From Candidatus Falkowbacteria bacterium (lineage in GTDB: Bacteria > Patescibacteriota > Patescibacteriia > UBA11705 > JABHMO01), in NCBI GenBank assembly GCA_018665965.1, contig JABJBF010000023.1, positions 64,001 through 77,692 on the forward strand: a DNA stretch of 13,692 nucleotides. The letters run 5' to 3'. A program made the translations under genes and the position numbers. Numbering within the stretch: position 1 is the first letter of the stretch; each line of letters opens with the position of its first letter. The notes beneath the pieces were generated by a model. That model saw nothing but the letters and a program-made list of their open reading frames with translations, did not search any database and had not been told where the DNA came from. Positions 1-13,692 of the stretch are shown here, piece after piece.

Positions 1-86
1 TGCTTTCATGTTTTTATGTTTTAATGGACAAAAAAACTCCCCAATAGATGCATTGAAGAGTTTTTCTTGACCGTTGCGGTCAGAAA

Positions 87-764
87 TTAGAAGGTTAGCG
101 CTACTGAGGCGAAGAACATATCTCCGCAGTCGCAGTCAGTACAGCGAGGTTGTGCGTTCACCGGCGTTGGCTGATTTGTGGAACTTTGCTTTGTACCGGA
201 TTCTTCCTGATGAAGGTATCCGGCCCAAACTCGAAGCCACTGCCAGGTGAAACTGGGTCCGAACCGATATCGGAAGTTGTCCAGCTTTTCCTGTTCCAGT
301 CCGAGCGAGATGAACATCCTGCGCTCGATCATAAAGTCAAGTGACTCGTAGGTTCTGAAGCCGACCGTGGGTTGGCTCTCGGCATTGTTGGCCTGGATGG
401 GAATGAAAAGATCCGCCTCCAACTTGAAACCTACAACCCGACTTACACGTTGATGCCAGCGACCGGTCAGAGCTACATTGTTGCTGCTCACGCCTGCGCC
501 CAACTGTTGACCAATCATCAGAACCAGTTTACTGTTCCGATCGACGTGGTACAACAGACCAAACATGGCATTCATCGTCTGGTAGTCAGTGATAAATGCA
601 TTGGCCTCGAACAGGACATCGAAGTTGTGAAACGCCCAGGACTCTATTGCACGGCTGAATCGCACGCGCATGTCAAAGTTTGACATATCCACATCTTTTG
701 CTTGCACGTTGCTGGCAAACATAATTATTCCTAAAATCACAAACAAATTGATGAACTTTCTCAT
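87..764 (-). CDS. Secreted hypothetical protein, 225 aa, with a cleavable N-terminal signal peptide and a GC-rich body. The C-terminus ...SVALTF resembles the terminal strand of an outer-membrane beta-barrel. Possibly DUF2490-like, but the family is unsure.
   Basis: The minus-strand ORF starts MRKFINLFVILGIIMFASNVQA-KD, a classic n-h-c signal peptide. A perfect AAGGAGG SD sits 5 nt upstream of the ATG (plus coordinates 765-779). A consensus promoter lies upstream. The body (about 100-640) is roughly 55-60% GC against about 33% for the rest of the window. The C-terminal residue is Phe, preceded by alternating hydrophobic residues. The + strand ORFs at 150-344 and 372-683 overlap antisense and are treated as artefacts. 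Confidence 0.6.
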   Translation of the reverse strand: MRKFINLFVILGIIMFASNVQAKDVDMSNFDMRVRFSRAIESWAFHNFDVLFEANAFITDYQTMNAMFGLLYHVDRNSKLVLMIGQQLGAGVSSNNVALTGRWHQRVSRVVGFKLEADLFIPIQANNAESQPTVGFRTYESLDFMIERRMFISLGLEQEKLDNFRYRFGPSFTWQWLRVWAGYLHQEESGTKQSSTNQPTPVNAQPRCTDCDCGDMFFASVALTF

Positions 765-811
765 GGTATCCTCCTTAAGGGAAAGTTATTTTTCAATCAT
801 CAAATCTTAGT

Positions 812-840
812 ATTATAGCATAGATTATATATTTTGTCAA
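812..840 (-). promoter_or_regulatory. Consensus sigma70 promoter on the minus strand, TTGACA-17nt-TATAAT, driving the 87-764 gene.
   Basis: Plus-strand tgtcaa at 835-840 is the reverse complement of TTGACA. The spacer 818-834 is 17 nt. Plus-strand attata at 812-817 is the reverse complement of TATAAT. That is about 45 nt upstream of the ATG at 764. Confidence 0.5.
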
Positions 841-879
841 TAGTCGTTAAGTAAATTTAGACAAAATTAGTCTACGTAA

Positions 880-1206
880 TTGAAATTTATGGCGGATTCA
901 CTACAAAAAATATTACTTTCTAGATTTAAGAAAAAACCACTGGCTAAACAAATAATGTCCGGTATGGTTGTTGAGTTTGCCAATGGTTTAATGCGTGAAT
1001 TTTGGGGAAAAAAGGGGCACGAGCTGGTTAGAGTTATTTCATTGAAGAGTCAGATCTTGAAAGTTGAGACTGCTAATTCAATTATTGCTCAGGAACTAAA
1101 TTTTAAGAAAAATTCAATAATTGAGGCTATCAACAAGAAATTTGGTGGTCAAATAGTAAAAAAGCTGAAAATTGTACAAACCTCTATTGAAAGACCAGTA
1201 TATTAA
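880..1206 (+). CDS. DUF721-family (DciA-like) small protein, 108 aa.
   Basis: The ORF translation has the recognisable DUF721 pattern ...AKQIMSGMVVEFANGLMREFWGKKGHELVRVISLKSQILKVETANSIIAQELNFKKNSIIEAINKKFGGQIVKKLKI. There is no clear SD. The start could alternatively be M4 at 889. Confidence 0.55.
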   Translation: MKFMADSLQKILLSRFKKKPLAKQIMSGMVVEFANGLMREFWGKKGHELVRVISLKSQILKVETANSIIAQELNFKKNSIIEAINKKFGGQIVKKLKIVQTSIERPVY

Positions 1207-1228
1207 TGCTAAAATTGATATAGGCAAT

Positions 1229-1612
1229 ATGACCATAACTAGGTATTCAATCATTTTATCAGTTTGCTGTGCTATCTGTTGGGCAGCCTGGATTTTGGTT
1301 TTAATTTTTATAAATCCATTTGAAGCTGGGATATTAGGTTTGTTTTTATTTTACATTAGTTTAGCTTTTTCCTTGGGATCTTTGCTGTCGTTGTTCGGTA
1401 TTTGGGTCAGAATTAAATTACTAAAAAAAGATGAAGTCCCGCAAAAGAGTATTAGCCTAGCTTCAAGGCAAGCAATATTATTTACTTTTATAATCATCAT
1501 GGCTTTGATTTTACAAAGTCAAAGATATTTGACCTGGTGGTTGATGTTGATTGTAATTTCTTTCACTACGGTTATTGAATTATTTTTCATTTCATATAAA
1601 AAACTCAATTAG
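1229..1612 (+). CDS. Small integral membrane protein of about 127 aa with 3-4 predicted TM helices. Function unknown.
   Basis: The ORF track gives 1172-1612, which would overlap the previous gene by 35 nt. The internal ATG at 1229 (MTITRYSIILSVCCAICWAAWILVLIF...) removes the overlap. The sequence has highly hydrophobic segments typical of TM helices. Confidence 0.45.
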   Translation: MTITRYSIILSVCCAICWAAWILVLIFINPFEAGILGLFLFYISLAFSLGSLLSLFGIWVRIKLLKKDEVPQKSISLASRQAILFTFIIIMALILQSQRYLTWWLMLIVISFTTVIELFFISYKKLN

Positions 1613-1656
1613 ATTACAGATTAATGATTTAAGATTAAAGATTTTGGTAATTGTTC

Positions 1657-1681
1657 ACTTGAATCTATCAACTTGAATCTA
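1657..1681 (+). repeat. Direct repeat ACTTGAATCTA x2, 3 nt apart, ending 9 nt before the proS ATG.
   Basis: cACTTGAATCTAtcaACTTGAATCTActaacattATG is read directly. It is a possible operator or leader element for the proS-mre operon. Confidence 0.4.
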
Positions 1682-1689
1682 CTAACATT

Positions 1690-2931
1690 ATGCGTCAATC
1701 AAAACTATTCACCAAAACAATTAAGGAATTACCAAAAGATGAAGTCAGTACCAATGCAAGCTTATTAATTAGAGCTGGTTTTGTAGATAAATTAATGGCC
1801 GGAGTTTATTCATATTTACCATTGGGATTGAGGGTTTTGGATAAAGTGAAAAAGATTGTTAGGGAAGAAATGGAGGTCATTGATGGTCAGGAAATATTAA
1901 TGCCGGCATTAACACCAAAGGAAATCTGGCAAAAAACTGGACGTTGGGAAAGTCCAGGTCCTGAGGTAATGTTTCAGCTTAAGGGTCGTAGTGAAAAGGA
2001 CTATGGTTTAGGCTGGACCCACGAAGAAGTGGTTACTCCATTGGTACAAAAGTTTGTTAAATCATATAAGGACTTGCCTGTGGCTGTTTATCAAATTCAG
2101 GATAAGTTCCGCAATGAACCTAGAGCTAAATCAGGAATATTGCGTGGTTTAGAATTTAGCATGAAAGATTTATACAGTTTTCATCTTAATGAGGAGGACA
2201 TGTGGCAATACTATGAAAAATCCAAAGGAGCATATTTGAATGTATTCAAACGTTGTGGTTTGAACGCTAAAATAGTGGAGGCTTCAGGTGGCGACTTTTC
2301 TAAATACTCACATGAGTTTCAGGTTTTTACTGATAGCGGAGAAGATACAGTTTTTTACTGCGATAAATGTGACTTTGCACAGAATGATGAAATTTGCGAA
2401 GTTAAAATTGGCGATAAATGTCCTAAATGTGGTGGTCAAATTTTAGAGGCCAAGGCCATTGAGGTTGGAAATATTTTTCCATTAAAAACCAAATACAGTA
2501 CTGCTTTTAATTTTAAATATACTGATAAAGATGGCAAGGAACAACCAGTGATCATGGGTTGTTATGGTATTGGGCCATCTAGGGTTATGGGGTCTGTAAT
2601 TGAGGTTCACCATGACGACAAAGGTATGATTTGGCCTGAGTCTATTGCTCCATTCAAGGTGCATTTGCTTTTCCTTGGAAAAGACGCTAAAATTAAGGCT
2701 GTTAGTGACAAACTCTATGATGAGTTGCAGCAGGCTGGAATTGAGGTTTTATATGATGATAGAGAGGAATCAGCTGGCGTGAAATTGAATGATAGCGATT
2801 TACTTGGTATGCCATATAGAATTGTGGTTAGTGAAAAAACCTTGGCCCAAGAAAGCATAGAATTCAAGCAACGAAATCAAGAAAAAATGGAATTGATTAA
2901 ACTTAATCAAATTGTTAAAAAGTTGACATAG
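1690..2931 (+). CDS. proS: Prolyl-tRNA synthetase, a minimal bacterial-type form of 413 aa with no INS editing domain.
   Basis: The N-terminus MRQSKLFTKTIKELP...LLIRAGF...GVYSYLPLGLRVLDKVKKIVREEM matches bacterial ProRS. Class II motif 2 is ...KFRNEPRAKSGILRGLEF. Motif 3 is GCYGIGPSR. Between motifs 2 and 3 there are only about 130 aa, containing CDKC...CPKC. Confidence 0.9.
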   Translation: MRQSKLFTKTIKELPKDEVSTNASLLIRAGFVDKLMAGVYSYLPLGLRVLDKVKKIVREEMEVIDGQEILMPALTPKEIWQKTGRWESPGPEVMFQLKGRSEKDYGLGWTHEEVVTPLVQKFVKSYKDLPVAVYQIQDKFRNEPRAKSGILRGLEFSMKDLYSFHLNEEDMWQYYEKSKGAYLNVFKRCGLNAKIVEASGGDFSKYSHEFQVFTDSGEDTVFYCDKCDFAQNDEICEVKIGDKCPKCGGQILEAKAIEVGNIFPLKTKYSTAFNFKYTDKDGKEQPVIMGCYGIGPSRVMGSVIEVHHDDKGMIWPESIAPFKVHLLFLGKDAKIKAVSDKLYDELQQAGIEVLYDDREESAGVKLNDSDLLGMPYRIVVSEKTLAQESIEFKQRNQEKMELIKLNQIVKKLT

Positions 2932-2950
2932 GAGGGCAGGGAGTTAGTTT

Positions 2951-4006
2951 ATGTTTAGAAAATTCTTAAATAGGTTTTCAAAAAAGATTGGGATTGATTT
3001 AGGCACAGCTAATACAATTTTGTGTTTGCAGGATAAAGGAATAATTATTCGTGAACCATCAATTGTAGCTGTGAATAATCGTTTGGATCAGATTATCGCA
3101 GTGGGCGAAGATGCTCGCAAGATGGTTGGCAAAAACCCAGCATATATTACTTTGGCATATCCCTTGGTTCGAGGGGTTATTTCTGATTTTGAAGTAACTG
3201 AAAAAATGCTAAAGTATTTTTTTGACAAAATTTTCCAAGAGAATCTTAATTTTACAGCTAGGCCTAGTGTGATTATTGGCATCCCTCTGGACGTTACCGA
3301 GGTAGAAAAAAAGGCTGTCGAAGATGCAGCTCTGGGTGCAGGAGCGGGAAAAGTTTTCTTGGTTGAAGAAATAATGGCCGCCGCTATTGGTGCACGTCTG
3401 CCGGTTCAGGATGCTTCGGGTAGTATGTTGATAAATATGGGTGGTGGTAAAACTGAGATTGCAGTTATCTCATTACACGGCGTAGTTATTTGGAAATCAT
3501 TAAAAATAGCTGGTGAAGATTTAAGTAAAAATATTATTCAATATGCTCGAGATCACTTTAATTTGTTAATTGGTGAAAAGATTGCTGAGCAAATAAAAAT
3601 AAAAGTTGGATCTTCTCATGAACAAGGAGAATCAATTTCTATCGAAATGAGAGGGCGGGATTTAATCACAGGTTTGCCAAGGGAGATTATGATCAACGAT
3701 TATCAGGTGAGGGAGGCATTGGCCTCAACGGTTAACCAGGTGGTGGATTCAATTAAAAGTGTTTTGGAAATAACTCCACCAGAATTAGTCGCTGATATTT
3801 ATGAAAGAGGAATTATTCTTTGTGGCGGTGGATCGTTGCTCCGCGGAATTGAAAAAACTATTAGTAAAGAAACTGAAATTCCAGTGAGAATAGCCGATGA
3901 TCCAACAACCTGCACAATTCGAGGTATTAATTTACTTTTGGATGATGAAAAATTATTGGAACAAGTTTTATTACCTTCAGCGAATGAGGAGAAAATGGTG
4001 AGGTAA
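2951..4006 (+). CDS. mreB: Rod-shape determining actin homolog MreB.
   Basis: 351 aa. It contains IGIDLGTANT...REPSIVAV...GGGKTEIAVISL...CGGGSLLRGI, the actin-fold phosphate and adenosine motifs typical of MreB. Confidence 0.92.
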   Translation: MFRKFLNRFSKKIGIDLGTANTILCLQDKGIIIREPSIVAVNNRLDQIIAVGEDARKMVGKNPAYITLAYPLVRGVISDFEVTEKMLKYFFDKIFQENLNFTARPSVIIGIPLDVTEVEKKAVEDAALGAGAGKVFLVEEIMAAAIGARLPVQDASGSMLINMGGGKTEIAVISLHGVVIWKSLKIAGEDLSKNIIQYARDHFNLLIGEKIAEQIKIKVGSSHEQGESISIEMRGRDLITGLPREIMINDYQVREALASTVNQVVDSIKSVLEITPPELVADIYERGIILCGGGSLLRGIEKTISKETEIPVRIADDPTTCTIRGINLLLDDEKLLEQVLLPSANEEKMVR

Positions 4007-4017
4007 TTTGATAAAAA

Positions 4018-4093
4018 CATTAAAGCATTAAAATATTAAAGCATTAAAGCAATTGCTATAGGTGTTCTAGTGTTCTCGTGTTCTGGTGTTTTC
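4018..4093 (+). repeat. Two adjacent short tandem arrays, 4x CATTAAAG-like 8-mers (4018-4049) and 4x GTGTTCTN 8-mers (4062-4093), in the mreB-mreC spacer.
   Basis: cattaaag cattaaaa tattaaag cattaaag ... gtgttcta gtgttctc gtgttctg gtgtttt(c)ATG. The second array overlaps the first ATG (4070) of the mreC ORF. Confidence 0.5.
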
Positions 4094-4915
4094 ATGGTAA
4101 TGTTAAATAGAAAATCAACAAAATTAATTATTGTTTCAGTGGTAATTGTTCTACTGCTGTTTTTTTTACATTACATAAAAGTTCTAAGACCAATTGAAAA
4201 TTTGGCTGTGTCAGCTACTAAACCAGTATTAAGATCAGTTTACCAAATCTCTTATTGGGTGGGGGATAATTATTTGAATTTTAGGTCTAAACAAGCTTTG
4301 GTCCAAGAGAATAAGGATTTGAAGGATCAATTAGCAATGCTGATTAACGAAAAAAGTAGATGTGTGTCTGAACAAGAAGAAAATCAATTTTTGCGTGAAC
4401 AAATGCAGTTTGTAGACAAAAATCAATATTTGTTTGAAATCGCTAGAGTGATTGGTCAAAGTGCCGACGGTTCACAAAATGCCTTGATCCTTGATGTTGG
4501 AAGTAAGGTCGGAATTGAGGTAGGGCAGCCTGTTTTAGCAGAACAAAATATGTTGATTGGCAAAATTATCAAAGTCAATAAAAATAGTTCTATTGTTTTG
4601 TTAATTAATGATGATTTGTCAAAGGTAGCTGCGAGGATCCAGAATAAATCACGAACAATAGGGGTGGTAGAGGGTGAGTTTGGCTTGGGAATAAAAATGC
4701 GTTTAATCCCACAGACTGAGATGATAAAAGAGGGCGATATAATAGTAACTTCAGGTTTAGAACAAAAAGTGCCGGGAAATATTGTAATTGGTCAGATCAA
4801 GAGTATTGTTAATGAGCCAGAAGAGTTGTTTCAGGAGGCCGCTTTGGCCTCCATGGTTGATTTCAATAAAATCAATATAGTAAATATTTTGAAATATAAT
4901 CAAGACGATGATTAA
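4070..4915 (+). CDS. mreC: Rod-shape determining protein MreC.
   Basis: N-terminal TM (KLIIVSVVIVLLLFFL), then a coiled-coil region (ENKDLKDQLAMLINEK), then beta domains (GDIIVTSGLEQKVPGNIVIGQIKSIV). The true start is probably ATG 4094 or 4100 (MVMLNRK...), with GGTG 6 nt upstream. The 4070 ATG lies inside the 8-mer repeat. Confidence 0.82.
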   Translation: MFSCSGVFMVMLNRKSTKLIIVSVVIVLLLFFLHYIKVLRPIENLAVSATKPVLRSVYQISYWVGDNYLNFRSKQALVQENKDLKDQLAMLINEKSRCVSEQEENQFLREQMQFVDKNQYLFEIARVIGQSADGSQNALILDVGSKVGIEVGQPVLAEQNMLIGKIIKVNKNSSIVLLINDDLSKVAARIQNKSRTIGVVEGEFGLGIKMRLIPQTEMIKEGDIIVTSGLEQKVPGNIVIGQIKSIVNEPEELFQEAALASMVDFNKINIVNILKYNQDDD

Positions 4916-5447
4916 GCTAATCAAACACACTTTTTTTATTTTATTATTGGCGGGTCTACAGCTAGGAATGGTAGCGCTCTTTCCTGCAAACTTAGGCAAG
5001 ATTAATGTTTTGATAGTAGTATTGATTTTTATTTCAATGGTGGGTCGGTTTTCAATTGGGACTACCTACGCATTTATACTAGGTGTAATTTTGGATTTAT
5101 ATTCTGCTTTGCCTTTTGGGGCTTTACTGGTTAGTTTATTATTAACAATGTATGTCGCCTACAAGATATTTGTACATTTTCTTACTAATAAATCTCTTTA
5201 TACGCTAGTTGGGCTGACTGTAATTTCCACGATTGTTTATAATGCTTTTCTCTACATGTACACGGCTGTCAATTACCTGATAAAGGTCAAGGACTATTCT
5301 TTGATTAATCATTTAACTGTAAATTCTATAAATGATTTACTCTGGCAAATTTTGTTTAATTTAGTTCTTTCTGTTTTGTTATTTGCAGTGTTTAACTTAT
5401 TTAGCCGAAGGTTTAAGGCTGTCTTTATAGATACTACCAAACAATAA
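4908..5447 (+). CDS. mreD: Rod-shape determining protein MreD, a polytopic membrane protein.
   Basis: The 179-aa protein is almost entirely hydrophobic, with about 5 TM segments. Its ATG overlaps the mreC stop (ATGAttaa). Position and size fit mreD. Confidence 0.72.
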   Translation: MIKLIKHTFFILLLAGLQLGMVALFPANLGKINVLIVVLIFISMVGRFSIGTTYAFILGVILDLYSALPFGALLVSLLLTMYVAYKIFVHFLTNKSLYTLVGLTVISTIVYNAFLYMYTAVNYLIKVKDYSLINHLTVNSINDLLWQILFNLVLSVLLFAVFNLFSRRFKAVFIDTTKQ

Positions 5448-5449
5448 AT

Positions 5450-7474
5450 ATGCGTTGGCGTTTATTTTTCAGAAAAAAGCACAATAAAAGTAACCTGCCT
5501 GAAGACGGTTTTTTGTTTTTGGGTGGAGGTTTAAATATAAATGATGAAAATTCCAAAAAAAGAAAAAGGACAGCTTGGGTTGAAGAGGCTTATATCGATT
5601 TTTCAGAAGATGAATTAGCGCGTACAGGCAAGAATTACTTGGGCTTAAGTTTGAGTAATAAAAAACTGGTTTGGTTTTTGATGTTTGTTCTTGCCTGTTT
5701 TTTTATTTTGTTTTTGCAGTCATTCTTTTTGCAGGTAGTACGTGGTGAGTATTATCACGGCCTAGCTGAGCAAAATCGCCTTAGAGTTATTAATTTGCCA
5801 GCTCCACGTGGAATAATTTATGATTTGAATGGTCAAGAGCTGGTAAAAAATGTGCCTAACTTTGCAGTCTACATAATCATGTATGATTTAAAATTGGAAA
5901 CGGATAAGAATCAGGAGGAAACGTTGACGTGGTTGAAACAAAATATTGAAGACCCTGATTATCAGGAAAAGTTAGAAAAAGTTTTGAAGACAAAAGCAAC
6001 TGTTAAAGAATACTTTGAGCCAGTGATGTTAATTGATGGCTTGACCTATGAAAAAGCTGTTACCATGCGTATACAGAGTACTAATCATCCCGGAGTGGAC
6101 ATTGAAGTTGCAGCTCGACGTCAATATTTGGACAAAAAAAACAATCAATCAGTAAGTAGTTTAGCACATATTTTGGGTTATCCTGGTAAGATTAATCCTG
6201 AAGAATTTTCAAAGTTATATTCACAGGGTTATTTGTTAAATGATTCCATCGGAAAAACTGGAATAGAAGGATCTTTTGAAAACCAACTTCGTGGACAATA
6301 TGGTCGAGAACAGATTGAAGTTGATTCCAGCGGAAAAGCTATAAAAATTATTGCTAGAGAAGAAATGGTTAAGGGTGATAATTTATTTTTAGCTATTGAT
6401 TTGACGATGCAAGCCAAATTACAAGAAATAATTGAAAAATATTTAGTAAAGTTAAAAACCAATAAAGCCGCTGCTGTCGTAATGAATCCTCAAACTGGAA
6501 AAATTTACAGCTTGCTTAGTCTTCCTGGTTTTAATAATAATTCATTTGCTGAGGGAATTAGTTCCAAAGAGTTTGCTTATTTGATTAACAATAAGGACAA
6601 CCCACTTTTTAATAGGGTAATTAGTGGTGAATACCCATCTGGGTCGACAATTAAACCGGTCGTGGCCGCAGGTGCATTGGAAGAAGGTGTCATAAATGAA
6701 AATACTTCCTTTTTGAGTGCCGGTGGAATTAGAATAGGCGAGTGGTTTTTCCCTGATTGGAAGGCTGGTGGTCATGGTATTACTAATGTTCGAAAAGCAC
6801 TGGCTGATTCGGTTAATACCTTTTTCTATATCATTGGTGGTGGTTATGGTGAGTTTGAGGGCATGGGCGTTCGGCAAATCAAGCAAGTTGCTGAAATGTT
6901 TGGCTTAAATAAATTAACAAATATAAGTTTGCCCAATGAAAAGCCAGGATTTTTACCAGATCCAGAGTGGAAAAGAAAAGCCAAAAGTGAGCAATGGTAT
7001 ATTGGTGACACCTATCATATGGCTATAGGTCAGGGTGATTTATTAGTTACACCATTACAAGTAGCAAATTTTACGGCAGTCTTTGCCAATGGTGGAAAAT
7101 TACTGAAACCAATATTGATTGACCGTTATTATGATCAGGTTGCAAAGAAAGAAGTTCAAATCGAAACAGAAATACTCAATGAACAGTTTGTGGCTGATAA
7201 AACTTTGCAAATAATTCGTCAGGGGTTAAGGCAGGCCGTAACGCAAGGAAGTGCTAAGATTTTAAATTCATTGCCGGTCACCGCCGCTGCTAAAACTGGA
7301 ACTGCTCAGTGGGCTACTGACAAAACTCCCCATTCTTGGTTTACTTCATTTGCTCCGTATAATGATGCAGAAATTGTGGTGACCATTTTGGTTGAAGAAG
7401 GTGGCGAAGGAAGTGCGATTGCAGCACCGATTGCTTATGAGTTTATGCATTGGTATTTTAACTATTATAAGTAA
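5450..7474 (+). CDS. mrdA: Penicillin-binding protein 2 (class B transpeptidase, elongasome PBP).
   Basis: SxxK is present in GSTIKP, SxN in DSVNT and KTG in KTGTAQ. The PBP2 N-terminal signature LQVVRGEYY follows the TM helix. The start is 2 nt after the mreD stop. The cytoplasmic N-terminus before the TM is unusually long, about 75 aa. Confidence 0.9.
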   Translation: MRWRLFFRKKHNKSNLPEDGFLFLGGGLNINDENSKKRKRTAWVEEAYIDFSEDELARTGKNYLGLSLSNKKLVWFLMFVLACFFILFLQSFFLQVVRGEYYHGLAEQNRLRVINLPAPRGIIYDLNGQELVKNVPNFAVYIIMYDLKLETDKNQEETLTWLKQNIEDPDYQEKLEKVLKTKATVKEYFEPVMLIDGLTYEKAVTMRIQSTNHPGVDIEVAARRQYLDKKNNQSVSSLAHILGYPGKINPEEFSKLYSQGYLLNDSIGKTGIEGSFENQLRGQYGREQIEVDSSGKAIKIIAREEMVKGDNLFLAIDLTMQAKLQEIIEKYLVKLKTNKAAAVVMNPQTGKIYSLLSLPGFNNNSFAEGISSKEFAYLINNKDNPLFNRVISGEYPSGSTIKPVVAAGALEEGVINENTSFLSAGGIRIGEWFFPDWKAGGHGITNVRKALADSVNTFFYIIGGGYGEFEGMGVRQIKQVAEMFGLNKLTNISLPNEKPGFLPDPEWKRKAKSEQWYIGDTYHMAIGQGDLLVTPLQVANFTAVFANGGKLLKPILIDRYYDQVAKKEVQIETEILNEQFVADKTLQIIRQGLRQAVTQGSAKILNSLPVTAAAKTGTAQWATDKTPHSWFTSFAPYNDAEIVVTILVEEGGEGSAIAAPIAYEFMHWYFNYYK

Positions 7475-7704
7475 AAAGTAACGAGTAAAAGGTAAAATGT
7501 AATTCTATTTACTCTTTACACTTTACTATTTACTATATTGTTGTATATTAACCAAAAATGAACTATAATTTAAATATAATCAAATTTTATTAAATCAGGT
7601 AATAAACGTATCTGTGTTTATTTTGAAAAAAGTGGAGTTGTGATTTTGCTGATAATTTGAACTCAAGTTATCTCCTTTGTCACCTTTATCCCATTTGTAT
7701 TATG

Positions 7705-8166
7705 TCAGACCACATTATTTTAACAGAAGAAGGTAAAGTCAAGCTAGAGAAAGAGTTAGAACAAATAAAAAAAGTAAGATTACCAGCAGTTATTGAAAAA
7801 ATCGAACAAGCTAAGGAAATGGGGGATTTATCAGAAAATGCCGAGTATCATGATGCTAAGGATGAGCAGGGTTTAATGATGGCACGTGCCAGTGAGATTG
7901 AAGGTTGTTTGAAAATAGCAATTATTTCTGAGCCTAACACTTCAACTGATGAGGTTGGGATGGGATCATGTTTTATAGCCGAGGACGCCACTGGCAATCG
8001 AAAAGAATACACCGTGGTGGGGTTTAACGAGGCTGATCCTGCAGTTGGTAGAATTTCCAATGAGTCGCCAATTGGGCAAGCTTTTATGAATAAGAAGCCA
8101 GGTGAGACCGTTGAATTTGAAGCACCACGAGGAACTATTGTTTTCAAAATTATTGAAATTAAGTAA
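7705..8166 (+). CDS. greA: Transcription elongation factor GreA.
   Basis: MSDHIILTEEGKVKLEKELEQIKKVRLPAVIEKIEQAKEMGDLSENAEYHDAKDEQG... matches the GreA N-terminal coiled coil and the C-terminal FKBP-like domain. The ORF-track start at 7657 adds 16 non-conserved residues, so 7705 is preferred. Confidence 0.86.
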   Translation, partial: SDHIILTEEGKVKLEKELEQIKKVRLPAVIEKIEQAKEMGDLSENAEYHDAKDEQGLMMARASEIEGCLKIAIISEPNTSTDEVGMGSCFIAEDATGNRKEYTVVGFNEADPAVGRISNESPIGQAFMNKKPGETVEFEAPRGTIVFKIIEIK

Positions 8167-8193
8167 TTACATAATACGTATCACATAACACAT

Positions 8194-8217
8194 AACAGCA
8201 GTTTAGTTGTTTTTTTG
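8194..8217 (+). terminator. Weak intrinsic terminator after greA.
   Basis: aacagc-agttta-gttgtt forms a 6-bp stem with one G-U pair, followed by TTTTTTT. Confidence 0.3.
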
Positions 8218-8233
8218 TTTGGATAAAAAATGG

Positions 8234-8262
8234 TTGACAAAAATTAAGGTTTATTATAAACT
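8234..8262 (+). promoter_or_regulatory. Candidate sigma70 promoter for the small-gene pair, TTGACA-15-TATAAA or TTGACA-17-TAAACT.
   Basis: ttgaca is at 8234-8239 and tataaa at 8255-8260. The ORF A start at 8289 follows. Confidence 0.4.
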
Positions 8263-8288
8263 CTTTTGAAGTGATATGGAGGTGAATA

Positions 8289-8531
8289 ATGAGTGAAAGC
8301 AAGTATAGGCAATGGTTTCGTAAATCATTTTGGCGATCGAATAAAGATAGCAAAGATGGAATCGCTGAAGTTAATGACGGCTGCGTGCAAGCTGTTCTGG
8401 ATTTTGTGAATAAACACGGAATTGGAAGTTCTGATTATAAGATAGTGCCAATAACCTATGGAAGGGACGGCAACGGCGACGATTTTATGAATATTCAGTT
8501 GGCCTATTTTGCTGAAGAAGAGTTGAAATAG
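8289..8531 (+). CDS. Small hypothetical protein A, 80 aa. It is a paralog of the next gene.
   Basis: Strong SD GGAGGTG 5 nt upstream of the ATG. It shares an ordered series of motifs with ORF B: R-[ST]-x-KD, D-x-G-x5-FVN-[KR], aromatic-K-[IL], and the C-terminal Y-[FL]-[AS]-EE-x-L-[KE]. Confidence 0.6.
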   Translation: MSESKYRQWFRKSFWRSNKDSKDGIAEVNDGCVQAVLDFVNKHGIGSSDYKIVPITYGRDGNGDDFMNIQLAYFAEEELK

Positions 8532-8539
8532 GAGGCGTT

Positions 8540-8779
8540 ATGTCAAAAGTAGACACACCTCTAGAGTGGCAGATACGTGTATTCAGAACACACAGTAAAG
8601 ATCACGGTAATACTTATGACGACACTTTTGATGCTGGTCAAAGATTGGCCAAAGAGTTTGTTAATAGAAATAAAGCTGACATTAAGAAATTTAAGTTAAG
8701 TACCGCGATTGGGGATTCAGAGAATAGTTGTTCTTATTATGTGTACGTGTGGTACCTGAGTGAAGAAGCATTGGAGTAG
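8540..8779 (+). CDS. Small hypothetical protein B, 79 aa. It is a paralog of the preceding gene.
   Basis: SD AGGAGG overlaps the TAG stop of ORF A (aaaTAGGAGGcgttATG), indicating translational coupling. The same motif series as ORF A is present (FRTHSKD..DAGQRLAKEFVNRN...FKL...YLSEEALE). Confidence 0.6.
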   Translation: MSKVDTPLEWQIRVFRTHSKDHGNTYDDTFDAGQRLAKEFVNRNKADIKKFKLSTAIGDSENSCSYYVYVWYLSEEALE

Positions 8780-8821
8780 AAGTCAATAAGCGTTCTGGCA
8801 ATCTGGGACGTTTTTTATTTT

Positions 8822-8850
8822 TTGCAAAATTTTGCTAATTCAGGTATAAT
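8822..8850 (+). promoter_or_regulatory. Near-consensus sigma70 promoter TTGCAA-17-TATAAT upstream of the GxxExxY gene.
   Basis: ttgcaa is at 8822-8827, with a 17-nt spacer and tataat at 8845-8850. Confidence 0.5.
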
Positions 8851-8892
8851 TCTGTAAGTGAGTACTGAATAATACTGATATGCTGAATATTT

Positions 8893-9285
8893 ATGAGTAT
8901 TAATGTAAACAAAAATTATCCAGAATCGGAATTAACTGATAAAATAATAGGTGCAGCATTTGAAGTTTAAAATAGCTTAGGCAGTGGGCATAGAGAAAAG
9001 TATTATCAGTTGGCACTTGCTAAAGAGTTTAGACTTAATAAGATAAGGTATAAGGAACAGGTTAGAGTAGATCTTTTGTATAAAGGAGAAAAAATTGGTC
9101 GAAGAATATTTGATTTCGTTATAGATGGGCGGGTTGTCGTTGAGTTGAAGGTTGGTAGTTATCTTGCTAAAAGTGAATTCGATCAAATTAATGATTATTT
9201 AAGAATTTCTGGAAAAAAAGTTGGTTTGTTAATTTTATTTTCAAATAAAGGTGTTAAAATACGACGTGTTGTAAATTTAAAATAA
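8893..9285 (+). pseudogene. GxxExxY-family (PD-(D/E)xK nuclease fold) gene interrupted by a single in-frame TAA at 8968-8970.
   Basis: Reading from ATG 8893 gives MSINVNKNYPESELTDKIIGAAFEV*NSLGSGHREKYYQLALAKEF.... This continues in frame into the track ORF at 9010-9285 (...RRIFDFVIDGRVVVELKVGSYLAK...GLLILFSN). It matches the family consensus, including IIGAA.EV, the G-x-x-E-x-x-Y motif (GHREKYY) and the D...ELK catalytic motif. The stop replaces the usual His/Tyr after EV. There are no frameshifts. Confidence 0.65.
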
Positions 9286-9325
9286 ATTCAATAAGATTTG
9301 CTGATATTTACGTTCAGTAAATCAG

Positions 9326-9331
9326 TATAAT
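9326..9331 (+). promoter_or_regulatory. Perfect -10 hexamer TATAAT 15 nt upstream of the lysS ATG, implying a very short leader.
   Basis: cagTATAATtcagtaatcaattgtATG. The -35 is poor. Confidence 0.3.
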
Positions 9332-9346
9332 TCAGTAATCAATTGT

Positions 9347-10816
9347 ATGGAACAAAACGAAGAAGCAGTTCGCCTGCAAAAATTAGAAAAACTACAATCA
9401 ATGGGAGTAGAGCCTTATCCAGCTAAGTTTGACAAGAAACAGACTCTGGCTGAATGTAAAGAAATGAAGGAGGGCAAAAAAGTAAAGACTGCCGGTCGTT
9501 TAGTAATGTTTCGTGATATGGGCAAATTAACCTTTGCTCACTTAAGTGACTTTTCTGGTCGCATGCAAATTGCGTTCAAGCAAGATGATTTAGGTAAGGA
9601 TGATTATAAACAATTACAAAAAATAATTGATCTGGGTGATTTTATTGGAGTGGAAGGTGAGCTTTTTGTAACGCACAAAGGTGAACTAACTATCCTTGTT
9701 AATAAATGGACCTTTCTTGGTAAAGCTTTGAAACCATTACCTGAAAAATGGCATGGACTGAAAGATGTGGAAGCAACATACCGTCAGCGTTACTTGGATT
9801 TGATCTCCAATCCGGAAACCATGCAACGCTTTCAACTCCGTAGTAAATTTATCAGAGCTCTGCGGGAGTTTTATTGGCAAGAAGATTTTTTCGAAGTTGA
9901 GACTCCGACTTTACTGCATAGTGCCACTGGCGCGCATGCCAAACCTTACAAGACCCATAATAACGGTTTAGATATTGATGTGTTTCTTCGAATCTCACAT
10001 GAACTTCCATTGAAGCAATTGATCATTGGTGGTTATGATAAAATTTTTGAAATTGGCAAAGCATTCAGGAATGAAGGTATTGACCCATCACATTTACCAG
10101 AGCATACTCATTTAGAACATTATTGTGCTTATTGGGATTTTGAAGATAATATAAAATTCACTGAAAAGATGTTTGAATTTATTTTTAAGAAATTAAATTT
10201 ACCACATGAACTTGAAATTACCGGTAAGGATGGCAAAAAACGGAAAGTTAATTTCAAAACTCCGTGGAAGCGAGTGGACTTTATTGAGTTGGTAAAGAAA
10301 GATTGTGGGTTAGACGTTGCTAAGTATAAGAACCCAAAAGATTTAGTGAAAGATTTGAAAAAGAAGAAGATTCAAGTTGATGATATGGAGCATATGGGAC
10401 TGGCAACTTTGATTGATAACCTTTACAAAAAAGTTTCTCGACCAAAAATTATTGATCCAGTATTTTTATATCATTATCCAATTGAATTACAGCCCTTGGC
10501 GCGACGTAATGATGATGATTCAGAAATCGTTGACCAATTTCAGTTGGTTGTCGGTGGTTGGGAAATTGTCAAAGCTTATTCAGAGTTAGTTGACCCAATA
10601 GATCAAGAAAAACGATTCAAGGATCAGGCGAAACTTAAAAAATCTGGTGATGACGAAACCATGGAAGGTGATCCAGAATTTGTAGATTCAATGAAATACG
10701 GCATGCCACCAATTTCTGGTTGGGGAATGGGAATTGATCGAATTTTAACAATCCTGACTGAGCAAGATAATCTTCGTGATGTAGTTTTCTTTCCGTTGAT
10801 GAAACCAAAAGAATAA
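9347..10816 (+). CDS. lysS: Lysyl-tRNA synthetase, class II.
   Basis: 489 aa. The N-terminal OB-fold anticodon-binding domain is followed by a class II core with ...GKAFRNEGIDPSHLPEHT... (motif 2) and ...GMPPISGWGMGIDRILTIL (motif 3). Confidence 0.92.
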   Translation: MEQNEEAVRLQKLEKLQSMGVEPYPAKFDKKQTLAECKEMKEGKKVKTAGRLVMFRDMGKLTFAHLSDFSGRMQIAFKQDDLGKDDYKQLQKIIDLGDFIGVEGELFVTHKGELTILVNKWTFLGKALKPLPEKWHGLKDVEATYRQRYLDLISNPETMQRFQLRSKFIRALREFYWQEDFFEVETPTLLHSATGAHAKPYKTHNNGLDIDVFLRISHELPLKQLIIGGYDKIFEIGKAFRNEGIDPSHLPEHTHLEHYCAYWDFEDNIKFTEKMFEFIFKKLNLPHELEITGKDGKKRKVNFKTPWKRVDFIELVKKDCGLDVAKYKNPKDLVKDLKKKKIQVDDMEHMGLATLIDNLYKKVSRPKIIDPVFLYHYPIELQPLARRNDDDSEIVDQFQLVVGGWEIVKAYSELVDPIDQEKRFKDQAKLKKSGDDETMEGDPEFVDSMKYGMPPISGWGMGIDRILTILTEQDNLRDVVFFPLMKPKE

Positions 10817-10858
10817 ATATTACACAAATATTGTACAAATATTAAACAAATATTATTA
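10815..10858 (+). repeat. Four tandem copies of an 11-nt unit AAATATTnnnn immediately after the lysS stop.
   Basis: aaatattacac aaatattgtac aaatattaaac aaatattatta. Confidence 0.45.
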
Positions 10859-10861
10859 ATA

Positions 10862-10896
10862 AAAAACTCCGGTTCAATGTTGAGCACGGAGTTTTT
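10862..10896 (+). terminator. Palindromic intrinsic terminator for lysS, potentially bidirectional.
   Basis: aaaactccg - 15-nt loop - cggagttttt. An A-run precedes and a T-run follows, so it can terminate in either direction. Confidence 0.55.
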
Positions 10897-10902
10897 AGTT
10901 AG

Positions 10903-10935
10903 AAAAAAGCCCTAACCGATTGTCTGGTTAGGGCT
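10903..10935 (-). terminator. Intrinsic terminator oriented for minus-strand transcripts.
   Basis: Perfect 9-10 bp stem gccctaacc / ggttagggc with an 8-nt loop. AAAAAA precedes it on the plus strand, which is a U-run on the minus strand. Confidence 0.45.
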
Positions 10936-10985
10936 GTAGCGAAGCACACCTTCCGCTCGGGGCAGAGCGAGGAGGATTGTAAATC
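10903..10985 (-). ncRNA. Candidate small RNA of about 80 nt on the minus strand, with a CCUCCUC anti-SD motif, two GC hairpins and an intrinsic terminator.
   Basis: The minus-strand reading is ...tttact-17-tataat (plus-strand attata at 10987-10992), then uugauuuacaauCCUCCUCgcucugccccgagcg (hairpin), gaaggugugcuucgc (hairpin), and a terminator hairpin plus U-run. There is no ORF. This rests purely on structure and promoter logic. Confidence 0.25.
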
Positions 10986-11114
10986 AATTATAATATATGT
11001 AATGAAACAAGTAAAGTGAGATCACGTACCGAAATAAGGTCAAGAGCTTGGCAACATTTGTAGTGGAGTTAAATGTAATTAATTCTAGGATATAAATGTT
11101 CATAATTATTGTAT

Positions 11115-11245
11115 TTAGCCACCTGGCCCTGAAAGGGCCAGGCTAAGTTTTGTAAAGGCTACTAAAGTAGCCTGAAGAGACTTAGCCCCATTTATGGGGG
11201 TTTAGAATACAAATAGCCTGGGGTTTTCAACCCCAGGTGGCTAAG
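11115..11245. repeat. GC-rich nested inverted-repeat element with four hairpins and the GGCTAAG/CTTAGCC motif four times. It is a candidate structured ncRNA or riboswitch-like switch, or alternatively a MITE-like palindromic repeat.
   Basis: Hairpin A is 11115-11147 (ttagcc-ca-cctggccc-tgaaa-gggccagg-ctaag). Hairpin C is 11157-11172 (ggctac-taaa-gtagcc). Hairpin D is 11186-11199 (cccca-ttta-tgggg). Hairpin B is 11214-11245 (tagcctgggg-ttttcaa-ccccagg-tgg-ctaag). The 5' half of A (ttagccacctgg, 11115-11126) is perfectly complementary to the 3' half of B (ccaggtggctaa, 11233-11244). This gives mutually exclusive local and long-range folds. Confidence 0.4.
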
Positions 11246-11299
11246 TAGGCAAAATTTAACTCATTAATATTGCAAAGGTATTGAACCATTACGACGTAC

Positions 11300-11328
11300 T
11301 TGACAATTTAAGATTTATGTTATATACT
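11300..11328 (+). promoter_or_regulatory. Consensus sigma70 promoter TTGACA-17-TATACT for the zinc-ribbon gene.
   Basis: ttgaca is at 11300-11305, with a 17-nt spacer and tatact at 11323-11328. Alternatively TGn-TATATA (extended -10) at 11318-11326. Confidence 0.6.
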
Positions 11329-11371
11329 GTATTCTTCTAGTGACAGCTGTTAATTTAGTGGAGGTAATATC

Positions 11372-11581
11372 ATGAGTGTTGTAATTTGTCGGGACTGCGG
11401 GAAAAGCAAGTCTTTTTCTGCAATTGTCAGTGAGACTGGAGTGTGCAAGGATTGTGATGGGAAGCTGAGTGGTGAGAGAAGGACTCAGGCGCGCAATGCA
11501 GCGACATTCTCCACGTTCAAATTTGGCTCTGACAGAGAGAGGGAGGAAAGAATTGCTCATTTGGCCAGTATTGATCGCTAA
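11372..11581 (+). CDS. Small C4 zinc-ribbon protein of 69 aa (CxxC-x15-CxxC at the N-terminus, charged C-terminal tail). It resembles FmdB/zinc-ribbon-type putative regulators. GC-rich.
   Basis: SD GGAGG at 11360-11364 lies 7 nt before the ATG. MSVVICRDCGKSKSFSAIVSETGVCKDCDGKL.... A consensus promoter lies upstream and a strong terminator follows the stop. GC is about 48-50% against about 33% for the genome. The overlapping minus ORF at 11315-11674 and the + ORF at 11469-11657 are treated as artefacts. Confidence 0.6.
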   Translation: MSVVICRDCGKSKSFSAIVSETGVCKDCDGKLSGERRTQARNAATFSTFKFGSDREREERIAHLASIDR

Positions 11582-11611
11582 TAAGTATTTAGCTAGAAAT
11601 GATACACAAGA

Positions 11612-11642
11612 AGGCGCGAAACAATGTTTCGCGCCTTTTTTA
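11612..11642 (+). terminator. Strong rho-independent terminator.
   Basis: aggcgcgaaaca-a-tgtttcgcgcct is a perfect 12-nt inverted repeat (11612-11636) followed by TTTTTT. Confidence 0.7.
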
Positions 11643-11915
11643 GTACATTTTGAATAAAAATGCCCCAAATGCACTGTGCAAATGGGGCTCCTCCAGATTT
11701 AGGTGCAGCCATATAGGGATTGTTACTGAATACAGCTTCTACTGCAATTCTCAAATTTTAGCTATTATCTCCTAAAATTCTTTCAACAATATTAATACAT
11801 TGCCTCATGAATTTTTGAAGATTCTATCACAGGATTTTAGAGTTTCGTGACGAACCTGTTTTCTGTAACAAGCCCTTAAGGAGGACTGAGCAATATAGCA
11901 TACATTTTTGGTTTT

Positions 11916-11962
11916 GTCAACCTGTTGTTCTACAGCCATGCAGTATCGCATGGCAGGTTGAC
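11916..11962 (+). promoter_or_regulatory. Nested stem-loop just upstream of the putative serS promoter. An orphan AAGGAGG at 11877-11883 precedes it.
   Basis: gtcaacctg(9 bp)-ttgttctacag-ccatgc-agtatc-gcatgg-caggttgac. An overlapping second hairpin follows: accttg...caaggt (11961-11987). The element lies within a 560-nt ORF-free region. Confidence 0.3.
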
Positions 11963-11991
11963 CTTGAGTTGACCGAAAGGCCAAGGTTATT

Positions 11992-12020
11992 TTGCTAAAT
12001 TTTGTGATATTTAGTATAAT
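11992..12020 (+). promoter_or_regulatory. Candidate sigma70 promoter TTGCTA-17-TATAAT for serS.
   Basis: ttgcta is at 11992-11997, with a 17-nt spacer and tataat at 12015-12020. A second TATAAT lies at about 12127-12132, after a ccccttgggg palindrome. Confidence 0.45.
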
Positions 12021-12200
12021 AGTTCATATGAAAACACCTAATAAACAATACTAAATACCCAATTCTTACTGAAAATTATCGACTGGACATTTCATATTGT
12101 ATATTTTCCTATTTTTCCCCTTGGGGGTATAATATTTTTGATATTTTATAAATATCTCAACTCTTAACTTTATAAACTTTTTAACTTTTAACTAAATAAT

Positions 12201-13466
12201 ATGCTAGACATAAAATACATTCGTGAAAACAAGGAGCAGTTGAAACAAATTGCTCGACATAAAAATATTCAGGTTGATATTGATAAGCTTTTACAATTAG
12301 ATGAAAAACGTAGAAAGCTAACGCAACAACTTGAGGAATTACGCACTCGCAAGAATCAGGTTAGTAAACAAATTCCACAAATGCAGGAAAGTGAAAAACA
12401 ACAAGCGTTTGTTGAAATGAAGGAAGTTAGCGCACTGCAAGACGAGATTGAGGGCAAGTTAAAGCCACTTCTGACTGAATATGAAAATTTAATGTTGAGT
12501 GTTCCAATGTATATTCATGAAAATGTGCCAATTGGTGCAGATGAAAGTGGTAACATTGAAATTGAAAAGGTGGGTGAACCGACAAAGTTTGATTTTCCTC
12601 CCAAGGATCATATGACACTTGGTGCTGATCTGGATATTATTGACAATGAACGCGCTGTAAAAATTGGAGGTAGTCGATCTTACTTATTGAAAGGTGATGG
12701 CGCGCGATTGGAAGCCGCAGTTCTTAAATATGCAGAAGATTTCATTTCTCGCAAAGGTTATACTCTGATGAATGTACCAGTGATTGTTAATGAAGCTGCT
12801 ATGAGAGGCACTGGCTTTTTCCCTGGATCAGAGGATGAAACCTATCACCTGGAAAAAGATGACAAATATTTAGTTGGTACATCTGAAGTTGCTATTGGTT
12901 CATATCATGCTAATGAGATTTTAAAAGAAGAAGATTTACCACTTCGTTACGCCGGCTTTTCAGTTTGTTTTCGCCGTGAAGCAGGTTCTTATGGAAAAGA
13001 TACTCATGGTTTGTACAGAGTTCATCAGTTTATGAAGATTGAGCAGTTTGTTATTTGCAAAAATGATGAGAAGGTATCTATGGAAATGCATGCTGAATTA
13101 TTGAACAATTCAAAAGAGTTTATGCAAAGTCTAAAGTTACCATTCCGAGTTTTGAATATTTGTACTGGTGACATGGGACAAGGTAAATATTATATGAATG
13201 ATATTGAGACCTGGATGCCTAGTCGAGAGGGCTATGGTGAAACTCATAGTGCATCAGCTTTGCTGGACTTTCAATCACGTCGATTAAATCTTCGATATAA
13301 AGACAGTGAAGGTCAAATTCATTTTTGTCATACATTAAATAATACAGTTGTAGCTACACCAAGAGTTTTGATTCCGTTAATGGAAATTTATCAAACCAAG
13401 GATGGTAAAATTCAAGTTCCAGAAGTTCTTCAGCCGTATATTGATAATCAGCAGGAGATTGGTTAA
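12201..13466 (+). CDS. serS: Seryl-tRNA synthetase, class II.
   Basis: 421 aa. The N-terminal coiled-coil tRNA-binding arm (KEQLKQIARHK...LEELRTRKNQVSKQI) is followed by the catalytic core with ...FRREAGSYGKDTHGLYRVHQF (motif 2) and ...GETHSASA.... No T-box leader sequence was recognised upstream. Confidence 0.92.
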   Translation: MLDIKYIRENKEQLKQIARHKNIQVDIDKLLQLDEKRRKLTQQLEELRTRKNQVSKQIPQMQESEKQQAFVEMKEVSALQDEIEGKLKPLLTEYENLMLSVPMYIHENVPIGADESGNIEIEKVGEPTKFDFPPKDHMTLGADLDIIDNERAVKIGGSRSYLLKGDGARLEAAVLKYAEDFISRKGYTLMNVPVIVNEAAMRGTGFFPGSEDETYHLEKDDKYLVGTSEVAIGSYHANEILKEEDLPLRYAGFSVCFRREAGSYGKDTHGLYRVHQFMKIEQFVICKNDEKVSMEMHAELLNNSKEFMQSLKLPFRVLNICTGDMGQGKYYMNDIETWMPSREGYGETHSASALLDFQSRRLNLRYKDSEGQIHFCHTLNNTVVATPRVLIPLMEIYQTKDGKIQVPEVLQPYIDNQQEIG

Positions 13467-13478
13467 CGTTTACCTCAC

Positions 13479-13692
13479 ATGCTAAACCCAGAATCCCAAC
13501 AATTAACTGAAAAATCTCTCCACGCTAACTTCACTGAAAGTCAGCAACGACATTTTGATAAATTAATGTCTGAGTTGGAAGTGCTTTCAGGTGGCTTAGG
13601 CTTTGCTGAACTTAAAGTAAAAGCTGAAGCTGGTGATAAAGAAGCGCTTCAAGTGATGCGCGATTATATTGCGAAGAAAGAACAAATTGTGG
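13479..13692 (+). CDS. Partial ORF (N-terminal 71 codons, running off the window), hypothetical protein.
   Basis: The ATG at 13479 is 12 nt after the serS stop. The frame stays open to the window end (MLNPESQQLTEKSLHANFTESQQRHFDKLMSELEVLSGGLGFAELKVKAEAGDKEALQVMRDYIAKKEQIV). It is not in the ORF track, presumably because it is incomplete. Confidence 0.35.
   Translation, partial: MLNPESQQLTEKSLHANFTESQQRHFDKLMSELEVLSGGLGFAELKVKAEAGDKEALQVMRDYIAKKEQIV

Follow-up and report, generated by a model that had tools for sequence, protein, structure and literature searches.

A GC-rich minus-strand gene at the edge of the 13,692-nt stretch of DNA analyzed here (the window) is probably a native, vertically inherited gene of a marine Falkowbacteria-like patescibacterium. 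In our best overall explanation, which we regard as probable rather than secure and which is to be taken as a whole, the gene is a stand-alone unit with its own promoter, unstructured 5′ UTR, consensus Shine-Dalgarno sequence, CDS and terminator, it encodes a secreted porin-like barrel produced at a high level, and its GC content is maintained.

If a phylum considered monoderm has a conserved family of predicted transmembrane β-barrels with strong expression signals, this is relevant to the way in which ultrasmall epibionts touch and tap their hosts, and to whether every CPR lineage truly is without a second lipid layer. The gene also provides a clean exception, found in nature, to the usual equation of atypical GC with recent transfer, and its locus offers a system for studying what holds synonymous sites far from mutational equilibrium. 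The small size of the protein and its ease of expression put channel activity and membrane insertion within direct experimental reach.

Results

Gene Organization and Assembly Integrity

The CDS product (P0001) is identical to the hypothetical protein HN858_00875 of Candidatus Falkowbacteria, and the protein end read in the initial annotation is real, as the 225 residues finish in ...FFASVALTF (Table 1). The perfect promoter and Shine-Dalgarno sequence described there were also found: the promoter matched the consensus at 12 of 12 positions and ranked first among the 62 promoter-like sites of a window scan, and AAGGAGG was read at the expected distance from the ATG. Transcription probably starts near position 805, and neither a regulatory nor a significant secondary structure was found when the 5′ UTR was folded (z = -0.5). 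The CTAAATTTA motif, perhaps a candidate UP element or operator, occurs once in 20.7 kb of L001 and once in L006, where it is likewise conserved upstream of the homologue's promoter, and was seen again in the island spacers of relatives. At the other end, the second hairpin pairs an A-run with a U-run, like a bidirectional intrinsic terminator, and the terminator is common to the convergent upstream gene, which ends 33 nt before the window. Orthologues end in canonical hairpin plus T-run terminators, and homologous promoters precede both the orthologues and the neighboring GC-rich genes.

Table 1. Coordinates of the window gene, its expression signals and the parts of its product.
Feature	Position	Strand	Remarks
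Sigma-70-type promoter	812..840	minus	-35 TTGACA 840..835, 17-nt spacer, -10 TATAAT 817..812
Extended -10 TG (TGnTATAAT) in the CDS promoter	820..819	minus	
CTAAATTTA motif	852..860	minus	11 nt upstream of -35
5′ UTR, ~41 nt, AT-rich	765..805	minus	Partly conserved with L006 (TTGATRATTGA)
Shine-Dalgarno AAGGAGG	776..770	minus	5 nt ahead of ATG
CDS, 225 codons plus stop	87..764	minus	Stop TAA at 89..87
Putative Sec-type signal peptide, residues 1-22, MRKFINLFVILGIIMFASNVQA followed by KD	699..764	minus	Read by eye
Ten predicted antiparallel amphipathic β-strands, residues 30-186	207..677	minus	Most of the predicted barrel
Variable low-complexity S/T/Q/P-rich linker, residues 187-207	144..206	minus	Predicted disordered, pLDDT ~33
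Acidic tri-cysteine motif C-x2-C-x-C-G-D, residues 208-215	120..143	minus	C211 and C213 invariant
Predicted last β-strand DMFFASVALTF, residues 215-225	90..122	minus	Alternating hydrophobics, terminal Phe, β-signal-like
Two hairpins 3′ of the stop codon	30..82	minus	-24.1 kcal/mol, z = -5.35

The claim that this is the only minus-strand gene of the window holds for credible protein genes; nevertheless, a second near-consensus minus-strand promoter exists at 11920..11892, and it leads into a short unit without a long ORF. Plus-strand ORFs at 74..250, 150..344 and 372..683 were read as artefacts of the GC-rich sequence, and so were gene calls in L012 and L020 that were off-frame or on the opposite strand (GC1 0.8-0.9).

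The possibility of a chimeric contig, with a GC-rich foreign fragment fused to a CPR contig near position 780, had been raised before, and the only feature in its favor is the abrupt change in GC. The window was 100% identical across 10,764 nt, both junctions included, to contigs from three independent sources, ENA, JGI and NCBI; the contigs with identical junctions reach 448 kb, and P0001 was found in four NCBI Falkowbacteria MAG records. Moreover, the 45%-identical homologue in L006 has a promoter and UTR homologous to the AT-rich ones here, and the arrangement is repeated in further lineages, with the dciA-uvrD slot occupied in L008, L012 and L022. These data leave a negligible chance of a mis-assembly.

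Base Composition and Codon Usage

The CDS had a GC content of 49.4%, with 51.1% in the part coding for the mature protein and 55% in the richest 200-nt window, and the other genes averaged 36.7% and the remainder of the window 35.4%. The compositional contrast first noticed is thus real but had been overstated, as the gene was put at 55-60% and the background, here 35-37%, at about 33%. When compared with the flanking genes, as had been proposed, codon usage was atypical: GC3 was 0.60 vs a mean of 0.30 (z = 5.3) and C3 was 0.33 vs 0.11 (z = 6.5), both against 31 genes. The reported step after the signal-peptide codons is apparent, but it is largely an amino-acid effect, with GC3 in those codons already at 0.50. 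The real anomaly of this CDS is in its synonymous sites.

In pooled codon usage, GC-rich genes differed from the background in TAC (94% vs 19%), TTC (86% vs 18%) and CTG (46% vs 7%). Collectively, TTC, TAC, ATC and AAC climbed from 12-19% to 74-94%, and, besides the C-ending codons, the G-ending ones and CTG/CGC were enriched too. We know of no selected codon bias of this size. Background genes are skewed in the sense G>C and T>A. In the same genome, atpD had a GC3 of 0.27 and a C3 of 0.08, with no shift, and mreB and greA were likewise unshifted.

In AT-rich genomes, a GC-rich segment is often an RNA gene, and the ORF could be spurious if the stretch were a structured RNA or another non-coding element. 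However, no Rfam or tRNA match was obtained, the order GC3 > GC1 > GC2 is the pattern of a coding sequence, amino acids are conserved while synonymous sites are randomized, and the family members examined have kept the signal peptide, Shine-Dalgarno sequence and ATG. We consider this explanation refuted.

Family, Genomic Slot and Inheritance

The family search gave 5 matches among 1.84e9 representatives, and no homologue was found there in any non-clade genome. Relatives were likewise absent from the GTDB species representatives (two genome scans), IMG/VR, and phage and plasmid collections (tblastn), and a scan of JGI metagenomes gave back the P0003 locus only. These searches showed, at the sequence level, a family restricted to this marine Falkowbacteria-like clade. 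The protein and its family had no match in Pfam, NCBIfam, PHROGs, PADLOC or PDB-sequence searches; Pfam returned nothing at E ≤ 1 for the window protein and nothing at E ≤ 10 for any of the 5 members, and the initial suggestion of a DUF2490 profile was not supported.

Three of the four other family clusters, 24-37% identical (P0003, P0004 and P0005, at loci L008, L012 and L022), lie in the same dciA-uvrD/addA slot, i.e., between dciA and a UvrD/PD-(D/E)XK helicase gene, in the same orientation and transcribed opposite to their neighbors. ProRS is merely 53-76% identical between the lineages sharing this slot. The relationships of the target proteins, ((window, L022), (L008, L012)), agree with the MreB, ProRS, MreC, MreD and UvrD identities, and the family proteins diverge faster than the products of neighboring genes (25-42% vs 50-87% identity). 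The GC3 of the homologues was 0.55-0.70 vs ~0.28-0.35 in neighboring genes. Identical codons at conserved residues were found as often as by chance (35 vs 35.2 expected, and 38 vs 39.4 expected), which indicates that synonymous sites are saturated between orthologues. Since GC3 stays high in relatives despite this saturation, the GC-rich composition is likely to be actively maintained.

Next to the family gene, relatives encode a distant paralogue and a secreted protein of 353 aa that is rich in Cys, and both genes are GC-rich, each with its own consensus promoter and terminator. The paralogous family (204-211 aa) was linked to the window family by hhalign with a probability of 90.6%. The spacers separating the GC-rich genes are AT-rich, and GC-richness stops at the CDS borders. 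As far as sequence comparison goes, GC-rich, NNC-dominated usage was shown to be shared by the orthologues, the distant paralogue family and the Cys-rich neighbor, in coding sequences only. The content of the locus varies across lineages and strains, with 1-3 GC-rich genes in differing order, and GC-rich small genes exist on the other strand in relatives. Family members in L006 and L019 occupy other genomic contexts, and the L019 paralogue, on a ~48% GC contig, is 61% identical (BLAST local alignment) to that of the L012 lineage; some lateral movement among lineages is therefore possible.

The first reading of this gene was that of a recent acquisition, in which the gene came under signals optimal for its host; the donor would be a GC-rich diderm and the cargo a gene for an outer-membrane protein. 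The codon usage does resemble that of a ~60% GC Gram-negative genome, the predicted fold is of the outer-membrane-protein type, and the gene shares with horizontally acquired islands a strong compositional contrast, a lineage-variable content and an opposite orientation. Unlike such islands, the slot and orientation are conserved over deep divergence, the relationships are congruent with those of housekeeping genes, and the saturated synonymous sites show no amelioration, so that lack of time cannot account for the composition. The window and L006 have homologous promoters and 5′ UTRs, GC-richness respects the CDS borders, and no outside donor is known among the representatives searched. No tRNA or mobility gene was found at the locus, and no convincing flanking direct or inverted repeats. 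Of the marks of a recent island, atypical base composition and codon usage were observed, but absence from the same site in relatives and phylogenetic incongruence were not. Because the oddity is kept in the same slot across distant relatives, the GC-rich codons are not a mark of recent transfer or mis-assembly, and we consider such an acquisition very improbable and largely refuted. In agreement, the initial annotation had stated that homologues of similar GC in relatives would mean a native, merely compositionally odd gene, and GC3-rich homologues were what we found.

Predicted Structure of the Secreted Protein

The N-terminus contains an n-region (MRK), a 14-residue hydrophobic core and a cleavage site between VQA and KD, and both a lipobox Cys and a twin-arginine motif are absent from it. 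An equivalent N-terminus was found in 5 of 5 family members, and AlphaFold placed a helix at residues 2-17. From sequence, this corresponds to a Sec signal peptide with a signal peptidase I site, and the product would be Sec-exported and cleaved after VQA.

The five family sequences were used for alignment and modeling, and the AF2 model had a pLDDT of 72 and a pTM of 0.67, with 4 of 5 models in agreement (pLDDT 68-72); with 2 sequences only, the pLDDT was 42 and the model unusable. Foldseek matched the model to KdgM with E = 5e-4 and a target-normalised TM-score of 0.60, and it superposed best on KdgM, VhGalP and NanC. All 11 strands counted by DSSP were dyad-patterned, with face means of +1.1 to +3.3 vs -0.2 to -2.2 (Kyte-Doolittle). 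The charged face is conserved and the hydrophobic face variable, and the invariant R35, Q62, Q86, R102, Q105, E116, R137, E157 and E159 lie on the polar face. The model therefore lends support to the outer-membrane β-barrel guessed at first, with one hydrophobic and one conserved charged face on each of the strands predicted. To our knowledge, an odd strand number is unheard of for bacterial outer-membrane proteins; with 11 strands, one may have been missed or may be supplied by a partner.

Judging from model and sequence, the product would fold as a single-chain, porin-sized transmembrane β-barrel of 11 predicted strands, with a lumen lined by the invariant Arg, Glu and Gln residues. A long last loop would bear the acidic Cys3 motif, a candidate metal-binding or disulfide site, and the C-terminal strand would be β-signal-like. 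The S/T/Q/P-rich linker is missing from the paralogous 204-211-aa family, and a similar C-x-[DE]-C-[DNE]-C cluster is present in the relatives' neighboring 353-aa secreted protein. The signal peptide and a last strand with alternating hydrophobics and a terminal Phe are shared with BAM substrates, the C-terminal residue being F in four members and L in the fifth; both the amphipathic strands and the C-terminal β-signal expected of such substrates are thus present in the predicted structure.

The nearest solved folds are the small 12-stranded outer-membrane porins KdgM and NanC (PF06178; 4fqe/4pr7, 2wjq/2wjr, 8xua). The window protein shares with them ~200 mature residues and a Sec signal peptide and, by prediction, a small monomeric barrel with charges lining the lumen and an aromatic residue at the C-terminus. 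It differs in having 11 predicted strands rather than 12, an extra ~28-residue linker plus the acidic Cys3 motif ahead of the last strand, and a host phylum regarded as monoderm. There was no detectable sequence similarity, with 6-12% identity in the structural alignments and no match to the PF06178 profile or to any PDB sequence. Other structural matches were the PcoB copper channel (7pge), the COG4313 channel (4rl8), OpcA, OmpG, and intimin/autotransporter β-domains (5g26, 3aeh); the window protein is unrelated to these in sequence, and neither a passenger domain nor a plug helix was predicted in it. A parallel with metal transport is conjecture.

Alternatively, the gene may encode a secreted β-rich protein outside any membrane, such as a wall-associated or soluble binding barrel or sandwich, with the porin model being an artefact of a shallow alignment. 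The moderate model confidence, the odd strand count, the lack of a sequence match to any outer-membrane-protein family and the description of the phylum as monoderm (PMC11665869) are all consistent with this, and a second membrane would then be needless. However, the agreement of 4 of 5 AF2 models and the conserved C-terminal aromatic strand argue for the membrane barrel, and so does the conserved charged face with a variable hydrophobic one, as a soluble barrel built around a hydrophobic core would show the opposite. We regard the non-membrane protein as unlikely, though it deserves consideration.

Discussion

Which Membrane

Patescibacteria have been described as monoderm (PMC11665869; bioRxiv 10.1101/2021.05.31.446380), and in published surveys the CPR figure as a clade whose outer membrane and porins have been lost (10.1101/2021.05.31.446380). 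No outer-membrane genes were found in ~41 kb of this genome. If the porin-like reading holds, the product would act as a diffusion channel, made in very large amounts, through which small hydrophilic or charged solutes cross a lipid layer lying beyond the cytoplasmic membrane. Given that the phylum is considered monoderm, this layer would most likely belong to a diderm partner, as its outer membrane where the two cells touch; less probably, the bacterium would have an outer layer of its own that has escaped recognition. A broader proposal is that the clade keeps a few outer-membrane-type porin genes for a second membrane, either that of a diderm host or its own unseen layer, which we think quite unlikely. 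In the version with a host membrane, the barrel could be a porin effector, permeabilising the host envelope so that nutrients can be taken up. In its radical form, the proteobacterium-like codon usage, textbook sigma-70 promoter, Shine-Dalgarno sequence, intrinsic terminator, Sec signal and β-signal would be adapted to expression in a GC-rich diderm host or to assembly by it, by analogy with T-DNA genes; for this form alone, we see only a faint chance.

Cause of the GC-Rich Synonymous Sites

Within the preferred account of a native gene, selection linked to mRNA stability or to very high expression would maintain synonymous GC, and this is its weakest part. Sharp and colleagues are said to have described, in 2005, a universal preference for C-ending Phe, Tyr, Ile and Asn codons in highly expressed genes. 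The window gene shares with such genes the rise of TTC, TAC, ATC and AAC, and its expression signals are maximal. Unlike expression-selected bias, G-ending and CTG/CGC codons rise too, and selection for expression leaves the rise of the G-ending codons without explanation. Furthermore, this bias is absent from atpD, mreB and greA in the genome itself, which makes simple translational selection doubtful as the full cause. Secretion as such was rejected as the cause of GC-richness, since the lipoprotein and PBP2 genes found at these loci are rich in AT.

A gene-specific mutational or recombinational bias, e.g., gBGC at a recombining surface-protein locus, or very strong head-on transcription, could also produce this composition. 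It would fit with the lineage- and strain-dependent gene content and order at the locus, with the faster protein evolution relative to the neighbors, and with the enrichment of both C- and G-ending codons; the opposite-strand orientation can explain C3 > G3, mirroring the background skew. On the other hand, the AT-rich spacers between adjoining GC-rich genes are unaffected, and conversion tracts should not respect CDS borders. The bacterial gBGC effects known to us amount to a few percent of GC3, and the shift here, from 0.3 to 0.6-0.9 GC3, is far above them. The GC-rich small genes on the other strand in relatives also speak against a bias of this kind, and we take it to be an improbable but serious alternative to maintenance by selection.

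Organization and signals of the target gene

The analysis showed that the GC-rich minus-strand gene for a predicted secreted, porin-like protein (the target gene) is autonomous, maximally signalled, native, clade-restricted and compositionally maintained. Its promoter and Shine-Dalgarno sequence were as perfect as the initial annotation had claimed, and the promoter ranked first among the 62 promoter-like sites found in a scan of the window. The 5' UTR was unstructured (folding z = -0.5), and in the second of the two hairpins beyond the stop codon an A-run is paired with a U-run. With its own promoter, AAGGAGG, unstructured leader and hairpins after the stop, the target gene thus stands as a self-contained, monocistronic unit. 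It diverges from dciA (889..1206) and converges on a gene ending 33 nt before the window start. The remainder of the window carries ordinary core genes on the plus strand (DciA, ProRS, MreB/C/D, PBP2, GreA, LysRS and SerRS).

Positions of features in the window and, where an L number is given, in compared loci
Feature	Position	Strand	Remarks
Target ORF, 225 aa	87..764	-	ORF reading
Sigma-70 promoter of target gene	TTGACA 840..835, 17-nt spacer, TATAAT 817..812	-	12/12 match, plus extended -10 TG
AAGGAGG	776..770	-	5 nt upstream of target-gene ATG
Two hairpins 3' of target-gene stop codon	82..30	-	-24.1 kcal/mol, z = -5.35
Two tandem paralogous small ORFs, 80 and 79 aa	8289-8531; 8540-8779		after greA
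91-aa PD-(D/E)XK_3 (GxxExxY-type) protein gene	9010-9285		GC3 0.17
Four GC-rich hairpins, clustered	about 11118-11245
Second/third-best promoter match	11300-11328	+	11/12
69-aa Cys-rich, zinc-ribbon-like ORF	11372-11581		GC 0.476; GGAGG; terminator hairpin 11611-11637
Unit of ~240 nt, no long ORF	about 11885 to 11650	-	ends in hairpin and T-run
Second/third-best promoter match	11920-11892	-	11/12 with TG
352-aa gene family copies	13479-13692; L001 10797-13764; L016 11279-15869		window copy cut by window end
107-123-aa Cys-rich protein genes	L008 6859-7203; L012 8440-8811; L014 532-867; L020 180-503

Base composition

The GC content of the target gene was 49.4% (51.1% in the mature part), versus a mean of 36.7% across 31 further genes from this genome and 35.4% in the remainder of the window. 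The contrast noted in the initial annotation therefore exists, with the first of its figures (55-60%) too high and the second (about 33%) slightly too low. GC at third codon positions (GC3) was 0.60 versus 0.30 (z = 5.3), and C at these positions (C3) was 0.33 versus 0.11 (z = 6.5) in the same 31-gene comparison; the anomaly sits at synonymous sites. A jump in composition after AT-rich signal-peptide codons had also been described. The first 60 nt are indeed low in GC, because the signal peptide is rich in Lys, Phe, Ile, Asn and Leu, but this is largely an amino-acid effect, as third positions there are already 50% GC. Within the ~41 kb of this genome scanned, the target gene was the only strong GC outlier, and the highest 600-nt window GC was 0.517 versus a mean of 0.36 (sd 0.036). 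An atpD fragment had GC3 of 0.27 and C3 of 0.08. The 91-aa PD-(D/E)XK_3 gene, with the window's minimum GC3, is the opposite compositional extreme.

Chimera and recent import

The initial annotation had proposed a chimeric contig or recent horizontal acquisition. The first was rejected, since ENA, JGI and NCBI (GCA_018670895.1) contigs matched the window at 100% identity over 10,764 nt, both junctions included. The exact target protein was indexed in 53 blocks of the sequence collection, on contigs as long as 448 kb, and appeared under four NCBI accessions, all labelled Candidatus Falkowbacteria bacterium. One ENA assembly (L004, 1-3533) was identical to window 1..1038 and then diverged: dciA breaks off after its first 50 codons, and BREX genes (BrxB and a large BrxC-like ATPase) come next. 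Either dciA was interrupted by a defence island in a variant strain, or the contig was misjoined.

When 1.84 billion representative proteins were searched exhaustively with HMMER, the target family comprised five clusters only (P0001-P0005, P0001 being the window protein; 217-235 aa). Three of the four other clusters lie, as in the window, between dciA and a UvrD/PD-(D/E)XK helicase gene and opposite to their neighbours (P0003, P0004 and P0005, respectively 37, 31 and 24% identical to the target); two members, on L006 and L019, occupy other contexts. The slot-sharing genomes are themselves diverged (identity 80-87% for MreB, 53-76% for ProRS and 54-63% for MreC), and the family relationships, ((window, L022), (L008, L012)), match those of housekeeping genes. 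All homologues had GC3 of 0.55-0.70 and C3 of 0.33-0.48, versus about 0.28-0.35 and 0.04-0.19 in adjoining genes. Identical codons at conserved amino acids were as frequent as codon usage predicts (35 observed versus 35.2 expected; 38 versus 39.4), so synonymous sites are saturated; despite this, the family's composition has not drifted to the genomic value. No relatives turned up in GTDB species representatives, IMG/VR, phages or plasmids, and a search around the gene for flanking repeats, tRNA genes and mobility genes found none. The AT-rich promoter and 5' UTR showed recognisable homology to the same regions of the L006 homologue, which is 45% identical. Recent import was rejected given the shared slot in diverged relatives, the GC3 retained at saturated sites and the lack of outside relatives; homologues of similar GC in relatives were the outcome that the initial annotation had itself named as refuting.

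A GC-rich gene set with inverted codon usage

The anomaly belongs to a small gene set and not to the target gene alone. The relatives' slot also has genes for a 204-211-aa secreted beta-rich protein (GC3 0.72-0.89) and a 353-aa secreted protein with an acidic Cys cluster (CEVCDECNEYECDECDICVCEICDE; GC3 0.79). The former is distantly paralogous to the target family (hhalign probability 90.6%, E = 1.3e-6, 179 columns) and makes up a further small family of 11 clusters, none named. A separate TTGACA-17-TGnTAnnnT promoter and GGAGG precede each GC-rich slot gene and, where downstream sequence was examined, a hairpin and T-run terminator follows. The spacers separating them are AT-rich (GC 0.25-0.43); therefore, GC-richness is confined to coding sequences.

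Ten GC-rich genes were pooled and set against fifteen housekeeping genes of these loci, and codon choice was inverted: TAC 94 versus 19%, TTC 86 versus 18%, AAC 81 versus 18%, ATC 74 versus 12%, GAC 72 versus 20%, CTG 46 versus 7% and AAG 78 versus 36%. This inversion is unusual and evolutionarily stable. Part of the C-over-G excess is as expected of an opposite-strand gene, given the background skew (T>A, G>C); strand skew does not explain the doubled or tripled total GC3. Our first choice of cause would be selection connected with mRNA stability or with very high expression, given that the gene's signals are maximal and NNC codons are preferred. On L019, a contig of ~48% GC, sodA and ahpC had C3 of 0.44-0.45, as in the paralogue there. 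However, such selection fails to account for the unbiased codon usage of atpD, mreB and greA in the window's genome.

Other GC-rich elements were observed. Beside dciA, relatives have a small Cys-rich protein without signal peptide (e.g., ...HKPDGCNGPMRVVHVGNQKTVLCCDGCG...), whose genes are markedly GC-rich (GC3 up to 0.80) despite their majority-strand location; the gene is absent at the corresponding position in the window's genome. At L008 19000-20708, a consensus promoter (TTGACA-17-TGcTATAAT, ~19060-19090) precedes a short GC-rich stretch, and the sequence from 19600 to the locus end has 0.55-0.70 GC, lacks any convincing ORF and matches nothing in Rfam; the locus may cut short a further GC-rich gene here or contain an unknown RNA. 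On L019 (10001-10636 and 11034-11957), the paralogue shares 61% identity in BLAST local alignment with its counterpart in the AT-rich L012 lineage and adjoins a 31% GC ORFan, a hint that either the family has moved laterally or the contig is from a higher-GC relative.

The protein and its possible location

The target protein has a predicted classical Sec signal peptide (VQA|KD) with no lipobox, and its sequence had no match in Pfam, NCBIfam, PHROG, PADLOC or PDB. AlphaFold gave a pLDDT of 42 with two sequences, and 72 (pTM 0.67) with the five-member alignment, with four of five models at 68-72. Eleven antiparallel strands, each 10-14 residues long, were predicted; the odd number may reflect a missed or partner-donated strand. 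Foldseek placed KdgM first (E = 5e-4, probability 1.0, target-normalised TM-score 0.60), then NanC, FadL and PcoB, with intimin and OmpG lower. The protein thus resembles KdgM/NanC-type small porins by predicted fold and not by sequence, and represents a new family; its sequence places it in neither this nor any other described family.

Independently of the model, every predicted strand showed a two-residue periodicity. The hydrophobic face is variable and the polar face bears invariant R35, Q62, Q86, R102, Q105, E116, R137, E157 and E159, a pattern that points to a water-filled transmembrane barrel and not to a soluble barrel with a hydrophobic core. Strand 10 is followed by a variable S/T/Q/P-rich linker and a C-x2-C-x-C-G-D motif (C211 and C213 invariant), both lacking in the 204-211-aa paralogues. 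As previously claimed, the last strand, DMFFASVALTF, alternates hydrophobic residues and ends in Phe. The Cys3 motif is echoed in the relatives' neighbouring Cys-rich protein; we conjecture metal binding or disulfides with a partner.

Together, target and paralogue are a small set of predicted outer-membrane-like barrels, specific to this clade and unexpected in its phylum. Full-text literature searches, which cannot prove absence, found no paper on this set or on the codon-usage inversion. Patescibacteria are described as monoderm, and surveys put CPR in a clade that has lost its porins and the tethers of the outer membrane (PMC11665869; PMC8871954; bioRxiv 10.1101/2021.05.31.446380); hence, a single-chain barrel whose belt faces lipid must have a second bilayer to sit in. 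The product would be very highly expressed, exported by Sec and folded as a barrel of porin size whose lumen is charged. Our readings of its location form a rough ranking from wholly computational results, with a model built on five sequences and ~41 kb of genome covered. Listed first, and tentatively favoured, is a nutrient conduit inserted in the outer membrane of the diderm to which the epibionts attach. An unrecognised outer layer of the Patescibacteria themselves, listed second, is the least probable; a non-membrane beta protein, listed third, would dispense with a second bilayer but sits poorly with the polar invariant face, and is unlikely.

Other features of the window and its flanks

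The 1.4-kb lysS-serS 'gap' (10900-12200) is not empty: it contains the second- and third-best promoter matches of the window, a Cys-rich ORF, a hairpin cluster and a ~240-nt minus-strand unit that is a candidate small RNA, with no Rfam family at threshold. The window breaks off within a 352-aa gene, after its 5' part; the gene is from a multi-copy family with no Pfam match and a highly conserved N-terminal domain (...LHA[SN]FTE.QQRHFDKLMSELEV.SGGLGFAELK.KAEAG.KEALQVMRDYI...). Three copies stand in tandem directly upstream of the window and another three directly downstream, in one common orientation, a 167-nt stretch being 84% identical between copies; thus, the block with the target gene is bracketed by direct repeats of this family. 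The tandem 80- and 79-aa ORFs had no Pfam match. L022 apparently has four copies at the same place (329-1666; by eye, ...AFANKHGL...-type motif), and their GC was higher there (0.44-0.50, GC3 0.44-0.56) than in the window (0.38-0.40).

Follow-up and report, generated by a model that had tools for sequence, protein, structure and literature searches.

What do two adjacent genes of about 80 codons do between greA and lysS in a Candidatus Falkowbacteria genome, and to which family do their products belong? The stretch of DNA analysed here (the window, 13,692 nucleotides) carries, in order, dciA, proS, mreB, mreC, mreD, PBP2, greA, ORF A, ORF B, an interrupted PDDEXK_3 gene, lysS, a 1.4-kb gap and serS. 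An initial annotation, made from the window alone, described ORF A and ORF B as diverged duplicates of unknown family, inserted as part of an accessory island and possibly serving as immunity, antitoxin or stress proteins. We examine this description from the expression signals of the locus to its relatives in other genomes, its predicted fold and, last, its candidate functions.

Layout and expression signals

ORF A (8289–8531, + strand; 80 aa) and ORF B (8540–8779, + strand; 79 aa) lie where the initial annotation had placed them, between greA (7702–8166, +), the upstream boundary identified by Pfam GreA_GreB_N and GreA_GreB and by synteny, and lysS (9347–10816, +), the downstream boundary identified by Pfam tRNA_anti-codon and tRNA-synt_2 and by synteny. 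ORF A, an A-type family member named hypothetical protein HN858_00830 at NCBI, is supported by its ORF call, an orthologue in a sister species (locus L001) and an AlphaFold2 (AF2) model; ORF B, a B-type member, is supported by the same three lines and by a profile match in a third species (locus L009). Ahead of the pair stands a sigma-70-like promoter, TTGACA-17-TAAACT (8234–8262, +; 10/12 consensus match), and behind it an intrinsic terminator with an 11-bp stem followed by a T-run (8788–8823, +). The Shine-Dalgarno (SD) sequence of ORF A, GGAGGTG (8278–8284, +), ends 4 nt 5' of the ATG and pairs with the anti-SD at −15.2 kcal/mol, the strongest duplex among the 14 candidate start sites scored in the window. 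That of ORF B, AGGAGG (8530–8535, +), overlaps the TAG of ORF A (8529–8531), precedes its own ATG by 4 nt and scores −10.2 kcal/mol. The same promoter sequence also precedes the paralogue array in L001, where the TAGGAGG stop/SD arrangement recurs and a terminator counterpart is found at 9544–9569; a terminator likewise lies 3' of the last paralogue in L009. On these signals we predict that A and B are co-transcribed and translationally coupled, as an independent bicistronic unit bounded on one side by the end of greA and on the other by a promoter-like site ahead of lysS (TTGCAA-17-TATAAT, 8822–8850).

The coordinates, the two SDs and the SD-stop overlap thus agree with the initial annotation, as does its remark that the surrounding housekeeping genes mostly lack SDs: the starts of proS (1690), mreD (4908), PBP2 (5450), greA (7702), lysS (9347) and serS (12201) have none, with duplexes of −1.1 kcal/mol or weaker. 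Its claim that both genes carry the strongest SDs in the window calls for a minor caveat: an AGGAGG far 5' of mreB scores −10.7 kcal/mol, and a 69-aa ORF at 11372 has a GGAGGT as well. Near-perfect SDs on small accessory ORFs, set against none on housekeeping genes, are an observation in their own right, and two different translation initiation modes seem to operate in this genome. Rfam and tRNA scans found no RNA genes in the window.

The PDDEXK_3 gene (GxxExxY-type; 8893–9285, +) was noted in the initial annotation as a decayed PD-(D/E)xK gene and as a companion of the pair; the first part stands, and the second does not. The gene is interrupted by one in-frame TAA (8968–8970), identical in all samples, and has a GC content of 29%. 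With the stop read as glutamine, its product aligns with positions 2–116 of the 117-position PF13366 profile at E=1.8e-29, and the part after the stop alone still matches at E=1.6e-18. On either side of the gene stands one copy of a 14-nt direct repeat, GTATAATTC[T/A]GTAA (8844–8857 and 9325–9338). The upstream copy contains the −10 hexamer TATAAT (8845–8850) of the site preceding lysS, so the gene has the appearance of a distinct insertion in the lysS leader. We rejected it as a part of the A-B module because it is absent from both other species that bear the family, L001 and L009, and has its own 14-nt repeat. This is the only meaningful direct repeat at the junction; none flanks the A-B cassette itself.

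The gap between lysS and serS (10817–12200) measures 1.38 kb, compared with 140–860 nt in relatives. It contains the 69-aa ORF mentioned above (11372–11581), which encodes a CxxC...CxxC protein and is furnished, in a style like that of A and B, with a TTGACA promoter, a GGAGGT SD and a terminator of its own, together with paired GC-rich hairpins at about 11120–11240; no Rfam family was found in the gap at threshold. The gap may be a second accessory hotspot.

Family, distribution and divergence

The sequence family to which A and B belong is undescribed, and its members are called hypothetical proteins at NCBI and JGI. None of the nine members gave a Pfam hit at E up to 10, and NCBIfam returned nothing significant for A, B or the nine members together. 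The only PADLOC-DB match was PDC-S67, at E=0.013 and for one member of the nine; the best PHROGs match, at E=0.048, was not significant. With no significant PDB sequence match either, the initial verdict of an unknown family is borne out. The best PDB profile-search hit, the ribbon-helix-helix protein 2k1o (E=0.2), was rejected because the AF2 models show a single long helix with three strands. A phage origin was rejected as well: IMG/VR scans found no family homologue, tblastn against the phage genomes of INPHARED gave no match at E up to 1, PHROGs held no homologue, and Foldseek against the viral models of BFVD gave E values of at least 0.04.

Relatives are few. A word-indexed search of 5.8 billion protein clusters returned five proteins, all from the window or L001. 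When the five-member profile was run exhaustively with HMMER against 1.84 billion representatives, five hits came back, one of them new (P0006, E=1e-6). The profile search for relatives proposed with the initial annotation thus led to three species only and to no known family; more distant members may exist. In all three species the genes lie between greA and lysS, in two copies in the window, three in L001 and four in L009, and they encode cytoplasmic proteins of 68–95 residues. L001 comes from the sister species, with LysS 96% and GreA 88% identical to those of the window, and carries a trio, C-A'-B', at the same place. At the P0006 locus, L009, the proteins have diverged further (GreA 61%, LysS 67% identical), and the same synteny encloses four paralogues and an unrelated membrane protein.

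That A and B are diverged duplicates is marginal when the two are compared directly (BLASTP E=0.042, 21% identity, collinear over 73 residues). The paralogy is real because the third L001 paralogue bridges them and the profiles match each other. Paralogue C aligns with A at E=4e-8 and with B at E=2e-4; its intact allele P0008 (78 aa) aligns at full length with A at E=1e-9 and with B at E=2e-4; and the A-type and B-type profiles, compared by hhalign, match over 72 columns with a probability of 95% and E=3.5e-8. The shared motifs on which the initial annotation had relied survive in part: FVN[KR], aromatic-K-[IL] and, at the C-terminus, Y-x-[AS]-EE-x-L-[KE] hold exactly, and R-[ST]-x-KD and D-x-G-x5 are one residue off in one of the two proteins.

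Across the three species, the A-type followed by the B-type gene forms the conserved core of the array. ORF A is 68% identical to its L001 orthologue and ORF B about 35–42% identical to its own. The best foreign match of the A-type profile is the third L009 paralogue, p3 (2e-8), and that of the B-type profile is the fourth, p4, which is P0006 (5.5e-14); the stop of p3 and the start of p4 are 2 nt apart, so that both the order and the coupling are conserved. Extra copies stand upstream of the core pair: the window has no such copy, L001 has C, and L009 has p1 and p2. A TTGACA box and a GGAGG-type SD stand ahead of each of p1–p3, only the p2 site scored as promoter-like, and the scan found no + strand terminator between p1, p2 and p3. 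Strict A:B stoichiometry is therefore not universal in the family, given that these upstream copies have promoter-like signals of their own.

Several further observations concern the individual arrays. In each of four independent samples, paralogue C (8796–9032 in L001, and present in L002–L004 as well) has the nonsense codon TAG instead of CAG as its eighth codon; translation might nevertheless restart 6 nt past the stop and give a 68-aa product. An intact form of C had been predicted beforehand, and P0008, on another contig, was found to be such an allele. The four L009 paralogues occupy 8996–10288, and three of them are extended at the N-terminus by stretches rich in Lys and Arg, RRKKKKKEKK and RRRKKKKPRK for example. 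Directly after greA in L009 (8547–8882) lies a gene for a 111-aa protein with one N-terminal transmembrane helix, which is absent from the window and has no Pfam or PADLOC match. Contigs from four JGI, ENA and NCBI samples (L005–L008) show zero nucleotide differences from the window over up to 13.7 kb, and the source Candidatus Falkowbacteria population, a member of the Patescibacteria (Candidate Phyla Radiation, CPR), is highly clonal; one other contig carries a form of B that differs in a single residue (G33C, P0007).

With GreA as a synteny probe, we collected 16 additional loci from genomes and metagenomes. The gene block mreC-mreD-PBP2-greA-lysS-serS recurs widely among them, and the greA-lysS spacer varies. 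It is empty in L030, L019/L028 and L022 (58–150 nt), holds a 98-aa zinc-ribbon-like ORF and a 66-aa ORF in L015, a 240-aa HD-domain protein in L016/L021, and a 331-aa protein in L017. When every ORF of all these loci was searched locally with the nine-member profile (hmmsearch), no additional family member emerged. Because the spacer contents differ and these loci hold no other members, the family occupies a variable insertion site, in keeping with the accessory insertion that the initial annotation had suspected.

Between the window and L001, the flanking genes have dN of 0.009–0.072, dS of 0.69–1.6 and dN/dS of about 0.013–0.045. For ORF A the values are dN 0.187, dS 0.87 and dN/dS 0.21, and for ORF B dN is 0.55 with dS saturated, so that dN/dS is not computable. 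By these estimates ORF A is constrained, yet it changes about 4–5 times faster than its neighbours. ORF B changes about 10 times faster, with its length and a clear similarity to P0006 kept across a much deeper split, and we read both proteins as still subject to purifying selection. The third-position GC (GC3) of A and B is modestly raised (36–40%, compared with 27–32% in flanking genes). In L009 the paralogues reach a GC content of 46–50% against 36–38% in the flanks, with GC3 of 45–56%, which suggests either a foreign origin or codon selection for high expression.

Only F39, Y73 and L79 are invariant across the nine members, and W9 and the C-terminal E-E-x-L are nearly conserved; the B-type proteins additionally share invariant Y66, Y67, Y69 and Y72. 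The nine-member alignment contains no conserved polar constellation of the kind expected for catalysis. In the window the proteins are acidic (pI 5.25 for A and 5.63 for B), and the L009 paralogues with basic tails have pI values of 9.3–9.9.

Predicted fold and known systems

AF2 models built with a five-sequence alignment give A and B the same topology. The model of A (pLDDT 86.4) has strands at residues 8–17, 50–59 and 65–75 and a helix at 25–43; that of B (pLDDT 87.5) has strands at 9–18, 50–60 and 63–74 and a helix at 26–43. In both models a strand-helix-strand-strand unit forms a three-stranded antiparallel sheet on one helix, the arrangement that characterises SHS2 domains. We thus predict with good confidence that A and B are each a single strand-helix-strand-strand module of the SHS2/dodecin-like class. 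Foldseek searches with the models, the check proposed at the outset, gave matches that were weak and generic, with no PDB hit at E<0.1 and nothing in BFVD below 0.04. Taken together, we hold the family, fold and evolutionary statements made up to this point with high confidence.

Sheets of three strands with a helix on one face normally have their open face buried by pairing, as in the GyrI-like double SHS2, dodecin and MinE. By strand alternation, and not from coordinates, we infer that two aromatic features of A and B lie on this open face: an almost invariant Trp beginning strand 1, which reads WFRKSFWR in A and WQIRVFR in B, and the Tyr-x-Tyr-x-Trp ladder of the B-type proteins in strand 3 (YYVYVWY in B).

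As cited in PMC12744356, SHS2 modules were defined by Anantharaman and Aravind in 2004, and GyrI/SbmC, archease/MTH1598, the Rpb7 N-domain and FtsA 1C are among them. The same source describes ExiA and ExiB (DUF5085), a cytoplasmic heterodimer that confers immunity to the type VII secretion system (T7SS) toxin EsxX in Staphylococcus aureus; each protein has a duplicated SHS2 (GyrI-like) fold, and the two are encoded with their toxin (PMC12744356). Like ExiA and ExiB, A and B are adjacent paralogues with an SHS2-based fold; ExiA and ExiB work as a heterodimer, by binding and not by catalysis, and a complex of A and B is putative. Unlike them, A and B have one module each, stand near no toxin or T7SS gene and show no sequence similarity to the staphylococcal pair. 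The GyrI-like domain (PF06445) also differs, having two SHS2 repeats per chain that form a ligand cleft, where A and B have one repeat and no Pfam hit. The SIMPL-like/BP26 proteins (PDB 7c50, 4hvz) are periplasmic and about 190–250 aa long, with a match confined to one sub-domain at 8–13% identity, whereas A and B lack a signal peptide or hydrophobic N-terminus.

A dodecin is a homododecamer encoded by one gene, and flavin binds between its Trp residues. By eye, the S-x-DG motif and acidic C-terminus of the family resemble the M. tuberculosis dodecin, and membership in the dodecin family (PF07311) was rejected when hhalign against a two-sequence mycobacterial-type alignment (M. tuberculosis Rv1498A and PDB 6ri3) gave a probability of 0.04%. 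A and B thus lack profile similarity to dodecins, and they differ from them also in being coupled heterologous paralogues.

Candidate functions

We propose, tentatively, that a hetero-oligomeric, non-enzymatic accessory SHS2 binding module is the best explanation overall. The coupling of the two genes would supply A and B in near-equal amounts; the proteins would pair their open sheet faces and so form a hetero-oligomer; and the complex would serve as a binder or scaffold, most likely to sequester or neutralise a small molecule or a protein, much as SbmC/GyrI or ExiA-ExiB do. The steps of this proposal differ in strength. That A and B form a hetero-oligomer at all is argued for by the coupling of A-type and B-type genes in three species, and we consider the chances evenly balanced. 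A binder or scaffold would fit better than an enzyme because conservation is restricted to core residues and the acidic C-terminal Y-x-x-E-E-x-L tail, with no polar residues of a catalytic type. An accessory role is suggested by the fast evolution, changing copy number, hotspot location and narrow distribution of the family. A protective or neutralising role, put forward by analogy with the SHS2 systems above, is possible and on balance somewhat unlikely.

Nothing in the analysis singles out the roles raised in the initial annotation (immunity, antitoxin or stress). Neither a toxin nor a secretion-system or defence gene lies beside the array in any of the three species, the neighbours being greA, lysS and a transmembrane protein or the PDDEXK_3 pseudogene, and PADLOC gave no significant match. 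An immunity-like role is thus possible but unsupported, as no toxin gene is nearby.

The main alternative holds that the proteins are abundant small nucleic-acid binders, RNA chaperones or nucleoid-associated proteins forming a Csp-like set, in which aromatic and basic residues of the sheet would stack on bases. The mixture of aromatic and basic residues in strand 1 and the tyrosine-rich strand 3 of B would suit such a surface, and the near-consensus promoter and strong SDs, in a genome whose housekeeping genes have none, would suit abundant products. The Lys/Arg-rich N-terminal tails of L009, with their high pI, may point to nucleic-acid or membrane binding; A and B of the window, however, are acidic and without basic tails. 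Occurrence in three species and divergence 4–10 times faster than that of neighbouring genes would also be unusual for core nucleic-acid chaperones, and no member matches any nucleic-acid-binding family in sequence. We therefore regard this alternative as unlikely, though it ranks above those that follow.

A further reading is that the genes are functionless or decaying orphans, mobile or phage remnants kept only by chance in an intergenic hotspot that tolerates them. Their very narrow distribution, the rapid divergence of B and the foreign composition of the L009 copies would fit, as would the third L001 copy, which bears a nonsense codon in four samples and is missing from the window, and the broken state of the adjacent PDDEXK_3 gene. 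Decay is harder to reconcile with a dN/dS of 0.21 for A at a dS like that of its neighbours, or with frames, lengths, pair order and coupling that are kept across species whose LysS proteins are only 67% identical. The promoter, SDs and terminator are conserved too, the predicted folds of A and B are confident and concordant, and searches of IMG/VR, INPHARED and PHROGs turned up no phage homologue. Simple decay is thus improbable, and less likely than nucleic-acid binding. Lower still in our ranking, and very improbable, is a dodecin-like cage storing a scavenged cofactor (flavin or CoA) for a symbiont unable to make it: Pfam Dodecin is not matched at any E value up to 10, the hhalign probability is negligible, and known dodecins are one-gene homo-oligomers, not coupled heterologous pairs.

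Returning to the hetero-oligomeric binding module, its fullest form would describe a single-module SHS2 family of one Falkowbacteria clade, assembled as a split GyrI-like cleft or small cage, that constitutes a new stand-alone protective or sequestering system, or a new nucleoid- or RNA-binding protein set, expanded in tandem at a hotspot. That this whole picture is correct in every part we consider doubtful.

Our analysis covers one orphan family in three uncultured species. CPR genomes are rich in small lineage-specific proteins, and the A/B family is an unusually clean case, combining a confident predicted fold, a conserved pair predicted to be co-translated, copy numbers of two, three and four at one hotspot, and expression signals that stand out from their surroundings. 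The SHS2 fold itself is known and common; what is unusual here is its use as separate coupled subunits and their tandem multiplication at one fixed site. If the hetero-oligomeric binder proves true, it would mean that a minimal SHS2 module can serve as an individual subunit in place of being duplicated within one chain, and the family would offer a handle on the accessory functions of episymbiotic bacteria.

Follow-up and report, generated by a model that had tools for sequence, protein, structure and literature searches.

What lies between lysS and serS in an uncultured marine member of the Patescibacteria (CPR), Falkowbacteria/Kuenenbacteria-like: one acquired cassette, or several things that came together independently? 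Working on a window of 13,692 nucleotides (the whole stretch of DNA that was analysed), a preliminary description took positions 10892-11643 for a compositionally foreign, self-contained module, in which a small zinc-ribbon gene and a structured RNA could act as one unit. We find another reading preferable, with a probability of about 0.8, according to which the segment is a mosaic made up of four independent parts: a MITE, a resident small gene, a candidate minus-strand small RNA (sRNA) and terminator tails. The features on which the argument depends are the following.

9347-10816: lysS, left flanking gene of the segment
10862-10899, plus strand: lysS intrinsic terminator (hairpin at about 10862-10896, then T-run; -18.5 kcal/mol, z = -6.2)
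10903-10982, minus strand: candidate small RNA of about 80 nt (fold of -30.6 kcal/mol, z = -3.9)
10987-11015, minus strand: promoter-like site TTTACT-17-TATAAT for the candidate sRNA (10 of 12 positions in a promoter scan)
11024-11029: left target-site duplication ACGTAC (same 6-mer at 11294-11299, both abutting the MITE ends)
[quoted passage not shown]
11294-11299: right target-site duplication ACGTAC, immediately followed by the -35 box
11300-11328, plus strand: sigma-70-type promoter of ORF69, TTGACA-17-TATACT (11 of 12 consensus positions in the promoter scan), outside the MITE
11360-11364, plus strand: Shine-Dalgarno GGAGG, 7 nt before the ATG at 11372
11372-11581, plus strand: ORF69, 69 aa, with a putative N-terminal four-Cys zinc ribbon (C6, C9, C25, C28)
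11611-11644, plus strand: ORF69 intrinsic terminator (12-bp perfect stem, AAU loop, T-run; -22.7 kcal/mol, z = -7.6)
12201-13466: serS, right flanking gene of the segment

Most of the signals listed in the preliminary description proved real, namely the TTGACA-17-TATACT promoter with the ribosome binding site GGAGG, the 69-aa ORF and three intrinsic terminators. The minus-strand terminator was located at 10908-10935 (10 bp and a T-run), the GC-rich small hairpin announced for 10940-10975 at 10946-10972, and the 12-bp perfect stem of the last terminator at 11611-11637, followed by its T-run. The multi-hairpin element was confirmed as well, at about 11112-11247, where it folds at -75.6 kcal/mol (z = -7.3).

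The multi-hairpin element is the core of a 264-bp MITE

These 130 nt of hairpins form the palindromic core of a MITE that is 264 bp long. First, the size of the element falls within the 50-800 bp of MITEs and it has no transposase gene, no ORF of at least 50 aa being found within 11030-11293. Second, it ends in imperfect terminal inverted repeats (TIRs) of about 25-45 nt (11030-11055 and 11268-11293), above the 10-15 bp expected as a minimum. When CGAAATAAGGTCAAGAGCTTGGCAA is aligned with TTGCAAAGGTATTGAACCATTACG in reverse complement, the two agree at 33 of 51 positions, with an alignment score of 38 against a mean of 12.5 for shuffles (sd 4.8, maximum 26), about 5 sd above, and both ends pair with each other in whole-element folds. 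Third, its target-site duplications (TSDs), within the 2-10 bp range, are copy-specific. Fourth, there are several copies at unrelated sites and an empty orthologous site. Between the ends, the core forms a five-way hairpin, built from two inverted units of 31-34 nt (11115-11145 and 11214-11244) and two inner hairpins; none of 200 shuffles was as stable as the core. The MITE also matches its own reverse orientation at E = 1.7e-8. The core hairpins reflect inverted repeats nested within a DNA transposon and do not mark a dedicated RNA gene; a transposase probably mobilised the element in trans.

By scanning metagenomes with a hairpin-arm pattern, we found three other MITE loci, 90-96% identical to window positions 11028-11336 and with unrelated flanks. 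The same genome carries at least four full copies, and two degenerate half-copies are known as well. A single MAG contig, JABJLN010000001.1, holds both the native locus (L005) and another copy (L106), about 110 kb from each other. Perfect 6-bp TSDs occur at both ends in two of the three intact copies (ACGTAC in the window, ACTCAC at L095), the third, L094, having a degenerate one (TAATGA / TAACTC); the L096 copy is truncated on its left side. For one copy, an empty orthologous site was found in a relative (L103), where the intergenic region between rhomboid and DUF389 genes measures 165 nt versus 420 nt with the MITE. The two regions are collinear after deleting the MITE and one TSD, and the DUF389 proteins are 85% identical. 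For the native lysS-serS copy, none of the 23 contigs with the same LysS has an empty site; the junction predicted there is GAGATCACGTACTTGACAATTTAAG. Contigs of several assemblies break off inside MITE copies. Viral contigs scanned with the hairpin-arm pattern gave 0 matches. Within about 67 kb of this genome we found neither an autonomous element or transposase with matching ends nor any further TIR-like site. The Logan contig start at 11218 might have marked a second context of the right arm, but a metagenome scan for this arm preceded by a left neighbour other than the native one (DCTGGGG...) gave 0 matches. These data document a non-autonomous transposon, active now or until recently, in the streamlined genome of a member of the CPR/Patescibacteria.

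Alternatively, the structured element could function as an RNA gene present in several copies, or as a cis-regulatory module of RNA or DNA, set in front of a series of promoters and maintained by selection, or it could be a domesticated MITE. Its very stable fold, 11 kcal/mol more stable on the plus than on the minus strand, would agree with this, as would the seven occurrences of the 5-mer TAGCC/GGCTA within the 130 nt of the core and the placement of all four copies in the same orientation, at a fixed 6-7 nt from a -35 box. In addition, a diverged partial copy has two compensatory double substitutions in its hairpins, with 96% of cells paired. However, these compensatory changes rest on one sequence, and in L094 a wobble and a mismatch in the stems, among otherwise near-identical copies, fit neutral decay. 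The promoter and terminator scan found no convincing promoter or terminator flanking the core, Rfam has no match to it, and no copy was found in about 90 kb of related genomes. The copy-specific 6-bp direct repeats, the TIRs and the empty orthologous site argue for a MITE, and we regard a selected RNA or module as improbable. For annotation, the lesson is that a very stable "structured RNA" beside a small gene can be a MITE core, to which the label of RNA gene or protein-RNA module is wrongly given.

We then compared the insertion contexts. In all four copies, a TTGACA -35 box lies 6-7 nt past the right end, where about 1e-3 per copy would be expected by chance. The downstream genes have no relation to one another: ORF69, a gene for an 88-aa membrane protein, a rhomboid gene and one for a 303-aa protein. 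Homology among copies stops before the TSD, and the -35 box at the L095/L104 copy exists also in a MITE-free relative. Thus, the MITE lands beside promoters and carries none; the promoter scan detected no internal sigma-70-like promoter in it. At the native locus, it ends exactly 6 bp before the -35 box of ORF69, having probably inserted between two promoters that diverge. Removing 11030-11299 suggests that, before insertion, the promoters of ORF69 and of the sRNA side stood back-to-back with 14 bp between their -35 boxes.

The position 6-7 bp upstream of TTGACA in 4/4 copies may reflect a choice of target site or else, the genome being compact, strong selection for sites where insertion does no harm. 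Only tentatively do we propose that integration is promoter-guided, being directed, in one orientation, to 6 bp upstream of sigma-70 -35 hexamers (TTGACA). Such a choice could come from a transposase recognising TTGA(A/C)C-like motifs, and motifs of this kind are also found 8-9 nt inside both MITE ends. Should this placement 6-7 bp upstream of the -35 box hold genome-wide, it would amount to a promoter-proximal target preference of unusual precision. Divergent promoters would also come to be separated by a stable block, cruciform or hairpin, which might insulate or tune them.

The resident gene for a putative zinc-ribbon protein and a candidate small RNA

ORF69 encodes a protein with the motif C6xxC9-x15-C25xxC28 and a charged, predicted helical C-terminal part. 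At the corresponding position in a relative with 78% LysS identity, between lysS and serS, we found a homologue of 49 aa, P0004. The two proteins match by BLASTP at E = 1e-6, with 12 identical residues out of 30, all four Cys included; P0004 shows the motif IC-x2-CG-x4-FS-x-I-x4-G-x-C-x2-C-x-G. A TTGACA promoter and a terminator belong to the P0004 gene itself, and the MITE is absent there. ORF69 is a resident gene that predates the MITE at this position. A functional unit made of the zinc-ribbon protein and the structured RNA, as put forward in the preliminary description, is unlikely because the homologous gene occupies a lysS-serS gap without the element. The element, for its part, is independently mobile and is found upstream of unrelated genes elsewhere in the same genome.

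Beyond P0004, no homologue of ORF69 was found among 1.84 billion representative proteins. A word-indexed protein search returned ORF69 itself only, and an exhaustive phmmer search added two marginal repeat proteins (E of about 5e-4), which we judged to be CxxC or low-complexity noise. A profile of ORF69 and P0004 recovers those two clusters only; the family consists of two species-level clusters, and the protein is an orphan of two species. No significant family was found in Pfam, NCBIfam or PDB (best E 0.015-0.06), and Foldseek with the ORF69 model gave no match at E <= 0.001. FmdB and DksA-TraR profiles, suggested earlier for the 69-aa protein, did not fit: FmdB or DksA gave no Pfam match at E <= 10, and TraR (TIGR02419) reached E = 0.18 and 12.4 bits against a cut-off of 59.7. 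ORF69 resembles small stand-alone zinc-ribbon proteins (rubredoxin-like CxxC...CxxC knuckles, as in Pfam zinc_ribbon families and small DUF-type proteins) in its small size, its N-terminal CxxC pair 15 residues apart and its charged tail, but differs from the small zinc-ribbon families in having no significant Pfam, NCBIfam or PDB family. Its product might be a small nucleic-acid- or protein-binding factor, a suggestion of low confidence.

Could ORF69 not be a gene at all, its promoter and terminator serving a short non-coding transcript? It is an orphan in libraries of 5.8 and 1.84 billion proteins, and its GC1/2/3 of 0.44/0.51/0.47 is unlike that of neighbouring genes (GC2/GC3 of about 0.30/0.30); some gene callers miss it, and it is uncalled in several assemblies. 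Against this, its strong ribosome binding site has an ideal spacing, and the same-position ORF of the relative keeps the start, the four Cys and seven more residues over 30 aa. Moreover, the strands and helix of a zinc ribbon are predicted at a pLDDT of about 70-80 (69.6 for the whole AlphaFold model; short strands 2-6 and 12-13 at 75-82). We therefore hold a non-coding transcript to be unlikely and keep ORF69 as a resident gene.

On the other side of the MITE, the left-hand GC-rich hairpins and the minus-strand terminator may together form a candidate sRNA unit of about 80 nt, divergent from ORF69. As predicted from sequence, this RNA would carry CCUCCU in its 5' region, then the hairpin at 10946-10972, with a C-rich loop, and the terminator at 10908-10935 with a U-run. 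No ORF is present within 10903-10982. In Rfam nothing reached threshold for the candidate, the best, anti-hemB, scoring 20.8 bits where the gathering score is 49.5.

Composition and variability of the lysS-serS gap

The preliminary description favoured a single horizontally acquired cassette spanning 10892-11643, of regulatory or defence type, pointing among other things to its composition and to a bracketing 8-mer. A GC content of 45-55% against 33% had been claimed; we measured 40.4% for 10892-11643 against 36.1% for the window, lysS and serS being at 36.5-36.6%. Among windows of equal size, the segment ranks within the top ~4% by GC and within the top ~5% by tetranucleotide distance. The contrast is far below the one claimed, and positions 1-780 of the window, at 48.7% GC, exceed the flagged segment. 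Only sub-parts have a GC content as high as claimed (47.6% for ORF69, 45.4% for the hairpin core, 57.5% for 10903-10975). As for the 8-mer TTTTTAGT, it is present on both sides, at 10892-10899 and 11637-11644 (the right copy one base off the position first given), but its bracketing has no significance. The window contains three occurrences versus 2.04 expected, and at least three were seen in 68 of 200 shuffles. The first copy is the T-tail of the lysS terminator and the second that of the ORF69 terminator, a pair at chance level.

Comparison with relatives shows that the lysS-serS gap is a variable intergenic hot spot and not core genome. Whether the two genes adjoin elsewhere varies: the gap measures 28-65 bp in the distant relatives compared, and 337-2241 bp in closer ones, where the small genes differ. 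When the relatives' gap-encoded proteins were searched against the window gap by tblastn, the zinc-ribbon match was the sole recovery. For the biology of CPR/Patescibacteria, this documents an intergenic hot spot with turnover of small lineage-specific genes. Among contigs with the same LysS, the spacing is 1384 bp in 23 of 23, with no presence/absence polymorphism, and the native gap sequence is 99.9-100% identical across the nine copies of the gap compared. Of known RNAs, the whole window has no Rfam match at gathering score, and an Rfam scan of 10780-12260 at E <= 10 gave sub-threshold scores of 15-29 bits at best (thresholds 37-79), with no T-box before serS; ARAGORN found no tRNA or tmRNA.

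The earlier interpretation is thus partly borne out, as the region is non-core and holds a mobile element, but a single module bracketed by the 8-mer seems quite unlikely. In its favour are the composition, in the top 4-5% of the window, the GC3 of ORF69 (0.47 vs about 0.30 in its neighbours) and the variable gap content, the closest relative (L014, 87% LysS identity) being without ORF69. Against it, the block is composite, the MITE having its own TSDs and copies elsewhere; the 8-mers are chance-level terminator tails; a homologous zinc-ribbon gene sits at the same position in another species; and the 1384-bp spacing is invariant. Nor was there a match in defence, phage or plasmid libraries: the segment had none in phage and plasmid sequences by BLAST, ORF69 and P0004 matched 0 PADLOC families at E <= 1, and ORF69 nothing significant in PHROGs.

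Relation to known repeat families

The 264-bp element belongs to a known kind, the bacterial MITE, as defined and exemplified by Correia, ERIC/IRU, Chunjie and Nezha elements (PMC11602168, PMC10969869). Like these, it is a small non-coding repeat with TIRs and short TSDs, intergenic and often just upstream of genes, with predicted transcripts that are very stable stem-loops and with degenerate and partial copies alongside full ones. In sequence, it has no similarity to Correia (Neisseria), ERIC/IRU (enterobacteria), Chunjie or Nezha (other bacteria). Correia elements duplicate TA, whereas the TSD is 6 bp here; they also carry promoters, while no sigma-70-like one was detected inside the 264-bp element. 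It further differs from known bacterial MITEs by its low copy number (at least four full copies), by the presence of a pre-existing -35 box 6-7 bp downstream of each copy and by its CPR/Patescibacteria host, for which no MITE report was found in the literature searched.

We hold it very improbable that the element is a REP/REPIN-type repeat moved by a RAYT (Y1) transposase, or a fragment from the end of an IS200/IS605 or IS110 element. The core shares with REP/REPIN two inverted hairpin units of about 34 nt with compensatory differences, which give a long imperfect palindrome, and the hairpin modules reappear in a second arrangement at L094 3779-3993. Unlike these families, the element has variable 6-bp TSDs and outer TIRs; its copies are few, no recombinase ORF is adjacent to them and no RAYT gene was seen at the copy loci examined. 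Integron attC, inverton, DGR, IS110 bridge RNA and 6S RNA were also considered for the core and rejected, either for want of partner genes, or because the geometry of the repeats did not fit, or in view of the TSDs and TIRs.

The MITE copies also recall putative mobile promoters, described as near-identical upstream sequence before non-homologous genes of one genome (Matus-Garcia et al. 2012; PMC3488235), a pattern seen here too. In contrast to these, the repeat ends before the promoter, and the -35 and -10 boxes differ between copies downstream of TTGACA.

The compensatory changes in two hairpins of the diverged partial copy and the constant orientation towards a downstream promoter would also allow the element an additional role, at the RNA level or as a DNA site.

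A repeated element between lysS and serS

The window carries hisS, mreB, mreC, mreD, a gene for a PBP2-type transpeptidase, greA, three small genes, lysS and serS, and nearly all the signals that a preliminary description had listed for the lysS-serS gap are present in the sequence:

9347-10816: lysS
10862-10896: lysS terminator
10908-10935, minus strand: terminator
10946-10972: hairpin
11300-11328: ORF69 promoter, TTGACA-17-TATACT
7 nt upstream of the ATG at 11372: RBS, GGAGG
11372-11581, plus strand: ORF69, a 69-aa zinc-ribbon ORF (CxxC-x15-CxxC)
11611-11637: ORF69 terminator, 12-bp stem
12201-13466: serS

By exact-protein look-ups, we found the window sequence on marine metagenome contigs (including Saanich Inlet samples) and in three MAGs, with 99.9-100% identity over the region of interest. 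A protein from the same MAG contig is labelled Candidatus Falkowbacteria by NCBI, and the closest species-level relatives according to LysS are CPR/Patescibacteria MAGs (Candidatus Kuenenbacteria bin.190, 87% identity; Parcubacteria GW2011_GWA2_40_23, 73%; a Falkowbacteria MAG, 68%).

A multi-hairpin core (~11112-11247) folds at -75.6 kcal/mol (z = -7.3; minus strand, -64.6 kcal/mol, z = -6.3) and holds two inverted ~34-nt units (11112-11145 and 11214-11247), whose differences at the hairpin tip are compensatory. Several assemblies break off within the element, which suggests a repeat. By scanning metagenomes with a pattern derived from the ~34-nt unit, we found four stretches representing three loci besides the native one, and these counts are lower bounds since the native contigs were missing from the output even though the pattern has matches on both strands of the window. 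Between unrelated flanks, the three other loci match window 11028-11336 at 90-96% identity, and the block common to the copies is 264 bp long (11030-11293).

First, the element ends are imperfect inverted repeats (~5 sd over shuffles) that pair with each other in whole-element folds, and the element matches its own reverse orientation at E = 1.7e-8. Second, the element is directly flanked by 6-bp direct repeats whose sequence is specific to the copy. These are ACGTAC at 11024-11029 and 11294-11299 of the window and ACTCAC in the rhomboid-locus copy; the duplication is degenerate in the third intact copy, and the fourth copy is truncated on its left side. Third, a relative with an 85% identical flanking DUF389 protein provides an empty site, as its rhomboid-DUF389 intergenic region (165 nt vs 420 nt) lines up collinearly with the focal sequence after deletion of the element and one duplication from the latter. 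One of the other copies lies ~110 kb from the native locus on a single MAG contig. No copies were found in the relatives' loci, and no transposase partner in ~67 kb of this genome.

These features agree with how prokaryotic MITEs are defined in the literature (PMC11602168, PMC10969869), and the element acts like and qualifies as one. It belongs to no named MITE family, to neither REP nor REPIN elements and to no Rfam family, and no account of MITEs from CPR bacteria turned up in the literature searched.

Locus L094 holds two degenerate half-copies of the core (hairpins P4-P5; 3779-3993) that face each other ~70 nt apart. Their hairpins are kept through two compensatory double changes, with 96% of cells paired (covariation from one sequence), and they are probably a second, smaller subfamily. 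At L096, another copy locus, other hairpins (CGGTCTCTAGACCGGG and CCCGGTCTAAAGACCGGGG) replace the left end. Contigs from independent assemblies (L005, L008, L009, L010, L107) end inside MITE copies, at window 11104, 11113 and 11218 and in the rhomboid-DUF389 copy; two ENA contigs begin outside the element, at 11342.

Position of the insertions

To the right of each of the four copies come 6-7 variable bases (the duplication), TTGACA, a -10-like hexamer 16-17 nt further on, an RBS and then a different gene, encoding ORF69, an 88-aa membrane protein, a rhomboid protease or a 303-aa protein. TTGACA lies outside the element: the 6-mer between the two differs among copies, and the element-free relative, too, has the -35 box at the rhomboid locus. 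At the TTGACA density seen over ~67 kb of this genome, the observed spacing would arise by chance with a probability of ~1e-3 per copy, which implies either target choice or strong selection. In the window, the insertion would have separated two back-to-back promoters, a minus-strand TTTACT-17-TATAAT (11015-10987) and that of ORF69, previously 14 bp apart. Repeated sequences upstream of unrelated genes have been discussed as mobile promoters (PMC3488235); our element shares this placement, but here the promoter is resident. The position next to the -35 box deserves a genome-wide test.

Variability and composition of the gap

The hisS-mreBCD-pbp2-greA-lysS-serS synteny is conserved among relatives, whereas the lysS-serS spacing is not constant.

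Length and content of the lysS-serS gap
L016, L017, L083 (distant relatives): 28-65 bp; none
L011: 337 bp; zinc-ribbon gene
L013 / L012: 510 / 588 bp; 63-65-aa membrane protein, minus strand
L088: 667 bp; lipoprotein-like gene
L014: 2241 bp; 80-aa and 488-aa secreted protein
Window: 1384 bp; ORF69, MITE, candidate small RNAs

This variation agrees with the earlier proposal that the segment (10892-11643) is not core genome, but does not support a single imported cassette. The claimed GC contrast was overstated (40.4% vs 36.1% for the window): among same-size windows, the segment ranks in the top ~4% for GC, below window 1-780, and in the top ~5% for tetranucleotide distance. Its most deviant part is ORF69 (47.6% GC; GC3 0.47 vs ~0.30 in neighbouring genes), and other genes of the same genome reach GC3 of 0.38-0.44. 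The 8-mer said to bracket the segment occurs three times in the window (2.04 expected), both bracketing copies being terminator T-tails.

The greA-lysS gap (8167-9346) is a second variable islet: its three small genes (80 aa, 79 aa and a 91-aa PDDEXK_3 protein) are missing in L011, where ~24 nt separate greA from lysS. Window 1-780 has the highest GC (48.7%) and carries a minus-strand ORF (87-764) whose 225-aa product has a signal peptide and matches no Pfam family. Past the window end, 3' of serS (L001 12108-16698), three genes in a row, none with a Pfam hit (352, 585 and 469 aa), are 83-85% identical over 5' stretches of 128-219 nt and form a paralogous family with conserved N-termini.

ORF69 and candidate small RNAs

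ORF69 has a full set of expression signals. Two very large protein libraries held no homologues beyond its own cluster, and no significant family or structural match was found. By reading the relatives' lysS-serS gaps, we found in L011 (LysS identity 78%) a 49-aa ORF with a TTGACA promoter, a GGAGG-type RBS and a terminator, whose first 30 residues are 40% identical to ORF69, with all four Cys conserved (BLASTP E = 1e-6 for the pair). It is called as a gene on six contigs, each time in the lysS-serS gap and with no MITE there. We regard ORF69 as a genuine small protein of zinc-ribbon type, restricted to its lineage; most likely, though this is tentative, it is a small factor that binds nucleic acid or protein.

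On the left, a ~80-nt non-coding minus-strand unit (z = -3.9) comprises the promoter-like site at 11015-10987, a C-rich-loop hairpin after CCUCCU and the terminator at 10935-10908. Neither a relative of this unit among the sequences compared nor an Rfam match was found, and it is a candidate small RNA only. Also on the minus strand (11650-11920), a near-consensus promoter, TTGACA(11920)-17-TATATT(11892) with TG upstream, precedes a predicted ~237-nt non-coding transcript with its own terminator (~11656-11692), folding as a closed rod that pairs 5' GUCCUCC with 3' GGAGGAG (-73.1 kcal/mol, z = -5.2). Relatives have small membrane or secreted protein genes on this strand instead, and the unit may be either an sRNA or a gene that has decayed. 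Upstream of serS, we found neither a T-box nor another Rfam leader. The serS promoter TTGCTA-17-TATAAT is conserved with L014 (window 11992-12200), and a leader motif TCCCC-loop-GGGGA (12115-12127) also occurs in the lysS-serS gaps of three relatives (L012, L013 and L014).

Follow-up and report, generated by a model that had tools for sequence, protein, structure and literature searches.

Does the long spacer between lysS and serS in an uncultivated Patescibacteria (CPR) bacterium carry a small RNA gene on the strand opposite to its neighbors? The initial annotation had proposed one here, reading a promoter-like site, about 80 nt without an ORF, a single-stranded CCUCCUC stretch, two short GC hairpins and an intrinsic terminator as the canonical layout of a trans-acting bacterial sRNA. 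The window that we analyzed, meaning the whole 13,692-nt stretch of DNA, comes from a Kuenenbacteria-like member of this group. Its LysS is 87% identical to a protein of a Candidatus Kuenenbacteria MAG, with Parcubacteria and Falkowbacteria MAGs as the next matches, and no LysS closer than 87% was present in the protein collection searched. According to Pfam, the gene order is a class II aaRS (HisRS-like), mreB, mreC, mreD, PBP2, greA, two small ORFs, a PDDEXK_3 ORF, lysS (9347 to 10816), a 1385-nt spacer and serS (12201 to 13466). This spacer holds one ORF, which encodes a 69-aa zinc-ribbon protein (11372 to 11581) and splits the spacer into stretches of 555 and 619 nt. Over 34 kb of this compact genome, whose GC content is about 36%, both stretches rank among the top three intergenic gaps in length. 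All annotated genes, from the HisRS-like aaRS gene to 10 kb past serS, lie on the plus strand.

The elements of the candidate are given here in the order in which minus-strand transcription would meet them, followed by the terminator of lysS:

11010 to 11015, minus strand: -35-like hexamer TTTACT, matching TTGACA at four of six positions in a consensus scan
10987 to 10992, minus strand: -10 hexamer TATAAT, after a 17-nt spacer, within the palindrome ATTATAAT (10987 to 10994)
10980, minus strand: predicted transcription start, an A seven nt downstream of the -10 hexamer, placed by promoter geometry
10969 to 10975, minus strand: CCUCCUC motif, in the 5' arm of hairpin 1
10949 to 10975, minus strand: hairpin 1, imperfect, CCUCCUCGCUC, UGCCCC loop and GAGCGGAAGG, -10.7 kcal/mol
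10936 to 10948, minus strand: linker UGUGCUUCGCUAC, with an unpaired probability of about 0.8 to 0.96 except at two weakly paired bases
10908 to 10935, minus strand: T2 stem-loop, intrinsic terminator with 10 bp and an 8-nt loop, -17.4 kcal/mol
10903 to 10908, minus strand: U6 tract of T2 and predicted 3' end, its first U closing the stem
10866 to 10896, plus strand: T1, the lysS terminator, with an A-tract before and a U-tract after it

The consensus scan recovered the promoter-like site where it had been annotated, with TTTACT-17-TATAAT (11015 to 10987, minus strand) matching 10 of 12 consensus positions, a score that the presumed promoters of serS and small ORF A share. The palindrome described at its -10 hexamer exists as the 8-nt ATTATAAT, although the nine-letter string originally given for it is one base off. 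The TATAAT has no TG extension, and the -35 hexamer is weaker than those of the three best promoters in the window, all of which carry TTGACA and two of which also have a TG extension. Promoter-like matches are enriched neither in the region (5, versus 3.4 ± 1.7 expected) nor in the whole window (62, versus 47 ± 7), and 7 of the 12 sites in the window that reach 10/12 are intragenic. Sites that match the consensus this well appear about as often as chance predicts, and TTTACT-17-TATAAT is a putative promoter of the candidate. Its predicted start at 10980 lies 5 nt before a GC island (0.60 at 10920 to 10979, versus 0.15 to 0.30 in the flanks). An overlapping second promoter-like site, ATTACA-16-TACAAT (11003 to 10976, minus strand, 9/12), would place the RNA start at about 10969, so that most of the CCUCCUC motif would be left out.

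At the other end of the candidate, the near-perfect intrinsic terminator with a 10-bp stem and a U-run is present on the minus strand as described. T2 reads AGCCCUAACC-AGACAAUC-GGUUAGGGCU on this strand (10935 to 10908), with the U-run continuing to 10903, and its 3' tail is UUUUU(C), whereas GUAGCGAAGC comes after the hairpin when the plus strand is read. Because the U-tract, a U6, is found only on the minus strand, T2 terminates minus-strand transcription alone and is no backup for lysS. This rules out T2 as a second lysS terminator and sets aside the alternative that the initial annotation had itself raised, namely, that the hairpin at 10909 to 10935 acts only on lysS readthrough. T1, with its A-tract preceding and its U-tract following the hairpin, is bidirectional and is a second stop for minus-strand transcripts. 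T2 is among the four strongest terminator-like sites of the 13.7-kb window, and such sites are enriched in the region (4, versus 0.8 ± 0.9 expected). No annotated gene needs it, since from hisS to 10 kb beyond serS they are all on the other strand. The stretch upstream of it also agrees with the annotation, as no ORF of at least 20 aa occurs within 10903 to 10983 on either strand, and the predicted minus-strand RNA from 10980 to 10903 would be about 78 nt long. Between the lysS stop codon and T1, at 10815 to 10854, we also noted three to four tandem 11-nt units, AAATATTNNAC, with a period of approximately one helical turn.

With respect to structure, a folding energy of -30.6 kcal/mol was obtained for the 83-nt RNA of the minus strand, compared with -19.2 ± 2.9 kcal/mol for shuffled sequences (z of -3.94), and none of 200 shuffles folded as well. 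On this strand, hairpin 1 contains a C.A mismatch and a bulged U, and its UGCCCC loop has an unpaired probability of approximately 1.0. The CCUCCUC motif is found at 10969 to 10975, but instead of being single stranded, as had been proposed, it is paired with GAGCGGAAGG in both the MFE and the centroid folds. Its per-base unpaired probabilities are 0.11, 0.11, 0.14, 0.87, 0.37, 0.71 and 0.11; opening all of it would cost 3.9 kcal/mol, and opening CCUCC alone would cost 1.6 kcal/mol. In these models the motif is half-hidden, i.e., mostly paired and cheap to open, neither free nor locked. The two short GC hairpins originally described (CGCUC/GAGCG and GAAG/CUUC), together with a free motif, correspond to an alternative fold that is less stable than the MFE by about 1.5 kcal/mol. 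The window contains two copies of CCTCCTC, versus 0.81 expected, which is not significant, as two or more copies were present in 35 of 200 shuffles. Of the canonical sRNA layout, the promoter-like hexamers, the ORF-free, structured and GC-rich stretch and the strong terminator are retained, but a free CCUCCUC seed is not supported.

The initial annotation had further suggested that a CCUCC seed could occlude GGAGG ribosome-binding sites of genes in the window. Such sites were seen in the start-region check at the zinc-ribbon gene and small ORFs A and B, as it had stated, and also upstream of the 225-aa gene and mreB; SD-like GGAGG is absent before lysS, serS, PBP2, mreD and the HisRS-like gene. 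When duplex energies were calculated for the candidate against 16 start regions of the window and compared with those of shuffled candidates, pairing was no better than that of shuffled RNAs for 15 of them. The exception was the 225-aa gene, for which 2% of the shuffles were as good and which offers a 7-nt AUCCUCC:GGAGGAU pairing. Extended complementarity to any start region in the window was not found, only a generic SD match of 5 to 7 nt. With the motif mostly paired in cis, present at chance frequency and capable of generic pairing, occlusion of GGAGG sites is unsupported, and the second promoter-like site would even yield an RNA that lacks CCUCCUC. An anti-SD function of the RNA may be possible, but nothing speaks positively for it and we consider it improbable.

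Conservation was then a matter of whether relatives carry the CCUCCUC loop, and none does: no relative that we checked carries the element. Searches of the spacer by blastn and blastn-short against 78 species-representative lysS loci and 6 further relatives returned matches at noise level only. A single-sequence covariance model, R1, recovered the element itself and nothing else from 146 kb of CPR loci, as it did, with filters off, from 42 kb of the same genome. The same-species contigs that we fetched are 100% identical over the spacer and thus offer no support from covariation. A search for closer relatives through the neighboring zinc-ribbon gene gave only a 99% variant, on a contig of 929 bp that begins at 11341 and does not include the candidate. 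Rfam 15 families had no match at gathering thresholds anywhere in the window, and at E <= 10 the segments 10780 to 11400 and 11560 to 12210 produced weak, terminator-driven matches that included no SRP, 6S, csRNA or RsaE family. The best near-match was anti-hemB (RF02837), with 20.8 bits and an E value of 0.02, relative to a gathering score of 49.5. A tRNA/tmRNA scan found none. The metagenome pattern CCTCCTCGCTC-N4-8-GAGCGGAAGG gave 23 matches, all GC rich (0.52 to 0.74) and nonhomologous outside the pattern, a scan that carries little weight because the collection lacks the source contigs. Hairpin 1 had no match in viral contigs, where the one match to T2 (L118) was dismissed as a chance match to a bidirectional terminator, and blastn against phages and plasmids gave none. 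Readings of T2 and hairpin 1 as attC-like, SRP-like or tRNA-fragment sequences were dropped, their defining motifs being missing.

What relatives do share is the setting. In ten related loci, lysS and serS are still neighbors, separated by spacers of 75 nt to 2.2 kb in which neither blastn nor the single-sequence covariance model detected anything resembling the candidate. The two genes stay adjacent in L001-L005, L078 and L084-L089, and the spacer between them is a hotspot of small genes that differ from lineage to lineage. The L001 spacer has a plus-strand zinc-ribbon ORF that is positionally analogous to the 69-aa ORF of the window, L002, L003 and L088 carry a homologous minus-strand membrane-protein gene of 63 to 67 aa, and L004 and L078 carry other minus-strand genes. 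In L003, the lysS terminator is directly followed by a second hairpin, preceded by an A-tract and provided with a minus-strand U-tract, and this second hairpin ends the minus-strand gene for a 65-aa membrane protein. In a tblastn search for a relic gene, the minus-strand small proteins of the relatives did not match the spacer of the window (best E value of 0.25). As a separate observation on these spacers, a small hairpin of the form (U)CCCC-NNNN-GGGG(A) lies at 12113 to 12127, after the presumed promoter of serS and before its start, and recurs upstream of serS in L002, L003, L004, L085 and L088, where the surrounding sequence differs.

Considering these data, we tentatively favor, at somewhat less than even confidence, a species-specific orphan minus-strand unit in the lysS-serS spacer that would give rise to a terminator-ended small RNA of about 78 nt. 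In this scenario, the RNA, running from 10980 to 10903, would begin with an imperfect hairpin, continue through an open linker of 13 nt and end in a Rho-independent terminator. The hexamers, the ORF-free sequence, the stable fold and the strand-specific terminator are observed, whereas activity of the promoter, accumulation of the RNA and its function are inferred. A perfect TATAAT, the 17-nt spacing, a start placed just before the GC island and a fold with a z of -3.9 make such an sRNA gene plausible, whereas the chance-rate promoter, the weak -35 hexamer, the lack of a homologue in any of the collections searched and the lack of support from conservation or covariation weaken the case. If this RNA acted by base pairing, its always-open C-rich loop and its linker would be seed candidates at least as good as the half-sequestered CCUCCUC motif.

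The most serious rival, which we rate as rather unlikely, takes T2 to be a leftover or insulating terminator at a place where a minus-strand accessory gene of the relatives' type was lost or replaced, with no discrete functional RNA being made. T2, and perhaps hairpin 1, would then be remnants, possibly serving as a backstop against stray minus-strand transcription running antisense into lysS. It deserves to be taken seriously because L003 shares the layout, T1 then T2, in the service of the 65-aa membrane-protein gene, and because relatives carry minus-strand accessory genes, homologous in L002 and L088 and of other kinds in L004 and L078. The variation of spacer length among relatives, from 75 nt to 2.2 kb, and the absence of the element from every relative examined also fit such a history. 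However, the spacer retains no protein-level trace of the relatives' genes (the tblastn E value of 0.25 given above), hairpin 1 is a well-formed GC island, unlike decaying sequence, and a perfect -10 hexamer sits at exactly the right distance. A further alternative, to which we give a low probability, is that the structure belongs to the plus strand, both hairpins being part of a lysS read-through product or 3' untranslated region or forming the start of a longer plus-strand noncoding RNA that extends into 11110 to 11247, with GAGGAGG sequestered by CCUUCC. Thermodynamics favor this strand: the whole segment folds at -37.1 versus -30.6 kcal/mol, a difference of 6.5 kcal/mol, and hairpin 1 folds at -16.0 versus -10.7 kcal/mol. 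Both hairpins are more stable there because G.U pairs of the plus strand correspond to C.A mismatches in the minus-strand RNA, as with the U.G wobble in hairpin 1, and the neighboring 11110 to 11247 likewise prefers the plus strand (-75.6 kcal/mol, z of -8.3, versus -64.6 kcal/mol, z of -5.6). Yet the plus strand lacks a promoter-like site from T1 to 11300, a good terminator, T1, lies upstream, the U-tract of T2 is on the minus strand only, and no ORF follows GAGGAGG at a usable distance.

Slightly less probable still is mere chance, that is, an accidental promoter-like match beside an ordinary hairpin, the combination having no biological role. The counts of promoter-like sites and of CCTCCTC are at the level of shuffles and the element is known from a single species, as chance would predict, but the strength and strand specificity of T2, the GC island, the z-score of the fold and the enrichment of terminator-like sites in the spacer (4 versus 0.8) argue otherwise. 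Finally, a 39-aa minus-strand ORF (11103 to 10984) ends 48 nt before T2, and were it real, hairpin 1 and T2 would be its 3' untranslated region and terminator. We regard this as very unlikely. The ORF has no usable SD (an AGGUGG lies about 15 nt upstream), the promoter-like site upstream of it, at 11353, is only a 9/12 match, and gene callers left it uncalled on every contig. Its product has no Pfam match and no match at E <= 0.001 among 1.84 billion representative proteins, and its composition is that of a translation of AT-rich spacer.

How does the favored small RNA compare with known systems? C-rich-loop sRNAs of the Firmicutes, of the RsaE/RoxS type, are short and terminator ended and carry a C-rich unpaired stretch. 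The UGCCCC loop of the candidate could likewise pair with G-rich SD regions, but it is a single C-rich loop, it shows neither sequence similarity nor conservation, and the family is not listed by Rfam at E <= 10. The candidate also resembles anti-hemB (Burkholderia RNA 7, RF02837) in having a hairpin at the 5' end, one arm of which is C/U rich, and a terminator after it; membership was rejected, as 20.8 bits is far below 49.5, the score is largely terminator driven and the taxon is unrelated. The CiaR-dependent csRNAs of Streptococcus are small intergenic genes in which a promoter is followed by a terminator and which have two stem-loops and an SD-complementary sequence (PMC3091779). [quoted passage not shown] The candidate is similar in its promoter-like site, two stem-loops, SD-complementary motif and terminator. 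In contrast, its motif belongs to a stem, as the 5' arm of hairpin 1, with no CAU adjacent, its upstream sequence lacks the CiaR repeat TTTAAG-N5-TTTAAG, there is no Rfam match and the organism belongs to another phylum. We therefore rejected csRNA identity, whose defining features, a CiaR promoter and an unpaired anti-SD, are absent. The closest structural parallel in relatives is the convergent-gene terminator pair of L003, where the lysS terminator is also followed by a second hairpin with a minus-strand U-tract; theirs ends a minus-strand protein gene, whereas here about 78 ORF-free nt precede T2.

Text searches of a collection of papers found no work on base-pairing sRNAs in Patescibacteria/CPR. 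An sRNA, once verified in a genome this reduced and probably symbiotic, would mean that riboregulation persists there and would offer an entry point for its study. At present, one unconserved, motif-defined candidate provides a concrete locus for existing metatranscriptomes.

The candidate is not the only ORF-less minus-strand unit of the spacer. A second one, at 11650 to 11920, has the promoter TTGACA-17-TGcTATATT (11920 to 11892, 11/12), the second best in the window and one with a TG. Its RNA is predicted to start near 11886 with GUCCUCCUUAAGG and has a terminator at about 11690 to 11655, followed by a bidirectional terminator at 11611 to 11637. The RNA folds into a rod-like structure (-73.1 kcal/mol, z of -5.2) in which the 5' UCCUCC is paired to a 3' GGAGGA, and the unit has no Rfam match, 6S included. 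Since this second unit combines a very strong promoter with a terminator, minus-strand noncoding transcription in the spacer is plausible. Its fold also suggests that CCUCC and GGAGG in the spacer are simply the two arms of GC-rich stems and not seeds.

A more ambitious hypothesis, which we consider quite improbable, takes in the whole spacer. In this scenario, the 1.4-kb spacer is a species-specific island of three structured ORF-less RNAs, comprising the 78-nt unit, a 135-nt multibranch element at 11110 to 11247 and a 230-nt rod-like minus-strand RNA from 11886 to 11650. The two minus-strand RNAs would open with a 16S-like CCUCC and would switch between cis and mRNA-SD pairing, their CCUCC tracts binding either GGAGG/GGAAGG in cis or Shine-Dalgarno sites of mRNAs. 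If true, such switching would represent translational control not yet described in Patescibacteria.

Several further features of the surroundings were recorded. The element at 11110 to 11247 forms a very stable multibranch structure, in which the closing stem UUAGCCACC/GGUGGCUAA surrounds four inner hairpins, and its arms at 11112 to 11145 and 11214 to 11247 form inverted repeats that include a compensatory exchange, CCC<->GGG. It has no Rfam match, no match in viral contigs and no further copy in 34 kb of the genome. The 69-aa ORF at 11372 to 11581, a CxxC...CxxC zinc ribbon, is preceded by an SD and by a strong promoter, TTGACA-17-TATACT; it belongs to no Pfam family, and a word-indexed search gave a 99% variant only. 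The promoters of the 225-aa minus-strand gene (769 to 840) and of the second ORF-less unit (11866 to 11920) have a 35-nt stretch in common, at 77% identity, and an adjoining 20-nt segment, CCCTTAAGGAGGA, is inverted at the second site; this likeness is odd looking and at about chance level for the window. In the same genome, about 5 kb beyond the right end of the window (L114, 16752 to 18323), the 523-aa product of an alanine racemase gene has an extra 23S_rRNA_IVP (PF05635) match, which represents an unusual fusion.

Follow-up and report, generated by a model that had tools for sequence, protein, structure and literature searches.

The spacer between lysS and serS in the stretch of DNA analysed here (13,692 nucleotides in full, hereafter the window) is unusually long at 1385 bp and is home to a cluster of nested hairpins, which raises the question of what kind of element this structure represents. 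The initial annotation, made from the letters alone, left two answers side by side: a novel structured RNA with the logic of a riboswitch or attenuator, or a MITE bounded by 12-bp termini. Our analysis indicates that the 130-nt structure is probably the core of a non-coding, non-autonomous interspersed repeat of the MITE/REPIN class, carried by an uncultured marine Falkowbacteria-like Patescibacteria species, and the best explanation is that this repeat recently spread in one Falkowbacteria-like lineage.

The window sequence is identical to contigs of several marine metagenomes and to two metagenome-assembled genomes (MAGs), and the closest named relatives of LysS and of proteins of the neighbouring loci are annotated as 'Candidatus Falkowbacteria' or Patescibacteria. 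In addition to the two tRNA synthetase genes that delimit the spacer, the window features a hisS-type class II tRNA synthetase gene (PF00587 plus an HGTP anticodon domain), mreB, mreC, mreD, a PBP2-type gene, greA and a GxxExxY/PDDEXK_3 gene. The lysS stop codon and terminator-like hairpins lie upstream of the hairpin core, and a small orphan gene lies downstream of it:

9347-10816, lysS
12201-13466, serS
11372-11581, + strand, downstream orphan gene encoding a Cys-rich protein of 69 aa, with GGAGG 7 nt before the ATG

A search of 1.84 billion representatives returned only its own cluster for the 69-aa protein, together with two marginal (E about 5e-4) and partial matches to much longer proteins. 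This ORF lies outside the repeat described below, and the gene found at that place is a different one for each copy.

The hairpin core consists of two inverted, bulged modules that enclose two smaller hairpins:

11115-11245, + strand, core of 130 nt, in which modules A and B (inverted, bulged hairpins) enclose small hairpins C and D
11115-11146, + strand, module A, TTAGCC(ACC)TGGCCC-TGAAA-GGGCCAGGCTAA followed by GTTTTG, terminator-like on the + strand
11122-11142, hairpin A
11156-11173, + strand, small hairpin C, AGGCTAC-TAAA-GTAGCCT
11186-11199, + strand, small hairpin D, CCCCA-TTTA-TGGGG
11213-11244, - strand, module B, which is module A inverted and reads TTAGCC(ACC)TGGGGTT-GAAA-AACCCCAGGCTA followed by TTTGTATTC on the - strand, also terminator-like
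11216-11238, hairpin B

All four hairpins of the initial annotation are therefore present, and its description of the long-range pairing was accurate: TTAGCCACCTGG (11115-11126), the 5' arm of A, is perfectly complementary to CCAGGTGGCTAA (11233-11244), the 3' arm of B, and forms with it a 12-bp long-range inverted repeat, while A and B are near mirror images with 34-nt arms that are 79% complementary. Module A and the reverse complement of module B amount to two copies of a single module of ~32 nt, TTAGCC(ACC)TGG-N11-CCAGGCTA, and both match the pattern TTAGCCACCTGG-N11-CCAGGCTA. Folding of this module by itself gives a long hairpin from which the three nucleotides ACC bulge. Some finer points required correction. 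The heptamer GGCTAAG/CTTAGCC had been counted four times; it occurs exactly three times (11141 on the + strand, 11181 on the - strand and 11239 on the + strand) and the supposed fourth instance is TTTAGCC, with one mismatch. When the whole window was shuffled 200 times, three matches were reached in 21 cases, so the count alone is not unusual for it. The loop of hairpin A, previously read as GNRA-like, is not a GNRA tetraloop: it is either a pentaloop, UGAAA, or, with U-A as the closing pair, a triloop, GAA, and pairing in a GAAA register would disrupt the stem. The label 'GC-rich' holds in a relative sense only, as the core has a GC content of 44-45% versus a local background of roughly 30-40% (100-nt windows).

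The 130-nt element is real, but it proved to be the core of a larger unit, for which four full copies with 91-95% identity were found by blastn and nhmmer at unrelated intergenic sites of one species:

11030-11292, + strand, full repeat unit (CGAAAT...CCATTAC), 263 nt, bounded by flanking direct repeats
11040-11074, + strand, left outer imperfect inverted-repeat arm, TCAAGAGCTTGGCAAC...GAGTTAAAT, containing GGTCAA, which is an outward-facing TTGACC on the - strand
11254-11284, + strand, right outer imperfect inverted-repeat arm, ATTTAACTC...TTGCAAAGGTATTGA

The copies are those of the window, of L013 (the same locus as L009), of L015 (L015/L024) and of L016, the latter three recovered by a metagenome scan from the same sample series. 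In blastn alignments with the window, the three other copies extend over about 250-310 nt at 90-96% identity, and the nhmmer profile scores of the copies range from 322 to 330 bits. The size of the unit is about 263-278 bp over the copies. The block that is conserved between them continues to 11305, with CTTGACA (11299-11305) in common and unrelated flanks beyond it (alignments A1 and A2). One MAG (GCA_018703365.1) features the window locus together with an L015-type locus, and another (GCA_018670895.1) the window locus together with an L013-type locus; the loci therefore come from one species. In two assemblies the contig ends inside the repeat. A check for near-identical copies elsewhere, a result that had been named in advance as favouring a selfish repeat, was thus positive, with copies in the same genome.

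The outer arms (AAGGTCAAGAGCTTGGCAAC / GTTGCAAAGGTATTGAACC) are identical at 26 of 35 positions after reverse complementing, with a weaker match at the extreme tips, and belong to the repeated unit in every copy. Their local alignment score of 23 compares with 13.1 +/- 2.3 in shuffled sequences (maximum 26 in 1000), and a DNA fold pairs the left arm with the right. These outer inverted repeats are imperfect and lie about 75 and 40 nt beyond the 12-bp arms. The earlier suggestion of a MITE therefore stands with respect to the kind of element, while the proposed 12-bp termini turn out to lie within a longer element, as the outer arms of its two inverted hairpin modules. Its size (MITEs are smaller than about 400-600 bp), the several dispersed copies, the inverted repeats and the lack of a transposase gene of its own are all features of a MITE. 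No transposase genes were detected in the fetched loci, and the only ORFs that overlap the unit encode 39 aa and 20 aa, both on the - strand. The genes near the copies are unrelated and mostly have housekeeping functions (a CCA-adding enzyme, radical SAM enzymes, a glycosyltransferase, an FAD protein, a rhomboid protease and rpoD). Those directly downstream of the four copies encode the 69-aa orphan protein, an 88-aa membrane protein, the rhomboid protease and a 304-aa ORF.

The tally of four full copies plus one degenerate pair of modules derives from loci chosen for their matches, about 77 kb in all. No more copies were found in the 10 kb to the left of the window locus or in the L015 locus when extended to 20 kb. 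A scan of 185,579 species genomes with the module pattern TAGCCACCTGG-N9-13-CCAGGCTA gave no match in Falkowbacteria-like genomes. Its four matches fell in unrelated taxa (Chloroflexi, Planctomycetota, Halopseudomonas and Saccharibacteria) and were presumed to be due to chance, and four metagenome matches (L010, L011, L012 and L017) were discarded as chance matches inside high-GC sequence.

Comparison with relatives showed that the unit is absent from corresponding sites. The lysS-serS spacer measures only 140 bp in a sister species whose LysS is 87% identical and 280 bp in a relative at 79%, versus 1385 bp in the window, and the only spacer sequence recognisably common with relatives is the last roughly 100 nt before serS. 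An 85% identical orthologue of the FAD-protein gene that flanks the L013 copy adjoins a 198-bp spacer that lacks the element, and its neighbour is a different gene. The rhomboid gene at L015 has no close orthologue (the next match is 45% identical). Neither the nhmmer profile nor a covariance model (R1) gave a match in the relatives' loci. Among these relatives no clean empty site with the same flanks was found, as they lack the whole surrounding region or have other neighbours. A precise empty site would be predicted to join AATAACAACTCAC directly to TTGACATTTCC at the L015 locus and GATCACGTAC to TTGACAATTTAAG at the window locus.

The ends of the unit coincide with short direct repeats, and a promoter follows immediately downstream of the right one:

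11023-11029, left flanking direct repeat CACGTAC, a putative target-site duplication
11293-11299, right flanking direct repeat GACGTAC, separating the element from the -35 box
11300-11328, + strand, sigma-70-type promoter TTGACA-17-TATACT of the 69-aa ORF, identified by a consensus scan

The two window repeats match at six of seven positions. At the L015/L024 copy, AACTCAC is present at both ends (7/7, or 9/9 when the preceding AC is counted; ACAACTCAC), whereas the L013 copy has no such repeat, and the left end of the L016 copy is degenerate; flanking 7-bp direct repeats are therefore found in two of the three testable copies. All four copies end 7-8 bp upstream of a TTGACA -35 box, after the right repeat or the equivalent variable bases, and in each case a start codon follows roughly 45-80 nt past the TTGACA. 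In three of the four, the promoter scan found a -10 hexamer 17 nt downstream (TATACT, TATAAT and TAATAT); at L016 the scan flagged no promoter and the sole -10 candidate is weak (TAAAAC/AAAACT). The spacer, the -10 box and the leader are not homologous between copies, which indicates four independent promoters that have only the -35 hexamer in common. Since the direct repeat sits between the element and the TTGACA, the -35 box is most simply regarded as part of the target. Alternatively, the TTGACA could be part of the element, in which case the flanking repeats would need another explanation. There is room for insertion elsewhere in the intergenic regions, with more than 100 nt at the window locus and about 30 nt at L015, and for this reason tolerance alone does not explain the constant offset. 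We infer a target preference for sites near -35 boxes, from four copies, which are few.

A comparison of the four full copies showed that the core is the most conserved part of the unit, with 5 variable columns out of 131 versus 17 out of 112 in the arms (Fisher p = 0.003). This goes against the MITE reading, since typical MITEs are best conserved at their termini and not, as here, in the interior. When the comparison was widened to seven instances of the module (A and B from each of two copies, the degenerate pair at L013 3779-3993 and a single module from another organism), four of the six upper-stem pairs were changed on both sides and 95% of cells could pair, while the lower stem, TAGCC...GGCTA, was conserved in sequence. 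Covariation of the upper stem, conservation of the stem base and conservation of the core together indicate that both hairpin formation and the sequence of the stem base matter. Such selection would be expected of a DNA hairpin recognised by a protein, as for REP/RAYT or the subterminal hairpins of transposons, and equally of an RNA hairpin.

These features suggest a mechanism in which a transposase supplied in trans would have spread the element and generated the 7-bp target duplications. The hairpin bases, TAGCC[ACC]TGG / CCAGGCTA, would be the part that is recognised by protein, which could account for a core that is better conserved than the arms and for upper stems that co-vary. Insertion may have been directed to positions 7 bp upstream of -35 hexamers, or may have been tolerated only there. 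Two side effects can be envisaged: transcription that enters from either flank may be halted at the inward-facing, terminator-like modules A and B, and the outward TTGACC at the left end may provide a -35 box for a leftward promoter. A stronger version, which we regard as rather unlikely, is a mobile repeat that actively seeks promoters, integrating 7 bp upstream of TTGACA, perhaps with a transposase guided by the TTGA(A)CC near its own ends. It would bring along two inward-facing terminator hairpins and, at its left end, an outward -35, and every insertion would thereby both insulate and rewire a promoter. In a variant of this version, the hairpin core would be a REPIN-type substrate of a hairpin-binding (HUH/RAYT-like) enzyme. 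A narrow literature search for MITEs or RAYT in Patescibacteria or the candidate phyla radiation (CPR) returned no relevant paper on such repeats.

The same proximity to promoters lends itself to another account, in which the unit would be a cis-acting DNA module that was duplicated and preserved as a promoter-upstream cassette or transcriptional insulator, akin to the 'mobile promoter' regions of PMC3488235. Modules A (+ strand) and B (- strand) would terminate transcription arriving from both sides, the role of binding a protein or absorbing supercoiling would fall to the repeated TAGCC/GGCTA motifs or to a cruciform, and the module would be retained because it shields or tunes the neighbouring promoter. 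We consider this improbable, despite several features that are in keeping with it. The -35 boxes adjoining all four copies face a gene start, the arms are less conserved than the core, and the short motif TAGCC/GGCTA is found seven times in 130 nt. A and B have terminator-like scores and each points into the element, so that they face inward from both sides; the T-runs that follow the stems, however, are weak and offset, and termination at A and B is best described as a plausible, putative side function. The outward TTGACC at the left element end lies next to the start of a divergent gene in L013, which begins 40 nt from that end, such that the promoter of that gene must overlap the element boundary. 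No regulator was identified for such a role, and sister species lack the element, their promoters evidently working without it. Above all, 91-95% identity upstream of unrelated genes still requires a mechanism of spreading, and insulation is therefore better seen as a consequence of mobility than as an alternative to it.

A structured non-coding RNA family, either paralogous sRNA genes or a cis-regulatory RNA (riboswitch or attenuator) with a functional multi-branched fold, is very improbable, although the predicted structure is a very stable one. The + strand of 11105-11255 folds at -75.6 kcal/mol, compared with -43.9 +/- 3.9 in dinucleotide shuffles (z -8.1), and the - strand at -64.6 kcal/mol (z -6.4). 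The minimum-energy fold contains a 9-bp closing helix and the complete hairpins A, B, C and D together, and at -75.0 kcal/mol it is more stable by ~16 kcal/mol than the three segments (left, middle and right) folded apart and summed (about -58.8). The two folds that had been put forward as mutually exclusive thus coexist in the best fold rather than compete, which leaves no switch. The nesting of the palindromes would instead reflect how the element is built. On the + strand, several of the single substitutions that distinguish the copies leave a G-U pair in place, and this, along with the co-varying upper stems, speaks for an RNA. Against this, compensatory changes are absent from all 84 predicted pairs in a comparison of the four full copies, and single changes that break a pair (about nine) are about as frequent as those that keep a G-U pair (about ten). 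A consensus scan detected no promoter for transcription of the core on either strand, the flanks differ between copies, and the upstream gene is divergent in three of the four, which precludes read-through into the element. The sole consensus promoter, at 11300-11328, lies downstream of the structure, and the structure consequently does not occupy a leader position. Nor is the element conserved at orthologous sites. None of the three riboswitch characteristics that were tested (leader position, covariation at orthologous positions and mutually exclusive folds) was observed, and the proposal of a riboswitch, attenuator or novel structured RNA is not upheld. The initial annotation did not recognise the sequence as any known RNA family, and Rfam 15 gave no match at gathering thresholds over the whole window. 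In E-value mode (E <= 10), 10780-12260 yielded only trivial sub-threshold hairpin matches, the best of which in the core was Acido-Lenti-1 (18.7 bits versus a threshold of 37).

The module has a wider family than the four full copies. At L013 3779-3993, two decayed modules lie head-to-head between convergent genes, and one of them features a compensated T-A to C-G change. A related single module is found on a low-GC contig, L014, which represents the same locus as the IMG/VR contig L023, encoding a phage capsid protein and an HNH endonuclease. It consists of a small hairpin, AGCCCCTTATAGGGGCT, a spacer and then TTAGCCACCTGGGATTGACACTTCCAGGCTAA, is flanked by two genes that share a strand and lies 20 nt upstream of the start codon (ATG) of the gene ahead of the capsid gene. 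Within this same-strand gene cluster the module would be transcribed, a point in favour of an RNA. D-like hairpins accompany the B-like hairpins at both L013 3779-3993 and L014/L023. No further modules were found in 156 kb of the species and its relatives with covariance model R1, in agreement with a pattern search. In scans of viral sequences, one pattern matched only L023 and a left-arm pattern had no match, and a blastn search of phage GenBank entries with the 278-nt unit was also negative.

This distribution bears on a strict REPIN, in which a doublet of REP hairpins is mobilised as single-stranded DNA by a RAYT (an IS200/IS605-type Y1 transposase) and the AT-rich arms are passengers. REP palindromes are about 30-35 nt and undergo hairpin-preserving compensatory changes. 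The core fits this description in that it consists of two inverted, 32-nt imperfect palindromes with a conserved 3-nt bulge, whose hairpin is kept by compensatory change at the top of the stem while the base is conserved, and in that the core exceeds the arms in conservation. The occurrence of degenerate module pairs in other arrangements (L013 3779-3993) and the recurrence of the module in the DNA of another organism (L014/L023) point the same way. In other respects the fit is poor enough to render a strict REPIN scarcely probable at all. No RAYT gene is present in the fetched loci, and the high, scattered copy number of REPs was not seen, with no scattered single REPs in the 156 kb. There is also no conserved GTAG: the sequences after B are GTAG, GTAA, GTAA and GTAT in the four copies, and GTAT stands before A. 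The arms form part of the repeated unit in every copy, and 7-bp direct repeats flank two of the copies. Y1 transposition is not expected to yield such repeats.

Other mobile or structured elements were also rejected. GTTAAAT/ATTTAAC resemble the R'/R'' boxes of an integron attC site, but they come in inverted order, in a unit of excessive length for such a site and with no integrase. IS200/IS605-type ends do not fit hairpins that are inverted rather than direct and accompanied by direct repeats; these repeats also rule out CTTG targeting of the IS91 type. A DGR, retron, group II intron or omega/bridge RNA was dismissed in view of the lack of a reverse transcriptase, TnpB or recombinase nearby and of any Rfam signal.

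The interpretation as a spreading MITE/REPIN-class repeat has several implications. CPR genomes are small and are regarded as poor in mobile DNA, and a recently amplified repeat family in one of them would be a useful marker of genome dynamics. The repeat also causes fragmentation of MAGs, as contigs break inside it. If the 7-bp offset reflects a choice of target and not survivorship, the element would constitute a natural example of promoter-directed insertion, and it could then rewire transcription, or insulate it, in a genome whose intergenic regions are very short. The striking nested palindrome with its 'switch-like' pairing probably represents the architecture of a repeat and not of a riboswitch.

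Among known systems, the Correia elements of Neisseria (CREE/NEMIS) offer a close comparison, being dispersed, intergenic, non-coding repeats with terminal inverted repeats, direct repeats and long stem-loops that are often located 5' of genes and influence or supply promoters (PMC3184786). The present unit resembles them in its length of ~263-278 bp, its imperfect inverted-repeat arms, the 7-bp direct repeats at two of its copies and its position adjacent to promoters. It differs from them in having no sequence relation, in an interior hairpin core that is the best conserved part, in its CPR host and in a -35 box that appears to derive from the target rather than from the element. REP, BIME and REPIN sequences (see also PMC8049555 and PMC3184786) are imperfect, bulged, GC-rich palindromes that form inverted doublets in extragenic DNA, with hairpins that resemble terminators or mRNA ends. 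Our element shares with REP/REPIN the bulged palindromic module, the inverted doublet, the compensated hairpin and the terminator-like appearance. Unlike them, it is low in copy number as far as seen, has no scattered singletons or conserved GTAG, and has its doublet set in a longer unit that brings inverted repeats and putative target duplications of its own. The sequences described as putative mobile promoters (Matus-Garcia, Nijveen & van Passel 2012; PMC3488235) resemble one another closely and lie, within one genome, upstream of genes that are not homologous. Our four copies likewise precede non-homologous genes, but only the -35 hexamer is common to them, and the repeat therefore adjoins promoters rather than carrying a whole one. 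The SPRITE, or intrinsic-terminator-like, repeats of Streptococcus pneumoniae are dispersed and contain GC-rich hairpins that resemble Rho-independent terminators (PMC3184786), whereas here two hairpins of this kind, with weak T-runs and putative terminator activity, face each other within a larger unit. Overall, the repeat can be described as a MITE/REPIN-like element of a known kind, with a possible preference for promoters as its one less ordinary feature.

The lysS-serS spacer and its surroundings contain several features beside the hairpin cluster at 11115-11245 and the repeat that carries it (window coordinates unless stated):

10815-10854: three direct repeats of AAATATTnnACAAATATT with 11-nt spacing, the first at the lysS stop codon
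11372-11581: a 69-aa Cys-rich ORF (CxxC...CxxC) with a strong ribosome-binding site and its own promoter and terminator
11920->11892, minus strand: a near-consensus promoter, TTGACA-17-TATATT
11692->11650, minus strand: a GC hairpin and T-run ending a non-coding stretch of ~235 nt
12113-12127: a small hairpin, TTTCCCCTYGGGGA, upstream of serS; also at ~11523-11537 of L018 and ~7693-7707 of L022, the serS-upstream loci of other species

The TTTCCCCTYGGGGA hairpin is kept upstream of serS in all three species and the remaining spacer has diverged. It matched no Rfam family, T-box included, and may act in this clade as a conserved serS element with a regulatory or promoter-associated role. At the other end of the spacer, the triple AAATATTnnACAAATATT repeat may constitute a protein-binding array.

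The 69-aa ORF lies in a region of locally high GC content (~0.5) and is an orphan: a comparison with 1.84 billion representative proteins returned only its own cluster and two marginal partial matches, and neither Pfam nor NCBIfam gave a match. The minus-strand promoter is followed by ~235 nt of non-coding sequence, up to the GC hairpin and T-run, and this stretch (11650-11920) may represent an sRNA or tiny-ORF gene. The promoter region is similar to the one at 769-840, which lies upstream of a 225-aa gene (repeats D3 and I21).

Downstream of serS, the window's lineage has several additional genes before alr compared with the sister species (12855-21177 of locus L001, downstream of the window), and its alr product is 523 aa rather than 381 aa, with an extra PF05635 four-helix-bundle domain. 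This region seems insertion-prone.

Related or neighbouring palindromes were found at other loci:

L016 3005-3070: two copies of a small palindrome, CCCGGTCT(T/A)(T/G)AGACCGGG, adjoining the degenerate left end of the repeat copy at this locus
L023 10560-10650 (= L014 1332-1420): one related hairpin module, on a phage-like contig from another sample
L013 3779-3993: two decayed modules, each a small hairpin plus a bulged large hairpin, head-to-head with a ~95-nt spacer

The L016 palindromes, which differ from the element's hairpins, may represent a second small repeat family. The phage-like contig encodes a capsid protein and an HNH endonuclease; 20 nt separate its module, which has TTGACA in the hairpin loop, from the downstream ATG of the gene preceding the capsid gene. 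The L013 pair, flanked by convergent genes, are older relatives of the element core in a different arrangement.
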